From: an uncultured Acidobacteriota bacterium
GTDB taxonomy: Bacteria; Acidobacteriota; Terriglobia; UBA7540
DNA length: 64,000 nucleotides
Assembly (NCBI GenBank): GCA_963804995.1
Contig: CAWDSK010000005.1
Location: 1,184,001 to 1,248,000, forward strand
Direction: 5' to 3'
Position numbers and translations under genes: made by a program. How positions within the stretch are numbered: position 1 is the first letter of the stretch; the number at the start of each line of letters is the position of its first letter. Shown here piece by piece: positions 1 through 64,000 of the stretch. Under the pieces are notes generated by a model. It did not search any database. It was given only the letters and a program-made list of their open reading frames with translations, and was not told the origin of the DNA.

Positions 1-2
1 GC

Positions 3-152
3 AACGACAAGAACTACTGGCAGCAGGTCGATGCCTATGTCACCGAGCACTCCGAGGCTCAATTCAGCCACGGGATCTGCCCGGACTGCTTCGAGAGCAT
101 CGTAAAGCCGGACCTCGCAGAGCTTTCTGCCGAATCGGAGTCTGCGGCATGA
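3..152 (+). CDS. 3' end of a response-regulator/PAS-type signalling protein with the C-terminal Cys motif (YWQQVDAY...FSHGICPDC); partial at window edge
   Basis: Frame 3 reads NDKNYWQQVDAYVTEHSEAQFSHGICPDCFESIVKP...AA*. The stop overlaps the next ATG (ATGA). Confidence 0.8.
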   Translation, partial: NDKNYWQQVDAYVTEHSEAQFSHGICPDCFESIVKPDLAELSAESESAA

Positions 153-3100
153 TGAATGATGACGACGATCAAAGGTGCGTCCCAAGAAGGAGGCCAGTCT
201 GGGAAAGCCTGATCATCTCCATAGGTGTGTTCATAGGAATGTCGTGGGCAGTTCAGGGCGCTGCCCGGCAGCATTCCGGCAGTCTAAGTAGTGCTCCACG
301 CCTGACGCACGCCGGGCAGATTCATAACTTCTCACCTGACCAACCTCCGGGCGAGCCGGTTCGGGTCGAACCCCTGACAACCATCGAGCAAGTCCGGGAA
401 CTCACCCGGCAGCAGGCCGCGCTAAAACCTGAACTTTGCCTGCGCGCGGTGGTTACCTTCTACGACCCAGCCAACGTCCAACTGTTCATCCAGGATGACA
501 CGGCGGGGATTTGGGTGGACACGCAGATTGGACCAAAGCCTGACTTGAAGGTGGGCGACTTGGTAGAGGTACGAGGCGTGGCGGTGTGGACTGACTTCGC
601 CCCGGATGTCGGCTCACCGCGGTTCCAAGTCCTGGGCCGGGCTCCTCTGCCCAGCGCGCTTAGGGCCTCGTTCAGCCGACTCACTTCGACCCACCTCAAC
701 AGCCGCCGGGTCGAGGTGGAGGGGGTCGTACTTGACGCGGCGAAGCAAGGAGACCAGCCACGGCTGACTGTCGAAGTCGACGGCGGCACTGTGAACGTCT
801 GGATTCCCCGTGTTCCCGGCCCGATTCCCGCCAATCTCGTGGATGCCAAGGTACGAGTTCAAGGCGTGATCGGCGCGACCTTCAACAAGAAGAATCAGTT
901 GATTTCGGTACGACTAAATGTTCCCAGCCTTGCGGACGTGCATGTGATAGAGGTAGGCCCCCGGGACCCCTTCGCTGGCCCCGTCCGTAGCATTTCCAGC
1001 CTTCTGCGCTTCGTACCCAAGAATGAGCCTGGGCGCGTCAGGGTGCGAGGCGTTGTCACCCTTCAGCAAGTTGGGCGGGGCCTCTTCATCCAGGACGGAA
1101 ACGATGGGCTCTATGTTGAAAGTAACCAGAGGACACGTCTGGAAGTGGGAGACAACGTTGAGGTGGCGGGATTCCCGAGCGTGAGTCAGGGGCTATCACC
1201 CATCTTGAAACACGCCATTTTTCGAAGTTTGGGTACCCGCGCCCAGGTCTCTCCTCACCCCGTCGTCGCCCTGCAAGTACTCCAAGGAGAGCACGACTCT
1301 GAACTGGTCCGCATCACGGGCCACTTGCTGCACGACGAGGAGTTGCATGGCGAACGGGTGCTCACAATGGAAGCCGACTCCGCCACCTTTGATGTTGATT
1401 TGCGGCCCCATGGTCGCAGCCAGGGTTTGCCCCCTCTCGAAATCGGCAGCCTCCTGGAATTAACCGGCGTCTGCTCTGTCCAGGCCAATGATGAAGGTGT
1501 GCCCACCGACTTTTGGATTATTCTGCGCTCCGGGCAGGACATCGCGGTCCTTCGCACTCCCTCCTGGTGGACCGCCACGCATGCCTTGAGCGTCCTGGGC
1601 TTGGCAATTCTGGCGGGAGTGTTCTCCCTGTTTTGGATACACGCTTTGCGGCGGCGGGTGCGCCGACAAACGGAGATCATCCGGCTCCAGATGGAGAGCG
1701 AAGCCGCCCTGCAACGCCACTACCGCGACCTATTCGAAAACGCCGCCGATGTCATTTACACGCTCGATCTCAAAGGGAATTTCACTTCTCTGAACAAAGC
1801 AGGTGAAAGGCTGCTCGGCCTCACCCGCCATCAAATTCAAGGCAAGAACCTTTCAGAAGTAGCGGCGCCGGAAAACCACGACTTGGCTCGAAGATCTGCT
1901 CCAGCGGAACCTCGAGGGCGCGGCGGTGACGGTGTGCGAAATGGTGGTCATGACCGGAGACGGCAAGCGGCTTTCGTTGGAAGTAAATTCCCGGCTGATC
2001 CATGTGGGTGGTAAGCCCGCCGGCGTGCAAGGGATCGCGCGCGATATCACGGACCGCAAGCGGACAGAGGACCAGCTTCGGAAACTCTCCTGCGCGGTCG
2101 AGCAGAGCGCAACCAGCGTCGTTATCACAGACGTCCGCGGCAACATCGAATATGTCAACCCGAGATTCACTGAGTTGACCGGCTACACCATGGAAGAAGC
2201 CCTCGGGAAGAACCCCCGCATTCTGAAATCCGGGGAACACTCCGCAGAAATGTACAAGCAGCTTTGGCGGACCGTCACTTCCGGGGGCAAGTGGACGGGT
2301 GAATTCCATAATAAGAAAAGGAATGGCGATCTCTACTGGGAGTCTGCCGTGATTTCGCCCATCCGAAACGCGGAGGGAGTGACCACGCATTTCCTGGCGG
2401 TCAAGGAAGACATCACGGAGCGCAAGCGGGCCGAAGAAACTCTCTCCCAAGAGCGCAATCTCCTGCGCACTGTGTTCGACAATCTGCCCGGTTATGCGGG
2501 TGTTAAGGACACCGAAAGTCGGATTATTATTTGCAACACAGGGCTCGCTCATCTGCTGGGGGCGGCAAAAGCAGAGGAACTGCTGGGAAAGACGGACTTT
2601 GACTTCTTCCCCCACGAAGTGGCGGAGAATTATCGTTCGAGCCGAACTAGAGATCATTCAATCAGGCCAGGCCCTGGTCGGCGGCGAAAAAACTGTCGTG
2701 GATAGAAGTGGTAACAAGAAATGGTTGTTAACCACCAAAGTGCCGTTCAAGGATGCTCTGGGAAATATCTTAGGGCTGGTCAGCATAAGCCAGGATATCA
2801 CCGAGCGCAAGCGGGCGGAAGCCGAGAATGCGCGCCTGGCTCTCGTCGTGAATTCCTCGGATGACGCCATTTTCAGCCTTACCCGCGAAGGCCTCATCGT
2901 CACCTGGAATGCCGGGGCGGAGCGCATGTATGGTTACACGGCAGAGGAAATCAAGGGAAAGCACTTTTCTACCTTTGTTCCTGAGGACCTGCGAGGCGGC
3001 TTAACCGCCATTGACGAAAAACTTTCTCGGGCGGAAGCCGTCAGGCATTTGGAACATGTGAACATCCGGAAGGACGGATTGAGGTTTCCCGTGTCCCTGA

Positions 3101-5169
3101 CTCTTTCCCCCCTCAAGGACGCTGCCGGTCTGGTTACCGGGGTATCGACGATTGTTCGCGACATCACGGAGCAGAAGCGAGCGGCGGCCGAACTCCAGCG
3201 TGCCAAGGAATCCGCCGAAGCCACCAGCCGCGCCAAGAGCGAATTTGTGGCCAACATGAGCCACGAGATCCGGACCCCCATGAACGGCATCATCGGCATG
3301 ACGGATTTGGCGCTTGATACGGCATTGACTTCCGAACAACGCGAGTACCTCACCATGGTCCGGGATTCCGCCGATTCCTTGCTGACCATCATCAACGACA
3401 TCCTTGATTTTTCCAAGATTGAAGCCGGCAAGCTGGGTCTGGACCCGGCGGAATTCAATCTCCAGGATGTTCTCACCAACACCTTGAGGTCGCTGGCGGT
3501 GCGGGCAAGCCAGAAGGGGCTGGAATTAGCATGGGGCGTAAAGGCCGGAGTTCCGGAGCGCGTCATTGGGGATGCTGGGCGCCTTCGCCAGGTGATCGTG
3601 AACCTGGTGGGGAACGCCATTAAATTCACCGAGCACGGTGAGGTGGTGGTAGGTGTCGAAGTCGAATCCCAGCAAGCCCAAAGTGTCGTACTGCACTTTA
3701 CGGTCCGCGATACGGGGATCGGCATAGCTCCAGAAGAACAAAAGCAGATCTTTGAGGCCTTTACGCAAGCCGACAATTCGATGAGCCGGAAGTACGGAGG
3801 GACAGGCCTCGGCCTGACAATCTCTTCGCGGTTGGTTGAGATGATGGACGGCAACATCTGGCTGGAGAGCGCTTTAGGTGAGGGAAGCACCTTCCACTTC
3901 ACCGCCCGGTTGGGCCAAGCCAAGGCCGCGGCGGAGGAATCTTCTCCCAAGAACATCATCAGCCTGCAGGACCTTCCCGTCCTTGTCGTGGACGATAACG
4001 CCACCAACCGGAAGATTCTGGAGGCGATGTTAACCCACTGGTTGATGCGGCCGGAGATGGCTTCGAGCGGGGAGGAAGGCCTCGCAGCACTGGAACGGGC
4101 CGCTGCCGCCGGGTCACCTTTCCCGCTGGTTCTTCTCGACGCTCAAATGCCGGAGATGGACGGCTTTGCTTTGGCGGAGAGGATCAAGCAAAACCCCCAA
4201 CTTGCAGGGGCAACCATCATGATGCTGACCTCCGCCGGACAGCGCGGTGACACTATTCGTTGCCGGGAGCTGGGAATCGGCGTGTATCTCATCAAGCCGA
4301 TCCGGCAGTCAGAATTGCTCGAGGCAATCGTGGAAGCCATGGGGAAATCCTTCCATCAGGATCGCGCCACGGTCATTACCCGCCATAGCCTTCGCGAAAA
4401 CCGCCGGAAGTTCCACATTCTTCTCGCTGAGGACAATGAGGTCAACCGGCTCCTCGCGGTACGCCTTCTCGAGAAGCTCGGCCACGTCGTGACGGTCACT
4501 TCCAACGGCAGCGAGGCGTTGGCCATGCTTAAAAAGGCTCGATTTGACCTGGTATTGATGGATGTTCAAATGCCCAAGATGAATGGTTTCCAGACCACTG
4601 CTGCAATCCGAAAAGAAGAGGAATCCACCGGGGAACATCTCCCCATCATCGCGATGACGGCGCATGCGATGGAGGGTGATCGCGAGCGCTGCCTCGCCGC
4701 CGGCATGGATGGCTACGTCGCCAAACCCATACAGGTTGAAAGCCTGGTCAACGCCATTGAGAACGTCGGTCAGGCTCCCGAAGTCGCCAAAGTGGCAAAA
4801 CCGGCAACGCCCCGGCAGCAGGACCCGATCGATACCGCGTCAGCCCTGGCGCGGGTGGAAGGGGACGTCGAGCTTCTAATGGAGATGGTTGCCCTGTTCC
4901 TCGAGGAACTTCCCGATTTGCTGACAACCCTTCGAGAGGCGGTCACGGCGGGGGATGCCGGCGCAATCGAACGCGCCGCACACAAGCTCAAGGGATCGGT
5001 GGGCAATTTCGCAGCTCGGCCGGCCTTCGAGGCAGCTTTGAAATTGGAAGTCCTGGGCAGGGAGCGCAACCTGTCCGAAGCTGAGCCCGCCTATGGCGAA
5101 CTGGAAAAGGAAATCCAACGGCTCAGATCGGCGATGGCCATGTTGAGCGAATTGGAGGTACGCCCATGA
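149..5169 (+). CDS. Hybrid sensor histidine kinase: OB-fold-like periplasmic repeats, TM, 4 PAS, HisKA, HATPase, REC, REC, Hpt; two +1 frameshifts (~1891, ~2636)
   Basis: ORFs 149-2014, 1926-2705 and 2494-5169 join into one protein. H-box FVANMSHEIRTPMNGIIG, G-boxes DTGIGI and GGTGLGL, two receivers (LLDAQMP, LMDVQMP), Hpt AAHKLKGS. Confidence 0.9.
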
Positions 5170-5576
5170 AAATCTTGATTGCGGACGATGACCGCGTGCA
5201 CGTGCGCCTGGTTTCGAATTACCTCAAGCAACGGGGACTTGAGCCCACACCTGTTTACGACGGGATGCAGACTATGATGTTCGCGCGACGGACAAACCCC
5301 GCCTTGATTCTGCTTGATATCAGCATGCCCGCCGGCAATGGCTTCGAGGTACTGAAGAAGCTCAAAGCGTCCACCGTCGCCGGCCTGATCCCCGTCATCG
5401 TGGTGAGCGGCAGTATCGACGCGGAAGCTGAGCGAAAAGTCATCGAGGGCGGCGCCGATGCTTTTGTGCGCAAACCGCCCGACTTGGGCAAGCTTTATGC
5501 AATCATTTGCCAAATCCTCGGACTCCCCGGCGAGCCGCAACCCGAACCCAGCCTGGCGAAACGCGAAGCCTTCTGA
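5166..5576 (+). CDS. Single-domain response regulator (CheY-like receiver)
   Basis: ILIADDD, LLDISMP, FVRKP; ATGA-coupled to the kinase. Confidence 0.9.
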   Translation: MKILIADDDRVHVRLVSNYLKQRGLEPTPVYDGMQTMMFARRTNPALILLDISMPAGNGFEVLKKLKASTVAGLIPVIVVSGSIDAEAERKVIEGGADAFVRKPPDLGKLYAIICQILGLPGEPQPEPSLAKREAF

Positions 5577-5611
5577 GCCGGGTTTTGTAGATTCTGATAT
5601 CACGCCTGACG

Positions 5612-7375
5612 ATGGAAACTCCGGCAGAATTGGCGGGTAAATCCTCTATGTTGATTTCGCGGCGCAAATCAATCTTGCATCTCACCACCCTCCTTGCCTG
5701 TCTCACCGTCGCTGTGCCGGTAAAGGCCCAAGAATACAGTTTCCGCTACTACGGAACAGAAGATGGCCTGACCAATCTGGCGGTGAAAGTCCTTTTTCAG
5801 GACCGCACGGGCTTCCTGTGGGCCGGAACGGAAGGCGGCGTGTTCCGATACGATGGGGAGTGGTTTCAGCGCTACGGGTCCGCAGAGGGTCTTCCTCAGG
5901 AGGTAGTCCTGAGTCTGGGCGAGGTGCCGGATGGAAGCGTGCTGGCGGGGTACCGGGGGGCCTCTATCAACAACAGGGCCGCAGTTTCGAAAGAGTGCCA
6001 CTCCCGGGCGGAGGCATCGATAGCTACAGCGCGATTCAGTTCGACGGCGAAAGGCGAACCTTCATCGGCACCGAACGGGGACTAGTGGTGGCAACTCGAT
6101 CGTATCTTTGCGGCGATTATGCACTTAGCCTGTTCGCCACGCCTGCCGGTACAGACGGACCTAGCGCGCACGGAGTTTTTCTGGAGGAAGGTGTGCTGTG
6201 GTACGGTTGCGGCACCGGTCTTTGCCGGATTACAGGAGAGCAAGTCACAGTCTTCGGCGAGGCAGAGGGTCTTCCGAAGGGAAATGGATGAGTATCCGCC
6301 TTGATGGAAACGGCGACCTTTGGGTGCACGACCAGCAGAAGTTCGCGGTACTGCCGCATGGAAGCACACGCTTTGATGCCTCCGATCCAGGGTTTCCGCA
6401 AACGGCCGGTAGCTGACAGATGGAAGTGGACGGCATGGGCAGGTTGCTGGTGCCCACCATCGAAGGCCTGACCATCAACGAAGGGGGCATTTCCAAACCG
6501 TGGGCGGCCGCCAGGGCTTGCGAGGTCCTGTCTATTCTGTGCTGCGCGATCGGGAGGGGTCCATCTGGCTGGGCATGGCCGGGCACGGATTAGCAAGATG
6601 GAGAGGCTACGGCGAGTGGGAAGCCTTCACTTCCCAAAGCGGTCTGGCCAGCGAGTTGATCTATCAGATTCTGCCTTTGGGCAAATGGCACGGTACTCGT
6701 CGGCACGGAGGACGGCCTGTTCACCGGGCGAAAGCAGGAAGACCATTGGGCTTGGCAAAGGGACTCCCGGGTGGGAAGAATGCCGGTCCACACCCTGCAG
6801 CTGGAAGAGAACGGAAGTGTCTGGCTGGGTACCGAGCGCCACGGCGCGGGCCGCATCGACTCGCGCACCGGGCGAATCGAGTAGTTCAAGCAGGATCGCG
6901 GTCTGGGGGGGGTATTGCCTTACTCTCTGGCGATCGACCGCTCACACCGGGTCTGGGCGGCCACAGATAACGATCTCTACGTCGCGGAACTCTCCAGAAA
7001 GCGCTTCCGGCGCGTGGAGGAGGTTCCAGCGGTTCGTTGCTACGCCGTAACCGAAGGGCCGGCTGGCGAGATTCTGGTCGGCTCAAACAATGGAATCTTC
7101 CGGCTGGCGGGAGGCCGCTGGCGGCAGATCACGACAGCCGACGGGCTGCGCCACGATGTCGTTCTGACAGTCACCGCGTCCCAGCGCAACGAATTCTGGG
7201 TGGGCTATTGGTACTCCGGCAGCGTGACACGCGTCCGGGTGGAGGGTGATCGCCTGTCCATGACCCACTTCGGCAGCGAACTGGGGCTGCGAGGGGACAT
7301 GACTTACTTCCTCGGATTCGATGCGCGCGGCCGATTGTGGGCAGGAACCGATCAAGGCGTGCGCGTCTTCAACGG
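5612..7375 (+). pseudogene. Decayed ligand-binding beta-propeller (two-component regulator propeller) sensor gene
   Basis: Propeller blades ([47 protein letters not shown]) are spread over several frames, with in-frame stops at 6414 (TGA) and 6882 (TAG). Truncated at ~7375. Confidence 0.85.
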
Positions 7376-7593
7376 CGATCCTACGAAAGAAGGAAGAGTC
7401 GACGGGAACCCACCTGCTAGTTATCGCTATGACCGCCCATGCCATGCAAGGTGACAAGGAGCGCTGCCTGGCTGCGGGCATGGACGGCTATATCTCGAAA
7501 CCCGTCAACGTTAAGGAATTTCTCGCGGTGGTTCAGGCGGTGCTGGCAAGGCCCACCATGGCTTCCGAGACCACCGTTACTGCCAACCGTTGA
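7372..7593 (+). pseudogene. C-terminal half of a hybrid-kinase receiver domain, fused to the propeller remnant
   Basis: [44 protein letters not shown] closely parallels the second REC at ~4600-4740. Confidence 0.8.
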
Positions 7594-7638
7594 CCCGGAA
7601 CGGTCGGGAATTTCCTTCTCACCTAGTACGTTGGGAGA

Positions 7639-7657
7639 CCCCCGGCATTGCCGGGGG
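7639..7657. repeat. Perfect GC-rich palindrome CCCCCGGCA-T-TGCCGGGGG, resembling IS200/IS605 subterminal hairpins or a REP
   Basis: 9-bp perfect arms are seen directly. No transposase nearby. Confidence 0.45.
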
Positions 7658-8164
7658 ACACTAGCGTGTATCTGTACATAGGGGAAGAGCGAAGCGCAAT
7701 GGACCCTGCCTCTTTCCCTTGGCAAGAAGTAGGCTAGCATCATAACTGGCCGGTGATGTAAAGACATCCGCGACACCTACCACGGATTCATTCTGGGGGA
7801 CGGCGCCCTTGAAGGGAACCCGGCTCCTTCCTGAGCATCTGGCTGCCGCTTGGGAAAAATCAAAAGGCTTTTGCTTCACATACCGAGAAGTTTCCGTCCA
7901 AAATGAAGTTTTTGGCAAAGGCACTGGTTCGCTCCGAGATCCTGGATGGAATTCTTGCGGATGACATGTTTGCGCACCACGGTTGTTATTCAACATTACC
8001 TGTCTATACATGTATTCTCGTCCTTTTTTCCTGTATCGATTTGTAGCAGTTTTCAGAAAGTGATACAGGTACCGTTCTGCCCCTCAGTCAAGAGCATCGT
8101 CTACACCCGCACGTAATCTCGGCAATTCAAATGAGTTAACTCTGACAAACGACTTGATGGCGAC

Positions 8165-8180
8165 TTGGAACTCGCCCTGC
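8165..8180 (+). promoter_or_regulatory. Candidate sigma54 -24/-12 promoter
   Basis: TTGGAACTCGCCCTGC has GG-N10-GC spacing, upstream of the kinase operon. A sigma54 activator is encoded in the window. Confidence 0.4.
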
Positions 8181-8336
8181 CCTTCCTATGGATGGCGAGT
8201 TAGGTTTGGCCGCTGGATTAAGTTCGTCGATTAGCTGAAGTGGGCTCAAGTTCTGTGGATGTTTTTAAATGCGACTGCCGGGTGGTGCCACCGTGTTAGC
8301 AGAAGTCGAGAGTGCCCAACTGCTTGGAGTGATGCC

Positions 8337-11300
8337 ATGAAGTCGCCGCGCGAGATCGTGCTTTCCTTTCTCCACCCAACAAGTTCCGTGTCTCATAGGG
8401 TGATCGGACGCACAGGGATTCGTGTTGCAGCGCTAACTTCGGTTTCTGGCAGCCCAGACCCTGCTGCCTGGCGCCATATTCGTCCTTTGATTTACCTCTT
8501 CTTCGCGGTGACGGGGGGGATGGCAGCATACGAGTGGCTGAAAATGCTTGCCTTTCCGGGCGTCACAATGTGGGCGTCCTATTTGATGACGATCGGCGTC
8601 AGCGGTGCTGCGGCCGTCGTGGCGGGTTACTTTGTGTTGCAGAGGCAGTCTCGCTTACTGGAAAGGATGGGCGTGGAACTTCGCGGGCGCCAGCGGGCGG
8701 AAGTCACACGGAAAAGCGAGGAGAAATACCGTTCGCTCGTTTCGAACATTCCCAACGTCGTCTGGACGAAAGATGCCCAGTTACACATTGTTTTCACCAG
8801 CCCCAACATCGAAAGAATCAGCGGGTACGAGATCGATGAGGTCTACGAACAGCGCACTCGCCTCTTCTTAGAAAACATTCATCCAGATGACAATCAAAGA
8901 GTGAGGGAAGCTTTTGAAGCGCTCTTTGCGAGGGGGCAACCCTACGATGTTGAGTGTCGTCTCCGGCACAAGAACGGAGAATGGATTTGGGTGCACGACC
9001 GGGCTCTCGCAACCTATGAAAAAAACGGCGTCCGCTACGCTGACGGCCTGCTGTCAGACATCACCGCGCGCAAGCGAGCGGAAGAGGAACTGCATCAGTC
9101 GCGGCGGATGCTTCAATCCATCTTGGATGCAATTCCCCAACGCATCTTCTGGAAGGACAGGAACATTTCGTATGTAGGCTGTAACAAGACCTTCGCGAAT
9201 GATGCGGGGTTGAAAGACCCGGCAGAAATTCTCGGCAAGAATGATTATGAGCTTACTTCGAGAGAAACAGCAGAACGTTACCGCGCCGATGACAAGCTGG
9301 TGATGGAGTGCGGGACGCCCCGGCTCAACTTCGACGAACCCCAAAACAGGCCGGATGGAAGCTTGGTGTGGCTGCGCATTAACAAATTGCCCCTGCATGA
9401 CCGAGAAGGCAAAGTCATCGGGATCATAGGGACTTACGAAGACATCACCGAACGCAAGCGGGCGGAGCAGGCGTTACAGGATAGCCAATCCCGGCTCCAG
9501 GCCATTGTTGATTCGGTGCAGGCCGGGATTGTTGTCATCGATCCGGAGACACACCGGATCGTGGATGCCAACTCCGTGGCTCTTGAGTTGATTGGGGCGC
9601 CGCGCGATCAGGTCGTGGGCGCCGTGTGCCACAAGTTCATCTGTCCGGAGGAATGCGGACGCTGTCCGGTTTCCGATTTGAATCAGTCAGTGGACAACTC
9701 CGAGCGCGTTCTCCTGACCGTTTCAGGTAAGCGGCGAGAGATTATCAAAACGGTCGTACCCGTTGTCATCGCCGGGCGCAGGCACCTTTTGGAAAGCTTT
9801 ATCGATATCACCGGCCGCAAGCGGGCAGAAGCGGAAATGGCCGAACAGCACCGTTTGGCGACACTTGTGGCCGAAGTGGGGGTGGTGCTTACTCGGGCTG
9901 AGAGCCTATGTCAAGGCTTACAACAATGCGCGGAGATTCTAGTAAGCAACACCGGTGCTGCCTTCGCCCGCGTTTGGACGGTCAATGAAGAGGAAAACGT
10001 CCTCGAACTGCAGGCCAGCGCCGGGATGTACACTCACCTGGACGGTGGCCACGCCCGGGTACCCCTCGGGAAGTTCAAGATTGGGCGTATCGCCGAAAGA
10101 GGTGAGCCCCACTTGACGAACTCGGTGCAGGAAGATTCCTGGGTGGGAGATCCGGAATGGGCACGGCGGGAAGGCATGGTGGCGTTTGCGGGCCACCCCT
10201 TGAAAGTTGAGGACCGAGTATTGGGGGTGTTGGCCGCGTTTGCGCGCCAACCCCTCACGGAAGCCACGCTTCAGGCCTTTGCCTCCGTGGCCAACAATAT
10301 CGCCCAATTCATCAAGCGCAAGCGTGCCGAAGCGACCCGTGACTACCTGGCCTCAATTGTTGAATTCTCGGGTGATGCCATCATCGGTAAAACCCCTGAG
10401 GGGGTTGTGCGAAGTTGGAACGCCGGAGCGGAGAGGCTTTATGGCTATACGCCCTCGGAAATGATGGGGCAATCGGTTTTTCTCCTTGTTCCATCGGAGG
10501 ATCGGAAGGAAGTCGAGGACTTCCTCAATCGGGTCAAGCGGGGTGAGGCGATTGAGCCCCACGAGACGGTGAGGGTTACGAAGGGCGGTAGGCGCATCGA
10601 TGTGTCTGTCACCATTTCTCCTCTCAAGAGTGCCAGCGGCGACGTCGTGGGTGCTTCGACGTTTGCCCGCGACATCACCGAGCGCAAACGGGCGGAACAG
10701 GAGCTTTTATTCAAGACGGCACTTCTGAAGGCACAGGCGGAGACCACGCTCGACGGGATCCTTGTTTTGGATTTGACGGGTCACATACTTCTGGCCAACA
10801 GCCAATTTGCAAGAATGTGGAGTATTCCCGAGGAGGCAATCCGCACGAAGGACGACAAGAAGTTGATGGAGCATAGTTTAGGGCAACTTAGGGACGCCGA
10901 CGCCTTCCTAAAAAGAGTGAATTACCTTTACACCCACGCAAGTGAGAAATCGCGGGATGAAATTGAGCTCAAAGATGGGCGGGTTTTTGACAGGTACTCC
11001 TCTCCCCTCCAGGGCTCAACTGGCAAGCTTTACGGCAGGATCTGGTACTTTCGCGACATCACTGACCGTCACGAGCTGGAACGGATGAAAAGTGAGCTCG
11101 TTTCGGTGGTAAGCCACGAACTACGCACGCCTCTAACATCGATTCGCGGGGCCTTGGGACTACTGGCTGGTGGATTGCTGCGTTCCCAACCCGAAAAGGG
11201 GGAGCGGATGTTGGAGATCGCAGTCTCGAACACCGACCGCCTAGTGCGCCTAATCAACGATATTCTAGATCTTGAGCGCATGGAATCCGGCAAGATGAGT

Positions 11301-12560
11301 ATGGAGAAACAAACCTGCAACGCTGCCGACCTGATGACTCAAGCGGTGGATAGTGTGCGCGACCTGGTGGAAAAGGCAGGTGTGACCTTGTCCGTATCAC
11401 TGTACTCCGCTCGACTTTGGGTTGATCCGGACCGGATTATTCAGGCATTGATCAATCTGCTTGGCAACGCCATTAAGTTCTCACCTCGAGGCGGGAGCAT
11501 TTTGTTAAGTGCAACACCACAAGCAGAGCAGATTCTGTTCCAAGTTAAGGACCAGGGGCGGGGAATTCCGCCGGAAAAGCGCGAAATCATCTTCGAACGC
11601 TTTCAGCAGATTGACGCATCTGACCGAAGGGAAAAGGGTGGCACGGGTTTGGGCTTGCCGATAACTCGCAGCATTGTGCAGCATCATGGTGGGCGGATTT
11701 GGGTTGAAAGCGCGCTGGGTGATGGCAGCACTTTCTTTTTTACTCTTCCATTTCTGCCAGCCGAAACAATCTTGGTTGGCGGCGGTTCTCGCGCCCGAAA
11801 AGTACTGGTGGGCGCTGTTAATGCGGATATTTGCAGTACCGTACAAGCCGTCTTGAACCAGACGGGCTATACCGTAATGGTGGCGTCGTCCTGGCAGGAA
11901 GTAATCGACCAGGCAACTATTGACCGTCCGGACGCTATACTGCTCGATCCCTCATTGCCTGGCATGGAGAGCTTCGAAGCCCTAACTGCACTGAAGCAGA
12001 AGTCACACGGCGAGGACGTTCCTGTGATCGGCCTTGGTGGTATCGCTCCCGACAAAGACCATCTAGCGGCTGTGGGAATGGCGGGTTGGGTGACGAAACC
12101 CTTGAACGAAGGTTCCCTGTTCCACGCTTTGGAATCTGTTTTGGGCAATGCGAGTGCACGTCCGCGCGTTTTAGTGATTGAGGATGACGCTGATTTAGCG
12201 CGAGTGCTCACGACCATCTTTGAACGGCACGGCGCGGTGGTGTTCCATGCTCGGACCGGGCGGGAGGCCATTCAAGTTTGTCCGCAATTTGTTCCTGATC
12301 TGCTCGTACTCGATGTGATATTGCCTGAACTCGACGGCTTTGGCGTTGTGGAACACTTACGGCAACGCGGGAGATGGCAACATTTGCCCCTGGCAGTGTA
12401 CTCCGTGAAGGAGTTGGGCGAATCGGATAAAGCGCGGTTGCGGCTTGGTGAGTCCATTTTCATGACCAAGAGTCGCCTCACCCCACAAGAATTTGAGCAA
12501 CGGGCAATCGGATTGCTCAACTGGACGACTTCCGGGCAGAGAGAGAGGCGACGGCGATGA
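8337..12560 (+). CDS. Multi-sensor hybrid histidine kinase: 2 TM, PAS x3, GAF, PAS x2, HisKA, HATPase, degenerate REC, REC
   Basis: Repeated DITERKRAE PAS ends, GAF (LELQASAG...AFAGHPL), H-box VVSHELRTPLTSIRG, GGTGLGL. Start placed at the ATG after GGAG; the ORF is open from 8259. Confidence 0.92.
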   Translation: MKSPREIVLSFLHPTSSVSHRVIGRTGIRVAALTSVSGSPDPAAWRHIRPLIYLFFAVTGGMAAYEWLKMLAFPGVTMWASYLMTIGVSGAAAVVAGYFVLQRQSRLLERMGVELRGRQRAEVTRKSEEKYRSLVSNIPNVVWTKDAQLHIVFTSPNIERISGYEIDEVYEQRTRLFLENIHPDDNQRVREAFEALFARGQPYDVECRLRHKNGEWIWVHDRALATYEKNGVRYADGLLSDITARKRAEEELHQSRRMLQSILDAIPQRIFWKDRNISYVGCNKTFANDAGLKDPAEILGKNDYELTSRETAERYRADDKLVMECGTPRLNFDEPQNRPDGSLVWLRINKLPLHDREGKVIGIIGTYEDITERKRAEQALQDSQSRLQAIVDSVQAGIVVIDPETHRIVDANSVALELIGAPRDQVVGAVCHKFICPEECGRCPVSDLNQSVDNSERVLLTVSGKRREIIKTVVPVVIAGRRHLLESFIDITGRKRAEAEMAEQHRLATLVAEVGVVLTRAESLCQGLQQCAEILVSNTGAAFARVWTVNEEENVLELQASAGMYTHLDGGHARVPLGKFKIGRIAERGEPHLTNSVQEDSWVGDPEWARREGMVAFAGHPLKVEDRVLGVLAAFARQPLTEATLQAFASVANNIAQFIKRKRAEATRDYLASIVEFSGDAIIGKTPEGVVRSWNAGAERLYGYTPSEMMGQSVFLLVPSEDRKEVEDFLNRVKRGEAIEPHETVRVTKGGRRIDVSVTISPLKSASGDVVGASTFARDITERKRAEQELLFKTALLKAQAETTLDGILVLDLTGHILLANSQFARMWSIPEEAIRTKDDKKLMEHSLGQLRDADAFLKRVNYLYTHASEKSRDEIELKDGRVFDRYSSPLQGSTGKLYGRIWYFRDITDRHELERMKSELVSVVSHELRTPLTSIRGALGLLAGGLLRSQPEKGERMLEIAVSNTDRLVRLINDILDLERMESGKMSMEKQTCNAADLMTQAVDSVRDLVEKAGVTLSVSLYSARLWVDPDRIIQALINLLGNAIKFSPRGGSILLSATPQAEQILFQVKDQGRGIPPEKREIIFERFQQIDASDRREKGGTGLGLPITRSIVQHHGGRIWVESALGDGSTFFFTLPFLPAETILVGGGSRARKVLVGAVNADICSTVQAVLNQTGYTVMVASSWQEVIDQATIDRPDAILLDPSLPGMESFEALTALKQKSHGEDVPVIGLGGIAPDKDHLAAVGMAGWVTKPLNEGSLFHALESVLGNASARPRVLVIEDDADLARVLTTIFERHGAVVFHARTGREAIQVCPQFVPDLLVLDVILPELDGFGVVEHLRQRGRWQHLPLAVYSVKELGESDKARLRLGESIFMTKSRLTPQEFEQRAIGLLNWTTSGQRERRRR

Positions 12561-12937
12561 CAACACGACGAGTTCTTATTGTCGATGATGAGGACGACAT
12601 CCGGGAGGTGGCCCAGATCAGTCTGGAAATGGTCGCAGGTTGGAAGGTATTAACAGCCAGTTCCGGTTCTGCGGGATTGAAAATAGCTAGTGCTGATCAG
12701 CCCGATGCCATCCTGCTGGATGTGATGATGCCAGAAATGGATGGACCGACTACTTTCCAAAAACTGCAGGCAGATCTTTCGATTCGACATATTCCTGTCA
12801 TCTTATTAACAGCCAAGCGGCAGCCTGCCGACCGAAAGCTGTTCGCCGAGTTAGGGGTGGCAGGAGTACTGGCGAAACCTTTCGATCCTCTCAAGTTAGC
12901 AGCCCAGGTAACGGAAGTTCTCCATTGGTCTTCGTGA
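12557..12937 (+). CDS. Single-domain response regulator
   Basis: VLIVDDEDD, LLDVMMP, LAKPFDP; translationally coupled to the kinase. Confidence 0.93.
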   Translation: MTTRRVLIVDDEDDIREVAQISLEMVAGWKVLTASSGSAGLKIASADQPDAILLDVMMPEMDGPTTFQKLQADLSIRHIPVILLTAKRQPADRKLFAELGVAGVLAKPFDPLKLAAQVTEVLHWSS

Positions 12938-12970
12938 CCGATAACCCCCTGTGGTCGGAGGTACAAGACG

Positions 12971-14998
12971 ATTGCTTCAATTCTTGCCGTAGGTGTTTCC
13001 CCAGAGCTGGTGTTGTTCCTCGAACACCGACTGGAGGGCGTAGTGGTCAAGGCTGTCCGAGACGGTCATGAGGCCCTGGCGATACTAGCGAAAGGTGGCT
13101 GGCAGTTGCTTGTGATCGACCACAGCGTTACGGATCCCCCCGCCCTTGAACTCCTTGCCGAGATGCGTACTATCCCGACAGGGTCTAATCTCCCAGTCAT
13201 CTATTGCCTGGAGGAAGGGGCCCCTTCCGAGCTACAAACGACGCTGGTCAGGAAATTGGGGGTGGAACAACTTTGCTTTCATCCCCTGGATCTGGAGGAA
13301 CTGGCTCTTCAGGCGAGTGCGCGGCTTAATCTGCCCCTGCTTTCTCAGCCGAAACAGCAGAGTGAGGCGCAGGATCAGACGCTGGCCGCTGTGGCTGGGC
13401 TTTGGACTCGCTTCAAGGATACCATCCTGGGGCGTGTCGAAGTGGTCGAGCAAGCTATATCGGCGTTGTTGGAAGGTGATCTCAATGGTGAACTCCGGCG
13501 CAAGGCGGAGCAGGAAGCTCACAAGTTAGCAGGTTCAGTGGGATCGTTTGGCTTCAAGGAGGCCTCCCGACTGGCTCATGAGGTTGAACAGTCCTTTCGG
13601 ACCGGGTCAAATCTGGGACAGGCACAAGCTTTGTCCCTTTCGGAGGCGACTGCGGCCCTTCGCCGGGAATTGGAGAGCAAGCCAGTCGGACAGTCAACCG
13701 AGCACTCAGTGCCCACGAGCGATAGCCGCCCATTACTGTTGGTTGTGGATAGTGATAAAGAGGTGGCACAGCAATTGGTTGAAGAAGCCGGCAACAGGGA
13801 GGTTCGGGCGGAGATGGCAATTGAATTGTCCGCCGCCAGGGATTTCATAGGGCGCTTGCGACCGGACGTTGTGCTACTGGACCTATCGTTTTCCCAGGAT
13901 GCACAGGGCAGTTTGAAACTACTGGAAGAACTGACTGACTGCGATCCCCCCGTGCCCGTCCTTGTCTTGACCACTCTTGATAGTCTGATCGACCGGGTTG
14001 AAGTGGCTCGACGGGGTGGGAGGGGTTTCCTCCAGAAACCTATTCCGCCCTGGGAAGTTCTGGATGCCATTATGCAACTGCTGAACCGAGTGAGCGCCTC
14101 GGAGTCCAAGGTGATGGTCGTGGATGACGACCCCCAGGTACTGGCGACACTCAAGGCCTTACTTGAACCCAGACGAATTCGAGTGATTGCATTGGATGAA
14201 CCGCTTCGCTTCTGGGAGGTACTTGAACGAACATCACCTAATTTAATAGTCCTGGACGTGGAAATGCCGCATCTGAGTGGCATCGAGTTGTGTAGGGTGA
14301 TACGCAACGACCCACGCTGGCTTGGTGTTCCTATCCTTTTCCTTACCATGCACACGGATGCAGAGACCGTGCAACGGGTTTTCGCTGCCGGCGCTGACGA
14401 CTTTGTGGGCAAGCCCATTATTGGGCCTGAGTTGTTAACCCGCATTGGTAACCGTTTGGAACATGCCCGTCTCTATCGCAGTTTTGTGGAAACCGATCCC
14501 CTTACAGGGGTGGCCAACCGACGTAAATCCACCACCCTGATCAACCAGCTCATCAGGTTGACCAACCGGCACCACCAGCCGTTTTGCTTCGCCATTCTAG
14601 ACCTTGACCAATTCAAGCGCATTAATGACTCCTACGGGCACGCCATGGGGGATCAGGTGCTCCGCAAGCTGGGGACGGTTCTGCTAAAGACATTCCGGGG
14701 TGAAGATGTGGTGGCACGTTGGGGTGGGGAGGAGTTTGTGGTAGGCATGTTCGGTATGCGGAAGCAGGACGCGGTGCAGAGGATGACGGGAATGTTGAAG
14801 GGTTTTCGTCAGGAACTGTTCACGACTCCCGCGGGGGTGGAGATTCATGTGACTTTTAGCGCGGGAGTTGCTCAATACCCCGAAGATGGAGGGGATCTGC
14901 AAGTGCTCTACAGGGCCGCAGACGAGGCTCTCTATCAAGCCAAAAAGGCCGGACGTGACCAGGTTCTCCCGGCGGGGGATCGGTCCGAGCACAGCTAG
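12971..14998 (+). CDS. Diguanylate cyclase response regulator REC-Hpt-REC-REC-GGDEF
   Basis: Hpt EAHKLAGSVGSFG, receivers, GGEEF active site with RGED I-site. The start is probably the ATT at 12971 after GGAGG; the ORF track starts at GTG 13010. Confidence 0.9.
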   Translation: MASILAVGVSPELVLFLEHRLEGVVVKAVRDGHEALAILAKGGWQLLVIDHSVTDPPALELLAEMRTIPTGSNLPVIYCLEEGAPSELQTTLVRKLGVEQLCFHPLDLEELALQASARLNLPLLSQPKQQSEAQDQTLAAVAGLWTRFKDTILGRVEVVEQAISALLEGDLNGELRRKAEQEAHKLAGSVGSFGFKEASRLAHEVEQSFRTGSNLGQAQALSLSEATAALRRELESKPVGQSTEHSVPTSDSRPLLLVVDSDKEVAQQLVEEAGNREVRAEMAIELSAARDFIGRLRPDVVLLDLSFSQDAQGSLKLLEELTDCDPPVPVLVLTTLDSLIDRVEVARRGGRGFLQKPIPPWEVLDAIMQLLNRVSASESKVMVVDDDPQVLATLKALLEPRRIRVIALDEPLRFWEVLERTSPNLIVLDVEMPHLSGIELCRVIRNDPRWLGVPILFLTMHTDAETVQRVFAAGADDFVGKPIIGPELLTRIGNRLEHARLYRSFVETDPLTGVANRRKSTTLINQLIRLTNRHHQPFCFAILDLDQFKRINDSYGHAMGDQVLRKLGTVLLKTFRGEDVVARWGGEEFVVGMFGMRKQDAVQRMTGMLKGFRQELFTTPAGVEIHVTFSAGVAQYPEDGGDLQVLYRAADEALYQAKKAGRDQVLPAGDRSEHS

Positions 14999-15331
14999 CA
15001 AAGCATCCAAATCGGTTTCGCACGGGGGAAGGGTGGTGACGCTCTCCCCATGCTGATGACTTGGTTCCTCCCAACACGCCGCCGCCCATCTCGGCGGATA
15101 TAGTCGGAGGCCTTGGCCTTAAACCTCCCAGGTTGTCTATTCTCTTCTACCAGTGGCACAATCTATTTTGCTCGGTTTAGATCCTGTTGGCTTCGATGGG
15201 ATCTCTGCCCGGGGATTACCCATAGGGCATGGGCAGCAGATTGACGGCTCAAGGAGTGGTGAAGGGGCCCAGGGGACGGGACGTGGTGGGTCATCATGAG
15301 AGAGTTATGGGCCAGATGCAGCGGGTTCCGG

Positions 15332-17737
15332 TCACAGGCCATAGGTACGGCGCAGCAGGCGGCGCACACGCGCGTGCAGCTCGGGGATAGAAATCGGCTT
15401 GGTCATGTAGTCATCGGTTCCCATCATAAAACCTTTGGTACGGCTTTGCTCATCGGTGTTGGCGGTAAGCATCATAATGGGAATGAATGTCGTTATGATA
15501 TCCTGCCGGAGTCGCTCGCAGACCTCAAACCCGGACAGGCCGGGCATCATTACATCGAGGATCACGAGGTCCGGTTTCAGTCCGTCAACCTTTGCCAAAG
15601 CCTCTAATCCATCCTTGGCCTCGACCACTTCCGGTTTCGAGGGGAGTAATTCCAGCGCCTTGGCTATCAGCGAGCGCATCACTTCGTCGTCATCGACCAC
15701 CAAGATACGTGGAATTCTCTCGGGGATAGACTCCAATGCAGGCGGGGCGGTGCTGGCTGGAGAAACCTCAGCAGACACAGAAGGAACCTTCACGTCTGAC
15801 ACTGGCAAAGGGGCGGGTTTCTCTTGGGCCGGGGCTGCAGCCGTTACAACGGCGGTCCCGCAATAGGGGCAGATTTGCCAACCAGGTTTTAGCTCCTGCC
15901 GGCAGGATTCGCATACTGCCTTAAGAGAAAAAAAGCAATAAGGACAGTGGGCGAAGTCGCGGTTGATCAAGGTTCCGCAATTGGGGCAGCGCGTCACCTC
16001 CTCTTCTTGGAGTTGGATCACGCGTAAAATCTCGTCCACCGTTGTTAGGCCATCCCGCATTTTCTGGAGGGCCTCGTCAAGCAATAGCGTGCTGCCGTCG
16101 AGGAGCATCGCCGTGCGGAGTTCTCCCTCCGGCGCCTTCCGGCTCACCAGTTCCTTCATCCTGGGAGTCATGCGCAGAAACTCGTAGACCCCAATACGGC
16201 CGGAATAACCCGTCTTCCCACAGGCGTCACAGCCTTTTCCATGGTAAAAGGTAAACCGGGCTTCCGCCAAGTGGAGCCGTTCCAGCTGTTTGGCTTCTGG
16301 AGAATAAGGTTCCCTGCAACGCTCACAGACTTTTCGGACTAGTCGTTGTGCGACAATTAAATTTATCGATGTACTAATCATAAAAGGCTCCACCCCCAGC
16401 TCAAGCAGACGGGCGACCGTTGCGGTCGTGCTGTTGGTGTGGAGGGTAGATAGAACCAAGTGCCCGGTCATGGCAGCGTGAAACGCAATTTCCGCCGTTT
16501 CCAAATCCCGAATCTCTCCTACCAGAATGACATCAGGGTCCTGCCGCAGAATCGAGCGTAGGCTGGCCGCGAAGGTCAACCCCGCCTTGGTATCCACCTG
16601 CACCTGATTGATACCGGCTAACTGGATTTCAATCGGATCTTCAACCGTAATGATATTGATCTCCGGTTTTTTCTTTTCCGCCAAGATCGAATACAAAGAG
16701 GTCGTCTTGCCACTTCCCGTGGGGCCCGTCACCAGAATCATACCTTGAGGTTGGTCCGCTGCCTTCTTGAGGATTTCGAGATCTGAATCCTTAATCCCCA
16801 GGGAGGCGGTGGAAGGCACGCGCTGTCCAGAACCCAGGATTCGCAAAACGATTTTCTCTCCAAAGTGGGTAGGTAATGTCGAGACACGTAAGTCAATTTC
16901 TCAATCCGCGTAAGCCACTTTGATGCGGCCATCCTGAGGAACGCGCCTCGCCGTAATGTCGAGCTTCGCCAAGATCTTCATTCGGGACACGAGTGGATCC
17001 TGGATCCATTTGGGCATTCGCAGGTATTCACGTAGAAGCCCTTCGATGCGAACCCGCACCTGGACATCATGAAGAGCCGGTTCAATGTGGATATCGCTGG
17101 CCCCGTACTTGATTCCATACCGGATCAGTAGATTAACCATCTTCACCGCCGGCCCCTTCGTGCTTTCCTTCAGTGAGTCCACACGCTCGATACCATCTTC
17201 ACCGCCTTCCATCCCGACGATTCGCATATCCTCGACGGGGCCGACGTTTTGAAGGAACTCATCCATCCAGTGGTTTGGAGCGTAGTAATAGTTTATGCCG
17301 TCTTGCACTTCGGTACGAGTGGCAACCACGGGCTTGATCGAGCAGGCGGTGGCAAACCCAATATCCTGGATGGCCGTCAAGTCTGTGGGATCAGCCATTG
17401 CCACGACCAATGTCGGACGGCGCTTCACACGACGAGCCGTGGCGTCTTCTGCATCCTCTTCCTTTGTTAGGGGGAGACATATGTATTTGCGGGCCAACTG
17501 CTCAGTAACCGTGCGTAAAACTTCGGGGTCGATGGTTGTCGCCGCCAATTTCACGTACGGTATCCGCAACTGCTGAGACAACGCCTCAGCCATGGTCTCC
17601 TCTGAGATCTTTGTCTCAGCGAGGATGATGTCGCACAACGGGCGTTTGCTTTGCTCTCCCCGTGCGAGGGCCGCAGAGATCTCTTGCGGGAGAAGTACAC
17701 CCGCTTTTTCCAGGATCGAGGCTAATTGTGTGCTCAT
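15332..17737 (-). pseudogene. GspE/PilB-family secretion ATPase with C-terminal double zinc ribbon and REC domain, split by one in-frame TGA (16901-16903)
   Basis: ASDIHIEP, PQDGRI, then AD*EIDLRVSTLPTHFGEKIVLRIL in the same frame. Walker A GPTGSGKTT, LRQDPDVILVGEIRD, CxxC pairs, terminal receiver. Confidence 0.88.
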
Positions 17738-18213
17738 AGGTTACGCTTTCCCGAACTTGGTCAGTTGCGGCCCGATCTAACCCACATTCTTTCTATCAAG
17801 CCAAGGTCCCAGCCGATTGGGCGGCCAATGCGGCCTGCATTACTCACCCAGATACATGGCTGACCGATATCACTTCAAATTCTGGTAAGTGGACTATTTG
17901 TGGCAAGCCCTTGGAGGGGTTGACATTGCCCATTGTGAAAAACGGTAGCGCGCAGCGCTGACGACTAAGCCAGGGACCTCCGCGCACGACGGCACACAGG
18001 CTAATGATCCGAGGAAGAGCAAAAGGCAGCGCCAGGCAACTCCAGACACTTTATGAAGCGCTTCGAGAATTGTCATTTTGCACATAATACAAACGCACAG
18101 AAGTCTGCGCGCGCCGGTATGTTAGCACTGGAAAGCTGCTAAACGCAGATGCGCGCACGGCCGAATTTCCTAACCAGCCCTCACCCGCATGATGAGGGCA
18201 GTGATACCCAATC

Positions 18214-19608
18214 TCATGCAGCCATGACGGCAATAGATGACGAAGTGGGCCCATGAATGGGCAACGTGAAAGAGAACTTTGATCCGACACCGACTTTGCT
18301 CTCCACCCACACGCGACCACTATGGGATTCGACAAGGCGTTTCACGATCGCAAGCCCCAAGCCAGTGCTTTTCTCCCCGGCCGTGGGGCGAACGCTGGTT
18401 CGCCCGAAATCGGTGAACAACTTTCGCAGTTCTTTTTGGGGAACCCCCTGTCCTTGGTCGGAAACAGAGATTACCACTTCCTCGCCAGCCCGGTGTGCAT
18501 GGATGGTGATCCGGCTATTGGGATGGGAAAACTTGATGGCGTTAGTGATGAGGTTGTTCAGCACTTGGTTGACGCGATTGACATCCAAGTTGACCCTGGG
18601 CAGGTCTGGTTCCAGGTTCAGGTCAAATTCAATGGATTTCATTCGGCCCAGCATGCTGTTGACTTCGTAGCAATCGCGCAAGCTCTCAGCCAGATCAACT
18701 TTCTGCAGCTTGAGGTCCAATTCCCCCGCTTCGATGGTGCTTACATCCAGCAACTCATTGATTAAAACCAGCATACTCTCGCAAGCCTTGTCCATCTTTT
18801 GCATAACGGCCCGCTGCGAGTCGGAAATCGACCCCAGGTGGTCGCCCAGGAAAAGGCTTAGGAATCCCTTGATGCCGCCGAGTGGGTTCCGCAGATCGTG
18901 AGCGGCAATCCCCAGGAATTTATTCTTGAGTTCGTTGAGTTCAACCAGTTGCTGATATAGCTTGCCTTTCTCCACAATCAGCGCGAGTTGTCCGGCAATT
19001 TGCTGGAAGATCTCCACATGGGCCTTTATGTAAGTGTGGGGAAGCATGCTACTAAAGAACATGAAACCAATAGATTTCCCCATGGCGATAAGTGGGCATG
19101 TCAAGCTGGAACGCATCCCCTCATCCACGATTCTATGGGTAGAATCGGATGCGGGATGCTCTTGAAGGTACTCTTGGAGGTCGTTGAGAATCCGAGGCTG
19201 GCCCGTCTCAATAATCTTCTCTAAGCTGCTTCCCTCTAACGGGGCCGCATAGCCCTTACTGATCTTCATGACAGGAGCGTTCGAGCGCGCCCAGCGGGCG
19301 CGGACAAGGGTTCCATTCCGATCGAGAAGTGAAAAACCAATCCGATCGTACGGAATGATGGGGCGAAAGGACTCGAAGACGTAATTCAGCACCTCATCTA
19401 GGATGAGACCAGCATTGATCCTCTCGGTGACCTTGCTGAGCGTATTGATTTCATCAAACCTTGACTTGAGGGTGTGGCCCAGTTCGAGCAAGGCTTTCCC
19501 CAAGGCCGCCACTTCGTCCTTGCCGTCGCTTGGAATAGGAACTCGAAATTGCCCTTCTTTCATGGCTACGGTGGCCTTACGATACATGATGATTCGATGG
19601 TCATCCAT
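18214..19608 (-). CDS. Cytoplasmic GAF sensor histidine kinase (HAMP-like, GAF, HisKA, HATPase)
   Basis: AAHDLRNPL, NLITNAIKF, DQGQG, STGLGLAI; GAF motif RSSLTCPL. Confidence 0.9.
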   Translation of the reverse strand: MDDHRIIMYRKATVAMKEGQFRVPIPSDGKDEVAALGKALLELGHTLKSRFDEINTLSKVTERINAGLILDEVLNYVFESFRPIIPYDRIGFSLLDRNGTLVRARWARSNAPVMKISKGYAAPLEGSSLEKIIETGQPRILNDLQEYLQEHPASDSTHRIVDEGMRSSLTCPLIAMGKSIGFMFFSSMLPHTYIKAHVEIFQQIAGQLALIVEKGKLYQQLVELNELKNKFLGIAAHDLRNPLGGIKGFLSLFLGDHLGSISDSQRAVMQKMDKACESMLVLINELLDVSTIEAGELDLKLQKVDLAESLRDCYEVNSMLGRMKSIEFDLNLEPDLPRVNLDVNRVNQVLNNLITNAIKFSHPNSRITIHAHRAGEEVVISVSDQGQGVPQKELRKLFTDFGRTSVRPTAGEKSTGLGLAIVKRLVESHSGRVWVESKVGVGSKFSFTLPIHGPTSSSIAVMAA

Positions 19609-19753
19609 GGTAACCTTCTCCTCGTGCTCCGTGAAAGGTCTGTACGTTTGCGTCAAGTGATGTCTTGGAAAGCAAATTGATCATTCAGTATCCGTAGAGT
19701 TCGGCCTTACGCAAGGCGTGGCACTGCAGCTTTCAATCTGAAAGGCCAACACA

Positions 19754-21217
19754 ATGGGCAAAGAGAACCTCGACGAATTGGACAAACCGAATTCAGACGC
19801 AAGGACCCCTGGGATCGAGCCGCTTGGCCACCCTACTCCCCCCCTGGTGATTCTTGCCATTGATGACGACCCCGGAATGCTCAGGTTCTATAAGGCAGCA
19901 CTAACCAATGAGGATGTCCGCGTCGAAAGCTCGACGGATCCAATTTATGGCGTGGAATTAGTGGAAACCCTCAACCCTGATTTAATCTTGCTGGACCTTA
20001 CCATGCCAGGTATTGATGGCATGGAAGCCCTGCGGCGAATTCGCGCGCGCGATCCTGAGGCACGGGTCGTGATGATAACCGGGGATTATTCAATTGAGTC
20101 TGCCATTAAAGCCATTCAGGCGGGGGCTACGGATTATGTGTGCAAGCCCATCAGCCCGGAGAAAGCGCGCAAAATCGTTCAGGAAACCCTGGAGCAAGCG
20201 GACATTACGCGACGCGAGAGCACTCTGGAAATGCAGTTTGCTGATGTTTTCAGCCTGGAGGGCATGATTGGCCGCAGTCCACGGATGCTGGAGCTTTTCG
20301 ATCTGGTTCGCCGCGTGGCACCGCACCTACGGACCGCCCTGATCACGGGGGAGACAGGGACAGGAAAAGAGCTGGTGGCTCGAGCTTTACATAAGCTGAG
20401 CCCTCGGGGCCAGCAACGCGTTGCGGTGTTCAACTGCAGCGCACTCGTTGACACCCTAGCCGAAAGCCAGCTGTTTGGTCACCGGAAGGGGGCTTTCACG
20501 GGGGCCATAAGCGATCAAATGGGGATCTTCGAGTGGGCCAATGGGGGCACGGTCTTTCTTGATGAGGTGGGCGACTTAAGCCCGACAGCACAATCAAAGC
20601 TCTTGCGGGTGTTAGAAAATGGCGAAGTGCAGAAGCTGGGCCTTCCGCAAGCCATCCGAGTTGACGTGCAAGTGATCGCTGCGACAAGCCGTGATTTGAA
20701 CGTGGAAATGAGGTCCAACCGGTTCCGGCCGGACCTCTGGTACCGGCTGAATATGGTCCAGATTCAAATCCCCCCTCTACGGGATCGCCGGGAAGATATC
20801 TTGCTGCTGGCGCGACGTTTTCTTCTGGATTTCGCTTCCCAATATCGCAAGGAGATTCACAAGATCTCACGACGGGCGGAGTCTGCTCTGCTGGCATATT
20901 CCTGGCCTGGCAACGTTCGGGAATTGGAAAACGTCATCGGTCGCGGTTGCATGCTAACCCGGACAAGAATGCTCGATTTGGAAGACTTGCCGGAAGAAGT
21001 AAGGAATCAATCTGCCCCGGCCGCCACGTCATCGACGACCATGGAGGAAGCGGAGAAACAGGCCGTCATTCGAGCTCTAGGCGAAACGAAGAATAAGGCC
21101 CTTGCGGCACGCAAGCTGGGAATCAGTCGCGCTCGGCTTTATCGCTTGATGGAGAAGTACGGTTTGGCCGATGATCCTTCTGCCGAAGGACGGTTCAACG
21201 AGTCAGCCGGAGAGTAG
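19754..21217 (+). CDS. NtrC-family sigma54-dependent response regulator (REC-AAA+-Fis HTH)
   Basis: GETGTGKE, GAFTGA, FLDEVGD, WPGNVRELEN, AARKLGISRARLYR. Confidence 0.95.
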   Translation: MGKENLDELDKPNSDARTPGIEPLGHPTPPLVILAIDDDPGMLRFYKAALTNEDVRVESSTDPIYGVELVETLNPDLILLDLTMPGIDGMEALRRIRARDPEARVVMITGDYSIESAIKAIQAGATDYVCKPISPEKARKIVQETLEQADITRRESTLEMQFADVFSLEGMIGRSPRMLELFDLVRRVAPHLRTALITGETGTGKELVARALHKLSPRGQQRVAVFNCSALVDTLAESQLFGHRKGAFTGAISDQMGIFEWANGGTVFLDEVGDLSPTAQSKLLRVLENGEVQKLGLPQAIRVDVQVIAATSRDLNVEMRSNRFRPDLWYRLNMVQIQIPPLRDRREDILLLARRFLLDFASQYRKEIHKISRRAESALLAYSWPGNVRELENVIGRGCMLTRTRMLDLEDLPEEVRNQSAPAATSSTTMEEAEKQAVIRALGETKNKALAARKLGISRARLYRLMEKYGLADDPSAEGRFNESAGE

Positions 21218-21497
21218 GGGATTCTATTGCGTGAGGTGAATCTCATTGAAACGGCTCCTTGCTTCACTTCACCGGGGGATGGGAGTCTGACCACGACATC
21301 TGATTGTTGGCGCCGGACAGACATTAACCGAAATTTCGCAAACACCCAGTCTGAACAAACGAAGGGAAGAGCTGGATTATCGGTATCCTTCTGCCATCTT
21401 GTCCGAGGCTAAGGCTCTCCACCTGTAGGCTATTGGCCATCGACGAATTCCACCGACAATAGATTGGGAAATGAAAGGGCTATCGGGCCTGTCTTCC

Positions 21498-21872
21498 TCA
21501 GCCGAGGGAAGCTGACCCGTGCAAGACCTGTAAAATACTCCTGATCATTTTCGGGGTGATGGGTTTTCCAGCGATGCACGTGGCTCCGGCCTCCGACCCC
21601 TTGCGTCGGGTTTCAAAGTCGTCGTAGCCGGTGACCAGAACAATCGGAGTCCCACTATTAATGAGTGTCTGGCGAGCCAAGCGCGTCAAGCACAAGCCAT
21701 CAGGTGAGGGCATGTGAACGTCGATGATCATCGCATCAAAATGGTGGTCAGTGATGTGCTTGGCTGCCTCTACGCTGTCCATCACGGCTAGGAATTCAAC
21801 GCCAGAGTGGTCTAAGAAGCACGACATTGCTCTGAGAGTGTCTTTCTCGTCGTCCACAAGCAGAACTCGCAT
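21498..21872 (-). CDS. Single-domain response regulator
   Basis: VLLVDDE, IIDVHMP, LVTG, GKP. Confidence 0.85.
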   Translation of the reverse strand: MRVLLVDDEKDTLRAMSCFLDHSGVEFLAVMDSVEAAKHITDHHFDAMIIDVHMPSPDGLCLTRLARQTLINSGTPIVLVTGYDDFETRRKGSEAGATCIAGKPITPKMIRSILQVLHGSASLG

Positions 21873-21965
21873 CGAATTCTTAACCTCCTGATTTCAAAAT
21901 CGCCGGCCCCCAGCCGTCGCCCTCCACAATAGGGTCGCAACAAACAAAATCCTAGGGGCACAAGC

Positions 21966-23138
21966 TCATGCCGTTGCATTGAAGGACCGAAGGTCATGGT
22001 CGATTTGGGCAGTTGGTACGAGCTTCCCTCGCTCAATTCCCAATGAACTTATCAATCCATTTCTGTCTTGGAGTTCAGCCCAGGTTCCCTCATCAATTGA
22101 AAGGAAGGCAGAAACTACCTCCGGGTCGAACTGTTTTCCGGATTGCTGAATGATTTCCTCGTGGGCCACGGCAAAAGACGTGGCCCGGCGATACGGCCGA
22201 TCTGAAATCAAGGCGTCCAGGGTGTCACCCACAGCAAAAATCCTGGCCCCCAGTGGAATCTCTCCCCCCAACAAGCCATGGGGGTAGCCTGTCCCATCAA
22301 ACCGCTCGTGGTGGGCTAGGACAATCTCGGCTGCACCCACCAGGAACTCAATGTGGTTCAAGAGGCTGAATCCTACTATCACGTGTGTCTCCATCACTGT
22401 GCGCTCCTCATCCGTAAGGGGGCATGGTTTCATCAGGATGGCGTCAGGCATCCCGATTTTTCCGATATCGTGCAAAAGAGCGCCCCGCGCTATCGTATTC
22501 ATTTGCTCTTTGCTACAGCCCATCCTTTTCGCAATTTCCACGGCGTACGCCATCACGCGCCGCGAATGGCCAGCCGTGTCGTTGTCTCTTAAATCCAAGG
22601 CTGCTGCGAGTGCTTGCAGGGTCTCATCGTAGGTTTGCTCGATCCGCCACATCGCCCCGCGGAGCTGATCGGTCCTCTGTTGGACAATTTCCTCGAGATG
22701 CAGGCGATAATTCTCCAATTCACATTCCAGCTTCTTTTGTTCCAGCACATGGTTGACACTGACCAACACGGCCTCAAGGTGCAAAGGCTTCAGCAGATAA
22801 TCGTCAGCCCCCTCTTTCATTGCCTGAATTCCCACCCGGACGTCATCCACGCCCGTCACCATCACGAAGGCCAAGTGAAGGTGCTTATCCCGGGCAAATC
22901 GCAAGAGCTCCAGGCCGCTTATTCCGGGCATACGAACATCGCAGAGAACAGCTTCAAATCTCTGAGTGTTTATCAAATGCAACGCTTCCTGACTGCTCTG
23001 ACACTCAAGGCAACTGTAACCCACATGTCGCAGCATCTCAGCCAGCAGCTTCGTAATGCTCGGCTCGTCGTCCACGATCAAGATTCCGGGCTTCGAGTTG
23101 GAACTCACTAGGGTTGAGCGTGATTGAATCTCTGCCAT
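21966..23138 (-). CDS. REC-HD-GYP c-di-GMP phosphodiesterase (RpfG-like)
   Basis: N-terminal receiver; HSRRV, LLHDIGKIG, HHERFDGTGYP, DRPYR. Confidence 0.93.
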   Translation of the reverse strand: MAEIQSRSTLVSSNSKPGILIVDDEPSITKLLAEMLRHVGYSCLECQSSQEALHLINTQRFEAVLCDVRMPGISGLELLRFARDKHLHLAFVMVTGVDDVRVGIQAMKEGADDYLLKPLHLEAVLVSVNHVLEQKKLECELENYRLHLEEIVQQRTDQLRGAMWRIEQTYDETLQALAAALDLRDNDTAGHSRRVMAYAVEIAKRMGCSKEQMNTIARGALLHDIGKIGMPDAILMKPCPLTDEERTVMETHVIVGFSLLNHIEFLVGAAEIVLAHHERFDGTGYPHGLLGGEIPLGARIFAVGDTLDALISDRPYRRATSFAVAHEEIIQQSGKQFDPEVVSAFLSIDEGTWAELQDRNGLISSLGIERGKLVPTAQIDHDLRSFNATA

Positions 23139-23580
23139 GGTTATCGAACCTCATTTTCCACGAAAAACCGACCCGATGGTTCAAGGCTCGTCAGTTTGAG
23201 TCCACTATCGGGACAATAGACTAAGACCGACCCCAAGGAGCCACGAGTTTTGTCACTCGCCACTCTAAGAAAAAGCAGAATTGGCAGGGTGCGCCCAAAC
23301 AGTCTCTGTACCGCGTCGCACCTTTTCAATCCTCGGCGACCCGTTCCCTTTAGAGCAAATTGCCAGCCATTTATTGATAACCACTTCAACCTTTAAGAGT
23401 CTTGAATCCAAGGGATTGGCGAACTGTATACGACCGCCCTAGGCAGAGTCTGTTATAAATAGTGTCCTTAGTTTCCGAATGTGCATCAAGTTGAGCCAAT
23501 GCTTGTGGAGTCCATTGAAGCCCTGCCTGCAAAGGAAATAATCCGCAGCGCCTGTGAACCGTAATACGGCAAGGCAGAGA

Positions 23581-25020
23581 CTAGCAGCGAACAATTTTTT
23601 CGCGATTATCCCTTACACGGGCCGTAGCATTTCTCGTGTCGATGACCAGAGCGCTTTCACGGACGACCTGATCGTAATCGATGGCACCATGGTCGGTGAC
23701 TATCAAAGCACAGTCATATGCGCGCAGCGTCTCAGCGGTGAGTGGAACAGATTCCAGGCCGAAGTTGTATCCCCGCATCTTGCCAATACGGGGAACAAAG
23801 GGATCGTGATAGGCGACCACGGATCCCTTAGCCTCCAACAATTCCATGATTTTCATGGCCGGAGATTCACGGACGTTGTCGATGTCCTTCTTATAGGCAA
23901 CACCCAAAATCAGCACTTTCGAGCTGTGCAACGCTTTCCCCTGCCGGCTGAGACCTTCTACCACGGCATCTACCACGTGGTAGGGCATGGCCGCATTAGT
24001 CTCCCCTGCCAATTCAATGAAGCGGGTTGGGAACTCATACTCGCGCGCCTTCCAGGTGAGGTAAAACGGATCGATGGGAATGCAATGCCCTCCGAGGCCG
24101 GGTCCTGGATAGAAGGCCTTGAAACCAAACGGTTTGGATTTTGCTGCTTCTATCACTTCCCAGATGTCGATTCCCATGCGCATCGACAACAGTTTGAGCT
24201 CATTCACAAGTGCGATGTTCACACATCGGTAGATGTTTTCCAGGAGTTTGGTCATTTCTGCCGCGCGCGAAGAGCTCACCATAATGGTCTGCTCAAAGGC
24301 GCTTTGGTAGAGGGCCTGTGCAGCTAATGCACTGGGACCGTTCACTCCCCCTACAACCTTGGGAACCTGGTGATTCTGGAATTGCTTGTTCCCGGGGTCC
24401 TCTCGTTCCGGGGAAAAAGCCAGGAAGAATTCGGGGTCTGAGCTATCTCCCGAGGTCACAGTATGGCCGTCGGTTGTGTAGGTTGAAACCGGGCAGAGCA
24501 ATCCCATTCTTTTTAGAACAGGGAGAAGCTCTTCGTCGGTCGTTCCGGGGTAGGTCGTGCTTTCTAGTACAACGAGCTGGCCGGGTCGCAGATGCATGCT
24601 GATCTCCATCGCCGTGGCCCTTACGAATGAAAGATTGGGTTCACGATGCCTATCGAGAGGAGTTGGAACACAGATAATAATGGCATCCATCTCTCGAAGT
24701 CCTGCAAAGTCAGTACAAGGCTTGAATCGGTCGTGCTCAATCTGCTCGGTGACCATCTTGCTGGGAATGTGTTTGATATAACTCTCTCCCCGCTGAAGCT
24801 TTTCAACTTTAACGGGGTCGATATCAAAGCCTGAAGCTCGGAACCCTTTTCGGGCAAAGAGCAGAGCCAATGGCAGACCGACATAACCCAGGCCGATGAC
24901 GCCTACTTGGGCGGTCTTATTCTCCAACTTGCTGCACAGGGCAGCAAGCGAACCGGCTGCGGCGACTGGTTCTCTTGCTTTTCCCGACGTGGTCATCACT
25001 TGAGTTGATAGCCAGTCCAT
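23581..25020 (-). CDS. Nucleotide-sugar (UDP-GlcNAc/ManNAc-type) 6-dehydrogenase
   Basis: GLGYVGLP, ICVPTP, ESTTYPGTT, SPEREDPG, GLGGHCIPIDP, GVAYKKDIDNVRESP. Confidence 0.93.
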   Translation of the reverse strand: MDWLSTQVMTTSGKAREPVAAAGSLAALCSKLENKTAQVGVIGLGYVGLPLALLFARKGFRASGFDIDPVKVEKLQRGESYIKHIPSKMVTEQIEHDRFKPCTDFAGLREMDAIIICVPTPLDRHREPNLSFVRATAMEISMHLRPGQLVVLESTTYPGTTDEELLPVLKRMGLLCPVSTYTTDGHTVTSGDSSDPEFFLAFSPEREDPGNKQFQNHQVPKVVGGVNGPSALAAQALYQSAFEQTIMVSSSRAAEMTKLLENIYRCVNIALVNELKLLSMRMGIDIWEVIEAAKSKPFGFKAFYPGPGLGGHCIPIDPFYLTWKAREYEFPTRFIELAGETNAAMPYHVVDAVVEGLSRQGKALHSSKVLILGVAYKKDIDNVRESPAMKIMELLEAKGSVVAYHDPFVPRIGKMRGYNFGLESVPLTAETLRAYDCALIVTDHGAIDYDQVVRESALVIDTRNATARVRDNREKIVRC

Positions 25021-25117
25021 TTTAAGATTCTCCTGGATTTGAATACTTGGGTTTCTATTCCACTTTGCGAGCGTAGGGCGCTCGCTTGCGGCGCCACACT
25101 TGATCTGCCTTGGAATT

Positions 25118-25612
25118 TCACTCCATTTCACGAATGGCCTTCGCGGTTTGTGCGACCATACCTCGGTGGTTCCTCCGCAACACAACGATGGCGGTGGAAA
25201 GCACGAAGAGACCCAGGAAGGCTCCGGTCGTATCGGCTAGGCAGTCGAACAAAGACGCGTGCCTTCCAGGGACGAACAACTGGTGAAACTCATCCGTCAG
25301 CGAGTAACAACCCGAAGCCAATAGCGTCCAGCAGGCAGCTTTTCGCGACCAGAAGGGGTCACCCACCGGTTTCAAGGCGTTATAGAGGAACACCGCTAAA
25401 ACCGCATACTCTGAGAGGTGCGCAGACTTCCTTAGCAGGTTGTTCAGCAGATCGAGGTTATTGGGGAGAATTGAAATTGATAACCAATCGAGGGCTTTGG
25501 AAAGAAGTTTTTCAGTTGAGGCTGACGCATAAGTCGCTCTCGAGAGGTTGAAGACAATCACCGCCCAGGTTGCAGTCAGGAGCCACCAGACTATTTTCAT
25601 GAACGATTCCAT
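25118..25612 (-). CDS. VanZ-family membrane protein
   Basis: LRKSAHLSEYAVL, TDEFHQLFVPGR, D-x-x-A-D-T-x-G; SD AGGAGAGG. Confidence 0.85.
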   Translation of the reverse strand: MESFMKIVWWLLTATWAVIVFNLSRATYASASTEKLLSKALDWLSISILPNNLDLLNNLLRKSAHLSEYAVLAVFLYNALKPVGDPFWSRKAACWTLLASGCYSLTDEFHQLFVPGRHASLFDCLADTTGAFLGLFVLSTAIVVLRRNHRGMVAQTAKAIREME

Positions 25613-25929
25613 AAGCCAGCCTCTCCTATTACTGACAACAAACGACATGGGCCCTTGGTACATCGTGTAAGTCAAGGGGTTTTACGGTGATACGCACAAT
25701 CCGGTTTTCCATCCGCTGGAGGCCGAATTCATTGTGGTCTCCGGCGCTTGTGGACTTACGAACGACACCCAAGGGCAGGCCACTTTAGATAACGGCTCCT
25801 GCGACGCTCAAGGCGATAGAGGGCCCCGTGCGATAGATCAAAGACTGGCGGAATTGGACGTAATGTGGGGGAAATCCTCGGTTTGGAGCTGAACCTCTGC
25901 TTGATCGCCAATCGGTGTTCTCTTCGGCG

Positions 25930-26109
25930 TCACGGGAGCCTCTGCCTAGCCGGGCATAGCTGGCGGAACGCCGCGTCGATCGGTTCCACATCCTCTTCGT
26001 TTACTTCGACCGCGACACTCTGCTTGATGAGGCTCTTCGAGGTCACCACGCGTACTCCCCCTCCTTTACTCCCCAGTGCTCCCATGTGATTCACCAAGGT
26101 CGAGGACAT
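25930..26109 (-). pseudogene. 59-aa mini-ORF resembling the C-terminal (KOW) end of UpxY/NusG
   Basis: GGGVRVVTSKSLIKQSVAVEVNEEDVEPID aligns with SGGLRVVLSVELIRQAAAVEVDADDVEAIG of the 28776-29402 protein. Confidence 0.6.
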
Positions 26110-26319
26110 GAACTTCTTCAGCCGTCTTGAGCCGCCAGGTGTCCCGCATATTCGTTCTCAAGCAGGTGGCCTCAATGTCGCCGCCACGAAATTTTCTGAC
26201 TGTGGGCCTTTTCCCTGGGTTTACGAACCCGTGCAGCAAACAAGTGATCGTGACCCGTTGCGGGGGTCGCCGCTTTGGCCATCGACCTGGCCCTTAGCAT
26301 CCGTCTTGCCACTGGGGGA

Positions 26320-26619
26320 CTAAAGAAGGTTGGTAAGCAAATACAGGTTGTCGCGGACGAGACGTGCCAGACGCACGGACGCCCGAACTTTCCAGCGGGG
26401 CAGTCTGGTCACATATGCGAAACTTCGGGTGAGAGCTTGCTGACGGGGCACAGGGCCCAAGAGTGGACCTTGCGGCTGCGCGAAAAGCAGAGCCACCACA
26501 ATAATCGTGAACATCACCAGGAACTGGATCAGGAAGAACGTAAGAGTGAACGTCATGACGATATTCATTGCGACCAACCTGCCGGCCGTCGCTGCCCAAA
26601 CTGGATTACGCAGCCACAT
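26320..26619 (-). CDS. Small hypothetical membrane protein
   Basis: One long hydrophobic segment; co-oriented within the EPS arm. Confidence 0.4.
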   Translation of the reverse strand: MWLRNPVWAATAGRLVAMNIVMTFTLTFFLIQFLVMFTIIVVALLFAQPQGPLLGPVPRQQALTRSFAYVTRLPRWKVRASVRLARLVRDNLYLLTNLL

Positions 26620-26734
26620 GCCACGATGTATTTCAGCCAGCCGAATTGAAAACGATGCCCGCGAAATGATTCCGCAAAGAAAACATCTTTTGGGTATTTG
26701 AAAGCATATGGGTAGGTGTGATTGGGTTGCCTGA

Positions 26735-28255
26735 TTATTGCCCGGTGCCGGCTAGGACTACACCAATTGTTTTGATGAGAATTCTAAAGTCCAGCCCAAG
26801 GGTCCAGTTATTGACGTATTCCTTATCGAGCTCGATATAGTTTTGGAAGGAGGGATCCCGACGAGCCGTGACTTGCCAGAGCCCGGTCAGCCCCGGAATT
26901 ACATCCAGACGACGAAGGTGTCCAAGAGCGTACTGGGTGTATTCGTCGCAGGCTGAAGGGCGTGGTCCAACCAAGCTCATTTCTCCCTTGAAGACGTTCC
27001 AAAGCTGAGGCAATTCATCAATGCTGAATTTCCGCAGATACCTGCCGACACCCGTGACCCGCGGATCATCGGCAATCTTGAACAAGATTCCATCACGTTC
27101 ATTTAGGTGCCCGAGAGATTCTTTCAAGGTGTCTGCGTTCTCGACCATCGTTCGGAATTTGTAGCAGATAAAAGTCACGCCTTTCCTGCCCACGCGCGAC
27201 GCGCGGTAAAAGACCGGCCCCTTTGAATCAAACTTTACGATGAACGCAACTACTGCGAAGAGTGGTGATAGGAGCACCAAAGTGATTCCGGACAGGACGA
27301 TATCCATTAGGCGCTTAATAATGAGTGGTAACGTAGGTGCGGCATGCTGGCATAGAGTCAAAGTTGGGAACTGTCCGATGTACTCAATGGGCTGGTCCGT
27401 AGCCAGGCCATCGAATAGATCTGGGACTACGCGCGCTTGCACTCGTGCAGCTGTCGCCTTTCTCGCGATGTCCTTGACTAAATGTCGGTCGCTGGGCACG
27501 CTGATGAGAATCTCATCAATGAATTGCGCCCGGGTGATCGCAGGCAATTCGTCCACTGTTCCAAGAAGCCTGGAATCTGCATCGCCATCGCCTTTGTCGT
27601 TTGACCGAGGGTTTCGACGGCGGCACACGAAGCCTTTGACGACGTAGCCCAACTGAGGATTTTGTTCAAGCTGCTGCTGAAGGAGATGCCCAAAGCGTCC
27701 GTTTCCCACGATTAGAACATTCCGCTTTTCCGTGAGCCCAGGGATGGACTGGGAGCGGACGAGTCTACGCCAAGCCGCCATCGAAAGCCAAGTCAGAACA
27801 ACCATCAAGGCGAACGCACCAGCGGAACCGGCTCTACTACCCCCGAGAATTGAGGCCGCGCCGGTTACGATTCCGGCGCAGGTGACCGAATCCGCCAATA
27901 GCTTGAGATCTTCCCGGTAACTCCTTTTCCAAGGAAAATCGTACAAGCCGCGCAAATCGGCAAATAGGACAACCAGCACTGAAAACAGAAACATGAAGCC
28001 GGACGGCGCAACCCTGAAGAACTCCTGGTGCCAAGGATTCTGCATGTCACGGGTGAATGCCAGCAGCACGAGGTAAGCAATCCCTGCGCTAAACCACACC
28101 AGGCATAAGTCAGCAACCACGAAGAATCTGTGCGAGGACGTTTGGCCTTTGACATTTGCGACGCGCGACATGGCATTCTGCTCGCGCCCTTCGCTCGGAG
28201 AACTTTCTTTGTATTGGCCAATCAATCCGACTGCGCCCATAGGAATCTCCTGCAC
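26735..28255 (-). CDS. Priming polyprenyl-phosphate glycosylphosphotransferase (WcaJ/WbaP family)
   Basis: N-terminal TMs, KRLMDIVLS, YKFRTM, DDPRVT, SIDELPQLWNV, SLVGPRP, PGLTGLWQV. Start uncertain. Confidence 0.93.
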   Translation of the reverse strand: MQEIPMGAVGLIGQYKESSPSEGREQNAMSRVANVKGQTSSHRFFVVADLCLVWFSAGIAYLVLLAFTRDMQNPWHQEFFRVAPSGFMFLFSVLVVLFADLRGLYDFPWKRSYREDLKLLADSVTCAGIVTGAASILGGSRAGSAGAFALMVVLTWLSMAAWRRLVRSQSIPGLTEKRNVLIVGNGRFGHLLQQQLEQNPQLGYVVKGFVCRRRNPRSNDKGDGDADSRLLGTVDELPAITRAQFIDEILISVPSDRHLVKDIARKATAARVQARVVPDLFDGLATDQPIEYIGQFPTLTLCQHAAPTLPLIIKRLMDIVLSGITLVLLSPLFAVVAFIVKFDSKGPVFYRASRVGRKGVTFICYKFRTMVENADTLKESLGHLNERDGILFKIADDPRVTGVGRYLRKFSIDELPQLWNVFKGEMSLVGPRPSACDEYTQYALGHLRRLDVIPGLTGLWQVTARRDPSFQNYIELDKEYVNNWTLGLDFRILIKTIGVVLAGTGQ

Positions 28256-28297
28256 GGTGAAGTGACCGAACCAGGTTAGGCTCTTTGCCGCCGCCCC

Positions 28298-28376
28298 AAC
28301 CCCTGTGTCATCAAAGCAAGCGAGGGGAAAGCAGGTTCGAATTCGCTGCCCTCAATCGCCGTGATGACAGAGGGTT
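28298..28376. promoter_or_regulatory. Long imperfect hairpin in the leader of the priming transferase
   Basis: CCCTGTGTCATCA...TGATGACAGAGGG pairs 12/13, plus inner pairs GCGA/TCGC, GAGGG/CCCTC and GCAG/CTGC. Confidence 0.4.
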
Positions 28377-28465
28377 CTGCCCCACGAGACCTTATGAGCG
28401 GGCATCCCCCACGTGGAAGGTTGCCGGTCCCCTGGCGCGCCTAGGCTAAATGAATAGGATGAGGG

Positions 28466-28630
28466 CTAGCGGCAAATCCTGGCATTATGCGGTGTCGCGC
28501 CCGGGGACGGGAGGCCGAAAGGTATGGGGATGAATCTTTCCACCTTGTGATGACCGGTTTTGTGCATCGCATAGGATAGGCCTAGCCCCATCGCTAGAAG
28601 CAGAGTAATCGCGTGATTGTTAGACCTCAT
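28466..28630 (-). CDS. 54-aa small protein with an N-terminal hydrophobic segment
   Basis: GAGGA SD, then MRSNNHAITLLLAMGLGLSYAMHKTGHHKVERFIPIPFG...ICR*. Below the ORF-track cutoff. Confidence 0.4.
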   Translation of the reverse strand: MRSNNHAITLLLAMGLGLSYAMHKTGHHKVERFIPIPFGLPSPGATPHNARICR

Positions 28631-28775
28631 GGTTTCCTCTGGATTGTATTTGGCGGGACTTCTTAGTGAAACCGCCTCCCGTTGGGGATTGAGAATGATC
28701 CAGGGCGAGCTTCCCGGTGACTGTACGTGCTGAACCTCTTGAGCGCGGTTGACTCAGGGCTGGGGCCTGAGACAG

Positions 28776-29402
28776 CTAAGCATTGAACCCCGTGGGTGCA
28801 GGACCAATCGCCTCAACGTCATCGGCATCCACTTCGACCGCGGCAGCCTGCCGGATCAGCTCTACGGAAAGCACCACTCGCAGGCCCCCGGATTGGCGTA
28901 CCAGAAACCCAGTCAAATCTGCGAGCGGGCCGGATTTGATTCGCACCTTCTGGCCAACTGCCAGATAGGGGTGAGGTTCAAACTTGTGCGACTGCAGCCC
29001 GTCCCGGAGACTTACTATTTCCGCATCCGGTAACGGCCATGGACCACTTACAGAACCCACAATGGATACGGCACCGGGAAGGCTCAGAGCCATGAAGCGT
29101 TCTCGGGGGTCGATTCTGATGAAGAGGTAGCCGGGGAACAAGGGCAGTTTGACTCGTACCTTACAGCCATTCTTCCAACGATGCACGGTTTCGTACAGGG
29201 GAAGGAAGGACTCAATGGCGCGCAACCCTAGATCCTCGTGGACGCGCTTTTCGTGTCGAGGATAAGTATGCAGCGCATACCAGTGGGCAGGGGGAGTCCC
29301 AAATTGCACGCTGCCTGGGGGGTCTTCTCTACTTGTACCGCATTGTTGTAAGGCTTCGCCATGCTCACTTAGGTGAGTGGCTCCACCGATCAAAGTTTTC
29401 AT
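28776..29402 (-). CDS. UpxY/NusG-family transcription antiterminator
   Basis: WYALHTYPRHEK, FLPLY, PLFPGYLF, KOW motif VGQKVRIKSGPLADLTG. Confidence 0.9.
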   Translation of the reverse strand: MKTLIGGATHLSEHGEALQQCGTSREDPPGSVQFGTPPAHWYALHTYPRHEKRVHEDLGLRAIESFLPLYETVHRWKNGCKVRVKLPLFPGYLFIRIDPRERFMALSLPGAVSIVGSVSGPWPLPDAEIVSLRDGLQSHKFEPHPYLAVGQKVRIKSGPLADLTGFLVRQSGGLRVVLSVELIRQAAAVEVDADDVEAIGPAPTGFNA

Positions 29403-29447
29403 AGAGCCTCGCAAGTGGAGTGTATCTGTCTTCGCAATAGATATTAG

Positions 29448-29463
29448 GCACAGGGACTGCCAA
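29448..29463 (-). promoter_or_regulatory. Candidate sigma54 -24/-12 promoter for the upxY-priming transferase arm
   Basis: Minus strand TTGGCAGTCCCTGTGC (GG-N10-GC), ~45 nt upstream of the ATG. Confidence 0.5.
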
Positions 29464-30561
29464 CCGCAGCGAGTCGCCAGACTTTCTTCTATCCCGCCTG
29501 AATTGAAGAAGTTAAGATGAGCCAAAGGAACAAATCTGCCCCGATCCGATACCGACATAGATGTCCAAGCAGACGGGACTGTCTCGATATGTGACAGGGG
29601 CTTGGCCGAATCAGGATCTCAGAAGTTGTGGTTCTTTTCCAGGGCACATGCCGACAATCCATGATATAAGCGTACGGTAATGCTAGATCTGAGCTCAACG
29701 AATGCAAAACAAATTGCCCTTGCGCTTAAGGGGCGCAAGGAGAATTGCGATCCTCAGTCGACGGGCGTGCGCCGGTCGCTGTGCCAACTCCAACCCACCC
29801 CTCCCTTCTCTAGCCGGGAGAGAAAACAAATCACTGATTTGAGTGTGATAACTACTTAACAAATGTCACACGGGATATCCTAGTCAACGCCATAAGCCAA
29901 GCGAGGAACGGGGATAGGGGAAATCGCACAAAGGGACAATTCGCACCATTCGCGGACCGGACCTCGATGGCGTCGCTGCGCAGTAATCAGATGTGGCTCT
30001 GATTATCTTCGCCGGATTACGTGCTGATGCAGATGCTGCGGTGGCTGGGGTTGAGTGGCACTGAGTGGGCCCGCGTCCAAATGGCTAGGTGGCCAGTGTC
30101 GAATTACAATAATTCTAACAGACAATTTTGGTCATGCGCCACCGTCCAAATGGTAATACCTTCTTCCGGCCCGACATGAGCCTTTTTACTGATTTGCGCG
30201 GTTCGTCTTCTCCCGCAGGGGCCAAGTCACAGGCCAGTTCCTAACAACAATGCGCCCGCAATTCGCACACACAAGATGCATGCCGCTTAACGACTGCGTG
30301 AGGCGCATTCTATTGCAAAATGGGCATGCCTTCGGCTCTGGATTTGTCGGCGACGAAGATTCCTTGTCAGGTTTCCCTCTTGGTCCCAAGGTTTCTCCCT
30401 TCGGCTCCTTTGAATTGAGAATCCAATCTTTTCCGAGTCCATCTCCCAAGATGTGCGATTATACCAGAGGCCACTTCGGAACGGCCGCGTCGATTGCGGA
30501 AATGAGGCGAACGGCCTCGCTCACGACCGTGGCGCTTTTGCAGTAGAGCTCCCCCTCTTAG

Positions 30562-30780
30562 TTATAGGTTGTGGTGCAGACGCGGCTCGGCCATTTCTTC
30601 CACAGGAAGATGACTCAGGGGTTTTTCCTTGCGATAGAGGAGCCACTTTTTGATGAGCTGATAGCCGCCGATTGTGTACTCCCAGACCCACGGCGGAATG
30701 TTGGACCAGTAGGCCAACACATTCAGGTAACCGTCGCAAATGTGCTCACCCAACAGCTCGATCGCCTCGGTTACACTCAC
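30562..30780 (-). pseudogene. Fragment of the C-terminal specificity region of a type ISP restriction-modification/N6 methylase
   Basis: YLNVLAYWSNIPPWVWEYTIGGYQLIKKWLLYR resembles the conserved VWEYxIGGYQVxKKWLxYR motif. Confidence 0.65.
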
Positions 30781-31314
30781 CCGCTCTTTCTGGATGTAAT
30801 CGTGGCCGACGATCTTTCCCTTGATTTTCGGGGCGAGAGATGGGAAAAGAGTCTTCAGGGCCGGGCGGTACGTGTGCCCTTTGGCGTTCCCGGCCTGTAG
30901 CTCTGGCTCTATCTATCGACGGTAAATGTCAATCTGACTTGCTTTCATAACTCACAACCAGGAGATCAGGTTTTGGGGAAGATGGTTACCATCGGGTCAG
31001 TACGAGCAATCTAAGATCGGGCGGAAATGCCTATTTTTGATCTAGCTAACCCAATCAACCCTTCCCCGTGGTATTGCACAATGCCTCAAATTGAGACATC
31101 CGATGCCCAGGCGAACACTTTCCGGATAATATTGTTCCTCTTTTCCTAAACGCTCTCCCCGTAATTCACTGAAATCAAAGATCCATGTGGATTTGAACGC
31201 ACGCCCGATTTGGAATCGCCCGTGCTCTTACGTGGCGTATTGGATCTCATAATCTTGGATCGTTCGCCTGAAACCGAACGATGGGCTCCAGAATATGATA
31301 AGGAGAACAAGGCC

Positions 31315-32067
31315 ATGCAAGTTTTTGATCGAATTGATCCAAACACCTTGGATCGCCGCGAATTGCACCTGTGGATACTGGCACAAGCCATGATTCTCGT
31401 CCTGTCAATGGGGGTCGGCTTGCTGATGTACCCAGCGGTCTTTTCCCACCCGGTAACCCTGACCGGCATCCCGTCGCGCGCTGCCTTTTTTGGGTTTTGC
31501 GGACTTGCGGCACTGTTGGTGGGTTACTTTGTAGACCGCCAGGTGGTCATACGCCACCTGCGCACAGAGCTGGAGGACGAGAAGCGCCAAATCGTGGAGG
31601 TTCGCCGCGAGGCGAGCGTCGATCTGCTGACGATGCTTCCGGGGTTCAATATTTTCCGCGACCGCCTGACGATGGAACATCGCCGCGCTTCGAACTCCCG
31701 GCAACCCCTGTCTTTGTTGGCCGTGGAACTGAAGCCCTCCCGTGCTTTGGCTGAACCGGGGGAAGTTGAGACCGCCTTCGGGGATGCGGCGAAAACCCTG
31801 ATGCGTAGGCTGCGCAGCGAAGACTCCATCTTCTTGTTTGCACCGGGAGTCTTCGGGATCGTTCTTCCCGCGGTCAACGCTCGCGACGCTTACACTTTAC
31901 GTGACCGTTTGATGGATGGACTCCACGATGCCGCGGGCGCCGGCAATCGTTTCTCGTTTGGCGTCAGCGTGGTTAATTTCCCTGAGCATGTTGCCACCGC
32001 CCGGGAGATGGAAGAAACCATACGGAGTCTCCTCCCCCCCCAAGGCCGGCACGGATTCGAAGTTTGA
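31315..32067 (+). CDS. 2-TM protein with a degenerate GGDEF domain (I-site RSED retained)
   Basis: DLLTMLPG (cf. DxLTGL), LSLLAVEL, RSEDSIFLFAPGVFGIVLP, FSFGVSVVNFP; SD AGGAG. Confidence 0.8.
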   Translation: MQVFDRIDPNTLDRRELHLWILAQAMILVLSMGVGLLMYPAVFSHPVTLTGIPSRAAFFGFCGLAALLVGYFVDRQVVIRHLRTELEDEKRQIVEVRREASVDLLTMLPGFNIFRDRLTMEHRRASNSRQPLSLLAVELKPSRALAEPGEVETAFGDAAKTLMRRLRSEDSIFLFAPGVFGIVLPAVNARDAYTLRDRLMDGLHDAAGAGNRFSFGVSVVNFPEHVATAREMEETIRSLLPPQGRHGFEV

Positions 32068-32189
32068 GCCGGTTACACCATTATTAGCAATTCAATAGAG
32101 GGCAAGCACATGGCAAACGCCATGGAGATGACCCACACGAGGTTCGAAGAATCCGCTCCCGTGCATCGCGGCGCAGAACGCCCCTCGCA

Positions 32190-32445
32190 GGGGAAGATTT
32201 GATCGTTGATGATGAGCAGACGATCAGAGAACTGCCCTCGAGTGCCTTGAGGTCAAAAGTCTTCGACTGCCGAAATTGTTTGCACGGTCGGAAACCCCGC
32301 CATCCCTGGAACCGCAATCCTTCGACGAGGTGATTCCCGACCTTCATATGCGGGAAGTCGCTGGCCTGGACCTACTGCCACGGGTTCCCCGGACGCATCC
32401 TCACATAGCGCTTCTGATGGCGCTGGCGAAGGTTGAGCATCATTC
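32190..32445 (+). pseudogene. Decayed receiver-domain gene
   Basis: LIVDDEQTIREL... then, after a frameshift, FDEVIPDLHMREVAGLDLLPRVPRTHPHIALLM. Parallels the REC of 21966-23138. Confidence 0.6.
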
Positions 32446-32721
32446 GGGGGAGTTATTTCCAACCGCTGCAAATGGCAGTTCCCATTTGACCCCGCCAACG
32501 ACTTCCTACCAATGGTGCCCTGTTTCACCAAGCCTGCCGGAGTGCTGCATCATGGTCATCTGGCTATTAAAGTATTACTTGCGGGGGCTGTGCCATCTTG
32601 AGACACTTTCCAGCCCACGCGACACTTTGCGTGAAAAGCTGGACATAACGAAAGTTACGATTTCACTGTATTTAATAGAAAGCATAGCCTGCTAACGGCA
32701 CTATTAAACACTTTCTAATAA

Positions 32722-32737
32722 TGGAGAACCGCGTGCA
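32722..32737 (+). promoter_or_regulatory. Candidate sigma54 promoter for the wzx-wza arm
   Basis: TGGAGAACCGCGTGCA (GG-N10-GC) after an AT-rich tract. Confidence 0.3.
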
Positions 32738-32968
32738 ATTGAGATAGGTCGTTCCCATGCACCCGCCGGGAGGTGCCACGCAAGATTCGCCGTTCGGCGG
32801 AACCACTCATCTAAGTGGCAGGGGCGAAGCCATAACTCAGTTTGGAAATGCCCGCCCGGGGACTGCGGCAAGAGCTCACACAGAAGATGCTCGGGCCCGA
32901 TTGTAGAATAATCTGAAGGACGTTCGGCGCAGTTTTCGCAGGCACGGGGCAATAATCAGCGAGCCTTT

Positions 32969-34306
32969 TTGTTCCTGGATATGTCCTCTATGACTATGTC
33001 GTGGGTTTCCTTGCGGAATTCCCTGGAAGGCAAGCTGATCCACCCTCTGGTCCGGAACACCCTTTGGTCGCTGGGCGGCTTTGGGATGCGCCTGCTGATT
33101 CAGGCCGCTTACTTCATCATTATGGCGCGCTGCCTGGGTCCGGGGCAGTATGGAGGGTTCATTGCTGCCACGGCACTCACGGCAGTGATCTCGCCTTTTG
33201 TCGGCCTGGGATATGGCTTCTTGCTCATCAAGAATGTGGCACGGGACAGGAACCTGTTCTCGGAGTACTGGGGCAACGGCCTGATGATGACACTCGTTTC
33301 AGGGAGCGTGCTTACCTTCCTCGCCATGGCACTCTGCCGGCTGGTCCTCCCTCGCTCAATTCCGATGCTTGTGATCACTCTCATCAGCGTTTCCGACCTC
33401 ATCTTTGTGAAATTCCTGGACATGGGAGCCTGGGCCTTTCAAAGCGTCGAACGTCTCTCGGGAAACGCCCAACTGAACGTCCTGGTAAGCCTGACCCGTC
33501 TCATCGGCATTGCGAGTTTGGCCCTCGCAGTTTCTCATCCCGGTGTTAAGGCCTGGTCAGCGGTTTACTTGGCGGGATCAATTCTGGCGGCACTGATTGC
33601 CGTTGCCTGGGTCACATCCAGCTTGGGAAAACCGAAACTTGCCCTGCATCGCATCCGGGGAGAAGGCGCCGAGGGCTTCTATTTCTCCGTCAGCCTCTCC
33701 GCTCAGTCCATCTACAACGATATCGACAAGACGATGGTAGCAAGGCTGGCCACCCTTGAGGCAGCGGGCGTCTATGCCGCGGCCTACCGCCTGATCGACG
33801 TTGCGTTTATCCCTGTGCGCGCCCTCTTGAGTGCCGCTTATCCCAGCTTCTTCCGCAATGGCAAGGACGGTTTGGGATCAACCCTTCGGTACAGCCGATG
33901 GTTGCTGATTCGGATCATTCCGTACTCACTGTTCACATTCATGGCTCTGCTGCTCGGCGCCCCCTTGGTACCGCGGATCCTCGGGCATCAATACGCCGAC
34001 GTTACAGAAGCCCTGCGCTGGCTCGCCCTGTTGCCGTTATTAAAAACACTGCACTATTTCATCGCTGATGCGCTTACTGGCGCGGGTCACCAAGGAACGC
34101 GAACACTCATCCAGATCGGTGTGGCCGTATTCAATATTCTTATCAATTTGTGGCTTATCCCGGCATACGGGTGGCGCGGCGCAGCTTGGTCGAGCATTGC
34201 CAGCGACGGACTTCTGGCTTTGAGCTTGTGGTTTATCGTGACCCTTTTGCACCGCCACGAGCGGTCCGCGTGCAGCCCAACGGCTGTTGCGGAGGTTCTC
34301 GCGTGA
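32969..34306 (+). CDS. wzx: Wzx-type oligosaccharide flippase
   Basis: ~12 TMs, RNTLWSL, ARCLGPGQYG, IDKTMV, AGVYAAAYRL, LIPAYGWRGAAWS. Confidence 0.88.
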   Translation: MFLDMSSMTMSWVSLRNSLEGKLIHPLVRNTLWSLGGFGMRLLIQAAYFIIMARCLGPGQYGGFIAATALTAVISPFVGLGYGFLLIKNVARDRNLFSEYWGNGLMMTLVSGSVLTFLAMALCRLVLPRSIPMLVITLISVSDLIFVKFLDMGAWAFQSVERLSGNAQLNVLVSLTRLIGIASLALAVSHPGVKAWSAVYLAGSILAALIAVAWVTSSLGKPKLALHRIRGEGAEGFYFSVSLSAQSIYNDIDKTMVARLATLEAAGVYAAAYRLIDVAFIPVRALLSAAYPSFFRNGKDGLGSTLRYSRWLLIRIIPYSLFTFMALLLGAPLVPRILGHQYADVTEALRWLALLPLLKTLHYFIADALTGAGHQGTRTLIQIGVAVFNILINLWLIPAYGWRGAAWSSIASDGLLALSLWFIVTLLHRHERSACSPTAVAEVLA

Positions 34307-34384
34307 TTGACATTCGAAACACAAGGGAAGATCACCGTTCATTCCACGTCCCGATGGTAAACCACACCATTTATCCCAACTCCT

Positions 34385-35629
34385 ATGCTTAAACAAATCG
34401 AGAAAATATTCACGGTCGCCATGCTCCTTTATTGCACCGTGGGATTGCTCCCGGCTATTACCGGCGATCCCGGTGACACTGCGCAGGGGGGCGGGAATCC
34501 ACTTGAGTTGCCCGTCCAGGTGGCTTTCTATACTGTGGCGTTCTGTTTCATCGTCCCACACTGGCGAACAGTCATGCGGGGCGCGTGGAAAGCCAAGTGG
34601 ATCCTTCTGCTCGTCCTCGTCGCCGCACTATCCTCGGTCTGGTCGCAGTCCCCGCTCTTCACGCTGAGACGCAGCACGGTAATGCTCGCAACCACTGTGT
34701 TTGGGATCTATTTTGGGAGCCGCTTTACGGTTCCCCAGCAATTGCGTTTGCTGGGGTGGACCTGCGCGCTTATCGTCTTCTCGACCTTCTTCATCGCAAT
34801 CTTCCTTCCCCATTACGGGGTCGAACACGTTTGGTCCCCCGGCGCCTGGCGGGGAGCATTCATGCAAAAGAATGCGCTCGCAAGGGCTATGGTGCTCTCG
34901 ATACTCGTGTTTTACTTCGCGCGGCCGCCCGCCGGCTGGTGGGTACGCTGGGTGGGAATTGCTGGGGCTTTGTGCCTGCTCGTGCTTTCCAAATCGGCAA
35001 CCGGCGCCGTGGTGTTTTCGGTAATGGTTGCGACTCTGCCCTTGTACAGATTGGCGCGAACCAAGTTTACTTTCGCCATACCTGTATTCATTGTTGTGGG
35101 TGCTGCCGCCGTCGGATCGGGATTCCTGCTCTACACGATTCTGCCTTCACTGCTCGGGTTACTCCAACGAGACACCTCCCTGACGGGACGAACTGAAGTG
35201 TGGCATGCCCTCCTGCTCGCGGTCGCGAAGCGCCCCTGGCTCGGATATGGATTCAACGCCTTTTGGACGGCAGAAGGGGAATCCTCGATGGTAGTACAGC
35301 AGGTGAACTGGTTTGTGGGAGGCGGGCACAACGGATTCCTCGACGTAACACTTGACTTGGGCATCCTAGGGCTGAGCATATTTGTTGCGGGTTATGTCTC
35401 CATATGCCGCCGCGCCTTGCTTCTCATGCGGAAAACCACAGGCGCTGTTCCCATCTGGCTTTGCACGTATCTCGCTTTCATCCTCCTTTATAGTTTTACT
35501 GAAAGCACTGTCTTTCGCCAGACCAGTATCTTCTGGATCCTTTATACATCAACGGCAGTGTGCGTTTCTGTTTATGTCCCCACGTCCGCCCCACCAGCGA
35601 TCAATCTTGCACACCCAGAGGGAACATAA
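34385..35629 (+). CDS. wzy: Wzy/O-antigen-ligase-family polymerase (ExoQ-like)
   Basis: Multi-TM, WRGAFMQKNAL, SLTGRTEVW, PWLGYG, HNGFLD. Confidence 0.85.
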   Translation: MLKQIEKIFTVAMLLYCTVGLLPAITGDPGDTAQGGGNPLELPVQVAFYTVAFCFIVPHWRTVMRGAWKAKWILLLVLVAALSSVWSQSPLFTLRRSTVMLATTVFGIYFGSRFTVPQQLRLLGWTCALIVFSTFFIAIFLPHYGVEHVWSPGAWRGAFMQKNALARAMVLSILVFYFARPPAGWWVRWVGIAGALCLLVLSKSATGAVVFSVMVATLPLYRLARTKFTFAIPVFIVVGAAAVGSGFLLYTILPSLLGLLQRDTSLTGRTEVWHALLLAVAKRPWLGYGFNAFWTAEGESSMVVQQVNWFVGGGHNGFLDVTLDLGILGLSIFVAGYVSICRRALLLMRKTTGAVPIWLCTYLAFILLYSFTESTVFRQTSIFWILYTSTAVCVSVYVPTSAPPAINLAHPEGT

Positions 35630-37038
35630 TGCTTTTCGATACGCCCATATTTTTCGTCTTTTTGACCCTGGTGGTGTCCGTCTATTGGAGATTCGGACGC
35701 AGAAAGCAGAACATATTTCTCCTCGCCGCCAGCTATTTCTTTTACGGATGGTGGGACTGGCGCTTCCTTTTTCTGATGGCAGGTTCGACGCTCATCGATT
35801 TCACCATCGCGAGGAAAATCGGCGGTAGCGCCAACCCAAAACTTCGAAAGGCCCTTCTTATCGCCTCCCTGTTTCTCAACTTCGGGTTCCTCTGTTATTT
35901 CAAATACCTTCATTTCTTCCTGGACTCGTTTTCGCGGCTGGTTTCAACCCTGGGGGTCCACAATATCCCCTTGGTCATGATGCAGATTATTCTTCCGCCC
36001 GCGATTTCTTTCTACACCTTCCAGGAGGTGGCGTATATCGTCGACGTGTATAAAGGCGAGATTGAACCCGCGGATTCGCTGGTCGACTACGCGTTGTTTA
36101 TCAGCCTGTTCCCGCACCTGATTGCCGGACCTATCCAGCGGCCTTCACATCTGTTGCCGCAGGTTCAGAGGCCGCGGGTCTTCCGGCCGGAGGCATTCTT
36201 TTCCGGGTGCCTTTTGATCATTTCCGGTCTGGTCAGAAAGTGCGTTGTTGCCGACAGTTGTGCCGTGCTTGCCAATGCGGCATTTGGCGGACAAATGGGC
36301 TTCGGGTGGGCGGCGACCGTGATCGGAACCTTGGCATTCGCATTCCAGATTTACGGCGACTTCAGCGGCTACAGTGATATAGCTCGGGGAGCTGCCCAAC
36401 TGATGGGGTTCCATTTCATGGTCAATTTCCGGCAGCCTTACCTGGCCACCAGCCTACAAGACTTTTGGAGACGCTGGCATATCAGCTTGAGCACCTGGCT
36501 GCGTGACTACCTCTACATCCCTCTGGGAGGCAACCGGAAGGGCGAACCCCGAACCTACATAAACCTGCTGATCACCATGCTGCTGGGGGGGTTATGGCAT
36601 GGAGCCAACTGGACGTTCGTCATCTGGGGTCTCCTCCATGGCGGAGCGCTCGCTGTTGAGCGGGCGATGGGTAGCGCTCGCCGCGAGGCCACAACCTCAA
36701 GCTGGTTCTGGCGCTGGGTTAAAAGAATCGTGGTCTTTCAATTCGTGTGCCTGACCTGGATTTTCTTCCGTGCCGCATCCCTGGGGGATGCCATTCAGTT
36801 CATCGGCAATCTGTTTCGAAGGTCGACAACTCCCGATCTCCTGCCCCCCTTCTTCTTCCTGGCGTTCTTCGTGGCCATCATCATGGCCATGGATCTAATG
36901 GTGGAGCAAAGCGGCGGAGAGTATGTCTTCCAAAACCTTTCGCCCCAGATCCAAATCGCCACGGCGGTTGCCGGACTCCTCATGGTCGCATTTCTTTCCA
37001 CCGGAGGAACAAGTGCATTCATCTATTTCCAGTTTTGA
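35629..37038 (+). CDS. MBOAT O-acyltransferase (AlgI/PatA-like)
   Basis: ISFYTFQ, FPHLIAGPI, QIYGDFSGYSDIA, FWRRWHISLS, GLWHGANWTF. Confidence 0.93.
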   Translation: MLFDTPIFFVFLTLVVSVYWRFGRRKQNIFLLAASYFFYGWWDWRFLFLMAGSTLIDFTIARKIGGSANPKLRKALLIASLFLNFGFLCYFKYLHFFLDSFSRLVSTLGVHNIPLVMMQIILPPAISFYTFQEVAYIVDVYKGEIEPADSLVDYALFISLFPHLIAGPIQRPSHLLPQVQRPRVFRPEAFFSGCLLIISGLVRKCVVADSCAVLANAAFGGQMGFGWAATVIGTLAFAFQIYGDFSGYSDIARGAAQLMGFHFMVNFRQPYLATSLQDFWRRWHISLSTWLRDYLYIPLGGNRKGEPRTYINLLITMLLGGLWHGANWTFVIWGLLHGGALAVERAMGSARREATTSSWFWRWVKRIVVFQFVCLTWIFFRAASLGDAIQFIGNLFRRSTTPDLLPPFFFLAFFVAIIMAMDLMVEQSGGEYVFQNLSPQIQIATAVAGLLMVAFLSTGGTSAFIYFQF

Positions 37039-37072
37039 GACTACCGAGTCTTACGGCGCCACAAGGGAGAGC

Positions 37073-37978
37073 GTGATCGAACACCGCCACGTGGTTCTAC
37101 TCCTTGCCGCCATCGCGATCATATGCACTCTGGTCGAATTGGCGACCAATGTGTGGTCACATTCCATTAACAAATATGGCCGGCAAGTGGAAGCGGAATA
37201 TGCTGAAGCCGTCGGCTTGCGCTCCGGCGCAGAGGGTATACAAAAGTCCGTGCTGATTGTGGGAAATTCAACTCTGCGCTGTGGGGTGGATGTCCGAGAT
37301 CTCCGCAATCAAGTCCAGCCGGACTTGGATGCTCACACCCTTTCACTCAACAGCACCCTGATTGAAGACTGGCATTTCGCCTTAAGAGAACTCTTTCGTA
37401 AGGGTGCGCGTCCCGATTTCGTAGTGCTGATGCTCCCGCCCAATCATGTTGGCTTCGTAGCGCCGATGCCGGAGGAAGCCACCTATTACCTGTTTGGCAT
37501 GCAGGATATCATGATGCTTCGAAGGGCTGAGGGGATCAGCCCCACGGCATTGTCCAACATCTTATTTGCACACTATAGCGCATTCTTTAGCCGCCGAACC
37601 CCTCTCCGACTCCGCGTAAAGAGTAGGCTGTTTCCAGGCTTTGAATCCGTGTCTCTCCGATACATGGTCAGAAGGCCCATTCCCGATTACCGTCCCGTCC
37701 CCAAGCGCTTCCGCGAGATCAAAACTTTGTGCGCTCAGAACGGAGCCCACCTTCTGTTCGTCATCCCCCCTACCCATCAAGAAAATGACGCTCTTGGAGC
37801 CCCGGTTGTTCTGGCAGCCGCTGAATCCGAAGGAATACCGGCATCCATGCCGGTGCCCAACGCTCAACTTAGCGGCGACAAGTATTCAGACGGCTACCAC
37901 CTCAACAGCGAAGGGCAAAAGATTTTCACGGCGGCCCTAGCCGAATTCCTCAGAAAGCAGGCTCGTCATGACCACTGA
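37073..37978 (+). CDS. Membrane-anchored SGNH-hydrolase-like O-acyl transfer partner (AlgJ/DltD-like)
   Basis: N-terminal TM, block I LIVGNS, C-terminal DGYHLN (DxxH); directly after the MBOAT. Confidence 0.7.
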   Translation: MIEHRHVVLLLAAIAIICTLVELATNVWSHSINKYGRQVEAEYAEAVGLRSGAEGIQKSVLIVGNSTLRCGVDVRDLRNQVQPDLDAHTLSLNSTLIEDWHFALRELFRKGARPDFVVLMLPPNHVGFVAPMPEEATYYLFGMQDIMMLRRAEGISPTALSNILFAHYSAFFSRRTPLRLRVKSRLFPGFESVSLRYMVRRPIPDYRPVPKRFREIKTLCAQNGAHLLFVIPPTHQENDALGAPVVLAAAESEGIPASMPVPNAQLSGDKYSDGYHLNSEGQKIFTAALAEFLRKQARHDH

Positions 37979-38963
37979 GCAATCAGCCCCCATCCAACCG
38001 GAAGACTTGCTGGAAGCTTCCGTGACCCTCATCCCTTTGCGGGCGCAGACGCAGATCGCAGTTTGCATCCCAACCTACAAGCGGCCGGAGGGTCTGCGCC
38101 GCTTGCTGGCGGCTCTTGAAACCCAGGAACCTTTGCCCGGCTGCCAGATCACCATCGTCGTCGTGGATAATGAAGCCTCCCCGCAAACGAAGGCAATCTG
38201 CGATGAATTTGCCGCCAGGTCGATGTATCCGCTTAACTATTGCGGCGAGCCGCGGCGGGGTATTTCCCATGTGAGGAACAAGTCTGTCGAGATTGCAGCG
38301 GGATTTGCCGATACACTTGTGTTTATCGATGATGACGAAGTGCCTTCCCCAGAGTGGCTAAGACATCTGGCAACTTGCCAGCGAACTTATGGAGCGGATG
38401 TGGTGTCCGGACCTGTCATCCCCCGCTTTATGTCCAAAGTCCCGCCATGGATCAGTGCAGGGAGATTCTTCGAGAGACCTCGTTACGCAACTGGTACGGC
38501 GCTGCCGGAGGCCCGCACTGGTAATGTGCTGATACGCATGGAGGTGTTTCGCCGCATCGGGCTTTTTGATGATCGTTTCGATCTAACCGGCGGTGAAGAC
38601 TGGGATTTCTTCGTGCGGCTCCATGAATCGGGGGGACTCATCTTCTGGGCCGACGAAGCAGTCGTAGATGAATGGGTTCCCCCTTCGCGTACCACGTTGA
38701 AATACGTTCTTCAGCGGGCGTACCGGACAGGAAGCGTTATTTCCTTTCGCACCTCCCAGTCACAATCCCATCTGCAAAAGTCGATCTCGGTCGCCCGTAG
38801 TATCCTTTGCGGCATTAAGAGGACTGGCCTTCTGATTGCCTCGCTTACACGCGACAGATCGGAAGTGGTTAAGGCTCTGCAAAATGTGTACTGCTGTGCT
38901 GGACTTGTCGCCGGTGCATTTGGGATGCGCTACGAACAGTATCGCACGGTCCATTCAGCCTGA
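37968..38963 (+). CDS. GT2 glycosyltransferase (ExoM-like)
   Basis: CIPTYKRP, VVVDN, FIDDDE, TGNVL, GGEDWDF. Confidence 0.9.
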   Translation: MTTEQSAPIQPEDLLEASVTLIPLRAQTQIAVCIPTYKRPEGLRRLLAALETQEPLPGCQITIVVVDNEASPQTKAICDEFAARSMYPLNYCGEPRRGISHVRNKSVEIAAGFADTLVFIDDDEVPSPEWLRHLATCQRTYGADVVSGPVIPRFMSKVPPWISAGRFFERPRYATGTALPEARTGNVLIRMEVFRRIGLFDDRFDLTGGEDWDFFVRLHESGGLIFWADEAVVDEWVPPSRTTLKYVLQRAYRTGSVISFRTSQSQSHLQKSISVARSILCGIKRTGLLIASLTRDRSEVVKALQNVYCCAGLVAGAFGMRYEQYRTVHSA

Positions 38964-39168
38964 TTACTCCACCACAGCCAATTGAACCTCGGGGCTTAGT
39001 GCTTACCCGGGCTCTTCCTGATCGACAACCATCATCAAAGCACCACCACCCATCGAGAACAAGCTCAGGCTCTTAAAGCCATCTACGAACATGCGATCGA
39101 TGAACGTCGCCGCGCCGGAAAGACCGTGAAATCACGGTACCCGGAAATCTCCCACTGGAGTGCCACAC

Positions 39169-40095
39169 ATGAGTGAAAAACCATTAGTCAGTGCCGTCAT
39201 TCCCACATGCAACCGCCCCGACATGGTCAAGCGAGCTGTGCATTCAGCGCTAAACCAGACGTATCCCCATATGGAAGTCGTGGTGGTGATCGACGGTCCC
39301 GACGATTGCACCGGCAAGGAATTGGCAACGATTTCCGATTCTCGATTGCGCATTATTGAACTTCCCCAGCGAGTGGGCGGTTCCGATGCGCGCAATCGGG
39401 GGATGGAGTCTGCCCGCGGCGAGTGGCTTGCACTGCTTGATGACGACGACGAATGGCTGCCGGAGAAAACTGACGTTCAAATGAGGCTGGCGGAAAGATC
39501 GTCTTTTCGTTATCCCATTGTCAGTTCCAGGCTATACCTCCGGACATCCCAATACGAACAGGTATGGCCTCGCGATATCCCGTCCACACCGATCTGTGAA
39601 TACCTGTTCGTCCGCAAACAGTGGTCGTACGGGCGAGGTTTGCTTTCTACCATCACGCTGCTGTTCCCAAAGGACCTCTACAGGCTTGTGCCGTTCAAGA
39701 GCGGCCTGCCCCGGCACCAGGATCTCAACTGGCTGTTGCGAGCTACCCAAGAGGATGGAGCAGGAATCGAGTTTGCGCCCGAGCCACTGGCGGTTTGGCA
39801 CAGGGCAGAACACAGGAAGAGTGTTAGTTCCACCGCGAGCTGGCGGGGTTCATATGAATGGATCCATAGCGTCCGCGACATGATCACTCCGCGCGCGTAT
39901 GGAAGTTTTATTGCTTCCGACGTTGCATGGCAGGCCGCCGCCCAGCACGCCTGGGGCTCCTTTTTCCCCCTGCTGTGGGAAGCTTGGGGCCAGGGTAAGC
40001 TGAAGCCCGCCGACGTCATGCGGTACACGGGCTTCTGGCTGGCCCCCCCTGCGTTGCGCTCGGCCCTCAAATCACTCCTCCTTGCAGTCTGCTAA
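39169..40095 (+). CDS. GT2 glycosyltransferase
   Basis: VSAVIPTCNR, VVIDG, ARNRG, LLDDDDEW, HQD. Confidence 0.9.
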   Translation: MSEKPLVSAVIPTCNRPDMVKRAVHSALNQTYPHMEVVVVIDGPDDCTGKELATISDSRLRIIELPQRVGGSDARNRGMESARGEWLALLDDDDEWLPEKTDVQMRLAERSSFRYPIVSSRLYLRTSQYEQVWPRDIPSTPICEYLFVRKQWSYGRGLLSTITLLFPKDLYRLVPFKSGLPRHQDLNWLLRATQEDGAGIEFAPEPLAVWHRAEHRKSVSSTASWRGSYEWIHSVRDMITPRAYGSFIASDVAWQAAAQHAWGSFFPLLWEAWGQGKLKPADVMRYTGFWLAPPALRSALKSLLLAVC

Positions 40096-40099
40096 TCAA

Positions 40100-41089
40100 A
40101 TGGCCCCTCTACTCACAGTTGGCATTCCCGTTTACAACGGCATGCCCTTCCTCCCGGAAGCAGTTGAGAGCATACTTAGCCAGCCTTTTGATGATTATGA
40201 GCTCCTCGTCATCAATGATGGCTCAACTGACGGCTCCTGGGATTACCTCAAATCTCTTCGCAACCCACACCTACGGCTGATCTCGCAGGACAACCGGGGC
40301 CTCACCGCAACATTGAATCGTATGCTTGAAGAGGCACGCGCCCCCTGGCTGGTAAGGCTGGACGCGGACGATGTCGCGTGCCCGAACCGCTTGCAACTCG
40401 TTGCCGAACACATAAACCGGCGGCCTGAAAGCGGAATGTTCTACTCGCGCGCCAGGCATCATCAACACGCCAGCGCCGTTTCCCTTGTACGTAGCACTGA
40501 AGCAACTTCATCAGAACTGCGTACCCAGACGCAAATGGGGTATTTATTATCGATCTGCCACTCCAGCGTGGTCTTGAATGTGCGGAAGGCACTATCGCTC
40601 GGCGGCTACCGGTTCAATCTGCAAATTGAGGATGTCGACCTGTGGTGGCGCATGGCCTTGACCTACGAAATGATTTTTATACCCGAAATTACTGTGGCTT
40701 ATCGCCTTAATGCGGGTAGCATTTGCGCCATACACCTGGGTGAGCTTGAATCCCACACACTTTTCGTACAGTACCTGCTTTTGTCGCAACTATGGAATGT
40801 GAAACCCCTCCCCTACATCCAGGTTCAGCCAGTCTTGCAGTCCTTCCTCCACCGGCGAAGGTTGATCTATCGCGAGCAAATGTGGCGGGCTGCCATATTA
40901 CTTAGTGCCCGGAAGTATGGACAAGCAGCGGGCCGTATGGCGGTTGCGGCATGCATCGCTCCAATTCGTTTTCTCCAGCGGACCCTTTATCCTCTACACC
41001 GGCCTTCAATGATCAGGATTGGCGAACCGCCTCAGGCTTTTCGAAGAATGCGCGGCCAACTCTGGCCAACGTCCGCCATCGAGGATTAA
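40100..41089 (+). CDS. GT2 glycosyltransferase
   Basis: IPVYNG, INDGSTDGS, RLDADD, IEDVDLW. Confidence 0.9.
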   Translation: MAPLLTVGIPVYNGMPFLPEAVESILSQPFDDYELLVINDGSTDGSWDYLKSLRNPHLRLISQDNRGLTATLNRMLEEARAPWLVRLDADDVACPNRLQLVAEHINRRPESGMFYSRARHHQHASAVSLVRSTEATSSELRTQTQMGYLLSICHSSVVLNVRKALSLGGYRFNLQIEDVDLWWRMALTYEMIFIPEITVAYRLNAGSICAIHLGELESHTLFVQYLLLSQLWNVKPLPYIQVQPVLQSFLHRRRLIYREQMWRAAILLSARKYGQAAGRMAVAACIAPIRFLQRTLYPLHRPSMIRIGEPPQAFRRMRGQLWPTSAIED

Positions 41090-41321
41090 GGTTAGCCTCG
41101 TTCCCCCTGAGAATTCCAATGAGTTGAGGTCAGAGGAAATACTATGATTTGCAAGCCAGCACGCCGAATCAGAAATTCCGTCACGGGACGCCTGGAGTTT
41201 ATCAGCCATTCGAAACTCAACCGCGGCGAAACGGAGTGTCGCGACTCACCTGGACGATTACACTCTTGCGTAATTCTTTTGAATGAATCTTGTTGTTGGG
41301 TAGCGCCTCCAGGGGAGGCCT

Positions 41322-42554
41322 ATGGCACTTGACACATCCCGCCCCAGACTCCCGGCTTTGACCGGTCTGCGGTTTTTTGCCGCACTCTACGTCGTTTTGT
41401 TCCACTTGAAGGCAACGAGAATTGCTTTCCAGAGCGGTTTGGCCGGTTCAATCATACAGTTGGGCTATACCGGTGTGAGCCTGTTCTTTGTGCTCTCCGG
41501 ATTCATCCTTGTTTACACCTACCAGGGACGGGGCATGCCACTTGGACAGTTCTTCCGGGCACGATTTGCCCGCGTTTATCCCGCCTATGCCTTCTCGCTG
41601 GTCGTGATGGCGCACGCCTTTTATCGTGGTATGTACTTCTTTAAGCCCGTACGCCTGACCTGGGGTGCATCCCATCCTCTAGTCTCAACGCTGAGTGTGC
41701 TCACGCTGGTGCAATCGTGGATTCCACTGGGAGCGTCAGCTTGGAACAACGTCGCGTGGAGCCTCTCCGTCGAAACATTCTTTTACTTGGCCTTCCCTTT
41801 CGTTTTAAGTTGGTTGGGGCGCCGCAACAAGTCTCATATCTTTCAATTACTGCTCCTTTTCTGGCTGGCCAGCCTTGCTGTTTCCACCAGCTACGTGTTG
41901 TTGAAGCCGGACGGCCTGGGGCTGACTGATTCGAGCGTGGTAAATGCGACGTGGCTGAACGTGGTCAAGTTCAATCCCTTGGCGCGGCTGCCAGAGTTTC
42001 TCATGGGTATGTGTGGCGCCATGCTGTTTCTGCGAAACGCAGTCAGCCGGAAGCTCGCTACCCCGTTGGTGCTGGGAGCATTGGCCGGACTCCTGGCGGT
42101 TGCCTATTTTTCGCCGGCGATTCCCTATCCGATTCTCCACACCGGATTATTGAGCGGTATCTTCGCCGCTTTGGTCTATGGTCTCGCTTTGGGTCCGAGT
42201 TGGACGAAATTCCTAAATGCCCGCATCCTGGCGGTCCTCGGGGATGCGAGTTATAGTCTTTATCTGCTGCACAACTACGTGCTGACACACATTCTCGTGC
42301 GGGAGCAGGGCCGCCTCCTGCATACCTCGGTGCCGTGGGTCGTTCTGGCGGTGGCGGTGGCGGTCGCCATGGCCATTGGCGTCTACGAATTCGTTGAGGA
42401 ACCGCTGCGGCGCAAACTGAACCCGCGCCGGCATCCAGGCCAAGTGGCGCAAGCCCAACCGGCCGAAGGAAAACGGCCCGCCATATCTGGCAGGTCGGGC
42501 GATAAACCCGTCGATGGCAACTCCCCTGGTTGCCTGGTTTCGAGCGGCGGGTAG
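41322..42554 (+). CDS. Acyltransferase family 3 (OafA-like)
   Basis: LTGLRFFAA, GVSLFFVLSGF, RFARVYP, WSLSVETFFY, LGDASYSLYLLH, VEEP. Confidence 0.92.
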   Translation: MALDTSRPRLPALTGLRFFAALYVVLFHLKATRIAFQSGLAGSIIQLGYTGVSLFFVLSGFILVYTYQGRGMPLGQFFRARFARVYPAYAFSLVVMAHAFYRGMYFFKPVRLTWGASHPLVSTLSVLTLVQSWIPLGASAWNNVAWSLSVETFFYLAFPFVLSWLGRRNKSHIFQLLLLFWLASLAVSTSYVLLKPDGLGLTDSSVVNATWLNVVKFNPLARLPEFLMGMCGAMLFLRNAVSRKLATPLVLGALAGLLAVAYFSPAIPYPILHTGLLSGIFAALVYGLALGPSWTKFLNARILAVLGDASYSLYLLHNYVLTHILVREQGRLLHTSVPWVVLAVAVAVAMAIGVYEFVEEPLRRKLNPRRHPGQVAQAQPAEGKRPAISGRSGDKPVDGNSPGCLVSSGG

Positions 42555-43092
42555 CTGGTAGCAGAACCTCATGTTAGTCTTCCCCTCTCTCCTTAGGAAT
42601 CGATCCCCAATAACATGTCCAGTTATGGAACACTTTCAGGCCCATTCGTACAGTGTGTCCAAGCTTCTCAGCCCTATCATTGAATTCTAACGGCTTGTAT
42701 ATCAGTGCGTTAATGAATTCTTTCGAAATCATCACAGATGGTGAATAACGTGCTCCTAGGGTAGGTGGGCACGAAATAGTTTACCGGATTTGCAAAACCT
42801 TTCGGCAGGGGCTCACGGCTAACTGAGCATGGCGAAGCCCTGCAATAATCCCCACAAGACGAGAGAAGGCCATCGAGTCGGCGTTCAATATCGAATGTCC
42901 CTTTCTGCATTGGCCCAGTGCTCACCTATTCACAGGAAAATGCTCATCCCGTCGGGGCCGCCGGAGTTTCGCTCATAAGTGCGAAACACTTCAACCTGCG
43001 TAGGCATGGACAACCTTAATCCAAAGTTCCACGTTCGGCCCATTAATTCAGTTCACGACAAGATTGAACGGCCGGTTTTCGAGGCGACAAAC

Positions 43093-43932
43093 ATGTCAAC
43101 CCAATTAAGCGTTACGCTCAACGCGGGCCTGACGCCCTCCAAGAGCGTGGATATCTGCCACGCTCATGTAAACATAACAACAATGCCGCATGCGGTTGCT
43201 CTTATTTCCAATTATGCGGCAACGTCGCCAGGACCGGCCTACGTTGTCACTCCCAATGCCCAGCATGTGGTCCTTCTCGAGAAAGATCAGCATTTCCGCG
43301 AGATTTACTCCCATGCCAGCTTGGTGCTACCGGATGGATTTTCCCTCCTACTTGCGGCCCGGCTTTTTGGAAAGAGATTGAAGGAGCGGGTGACCGGTGT
43401 GGATCTATTTCAGGCGCTCTGTGGACGTGCGGCAGAGATGGGATTGAGAGTTTATCTCATGGGCGGTCAGCCCGGCTCGGCGGCCCTCGCCGCCAGAAAG
43501 TTGAAGGGGGCATACCCCAATTTGATTGTGGCCGGAACCTATTGCCCAGCCTGGGGGTTTGAGAACGATTCGAGGCAGTTGGATGCCATGGCACGCATGA
43601 TCCGTAAAGCCAAGCCGCACATTCTGTTTGTTGGCCTCGGGGCACCCAAGCAGGAGAATTGGATCTACGAGCATGGTCTAAAGCTTGGCGTTCCAGTTTG
43701 TATGGGCATCGGGGGGTCGTTCGAGATGGTTGGGGGGATTACCACGCGAGCGCCACGGTGGCTGCAACGAGTGGGTTTGGAGTGGCTGTTCAGACTGGCG
43801 GTGGAGCCGCGCCGCATGTGGAAGCGTTACCTGATCGGAAACGTACAATTCATGGCCTTGGTTTTCGGGCAATTGCTGCACCCGACCCTCTACGAAGGAA
43901 ATGCGTGGCCTGCGGTAGGGGGGCGGCAATGA
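43093..43932 (+). CDS. WecB/TagA/CpsF (GT26) glycosyltransferase
   Basis: VTPNAQH, LPDG, RVTGVD, FVGLGAPKQE, GLEWLFRL, RRMWKRY. Confidence 0.92.
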   Translation: MSTQLSVTLNAGLTPSKSVDICHAHVNITTMPHAVALISNYAATSPGPAYVVTPNAQHVVLLEKDQHFREIYSHASLVLPDGFSLLLAARLFGKRLKERVTGVDLFQALCGRAAEMGLRVYLMGGQPGSAALAARKLKGAYPNLIVAGTYCPAWGFENDSRQLDAMARMIRKAKPHILFVGLGAPKQENWIYEHGLKLGVPVCMGIGGSFEMVGGITTRAPRWLQRVGLEWLFRLAVEPRRMWKRYLIGNVQFMALVFGQLLHPTLYEGNAWPAVGGRQ

Positions 43933-45074
43933 CCAGGCGTGATGTGTTCAAACTTGCCCTCACGACGTGTGGCATAGCCGCGTGCGCGCACAGCCTGGAA
44001 CTGGCATCCCCTACGGCCGCTGTGACAGGAGTGGATTCATCCCATGCTTGGGGGTCGCTGCGAGAAATTGCGGCTTCCCGTGGGATCCTTTTTGGGTCGA
44101 TGGTACTGAAGAAAACGTTGGCTACGGATCCGAAATATACCGATCTGGTGGCACAACAATGCGGAATCATTGTGCCGGGACATGAGTTGAAGTGGGACGC
44201 GCTTCGTCCTGCACCCGACCAGTTTGATTTCTCAGAAGGCGATTGGATCGAACAATTCGCAAGGTCACACGGGATGCTGGTTCGCGGCCACACGCTGGTG
44301 TGGGAACAAGCCCTGCCTAAATGGTTCGCGACAACCGTCAATCTGGAGAACGCCAGGCGAATGTTGCTCAGCCACATATCTACGGTTGTCGGTCATTATG
44401 CGGGGCAAATGCATTCCTGGGATGTCGTGAACGAAGGCATCCAGATTGAGGATGGACGAGCTGATGGATTGAAAGTTACGCCCTGGCTTCTCTATCTCGG
44501 GCCCGAATACATTGACCTGGCCTTCCATGCCGCCCACCAAGCTGATCCGAAAGCGATGCTGGTCTTTAACGAAAACCGGATTGAGGCTGAAAACTCCGCG
44601 GCCGAGCGAAAACGGCAAGCCGTGTTGTCCCTGCTGACCCGTCTTGTCAGGAGAGGTGTTCCGATCCATGGTTTGGGAATTCAATCGCATTTCCCTGCGG
44701 AGACGGATGTGGCGGGGCCTGGTTTCAAGAGGTTTCTCCATGCCATTGAAGATCTGGGCCTCTCGATCCTGGTCACAGAAATGGATGTGTTCGATAACCT
44801 ATTGCCTGGAGACATCGCTATCCGAGATGGTCTGGTGGCCAAGCAATATTACAACTACCTCTCGTTCATTCTTCAATTCAAGTCAGTGAAAGCAGTGCTC
44901 ACCTGGGGTTTGAGCGACGTTTCCACCTGGATCACAATAGCCAGCCCGCGCGGAGACGGCCTGCCGGTCCGGCCACTGCTCTACGACGCCGAACTGCAAC
45001 CCAAGCCCGCGTTTGCCGCGGCCTGGCATGCGTTTAACGAAGCGCCCAAGCGCAGATGGGACGCTTCCAAATAG
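43929..45074 (+). CDS. GH10 glycoside hydrolase with a twin-arginine signal peptide
   Basis: MTRRDVFK, ELKW, RGHTLVW, WDVVNE (acid/base), GIQSH, VTEMD (nucleophile). Confidence 0.9.
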   Translation: MTRRDVFKLALTTCGIAACAHSLELASPTAAVTGVDSSHAWGSLREIAASRGILFGSMVLKKTLATDPKYTDLVAQQCGIIVPGHELKWDALRPAPDQFDFSEGDWIEQFARSHGMLVRGHTLVWEQALPKWFATTVNLENARRMLLSHISTVVGHYAGQMHSWDVVNEGIQIEDGRADGLKVTPWLLYLGPEYIDLAFHAAHQADPKAMLVFNENRIEAENSAAERKRQAVLSLLTRLVRRGVPIHGLGIQSHFPAETDVAGPGFKRFLHAIEDLGLSILVTEMDVFDNLLPGDIAIRDGLVAKQYYNYLSFILQFKSVKAVLTWGLSDVSTWITIASPRGDGLPVRPLLYDAELQPKPAFAAAWHAFNEAPKRRWDASK

Positions 45075-45273
45075 TCGAGCGTTTGACGGGCGTCCGTCCC
45101 TTTGACCCCACGAGCGGTGGCATCCAATGAACCCATCGGAAGTGAGCGATCCGACGAGCTTTTGATCAAACACCCGGTGGTTAAAAGTAGTGTCTCCCGG
45201 GTCATGGAGTGCGTCTGCCGGCTGTCCAAGTTTTCAGAAGGAATTCCGTTAACAAAAAAGCGAGGTACCTGAG

Positions 45274-47596
45274 ATGTCTGACAATATTGTGCCGACGAGC
45301 GACCCGCAAAATGAGGATCGTCCGCCTTCCACCATTGTGCCGAGAGTGACACCGGTTTTCGCCAACAGCGAGCCTGTGGCAGAGGTTTCCTTTGCTGAAA
45401 TCTGGCGCATTCTGGTGAAGCGAAAATGGATTATTGCGGCAACGACTTGTGGCCTATTCGCTATAGGCCTTGCCTATTGTTTGATGAGCACGCCGAAATA
45501 CGAGTCGACCTCGACAATTCAATTCAACAGAGAGAACTCAGACTCACTCATGCCTGGGGATACCCATGCGATGCTCGGTGACGCGACCGCGATGGATTAT
45601 CATGTGACGCAACAAACGCAGGTTGACACCTTAAAGAGCGACACGCTCGCTCTGCAGGTGATCCGCGACTTGAAGCTTGAGAACCGCCCTGAGTTTTCAC
45701 CTAAGCCCTTGTGGGACAGCTTCGCCAAGTACCCCGACGAGTCCCAATTGCCGTTGGAGAAAGCTACCCACCGGCGGGCGAGGGTTCTGAAGGCTTACCA
45801 CAATAACCTCCGTGTGGATGTAGTAGACGGTACCCGGATGATCAAGATTTCGTTCCTAAGTCCCGATGCCGAAGTGGCAGCCGCCGTGGTGAACTCACTG
45901 GTCAGCAATTACCAGGAGCAGCAATTCAGAACCCGTTTCGCGGCAACGGCGCAAGTCTCGGACCGGTTATCGAAGCAGCTTGATGACCTCAAAAACCAGG
46001 TGGCAGCCTCACAGGAGGAGTTGGTTCGGTACCAGAAACAAGCAGGTATTCTTGGGACCGATGAGACGCACAACATCGTGATGACACGGCTGGAAGAAGC
46101 TGATAAGCAGGTCGTTGCCGCTGAAGGAGACCGGATTCTTGCACAAGCCGTTTGGCAGTTGGCCAAGAGTGGGAATCCGGAGTTGATTTCCGACTTGGCG
46201 GCCATGTCTTCCGCAACCAAGTCGCTGACAAATCCAAACTCGAGGTTATTGATCGAGAGTCTGCGCACTCAGCAAAGCCAGCTCAAGCTGGAGTACGCCC
46301 AAGCGGCAGCAAAGTATGGTTCATCGTACCCGAAGCTCATGCAAATGCAGAGTGAGCTGAGCCAGCTCGATGAGAACATCCAAACCGAGATTCAGAACCT
46401 CGCCACTCGTGCGCAGAACAATTACCTCACGGCCCAGCAAACCGAAAACGCCCTGCGGGCTTCTTTCGAGCGCGCAAAAGAAGATGCGAACATACTCAAT
46501 GACAGGAACGTCCAGTACTCCATCATGAAACACGAAGTAGAGTCGAAACGCGATCTCTATGACTCATTATTCAAACAACTGAAGGAGGCGGGGGTGCTGG
46601 CTGGGCTGCGGTCAACCAATATCGTGACAGTTGACCCCGCAAGGCCATCTGACCGGCCTGCCAAGCCCTTCGTGGCGTTGAATCTTGCCATAGCCTTGTT
46701 TGGCGGGTTGTTGTTGGGAGTTACGGGCGCGTTTGTCGCTGAGAATTGCGACGACACGATCACAACACCCGACGATGCCGAGCAGATAACCCTGGTGCCA
46801 TCACTGGGGTTAGTTCCTCGATGGAAGTTTCGGAAGCCGCCACCGCTTGCAACGAAGTCGATTAGGCCCACTTCCTCAGCCCCGTCCAAGGCGGCGGCTG
46901 TGGTTCTGTCTAGGCCGCACTCACAAATCGCTGAAGCATACCGCATCGTGCGGACTTCGATTCTCCAGGCAAGTCGACGGGGCGCGAGTAATGTCCTCCT
47001 CGTTACCAGCGCCTTGCCGGAAGAGGGAAAAACTACAACAGCCCTGAACTGCGCGGCGGCGCTCGCTCAGCAAGGTCAACGGGTACTGTTGGTTGAAGCC
47101 GACATGCGGCGGTCAAATCTGGAAAGCAAGTTGAATTTGAATGGCTGCGGAGGATTAAGCTCCCTCATCGCGGGTGGAACATCATCTATCGCGCCGGTGA
47201 AGATTCCCCTCCCTGCCGAACCTGTCGGTAATTCCTGCCGGTCCGCGGCCCTCCAATCCGGCCGAATTGCTGGGCTCGCCGCGCATGGCGGAACTTGTCC
47301 AGGAGTGGCGCTCGAACTATGACTTCATCATCCTGGACACGCCTCCAGTATTGTCAGTTACGGATGCAGTCGTTGTTTCCGCCCATTGCGATGCCGTGAT
47401 TCTTGTTGTCCGGTCTGGGGTTACAACGAAACAATCCCTCATTCGTGTCCGTGACCTCTTCATGCGATCGCGCAAACGGATTGCAGGCGTCGTCATGAAT
47501 GCCTTCGATCTGAAGTCTGTCGACCACTACCTGTACCTGGGGTATAAGTCCAATCCGAAGGACGGGCGTGGGTACTACAGCTCAGATGTCAATTAA
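45274..47596 (+). CDS. wzc: Wzc/GumC polysaccharide co-polymerase with BY-kinase domain; +1 frameshift in the C-run at 47206-47209
   Basis: Two TMs around coiled coils, AEAYR, EEGKTT, VEADMRR. After the shift: PSNPAELL, ILDTPP, Tyr-rich tail. Confidence 0.9.
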
Positions 47597-47616
47597 AACA
47601 AAGAGGAGCATTTCCC

Positions 47617-48622
47617 ATGAGATTCATTTCACCGAGATTGATTTGCCGATTTTCCTTCTTGTTGACAATGACAGTTGCCTGCCTTGCGGGCGCTCGTGCT
47701 GAAGCAGGTCAAACACCGACTTCCCCCCGTGCTGCCGGCAGCCTGAATGCGACCCGCACCGCAAATGGTCCCGCGGAGGGAACGGCGCGCGAAGCCAGGG
47801 TGAAGATCGGACCGGGGGATCTGATCGAAGTGAATGTCTTCGATGAGGCGGAATTGCAGCAGACCATTCGACTCAACGATCTGGGAGACGGAACCCTCAG
47901 TTTCATCGGCAGCGTGCACCTTGCCGGGCTGACAACCGACCAGGCTGAGGCCCTTATTGCACGCAAACTGAAGGAGGGAAACTACCTCCTTGCCCCCCAA
48001 GTGGCAGTAATGATTCGTGAGTACAGTACTCAGGGGGTATCCGTATTGGGCGAGGTGAAAACACCTGGGGTTTACGGAGTAGTGGGGGGCCAGAGCTTGT
48101 TGGATGTTCTCGCTGCCGCAGGTGGAACAACACCCCTGGCAGGTGCCGAAATCACTATCCAGCGCGCCGGCGACGCCTCCACCCTTACTGTCCTTTTATC
48201 GAAAGATGCTCACCAGTCACTTTCGTCCAATGTACGGCTTTATCCCGGAGACAAGGTCATCATTCCGCGCGCCGGTCTGGTGTATGTACTGGGAGAAGTT
48301 GGCCGGCCAGGCGGGTTTGTCATGGAGAATGACGGGAAAATCACCCTGTTGCAAGCGCTCGCCATGGCGGGTGGAACCACTCACACTTCCAGCATGAATG
48401 GTTCGAGGCTTCTCCGCAAAGGACCTTCAGGCTACACGGATATTCATATAGAACTGAATAAGATGCTCAAAGGCCAAGAAGGGGACGTCCAACTACAGGC
48501 AGGAAGATATTCTGTATGTCCCCGGTAGTGCCATGAAATCCGCATTCGCCCGAGCCGTACCCGCGGTGTTGGCTGCATCCAGCGGCGCCGCAGGCGCGGC
48601 CGTATATCATATTACTTACTGA
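47617..48622 (+). CDS. wza: Wza/OPX polysaccharide export protein (SLBB domains); +1 frameshift at ~48503
   Basis: IGPGDLIEVNVF, AGLT, VLGEVKTPG, VLGEVGRPG; the shifted frame continues DILYVPGS...VYHITY*. Confidence 0.88.
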
Positions 48623-48769
48623 GTGGAGAGGCTTGCCGGATAGCCTTCCGTTCCCCTGAGCCCCTGTAAAGGTCCCGTAAGGCGGAGTGAGCTGGTTACA
48701 GCACTGAACTCTGCCCTTCACGGTCCCAATGCCGTACGGTCCTGCAACAGCCCTCAAGCAACAACTCAT

Positions 48770-49672
48770 ATGGAAAGCATCTCGTGCATTTTCTGTGGTG
48801 TTGATGACTCGTTTCCGGTCATCCATGAGAACGGCTACACGGGAAGGAAGTGCCGCCGGTGCGGACTGATCTTCATCTCACCACGCCCCAGTCGTGAAGA
48901 TATCAGAAACCTCTATGCAGACGACCAAGCGGTTACTTCCTCCCAATGTCAGTTCGCCGCCGAGGCCTATAAGCGCCTCCATGCCCGGTTCACCATGAAG
49001 ATCCTGCGGGGGTATGCAAGCGGGGGAAAACTGCTGGAGATTGGTCCGGGGGGCGGTCTGTTTATGGACCAAGCCAGGGCGGATGGCTTCAAGCCTTGCG
49101 GTGTCGAACTCAATCTCATCCACGCCGAGTACATCCGAAACCGATGGGGACTTCCCTGCGAGTCTCGACAGTTAAGTGATGCATTTCCTGGTGAAATATT
49201 CGATGTTATTTATCATTGCGACGTGATCAGCCATTTGTATAACCCCTGCACTGAATTCAAGATCATGAGAGAACGCCTCACACCGCAGGGGATATTGATC
49301 TACGAAACAGGAAACATGGGTGATGTGCGTCCCGACCGGCTGGCCATGATCCCTCGATTTCAGTATCCTGATCATTTGTTCTTCTTCAGTTCCCGCAACC
49401 TTGAGTCGTTGCTGCAGTTATCGGGCTTTCGTCCGGTGCGTCAGTTCCGATTCTCAACGGTTCCCGAATTGCTGCTCCGTAAGGCCGTTTCAAGGTTCAA
49501 GTGCCGAAGAAATGGATCAAACGTCGCAGCTCCACGAGGAACGGATTCTGCCTCTTCCTCATTGTGGGTAAAATCTCGGATTGCCATGTTTGCCCGGTAC
49601 CGATTAGGCGCCTATCTCCCCATACCGGACCATCATCAGACGATCATTATGATCGCCAAGCCCAAACAGTAG
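48770..49672 (+). CDS. Class I SAM-dependent methyltransferase with N-terminal CxxC pairs
   Basis: CIFC...CRRC, LLEIGPGGG, DVISHLYNP, HLFFFS. Confidence 0.85.
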   Translation: MESISCIFCGVDDSFPVIHENGYTGRKCRRCGLIFISPRPSREDIRNLYADDQAVTSSQCQFAAEAYKRLHARFTMKILRGYASGGKLLEIGPGGGLFMDQARADGFKPCGVELNLIHAEYIRNRWGLPCESRQLSDAFPGEIFDVIYHCDVISHLYNPCTEFKIMRERLTPQGILIYETGNMGDVRPDRLAMIPRFQYPDHLFFFSSRNLESLLQLSGFRPVRQFRFSTVPELLLRKAVSRFKCRRNGSNVAAPRGTDSASSSLWVKSRIAMFARYRLGAYLPIPDHHQTIIMIAKPKQ

Positions 49673-49824
49673 TCGTTTGCGTTTGCGTTTCACCGCTCCG
49701 AGGGAGAACCCTTGGAAAGTCCCGCCGAAGGAACAGATCCTCGCGGAGTATCCCCGGCCGGAGCGGTTCTAGAACAAGCGAGGCACCTCCGCGCAGTGGG
49801 TCAGGCAGTGTAAGCAGGAGGGTG

Positions 49825-50317
49825 GTAGGGTCGGGGTCTGGCGCGGTGGCTCCGAAAGGCCTTCGGAGCCCCGTTTCCAGCCCCCGCCACATCACACGTA
49901 GCGTGCGGATTTCCCGCACTACGCGTTCCTGCACGCTTCACGACAAGGGTTATGGGGCCGATCGGGTCGGCGCGGCTGCCCAGGAGGGCGACTGATAGAC
50001 CACGCGGTACTCGTGGAAGAGCCCGAGCGGTCCATACAGCCACTCCTTACGCCACCGCTTCCATCCGAAACCTGGGCGTTGTCTGGCTCTCGCCAAGTGG
50101 CACCGAATCTTCTTCTCTACCCAGTCGCGGATATACGAGAAGCACCGGCTGGAGTGGCCCACCGCAAAGTAATTCACCCAGCCGCGCAGGATGGGATTGA
50201 TCGCCTCGATCAACCCCTTCACGGGCTGAGAGCGATAGCTTCGGAAAACCAGCTTGAGCTTGCGCAGCAGCGCCGTTCGCTTCTTGACCCGCGGCTTATG
50301 CAGCGGCATCCATCGTC
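49825..50317 (-). mobile_element. 3' remnant of a group II intron (maturase end, domain V, domain VI)
   Basis: Minus strand GGAACGCGTAGTGCGGGAAATCCGCACGCTACGTGTGATG (DV-like), followed by a DVI hairpin ending CCCGACCCTAC. Confidence 0.85.
49950..50309 (-). pseudogene. C-terminal maturase (domain X) fragment of a group II intron reverse transcriptase
   Basis: LIEAINPILRGWVNYF...GFGWKRW; RT domains absent. Confidence 0.85.
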
Positions 50318-51731
50318 CCCGTAGTATCCAAATACTGGATCCTTTTGAAAGCGCAGCTGGATAGTGAATCCGCTGACAGCGGGTGCGGGGGTGTCATGAC
50401 ACTTTGCCGCCGTGTTACGCTGACACGATGCGCCCGACGTTGGATTCCTTTCGACTGCTGCTGATTTTCCTCGCGGGCTGGCTGAACCCACAGCAGCAAG
50501 ACGTCATCGACTACCTCCAGGAAGAGAACCGAGTTCTTCGGGAACAACTCGGCGATCGACGGCTGCGCCTGAACGACGACCAGCGCCGGCGTTTGGCAGT
50601 CAAGGCCAAGAAACTGGGCCGCAGGGTGCTGCACGAACTGGCCACCCTCGTTACGCCGGAGACGCTCTTGGCTTGGCGCCGCAAGCTCATCGCCCGGAAA
50701 TACGATGGCAGCCAGCAGCGTGGCCCTGGTCGTCCGCGCACCCCAAACGAGATCCAACAGTTGGTGGTCCGCATGGCCACCGAGAACCGCGCTGGGGGCT
50801 ACCGGAGAATCCAGGGGGCGTTGGCCAACTTGGGGCACGAGGTCGCCCGCGGCACCATCTCCAACATTCTCAAGGAGCACGGTCTGGAGCCGGCGCCCGA
50901 GCGTAATCGGAAGACCACCTGGAAGGAGTTTCTGGCCCGGCATCGGGAGGTGATTGTGGCGGCGGACTTTTTCAGGATCGAGGCTTGGACGCGCCGGGGC
51001 TTGACGAGGTTCCTGGGGCTCTTCCTCATCGACTTGTCGAGTCGGCGGGTGGAGATCGCGGGAGTGGGGCGGCAGGCGAATGGACTTTGGATGAGTCAAG
51101 TTGCACGCAACCTCAGTGATGCTACGGACGGCTTCCTGGTCGGCAAACGATACCTGATCCATGACCGCGACCCGCTGTTCACGGCAGAGTTTCTGGAGAC
51201 CCTGGAGAGCAGTGGCGTGAAATCCGTGAAACTGCCGCCACGGGCACCCAATCTGAAGGCCCACGCCGAGCGATTCGTCAGAACCATCAAAGAGTCCTGC
51301 TTGAAACGGCTGATCCTGTTCGGGGAAGGCTCCTTGCGGAAGGCCATCCACGATTTCGTTATGCCTTATCATCACGAGCGCAACCACCAAGGGCTGGACA
51401 ACCAGTTGATCATTAAGGAAGAGTCTTACGTCAGTAGGGCGGGAGCGATCCAGCGCCGTCAGCGGTTGGGTGAAATGCTGAATTACTACTATCGCCAAGC
51501 GGCCTGAGGGAAGACGATCGAACTGTGAGGGGATGGCCACCGGCGAGTGTGTCGATCCTCACCGTAGCGCGGTGCACGAGCGCCGCCTGGGCTGATTACA
51601 GCGACCAAATCCATGCAGTCGCGTGGTCACCCTGCAGGCCCCCATAACAAAAACCATCCACCAACTCCCGAGAAGATCGCGTTCCTGGGCAAACCAACTG
51701 TCCCTCGTTTGAGTTCTTGGACCTTGCGCGG
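50318..51731 (+). mobile_element. IS-like element with an rve/DDE integrase and imperfect terminal IRs
   Basis: The left end CCCGTAGTATCCAAATACT is shared with the second copy at 59696. The imperfect complement AGTTCTTGGACCTTGCG lies at ~51712-51728. Confidence 0.75.
50428..51507 (+). CDS. rve integrase-core (DDE) transposase, IS481/IS3-like
   Basis: [44 protein letters not shown]. Confidence 0.88.
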
Positions 51732-51895
51732 GTACCAGGACTCAATCTTTTCTGGAACCCGGCGGGGGAAGTGCAACCATAGAACCCTGACAGACTCGGG
51801 CAAAGGGCGTTGATGGTCGAATTTTTTATGAGTTTCGTTAGAGGGGCGGTGTATCTTGCGGTTAACAGCGAGTAATCTTCATTTAGGACGTCAAC

Positions 51896-53125
51896 TTATT
51901 TCTGGGCTCGGAAGTACTGTCGCCGGGGGTCCTGCGGTCCGCTACCGACGTCGATTAAAAGTCCACGTCTGACCAAATGGGCCAAACGCGTCCGTGTAGC
52001 GCACGGAGACAGAGAAATGGTCTCTGCGATCTCTGCTGTTGAGCGGCCAAGTCCATCTTCGAGGAGGTGTAGGATTAGCTGATCCACCTCATAAATGCGG
52101 ATCGGCCCGGTCCGCGTTGCTGATAGTATTACGCGGAAATGGGTCCCAATTTCCTCAAGAACCGGAATGGGCAAGCCCGCATCCTCGCAAGCCGCCGTCA
52201 TGCGCTGAATTCCACTTCCCCATTGCTCAATGAGGCCCAGTTCATGGAAGACACGGCCGATCACTCGGTTTCGCAGCCTCGATACGCCCCTGCGTATGTC
52301 CTCAATGGTAAGGCCGAAAGGCAGGATGCCGGGATTTTCCACTTCGATGCGGTCATCAAATACGGCCACGCGGATGGGAGCCCCTTTTTCAGCATAGTTG
52401 GCGTGTACGATGGCATTGATGATTGCCTCGCGAAGGGCAATCATTGGAACCGTCCAGCGATCAACACGGTGCGCTCCCGCGATCACCGCTTCGCGGCCCA
52501 GATGCTTCTGCACGAACGTGATTGCCTGGTCGGCGGCTTCTGGCAGGGGAGGCCGAATTTCGCTTGAGTCCAATATCCTCCCCCGGTCCTTCCCGGCGAA
52601 GCGACCCGCCTGCAACCACGCATCAGGGAAGCGGTCAAATCGGTTCTTTGCGAAAAGGAGAAATCCGCCGACGGTCGGAACTTCGCGTCCCTGGTATTCA
52701 GTAGTAACTCGCAGGTTGCGAAATGCAGATGGCGCCAGTTTCCGGACAGGTGCAAACAGCTCGGAAGCAGCTCGGAAGTTGAGCACTTCCGAGCTCAAAT
52801 CCGGGATGGGCTGCTCGTCAAACGATTCGAATTGGCCAAACCGACGCATTTCAGCAATTTGCGCCATGTCGGCACGCCGATTCGTGGATCCCAAGCGAAC
52901 GAAGACGCCCGCTTCCATCCCAAGACGCTCAAGGTAGTGGGGGCGCGCCGCACTTGGGTAAACTTGCACTACCAACACCTGAGCCTTTCGCCAAGGCACG
53001 ATTTCGATATCAGGAACCAGGCGCGGCCGGATCGAATCCGCGATCATGTTAGCCAGCCGCTCCTCGGCGTCGAGGACATCGGGAACGCCGGTCACACGTC
53101 TGGTCCTGTCCTCGATACCTATTGT
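51896..53125 (-). pseudogene. AlbA_2/Schlafen + HATPase_c_4 (RecG-C-like) + winged-helix protein, N-terminally truncated
   Basis: IGIED..VTGV, FVRLGSTN, ALREAIINAIVH, DRIEVENPG, RNRVI, IEQWGSGI, C-terminal HTH. No start codon precedes IGIED. Confidence 0.75.
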
Positions 53126-53270
53126 TCACATTCTGGCATCTTGATGGGATAAAGCCCGCAAGATGGCATCCAGAACTTGGTTCGAGATACTTGCCAACGT
53201 CCTCGGCAAGGAATCGGAGAACCATGTAGCCTTTTTCCTGAAGCAAGGCATCTTTACGACGATCTCGGGA
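53126..53270 (-). pseudogene. DUF559/Vsr-like C-terminal fragment of the TOTE-type helicase gene
   Basis: RDRRKDALLQEKGYMVLRFLAEDV, then after a frameshift QVLDAILRAL. Confidence 0.7.
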
Positions 53271-53336
53271 CTTGCCGCTGTCCTTCTCAGACTTTCCTGC
53301 TCGCCATAACCACTCGCCACTTGTCACGGCTTTTCA

Positions 53337-53739
53337 ATAACTCCCTTTCTTTTCATCAACATAATGGAGAGACGCGTCTAACTCGTTTATTTTCATAAAC
53401 ATCATGGAGAGGCTAAAAGCAGACATTTTTTCTATATGTGTTTTCAATAACATTCCGGCTTCATCCCCCCATTTTCGGGGGGGTTTTTTTTGTGACTCCC
53501 CGCCCCCTCAGAACAATCTAAATATTTTAGTTTCAATGACATAAGTTTTTTCAAAGTTTTCGCTATTCACCGCTAACCACTTTTGTTTCTGATACATAAT
53601 GGAGAGCCACGCCCTTCTTTTTCTTTCCGATCCCCGCATTTCAAGCTAACTATCTTTATTTGAATGAGATAAAGCTTTCAGGCATTTTTACTCAAAACGA
53701 CTAACCCCTTTTGTTTCTGACACATCTTGGAGAGCCACG
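53337..53739 (+). repeat. AT-rich array of degenerate ~37-bp direct repeats (CTAACnnnTTTnnTTTCnnnnACATnnTGGAGAG)
   Basis: Full copies at ~53337, 53378, 53573 and 53701; partial copies at ~53433, 53518 and 53646. Confidence 0.75.
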
Positions 53740-53745
53740 ATGATC

Positions 53746-53824
53746 GGGCCATCGGACCATCGGGTCATGGGGCCATCTAAAACCATCTCCGTGGTCCTCC
53801 GATGGATCGATGAGCAGATGGGCC
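53746..53824. repeat. Octamer tandem repeats (GGGCCATC-like x4, then inverted GATGGNNC-like x3)
   Basis: gggccatc ggaccatc gggtcatg gggccatc ... gatggatc gatgagca gatgggcc. Confidence 0.65.
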
Positions 53825-54186
53825 GTTGAGCCGATTTTGGGCCCTCCTCCGCATGAGCCTCGGATTTTCCTCCCTCGGACCCTGACGCCGGAATCTTGCC
53901 CTGCTGACTTCGTAGCTTGGATGGGCTCGGCTTCGAGAAGGTGGGAGATTTGCGCGCGGACATGGCTGCACCCCGCAGTAACACTTGGTTATTATATCAA
54001 CATACACTATGAAAATCAAGAGGATTCTACCAGCGTTAGAGGCTACAAAATGTCGCTGCCGGAAAGCCAGTGTAGCGGGGACCTGTTTTGGTCCGCGCCT
54101 TTTCACCATGTCATGTAAACTGCGCCGATATGTCAGTCGATCGGTTGCCGTGAATACTGGGAGGCAAATGTCGCAACGAGGCTTGG

Positions 54187-54216
54187 GGCGCATACATGTA
54201 CTGCGATGTATGCGCC
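54187..54216. repeat. Perfect 11-bp inverted repeat with 8-nt spacer (GGCGCATACAT-N8-ATGTATGCGCC)
   Basis: Seen directly; sits at the breakpoint of the helicase fragment. Confidence 0.7.
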
Positions 54217-54221
54217 ACCCG

Positions 54222-54600
54222 CGAGTCGGCGATATAGAAATGCCTCGCTGGCGCTTCGCGCTCGATTGGCGCCCTCGGCATTCGGAGACGGCATTATGGC
54301 AACGTTAACAAACAGGTTTGCCAGGGGAGAATCTACCCCATCGCGCACCAAGCGACGCACGCTCAAGGCGTATTGGCTCTTCCACTCGGGATCGATGGGG
54401 AGAGGCACGTCCGCAGGCCAGCCGGGCACGGCGCTGCCCGGAAGCTGGATCCTGTAGCCAATCGCCTCATAGCCGCGACAACGGCGATCGAACATCCGCG
54501 CCAGCATCGGCACGTTGAGATCGGCGTAGTCGTAGACGCGCACTTCGCGCTTGCCGTCGTACAGGCGATGCAGCCTGCCCACGTATTGCGCGATGGTCCC
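54222..54600 (-). pseudogene. Middle fragment (SF2 helicase motif VI onward) of the TOTE-type primase-helicase gene
   Basis: GTIAQYVGRLHRLYDGKREVRVYDYAD...ARSASEAFLYRRL. Confidence 0.75.
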
Positions 54601-54773
54601 GTGTTACGAAACAATTGCTCCAACCGGCAGGCTGGCTTTGCTTTCATTGCAAACTGAGATAATCTTGCCGCGCGCTGTTCGTCAGCCCGGTTCCGTTAGT
54701 GAAAACCGATCTGAGGGCCCAGCATGGGACAATGCGCCTCGAATTTCGAAGATGCAGCTGAAGGGAGGTTACC

Positions 54774-56609
54774 ATGGTAAGGAAGGAAGACTGCCTACGA
54801 GCTGTTAAGGCCTTCCGGGCAAAGCAGGGCATCGAGGCGAGTGACGACAATGTAATCGCCTCGATTCACCTCATGAATGCCCATGGTCTCGACATTGCCG
54901 CCGCTCTGGACCAGAGCTCGAGAGCTGGTGACGACCATGGAATCGACGCTTGGCATTACGATGATGCGAATCAGGAGCTCTTCATCTACCAAAGCAAGTT
55001 AAGCGAGAGCAAAAGCTTGGTGCTGCGAGGTTTGGACGACCTCGACAGAGCCCGACAGTGGCTTGAGCCTGTTGTCATCGATGGGGCGGTGGAAAAGGTC
55101 CCCAGCGATAACCACTGCCTATTCACCCTTTACACCCACTTGGCCGGCGTTCGGGCGAATCTGAGGCGGATTCGCTTCGCCCTTTTATCCCTTTTCGACA
55201 GGAACGAGCTTGAGGACACTGACGACTACGGCGAGTTCGAAAAAGCAATCATCGGCTCTAGGTTAAACGAGCATGTGAGAAGCAACCTGAGGGGGAAACT
55301 CGTCATTGACGCCATGCAATACAACCTTGAGCAAGGCGTTCCAGCCAAGGTAAAGGTTTATCCGATCTCTGTCATCCCAAATGCACGCTTATGCCTTAGA
55401 AGGACCGCTCACCTGGATTTGGCGTATATCAGTCTCTACGATCTCGTCCAGCTATACCGGCAAAGGGGGGACGTTTTGTTTGACAAAAACGTGAGGCTTT
55501 CCTTGATCGGCAGTAAGGAGGCTCGCCAGCGTCTAGTCCACCCTATGGAGGAAACCCTCGACCTCATCACCTCCGGGAAGCTCAATCCGAACATTTTCCC
55601 TTTTTATCATGTAGGTGTAACGATTGCCGCACCGGCTTCCGCACCCGAAGATTCGGACGTGCTCGGGTTAGAAGCGCCGAGCATCATCAACGGTTGTCAA
55701 ACGCTGGCAATCGCCAACGAATACTTGAAGCGGCTAGAGAGAGCCCAAAGCGATGGCGAGAGGATGCGACTTTTCAGAGACATAAAGGTCATTGCTAAAG
55801 TGGTTGTCGGAACATCTAATGAAGAGCTCAAGGAAATCACCAACTCGAATAACAGACAGAACCCGATCGAGAACTGGCAGCTTTTCTCAAATGAACCCCT
55901 ACATATCGAGATCGAGGCAGCCCTGAAGGAGATAGGGGTTTTCTACGAGCGCCAAAGAGGGAAGTTCGACGCAGTCATGAAGATCGCGGACAACGCCCAA
56001 CACTACTACGCGACGAACGGCACTTTCATTAAGGTCGTCGATCTTGGCCAAGTCGTTGCATTGTCCAGGGAGAATCTCCAATGGGCAGCGAAGCCCTCTG
56101 AGATTTTCCTCAATAAAGACAACCACGACAAAATATTTGAACGCTCAATCCCGAAGTATGGCCGTGACATTATTTTCGTTTCAAACCTCTTCAAGGCAAT
56201 GAAGAGGGCGCTTGATAATTACTTAAGCATGCCTGCTTACGCCGCCGACGGGGCCGCGCAGAACATCTTCAAGAAACAGATCGTCCGAATGCATGTCTTC
56301 GCTCTCGCCCTGCTACATTTCTATCAGAGCGATAGGCGTCGGGCTGTCCGGACGGACTTCTCCCACCGGCTGAATAAGATCGCGAGCCCCAACCTGACCA
56401 CGGAGATAGAGACCTTCTACCGACAGGTCATAGCCAAGGTCAAGAATTGGTACTTGACCGAATCCAATGGTCTCACACAAGAGGTATCCAATAGAAAGCT
56501 AGATGTTTTTTTCCAGCATTTGGCCGTTGAACTTGGTGTAGACGCCATCGAGGGCGCGAGACCGTTCTCTTCAACAAGTATAAAGTGGGCCGAGCACCAA
56601 GAGGCATAG
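54774..56609 (+). CDS. AIPR-family (abortive infection phage resistance) protein
   Basis: DHGIDAW, QSK, LFDKNVR, IINGCQT, ITNSNNRQNPI, FYERQRG; SD GGGAGG; lower GC than the flanks. Confidence 0.8.
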   Translation: MVRKEDCLRAVKAFRAKQGIEASDDNVIASIHLMNAHGLDIAAALDQSSRAGDDHGIDAWHYDDANQELFIYQSKLSESKSLVLRGLDDLDRARQWLEPVVIDGAVEKVPSDNHCLFTLYTHLAGVRANLRRIRFALLSLFDRNELEDTDDYGEFEKAIIGSRLNEHVRSNLRGKLVIDAMQYNLEQGVPAKVKVYPISVIPNARLCLRRTAHLDLAYISLYDLVQLYRQRGDVLFDKNVRLSLIGSKEARQRLVHPMEETLDLITSGKLNPNIFPFYHVGVTIAAPASAPEDSDVLGLEAPSIINGCQTLAIANEYLKRLERAQSDGERMRLFRDIKVIAKVVVGTSNEELKEITNSNNRQNPIENWQLFSNEPLHIEIEAALKEIGVFYERQRGKFDAVMKIADNAQHYYATNGTFIKVVDLGQVVALSRENLQWAAKPSEIFLNKDNHDKIFERSIPKYGRDIIFVSNLFKAMKRALDNYLSMPAYAADGAAQNIFKKQIVRMHVFALALLHFYQSDRRRAVRTDFSHRLNKIASPNLTTEIETFYRQVIAKVKNWYLTESNGLTQEVSNRKLDVFFQHLAVELGVDAIEGARPFSSTSIKWAEHQEA

Positions 56610-56639
56610 CAGAAGCCCCTCTGTGCAATGCGCGTGTTG

Positions 56640-57305
56640 TCATGCCTCATTGCGCGGCGGGGCCATAAGGTTGCCGAAGCCGCCTTGCGGAAGAGTATCT
56701 TGATTGGGAAAAAAACGGTCGTAGGAATCTAGCGCAATGTCGGGACGGCGTTCCATAGTTTCCGTCAGAATGTGCGCCCCCATCTTGCGCGCCAAGTTAG
56801 CAGGAACGGCTTCGTTGAAGAAGAACCAAATAGGCCCGCCTTTCCCTGACCGCGAACGCTCCAAGGCTACCGGCAAGTTCATCTGGCGGCAAGTTTCCAA
56901 GAACGTAGCGGCATCGTCTTGCCACGCCGCTTTGTCGAAATCGGCCGCCAGGAAGAAACAGGTTTCATCCAGAAGCATTGGATAGAGGCCCATAACGAAA
57001 TCACGGCCCTGGTTGTCTTGACCTCTCAGGTGCCACCGAATCGCATCGTCAGTTACGGGAAGAAAACGCTGGTGGGGGCATTCGGAACATTTGATTCTGG
57101 GCTTTTCGCAGATTCCCTGAACCCATTCATTGCCACACACCGGCGAATAGCCGGCCCTGCCCGTCTTGCGGCTTTCGAAACGGCGCGGGTAAACATCTTC
57201 GCGCCCACGAAACAGGGAACGGAAGAGGGCGATCTTGGCCTCGGCGGGGGAACGTTGATTCACGCCAATGTGCGCCAAGTCAGGAAGCCGGACAGGTGTA
57301 TCCAC
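56640..57305 (-). pseudogene. N-terminal archaeo-eukaryotic-primase-like (TOTE) domain of a split primase-helicase gene
   Basis: KIALFRSLFRGREDVYP, FLAADFDK, LERSRSGKG, SYDRFFPNQD, GFGNL, then a premature end. Confidence 0.8.
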
Positions 57306-57606
57306 AACCCTATTCTACATTCGCATCTCCCGTGGGGTTCAAGCACAATCGGATGCCCAGCGGAGCCACTGGCCGAAGTGGGGGTTGGTGTGTGCGGAGT
57401 CCATCACGGAGGATTTGCCCCGACAGCTAATCTGAGATGTCGTGCTCCTATTGGATACTGGCTACTCCATGCGGTGAATTGAGTGGTAAAGCGTCCGGGT
57501 TCCAACCCGAAGGCCGACCCGATGCTGAACGAATTCACAAGCACTTAACGGAGTTAGCAGCCCCCGTGAGCACCTGTAAGTTATGGAAACATCAATGGAC
57601 TGCGGA

Positions 57607-57649
57607 TTGACACGGTAGAGGTCTGCGGTTCAAGATCGCTCGCCTAGCA
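57607..57649 (+). other. Degenerate 3' half of tRNA-Val(GAC); att-site-like
   Basis: TTGACACGGTAGAGGTCTGCGGTTCAAG...CTAGCA gives anticodon loop, variable loop and T-loop. No 5' half upstream. Confidence 0.7.
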
Positions 57650-57738
57650 TCTGCCAGCGAATGCGGCCCATGGATGCTTGAGAAGCTGAATTGCGGCGAA
57701 GGCGAGGCGCACGCGTGCGTGAGAACAGACATACGACT

Positions 57739-58560
57739 TCACCAAGAATTCAGTTCGTGCTTCCGATCCAATACGGACGCAGGCTTTTCCGAGACAAACG
57801 GGTCGATCCGGTCGGCCTGCTTTGTCGCCCACTCGATCCATGCCTTATAATGCGGCTGCTTCTCGGCAGACAAGGAACGGGTTTTCTCGGCATAAGCTGA
57901 AATGAATCGACGCAGCCGTTCCGCACGCTCCCACAGATCGACCCACTTGTTGAATTGCTCCAGCTTCTTCTCCTCTTCTTCGATGTCTTTCCGGAGATGC
58001 GCCCTCTCCTGCGCACGTTTTTGCTGTTCGGCCTCGCGCTTTTTGCGCTCCTCCTCTTGGCGCCGTTGCGCGACAGCGGTTCGCATCAGTCCGGCCACGA
58101 AATCCGCGACGTGGTTCTCGATCCGCTTGACTTTTGCGTCACTCCATCTTGCCCGTTGTTCGTAATGTACCCATGTCTCCGAGTGAATGACCAGCGCGAG
58201 CTTTCCCCCGGGTTCATGTGTCACGATTTCGTCGTAATCCCATCGATCGGTCGGATTGGGCACTCGCGGCTTCTGTGTAACGACTCTCCGGATTGGCTCC
58301 TCGATCCCGAAGGACACGTGCTCACCATCGATCAAGGCCGTTGTGCGGCCTTGCTCCGAGATTTCAACACTGGCGCCCTGCCGTTCCAGCACAGCCAAGA
58401 CCTGGGCCATTAGGAGCAAGGCACGTTCCAGCGTTCCCTCGCTCACCTTCACGTCAAGACCACTTGCCTCTCGCGGCAGGAGGATGCCGTGTTCATCCTT
58501 GCGGCTGCGACTTCGCAAGAGGCTTGCGGTGTGCCGAATCAGCGGATTGGGAATCGCAAG
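57739..58560 (-). pseudogene. Conserved-looking hypothetical protein with C-terminal coiled coil; 5' end lost
   Basis: 259-aa ORF with coding-like composition, abutting the truncated AbiEii. Confidence 0.55.
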
Positions 58561-58922
58561 CCGTGTGCGGGCGCTCCCGTCGCTGCTTCTGTTGGTTCAC
58601 TGACTTGGAACTCAAACCAGTCGTCAAAGACAAGGGAAGCCACCCCTCGGAGATGGGCGGTAGTCTCTTCACGGGTCCAGCGGTTGGTTGCCGAAACGTC
58701 GATATCTTTGGTCGTTCGGGCCCGAGTGCCGAGCCGCAGTTGGAGAGCAAATCCGCCCTTGACGATCCATGCTTCAGGCTCCTTCTTTGCCAGCCGAGCC
58801 AAGAAGCGGTCGAACGCGACTATCTTCCGCAGGCGCGTCAATGGCTGTCCGCCTTCGAGGCTCTGTTGCCGAAACCGTTCTTCCAAGGCACGACGGAATG
58901 CCGCTGATGTTTTGTATTTCAC
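58539..58922 (-). pseudogene. abiEii: AbiEii/AbiGii nucleotidyltransferase toxin, C-terminally truncated
   Basis: FRRALEER, FDRFLARL, VKGGFAL, RTTKDID; only 127 aa. Confidence 0.8.
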
Positions 58923-59524
58923 GAATGATCTTTTGTCGATTTCGAATAAGACTTGATTAGACGGGCGGCCCGGCCTCCCCGATGCCTCACTTCAGCCGCG
59001 AGCGCTTGGCTCGTGGTGAGTCCGCGTTCGAGCGCTTCCCGTATGGCGCGGGCAACATGATCTTCAGAAAGCCCTGCCTTGGCCACATCGGCTATAGTGC
59101 GTGGGACTGAAGTAACCTGCAGCCCTTCGCGCTTCACGAGATTAGCAGGCGACAGGCGATTCGTGTGCAGGCGAAATCCCTTTCGTCTGCGCGAGGCGGT
59201 ACGTGGAACGGTGACATGAACTTCCCCAGGGAGGACGTCAGACAGGTCGTACAGGGCAAGGGCGCTTTCGTGCGAGATGGCAGACTTCGGGCCACACTTC
59301 AGCCAAGCCACAAATAGATCCTCGAATTGGGAAGAAGGAAATTGGGCCAGGCGATATACTCCATGCGCGACCCTTTGGAAGCGTCCATTTTTCGAATAAT
59401 CGCTCAGACGCTCCCCCGAGAAGCCCACCCTGGCCGCCTGACGAGCGGTGAAGTATCCTGCCTGCTGCTCCGCGAGATGATAGAGAGCATCGTGATCGGG
59501 CGTTTTCTTGGCCACGGTTGTCAT
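58919..59524 (-). CDS. abiEi: Type IV TA antitoxin AbiEi
   Basis: AEQQAGYFTARQA, RVAHGVYRL, ISHESAL, VTSVPRTIAD; ATGA-coupled to the toxin. Confidence 0.88.
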   Translation of the reverse strand: MTTVAKKTPDHDALYHLAEQQAGYFTARQAARVGFSGERLSDYSKNGRFQRVAHGVYRLAQFPSSQFEDLFVAWLKCGPKSAISHESALALYDLSDVLPGEVHVTVPRTASRRRKGFRLHTNRLSPANLVKREGLQVTSVPRTIADVAKAGLSEDHVARAIREALERGLTTSQALAAEVRHRGGRAARLIKSYSKSTKDHS

Positions 59525-59593
59525 TGTGTGCAAAACCTTCGGAAATACCTAAGTTTCTGCACACATTATGCCCGAATAAAGCATGCTCGTCCA
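59525..59593 (-). promoter_or_regulatory. abiE promoter (TGGACG-17-CATAAT) with inverted-repeat operator
   Basis: TGTGTGCAAAACCTT (59525-59539) and AAGTTTCTGCACACA (59551-59565) are 13/15 complementary, between the -10 box and the ATG. Confidence 0.65.
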
Positions 59594-59695
59594 GCCTGTT
59601 TAACGCCGCGTTTTCAGGTTTCAGAGTAGATTTATCTGGATCCTCGTTACTTCCTCTGCTGTCGTGGCCGCTGCCGCGCTTCTGGCCAGCTACAT

Positions 59696-60178
59696 CCCGT
59701 AGTATCCAAATACTGGATCCTTTTGAAAGCGCAGATGGATAGTGAATCCGCTGACAGCGGGTGCGGGGGTGTCATGACACTTTGCCGCCGTGTTACGCTG
59801 ACACGATGCGCCCGACGTTGGATTCCTTTCGACTGCTGCTGATTTCCCTCGCGGGCTGGCTGAACCCCCAGCAGCAAGACGTCATCGACTACCTCCAGGA
59901 AGAGAACCGAGTTCTTCGGGAACAACTCGGCGATCGATGGCTGCGCCTGAACGACGACCAGCGCCGGCGTTTGGCAGTCAAGGCCAAGAAACTGGGCCGC
60001 AGGGTGCTGCACGAACTGGCCACCCTCGTTACGCCGGAGACGCTCTTGGCTTGGTGCCGCAAGCTCATCGCCCGGAAATACGATGGCAGCCAGCAGCGTG
60101 GCCCTGGTCGTCCGCGCACCCCAAACGAGATCCAACAGTTGGTGGTCCGCATGGCCACCGAGAACCGCGCTGGGGGCT
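59696..60178 (+). mobile_element. Truncated second copy (left 483 bp) of the IS at 50318
   Basis: Near-identical to 50318-50800, with about five substitutions by eye. Confidence 0.92.
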
Positions 60179-60994
60179 TATGTCGCGACACCCATCGAGG
60201 TCGCAGGAGCTTATACGATTTTCGCCGATCGCGGTGAGTACGTCGCACCCCGGTGCATTGTGGCCGTCGCCGACGCCCACGGCCGCACCGTTTGGAACAA
60301 TCCTGTCAGCGCCCGCCGGGTGCTTGATTCGCGCGTCAGTTATTTGATGGTGAGTTTGCTCGAAAGCGTCATCAACAACGGCACTGGGGCAGGCGTGAGG
60401 GCCCGTGGCTTCAACCTTCCTGCCGCAGGGAAGACCGGCACTTCACATGACGGCTGGTTTGCCGGATTCACCTCGAACCTCCTCGCCGTGGTTTGGGTTG
60501 GCTACGACGACGACCGCGACCTGAAAATGACCGGCGCGCAGTCCGCTCTGCCCGTCTGGGCCGAATTCATGAAGCGGACGACTGAATTATCCCTTTACAA
60601 GACCTCACAACCCTTCAATAAGCCTGAAGGGATAGAGATGGCCGAGATTGACAATCTCACCAACCTTGTAGCGCTCGCCGATCCAATCTTGACGCACAGC
60701 GAGGTGTTCATTGCGGGTACGGAGCCGTTCCCACCCGTTCAGCAAGAACCAGCGGACATAGCTCTGGGGCCGCTGGGCTACCCCTCGACTACACTGGCGA
60801 GGAAGGAATCACCGCAGCGGGCGGACGGGATTGTCCTGATTTCCGACGCGCAGGGGCATAAGGTTTACGTCAATGGCGGAGACCTGCTCTCCCCCCGGCC
60901 CGAGCATCGGCTCGCGCCCGCTTGCCCCCACCCCGCCCTCGGTGGCTTGATAGGAATCGCAGGTGCGACCGACGCTCAAGCTTGTCCAAATTAG
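60167..60994 (+). pseudogene. C-terminal transpeptidase fragment of a class A penicillin-binding protein
   Basis: [49 protein letters not shown]. Confidence 0.82.
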
Positions 60995-61034
60995 CAAATT
61001 CCACGAGCGGTCAGCGGGCTGGACCCTGGCACGC

Positions 61035-61057
61035 ATTCAGCCACTAAGTGGCTGAAT
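61035..61057. repeat. Perfect palindrome ATTCAGCCACT-A-AGTGGCTGAAT between convergent genes
   Basis: 11-bp perfect arms seen directly. Confidence 0.6.
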
Positions 61058-61174
61058 TCTGGAGTTTGTACATTTCGGATGTGGATTTCGCCGCCTCGGC
61101 CCCCATCACGGCCCACCCCAGAAGCGCGGTTCGGGCGTTTCTCGTCAAAGTGAATTATATCCGTGCGGATCGTC

Positions 61175-62596
61175 TCATCGTGCTCTTAAGAGCGCGCTCG
61201 AATCCGGCCGAGTACCAGTGACTTCAATGCCGTAGGTATCGCCAAGCGCGATTAGTTCCGGAAACTGACATTCGGGGTGGCAGGGTTTGAACTCTGGAGG
61301 TTCCATGTGGCTCCCGACGAAGTGGTAGAGTTGCGCCCCTGGGTTGGACAGATTCAATGGGGCCAGGGTCAGCGCAAGCATTTGAAGCATCTGCATGCTG
61401 GCGCAGGACATCGAAAAAGCAAAAACGTTCTCTCGGACTTTTAAGGGATGGTCGTTAAGCAAGCCTTCAATGTAAGTGGGGTCGTCGAGGAACCCCTCGC
61501 GTTCGGCTTGAACTAGCCCGGGATCGTACTGCCGGTGGCATTGCAAGCAACGGCGTCCGATTGTCGCTGTGTGCGCTTTCCAGTCGGCTGCGACCAGCTT
61601 CCCGAAACGATTGGTTCTGACGCCGATTCCGCCGTCAATGACCGGTATCAGGTGAGCGTAGGCGATGAGGTTCAAGACGTAGCGGCCCCATGGTCGATCC
61701 ACACACGAAAAGATAACATCACTATCGAGCGCAGCGCGAAAGCCATCTTCCTCATAGACGGCGGCTGCAACGGGATCAGGGCGGAAGCGCTTCGTCGTTG
61801 CCCGCGCCGATAGATGCTCGGTCTCAACGTCGACCTTGAGGCGGCCAATGTCCTTTCGGGTGGCATAAACCAGCCGGTCCAGGTTATGCCGTTTGACATG
61901 GTCGAAGTCAATCAAGATTATGTTTTCGAAGCCGGTGCGAGCTAACGCCTCAGCGACCATACCGCCGACACTTCCGGCACCCACGATCGCGATTCGGAGC
62001 CGGACAAGATCAGTGTGTGCCTGCTCACCCCATGCAGATACGGTTCGGACCTGCTCCTCACTGGATTCTGGGGGCCTTGCCAACCTATCCATGTAGGTAA
62101 CCATAAGGCGCTCGCCGACTATACGCACAGTGGCGCAGTGCCGCCGCAGGTAGGTCCGAGGGGCGCTCCGCTCCCAGAACCTGGCGCTCCAGGCGCCATC
62201 GCCGGCCAAGGTTAAACCTACAAGCGGAAGCCGCGTGGCGCCGAAGACCGCAGGGGCGAGACTCTGCTCGGTTGTGATGTCATCGAAGCTCATCCCCTGC
62301 CACTTGATTCCGTTGGGATGGCTGTGCATGAGTGCAAGCCCACCAGCTTCAGACGTGGCCTCAGCTAGTGCCCGCTGAAAGAAGACCGTCTCAAGACTGG
62401 CATTGCCGTGAATGTTGCGATCTCCGTTGCCTGGAAGAATGAGACGTTTGACCAGCGCGGTTTTCCGCTCCCGTCCCCTGCTCGGGCACCATATGGCGAA
62501 GCAGAGGTCTTCCTGACCGTCCCAGCGTAGGAGGTGGTCGCGAGCGACTTGATTGATCGCCGTTGTCATTGCGGAACTGTGTGCGGCACGGCTCAT
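61175..62596 (-). CDS. JAB/JAMM metallopeptidase fused to a ThiF/E1 ubiquitin-activating-like enzyme
   Basis: QEDLCFA...LMHSHP...MSFDD (JAMM); GAGSVG, DFDHVKRHNLDRL, CVDRPWGR, CLQC and CHPEC. The ATG overlaps the upstream stop. Confidence 0.85.
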   Translation of the reverse strand: MSRAAHSSAMTTAINQVARDHLLRWDGQEDLCFAIWCPSRGRERKTALVKRLILPGNGDRNIHGNASLETVFFQRALAEATSEAGGLALMHSHPNGIKWQGMSFDDITTEQSLAPAVFGATRLPLVGLTLAGDGAWSARFWERSAPRTYLRRHCATVRIVGERLMVTYMDRLARPPESSEEQVRTVSAWGEQAHTDLVRLRIAIVGAGSVGGMVAEALARTGFENIILIDFDHVKRHNLDRLVYATRKDIGRLKVDVETEHLSARATTKRFRPDPVAAAVYEEDGFRAALDSDVIFSCVDRPWGRYVLNLIAYAHLIPVIDGGIGVRTNRFGKLVAADWKAHTATIGRRCLQCHRQYDPGLVQAEREGFLDDPTYIEGLLNDHPLKVRENVFAFSMSCASMQMLQMLALTLAPLNLSNPGAQLYHFVGSHMEPPEFKPCHPECQFPELIALGDTYGIEVTGTRPDSSALLRAR

Positions 62597-63414
62597 TGGG
62601 TTTCCCATAAGGAATAGATGTGGCTCATATAGGCAACCGTCGTCTTCTTGCTGGTTGCCCAGTCTGGGTATGGGCGCGACCAGTACTCCCAATCTCCGCC
62701 CGTACCCTGCTGGAAGGCTCCTGACTGCGATTCGTGGACGCCTCCTAGCGGATGGCCAACGTCGGCGGCGGGGTGAGCAGGATAGATACGTGGGGAGACG
62801 TGGGGACCGGTCGGTGTAGTCATGGGAAAATCGGACGGCACGACGAAGCCTAGTCGCACCGAGCGGCCGCTGAAGCGACCGCTCGGAACGGGGTAATCAA
62901 GAACGACGTGGTTGGGTTTACCCTGCAGAAGCTTCGGGTTATATCCCATTGCGCGTAGCCCGTCCAAAAAGACCTCGACGCCAGTGAGGATCGGACCGTA
63001 AGAAACGGGTTTCGGCCCCGTGGAGACGATCTGAAAGTTCATGCAGTTGTGCATTTTGATTGGCACGCCGCCTTTACCCTGGTAACTCTCGGTATGGCCG
63101 GCAATGATCTGAACGAGATAGTGGTCTGCAGGGTCTTTCTTGCCGAACTCCACAATGATTTGGTTCGGGGTAAGCTCGTGTTTTGTTGTCTCGCAGGGCT
63201 CACCGTCAACTTCGAAATGAATTTCCTGGTGGTGGTGCTCCTCTGCTTCGTGAATCTCTTGCGCTGCCGCCTCAATTTCACGTGCGGCGATTTTTTCAGC
63301 TCCTTGCGCGGCTGTCAGATCTGCTTCCGCCTGCTGTAAGTGCGCCTCTGCCATCTGGAGCTCAGTGCGTGTATCCCGGCCCTCATTCCTGCTAACATCT
63401 TGATTTTCTGGCAT
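62593..63414 (-). CDS. Coiled coil + ubiquitin-like (multi-ubiquitin-type) domain + prokaryotic E2-like domain fusion
   Basis: SD AAGGAG; Ala/Glu helix; IHFEVDGEP..LTPNQII..HYLV..PIKMHNCMNF (Ubl-like); PSDFPMTTP and WEYWSRP (E2-like). Confidence 0.72.
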   Translation of the reverse strand: MPENQDVSRNEGRDTRTELQMAEAHLQQAEADLTAAQGAEKIAAREIEAAAQEIHEAEEHHHQEIHFEVDGEPCETTKHELTPNQIIVEFGKKDPADHYLVQIIAGHTESYQGKGGVPIKMHNCMNFQIVSTGPKPVSYGPILTGVEVFLDGLRAMGYNPKLLQGKPNHVVLDYPVPSGRFSGRSVRLGFVVPSDFPMTTPTGPHVSPRIYPAHPAADVGHPLGGVHESQSGAFQQGTGGDWEYWSRPYPDWATSKKTTVAYMSHIYSLWETQ

Positions 63415-63479
63415 GTTATTCTCCTTTTTCGTACCGGTGGTAGACCCGCCTTCAATACTCAATCGGTTTGGCCGGAGTT

Positions 63480-63501
63480 TTTCGGCCACCGGTGGCCGAA
63501 A
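63480..63501. promoter_or_regulatory. Perfect 22-bp palindrome TTTCGGCCACCGGTGGCCGAAA in the divergent intergenic region
   Basis: Self-complementary over 22 nt. Confidence 0.6.
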
Positions 63502-63556
63502 TTTCTTGGGTCGACCGACTAACTATTAGGGGTGTGACTTTCGGTTACTGAAAAGA

Positions 63557-64000
63557 ATGGCGGCAGGCACTTCACCTCGGAACCCGGAGACGATCGATTG
63601 GCGGCTGCTGATGAAGCGACTGCATGGAGCTGCCGTTCGCCTCGTCGGCAGCAGCAACCGTTTGATCGATTGCGGGGGATCCTCCGCGAAGGACCTCGTT
63701 TCCGAGGTGCTTGAAGAGTTCTTTAACTCTCCGAATGGATGCGGCTGGGATGGCACCGAGGCTGGGTTGACCCGATTGCTGTGCAAAATGATTGAATACA
63801 GGTTTATCGACCACGTACGCCGTGACGGCAAGGTCGCGATCGACTCCGAAACCCCACTTGCGACCGCGATATGTCATGATTTAGGGCCCGACGAGCAAGC
63901 AGCCAGCGATCAACTGCGCAGTAGAATGTTCGATGCTGTGAAAGGTCACCCGAAGGAAGCCGAGTTACGGGACTTCATCCAAGCCGCGGCGATGATTAGC
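63557..64000 (+). CDS. ECF/sigma70 region-2-like protein, partial (runs off the window)
   Basis: Stop-free 148 codons not listed in the ORF track: DWRLLMKRLHGAA...AKDLVSEVLEEF...LTRLLCKMIEYRFIDHVRR. Confidence 0.6.
   Translation, partial: MAAGTSPRNPETIDWRLLMKRLHGAAVRLVGSSNRLIDCGGSSAKDLVSEVLEEFFNSPNGCGWDGTEAGLTRLLCKMIEYRFIDHVRRDGKVAIDSETPLATAICHDLGPDEQAASDQLRSRMFDAVKGHPKEAELRDFIQAAAMIS

Follow-up and report, generated by a model that had tools for sequence, protein, structure and literature searches.

Can two coupled bacterial genes carry a complete ubiquitin-like conjugation pathway, and does such a pair belong to a system that is already known? We address this question for a locus in the window, a stretch of 64,000 nucleotides from an uncultured Acidobacteriota bacterium, in which an initial annotation had read two adjacent open reading frames as a ubiquitin-like tag fused to an E2 and a JAB peptidase fused to an E1:

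62593..63414, minus strand: ORF1, a BubAB-like polyprotein of 273 aa (ORF call and predicted fold)
61175..62596, minus strand: ORF2, a BubCD-like JAB peptidase-E1 fusion of 473 aa (sequence and fold matches)

Both frames are intact, and the ORF1 stop and the ORF2 ATG share an ATGA overlap, in agreement with the translational coupling proposed at the outset (ORF1 63414..62593, ORF2 62596..61175). ORF1 ends in a conserved Gln, which this overlap alone may explain.

From its N-terminus, ORF1 comprises a long, coiled-coil-like helix (residues ~11–59), a β-grasp tag (~63–138) and an E2/UBC fold (~142–273). Since PDB sequence searches gave nothing meaningful for ORF1, whether run with the single sequence or with a profile, these parts were placed by fold comparison only. 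An AlphaFold2 model (mean pLDDT 91 from a 59-row alignment; low confidence at the start and in the linker, residues 136–139) was compared with 48,161 chains using VIA-align. For residues 63–132, bacterial multi-ubiquitin domains ranked first (Z 10.6 and 10.1), led by a Methylobacterium multi-ubiquitin protein (Z 10.6, rmsd 1.5, 67 residues aligned). For residues 145–273, Citrobacter BubB (9EAV_D; Z 10.1, rmsd 3.6, 114 aligned) outscored eukaryotic E2s. The middle domain is thus a predicted β-grasp and the C-terminal domain a predicted UBC fold. Foldseek returned no match to the model at E ≤ 0.001, PADLOC and NCBIfam profiles did not match ORF1, and the Pfam family Prok-E2_E stayed below its cut-off (E 0.017); in the ESM Atlas, ORF1 lies beside Multi_ubiq/Prok-E2_E clusters (0.95).

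ORF2 is more readily assigned. Its top PDB sequence match is BubCD (E 7.5e-24, residues 10–329), and its top fold match is Citrobacter BubCD (E 3.6e-32, TMq 0.71–0.75, from a model with pLDDT 85); the first protein other than BubCD in the fold search is Cap2 (E 2.7e-14). The kinship to Bub suggested earlier is thereby substantiated. ThiF is the sole Pfam family above cut-off in ORF2 (E 6e-29), PADLOC E1-E2 profiles match only the nucleotide-binding part, and neither PADLOC nor NCBIfam holds a model that fits the BubE-less branch described below. The E1 was used to collect loci, as no part of the ORF1 alignment is conserved well enough to scan with; a scan of GTDB genomes by E1 alignment yielded 87 confirmed relatives and 79 loci spread over many phyla. 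Two features of ORF2 stand out in these relatives:

62279..62512, minus strand: JAB/JAMM catalytic residues E29, H91, H93, S103 and D106 (each in 68/68 full-length relatives)
61472..61474, minus strand: Tyr375 in the E1 crossover loop, predicted oxyester nucleophile (68/68; counterpart of BubCD Y370)

The JAB residues, Arg241, Lys254, the four Zn cysteines (350, 353, 439 and 443) and Tyr375 are kept in all 68 full-length E1 genes, a count that leaves out 11 of the 79 genes as partial or frameshifted; the conservation of H91 and H93 was partly selected for, as loci were fetched by the patterns CVDRPWGR and GLAL[ML]HSHP. The catalytic residues of the ORF2 JAB have their counterparts in E28, H91, H93 and D104 of Citrobacter BubCD. 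The crossover loop is without Cys in 65 of 69 cases and holds none in ORF2. Folds, ThiF domain and catalytic residues together bear out all four domains claimed (Ubl, E2-like, JAMM and ThiF/E1).

The closest characterized system is Type I Bub (6E.1) of Citrobacter sp. RHBSTW-00271, which consists of BubAB, BubCD and BubE (PDB 9EA4, 9EAE and 9EAV; Ye et al., 10.1101/2024.11.21.623953). The locus shares with it the tag-E2 and JAB-E1 fusions, so the two-fusion layout, previously taken as new, is in fact the defining layout of Type I Bub (10.1101/2024.11.21.623953). Also shared are a Tyr for the crossover-loop Cys, a Ser for the E2 Cys, CapH/CapP-type control and diverse tag N-termini (a coiled coil here, extra β-grasp domains in relatives); coiled-coil tags are already known (Gong et al., 10.1101/2024.11.21.623966). 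In contrast to Type I Bub, the branch is without BubE, its tags end in Ser or Ala instead of Gly, and its E2s carry Ser-Arg-Pro instead of Ser-Arg-His, without counterparts of H335 and D299. As the Gly end, the E2 His/Asp pair and BubE all fail, the locus is not filed as Type I Bub, even though it would work like one. Each of these departures raises an alternative, and we consider them in turn, beginning with the E2.

The catalytic site of the E2 domain was located by alignment to BubB:

62671..62679, minus strand: E2 motif Ser246-Arg247-Pro248, with Ser246 as predicted oxyester acceptor (alignment to BubB S333/H335)
62800..62802, minus strand: His205 of the E2 domain, candidate substitute base (His in 64/73; aligns to BubB Y302)

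Ser246 aligns with the Ser of the Type I WSRH motif (hhalign probability 95). The only Cys residues of ORF1 (74 and 124) both lie in the tag, and since the E2 domain has none, chemistry would run through Tyr375 and Ser246. In Type I Bub, the E2 uses S333 with an invariant H335 and D299, and according to the preprint text an S333A/H335A double mutant kills conjugation in Citrobacter (10.1101/2024.11.21.623953). ORF1 has Pro248 and Thr202 in place of the H335/D299 pair and, given the loss of conjugation in the S333A/H335A mutant, its E2 could be weak or dead. E2s were recovered from 73 of the 79 genome loci; none has His two residues past the Ser and 68 have Pro, and the D299 column holds mostly Ser, Gly, His or Thr. 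His205, three residues past the D299 position in the alignment, is a candidate to stand in for the missing His, although it is absent in 9 of the 73.

If the E2 were dead, the tag would still be matured and activated, but the E2 would be a scaffold, and a target, or the proteins encoded by the operon itself, would receive the tag directly from the adenylate or Tyr375. The lack of His at +2 throughout, the absence of Asp from the five commonest residues at the D299 position and the reading of Cys-less 6e E2s as inactive in the text of Iyer et al. (2006, PMC1779556) all speak for this. We nevertheless consider it unlikely, as Ser246 is kept in 73/73 E2s, even where its flanks change (WSRP, WSKN, FSLP, FSRP), and as Type II BubBD is described as working with a Ser and no His at +2 (10.1101/2024.11.21.623953, PMC11601596). 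WSRP is likewise present in 74/74 E2s from the metagenome loci (best 80 of 306). We found no description of a changed E2 site without His in the literature searched.

BubE was found in 0 of 79 genome loci and 0 of 80 metagenome loci (best 80 of 306), with at least 600 bases of downstream sequence available in 77 and 60 of them, respectively. A BubE profile built from 14 BubE-like proteins matched 13 of 15 control loci that had been fetched with BubE-flanked BubCD (one of them a seed). With the same profile, no match below E 0.1 was obtained in the 79 loci or the 22 kb around the operon (best match among the loci 28 residues at E 0.11, in L091), and the metagenome loci (best 80 of 306) gave none at E 0.01. 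The controls carry WSRH in 14 of 15 E2s and tags that are Gly-ended by eye; their JAB motif was recovered in 14/14 with a relaxed pattern and in none with a stricter one. Downstream of the E1, branch loci have no recurrent small gene; the recurrent genes there are large, a caspase-helicase in four loci and an AAA ATPase in six.

Could BubE, or a remote analogue, instead be supplied from elsewhere in the genome, which would make this a Type I Bub after all? The preprint states that all Bub operons have bubE (DUF6527; 10.1101/2024.11.21.623953), and the BubE family PF20137 was found, outside the branch loci, in 12 of 50 submitted host genomes; moreover, the genome that hosts ORF1 and ORF2 is 92% complete. 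On the other hand, 38 of the 50 have no match, the best PF20137 hit in the host genome reaches 14 bits against a cut-off of 23.6, no small gene recurs after the E1, and Citrobacter BubA, BubB and BubCD are reported to conjugate without BubE (10.1101/2024.11.21.623953). The word "all" itself follows from a catalogue drawn from DUF6527-containing operons, as the header of Table S1 indicates (10.1101/2024.11.21.623953, PMC11601596), and the BubE-less branch stands outside that catalogue. We therefore regard a remotely supplied BubE as improbable. In the journal version of the Bub work, BubE is reportedly given a role in conjugation.

The third departure is the end of the tag. The initial annotation rightly saw that JAB must cut the Ubl-E2 polyprotein, a need accepted here by analogy, and placed the cut after the Gly of GPKPVSYG. 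Codon 62995-62997 does encode this Gly, but the conserved end lies two residues before it:

63001..63003, minus strand: Ser138 codon, probable last residue of the mature tag (conservation, and stops in split relatives)
62995..62997, minus strand: Gly140 codon, part of the linker, not conserved (Gly in 12/39 and 19/52 extended forms)

Ser138 is invariant in 59/59 aligned ORF1 proteins and Gly140 is not. In 32 of the 79 genome loci, the tag is a gene of its own that stops exactly at the motif PxPV-Ser/Ala, and the last residue is Ser in 24, Ala in seven, Glu in one and Gly in none. Among the remaining loci, ten have a tail of 2–5 residues, 29 are fused to the E2 and eight show no tag (seven contig ends and one broken locus); these classes include five corrections by eye. 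In the 39 extended genome forms, the motif ends in Ser (37) or Ala (2), and Gly, though the commonest residue at +2, is found there in 12. Metagenome loci (best 80 of 306) show the same pattern: a tag is visible in 66, all with Ser, 14 stop directly after it, and 19 of the 52 extended forms have Gly at +2. None of the 46 stop-bounded tags (genome loci plus the best 80 of 306 metagenome loci) is Gly-ended. The loci are not independent (L079 and L086 are identical, L024 and L035 nearly so), and the 66 metagenome tags (best 80 of 306 loci) comprise 40 distinct junction strings.

Fused and split forms are also interleaved in an E1 tree, in which all 23 fused rows fall inside one 35-row branch (SH-aLRT 99) together with split loci, several of them nested among fused ones with a stop in place of the first linker codon. 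This first tree, whose careful search was unfinished and from which a motif filter had removed L108, a canonical row, along with two Type II rows, serves for the fused/split pattern only. The gene thus appears to have been fused and then split again, each time with a stop after Ser, a direction that hangs on the unplaced root of the tree. The conserved Ser138 and the stops directly after the motif Ser make Ser138 the most likely end of the mature tag, and JAB would then likely cut ORF1 between Ser138 and Tyr139.

If JAB instead cut after Gly140, the product would be an ordinary Gly-ended modifier. In its favour, PVSYG looks like the Gly-ended tails of sulfur carriers, and Gly is the commonest residue at +2. 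Citrobacter JAB, moreover, cuts BubAB after G229, and its E1 uses Y370 (10.1101/2024.11.21.623953). However, with Gly at +2 in only 12/39 and 19/52 extended forms and at the end of 0/46 motif-ended tags (the metagenome part from the best 80 of 306 loci), a cut at Gly140 is highly improbable. The idea that the Asp-Gly of the linker stems from the start of the E2 fits L067 and L069 only and was rejected.

We also discarded the notion that a Ser end is unprecedented. Ser is the last residue of E. coli Type II BubA (Table S2, PMC11601596) and of 6/6 fetched Type II-like tags beside BubE genes, and the E. coli system is reported to form an ATP-dependent conjugate in vitro, for which both the E1 Tyr and the E2 Ser are required (10.1101/2024.11.21.623953); the phrase "C-terminal serine" is absent from the main text of that preprint (10.1101/2024.11.21.623953). 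A Ser-ended Type II BubA makes Ser-end chemistry credible and lowers its novelty. Because Type II is typically without a JAB, a JAB that cuts after Ser is still undescribed in the literature searched, which yielded no BubE-less or Ser-cutting branch and did not extend to the journal version of the Bub work (Nat Struct Mol Biol 2026), which may say more.

That the E1 would adenylate the tag for sulfur transfer or small-molecule chemistry, like ThiF or MoeB and with no protein tagged, has on its side that ThiF is the sole Pfam family above cut-off in the E1 gene and that public names read "ThiF family adenylyltransferase", but it is barely credible, as NCBIfam ThiF/MoeB scores fall far below cut-off (62 versus 275), the tag has no Gly-Gly end, no sulfur-donor gene occurs among the scanned ORFs of the window, a UBC fold is always coupled, and BubCD beats MoeB by 19 orders of magnitude in the fold search.

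To place these loci among known Bub systems, we compared 31 chosen family rows (ORF2 and 30 of the 68 full-length relatives) with three plasmid relatives and 17 controls in a second, quick and unrooted JAB-E1 tree (LG+G4). One long branch (SH-aLRT 100) separates the 34 branch rows from the 17 control rows, and the three plasmid loci, which are actinobacterial and have Ala-ended tags, group with the branch. E1 identity to the Gly-ended control set is 24–31%. These loci form their own branch across many phyla, a distinct and widespread variant of Bub as judged from sequence. Among IMG/VR viral contigs, 24 pattern matches yielded no confirmed relative. A search of sequencing runs returned four DNA runs with 6–7% of words, and no RNA run among the matches listed.

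By analogy with the Bub systems of Citrobacter and E. coli, from which polyprotein cleavage by JAB, the Tyr/Ser oxyester relay and conjugation of a Ser-ended tag are transferred as likely steps, the pathway would run as follows. JAB likely severs the tag-E2 polyprotein behind Ser138, whose carboxyl the E1 then likely adenylates, and the tag is likely passed via Tyr375 to Ser246 of the E2 as oxyesters. In the last step, the E2 would couple the Ser-ended tag to a target protein, probably following a signal of stress or infection. Taken as a whole, we consider this reading, a BubE-less Bub with a JAB cut after Ser138, a Tyr375/Ser246 relay and an E2 that tags protein, to be probable.

JAB may have a second role. 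It is intact in 28/28 full-length loci whose tag needs no cutting, which suggests that it also removes or recycles the tag; against this, the Citrobacter JAB is reported not to have prevented conjugates (10.1101/2024.11.21.623953). Two control loci (L134 and L135) have an already Gly-ended tag and an intact JAB motif beside BubE, which weakens the idea that JAB is kept because BubE is missing. That JAB takes over from BubE is possible but not likely. A fuller picture, which we offer tentatively and consider rather doubtful as a whole, is a third, minimal Bub made of two genes and free of Cys, in which a JAMM peptidase that reads Ser/Ala frees and removes the tag, the E2 set is Ser246/Arg247/His205, a protease-gated sigma switch controls the operon, and phage or damage-related proteins are tagged.

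The region upstream of the operon holds candidates for such control:

63480..63501, no strand assigned: perfect 22-base palindrome within the 142 bases that separate operon and regulator, a possible operator or promoter element
63557..64000, plus strand: divergent sigma-70/ECF-like gene of 200 aa, ending at 64159 (TIGR02937 E 1.6e-4, below cut-off)

The genome has 53 perfect palindromes of this length, but this sequence occurs in it only once, and a sigma-70 promoter scan found nothing usable above shuffles. Past the window, two genes come after the sigma-like gene, one for a 146-aa protein and one for an ImmA/IrrE (M78, CapP-type) peptidase (M78 profile E 5e-40); Pfam has no family for the sigma-like or the 146-aa protein. 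Of the 60 loci with enough sequence, 43 have an M78 ImmA/IrrE-type peptidase in the 4 kb upstream, usually paired with an XRE-type HTH gene, as in CapH/CapP. Two relatives (L018 and L019) share the sigma/146-aa/M78 module at 69–79% identity as well as the intergenic sequence, with the palindrome kept as an imperfect inverted repeat. L014, which has the closest E1 (87%), lacks the repeat and has an HTH-type regulator with a different intergenic region, so regulators seem to be swapped between operons. The module likely controls the operon, and we infer that induction would run through the sigma factor, its partner and the peptidase.

The statement that the neighbours are defence genes holds in part. 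AbiEi is intact and an AIPR/AbiU-like gene of 611 aa is present, whereas AbiEii breaks off at 127 aa and the TOTE primase is represented by a piece of 221 aa; what directly adjoins the operon downstream is a transpeptidase fragment on the opposite strand, followed by an IS remnant. A scan of 12 ORFs revealed no gene for a CD-NTase, for sulfur transfer or for an effector, in line with the initial annotation, and a reading by eye on to position 76000 turned up no CD-NTase or effector gene either. This decayed defence island suggests, without showing, a defence role. Protection against phage had not been shown for Bub operons according to one source (PMC13373217), and the Bub operon study itself reports that none was found (10.1101/2024.11.21.623953). 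A defence role and a general stress role are about equally plausible.

Other known systems share single traits with the locus. Type II Bub (6E.2) of E. coli ZDHYS365 (BubA, BubBD, BubE) has a Ser-ended tag, a Tyr and Ser relay and no His two residues past the E2 Ser, but there the E2 is fused to the E1, BubE is present, a JAB is typically absent and the tag is made mature, whereas in ORF1/ORF2 the JAB is fused to the E1, the E2 is joined to the tag and the Ser end would have to be released by cleavage. Type I/II Bil (BilABCD) likewise unites tag, E2, JAB and E1 in one operon and has a multi-ubiquitin-type β-grasp fold, but as four separate genes with a catalytic Cys domain in the E1 and a Cys in the E2, unlike the two fusions here, with no Cys in the E2 or the crossover loop. 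Type II CBASS Cap2/Cap3 resembles the locus in its ThiF-type E1, E2 fold and JAB peptidase; in ORF1/ORF2, however, the E2 is not fused to the E1, and neither a CD-NTase nor an effector accompanies them.

Within ubiquitin-like conjugation, Bub is the Cys-free form. A branch that is widespread in nature and has no BubE offers a comparison for the purpose of BubE and for the smallest working system. If confirmed, the branch would provide a JAMM peptidase that cleaves behind Ser, in contrast to the Bub JAB characterized to date, which cleaves behind Gly, together with an E2 able to form its serine ester in the absence of an adjacent His. Split and fused relatives together would fix the end of the tag by sequence, which suggests constructs with the tag as residues 1–138 and the E2 from residue 139.

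The operon is bordered by a divergent gene module that runs past the window end, and its wider neighbourhood holds the following features (numbering beyond 64000 continues along the same genome):

54133-54582, minus strand: short piece, helicase C-terminus-like in appearance
within 54774-57305, plus strand: AIPR/AbiU-like gene, 611 aa
within 54774-57305, minus strand: TOTE primase piece, 221 aa, convergent with the preceding gene
within 58539-59533, minus strand: AbiEi antitoxin gene, intact (PADLOC E = 3e-76)
63557-64000 in the window, on to 65415 in the genome (contig G000:C5), plus strand: three-gene module pointing away from the operon
65561-67901, beyond the window, minus strand: GNAT-ASCH fusion and 412-aa gene, next after the regulator
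75280 (start), beyond the window: type I restriction-modification methylase-like gene, preceded by IS elements

The genes of the divergent module overlap one another and encode a sigma-like protein (200 aa), an unnamed protein (146 aa) and an ImmA/IrrE peptidase (286 aa). The same module is present in the related loci L018 and L019, and the plasmid relative L136 carries a sigma/hypothetical/ImmA trio upstream of its operon, in the same direction. The locus with the closest E1, L014, likewise has a GNAT-ASCH gene, for which Pfam gives matches to both ASCH and a family of the GNAT type. By eye, the 412-aa gene looks dCTP deaminase-like.

On the other side, 180 bases separate the E1 gene from the end of a transpeptidase (penicillin-binding protein) fragment. 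This fragment adjoins an IS-like transposase start at 59761-60237, which repeats one at 50383-51507 (regions 59647-60994 and 50296-51540). Within the AbiE entry, AbiEii ends at 127 aa, less than half of its profile. Given the helicase-like piece close to the TOTE primase piece, this region may once have held a larger gene that was then interrupted.

Among the relatives, a caspase-domain/DEAD-box helicase fusion of ~1,020 aa adjoins the operon in five Acidobacteriota loci, downstream in L023, L025, L038 and L053 and upstream in L015. Ala-ended tags occur in a sub-branch (L072-L074, L078, L081, L083, L087-L090 and the actinobacterial plasmid loci L136-L138) whose E2 has His at the position of Citrobacter BubB D299 (His there in 10 of the 73 recovered E2s). 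Its E2 motifs include FSLP, FSRP and HSRD, and several members have two β-grasp domains. In L087, a 313-aa SEC-C motif gene (4150-5088, plus strand) lies upstream of the tag gene. The sole Glu-ended tag (L088, 5211-5651) accompanies a frameshifted E2, and decay of this copy or an assembly error may therefore be involved.

Two further JAB-E1 loci, L115 and L116 (genomes G406 and G433), show the gene order JAB-E1, a 500-aa unknown gene and a DUF6527 (BubE family) gene. No WSR-type E2 was found near their JAB-E1 genes, and this arrangement is another Bub-like layout.
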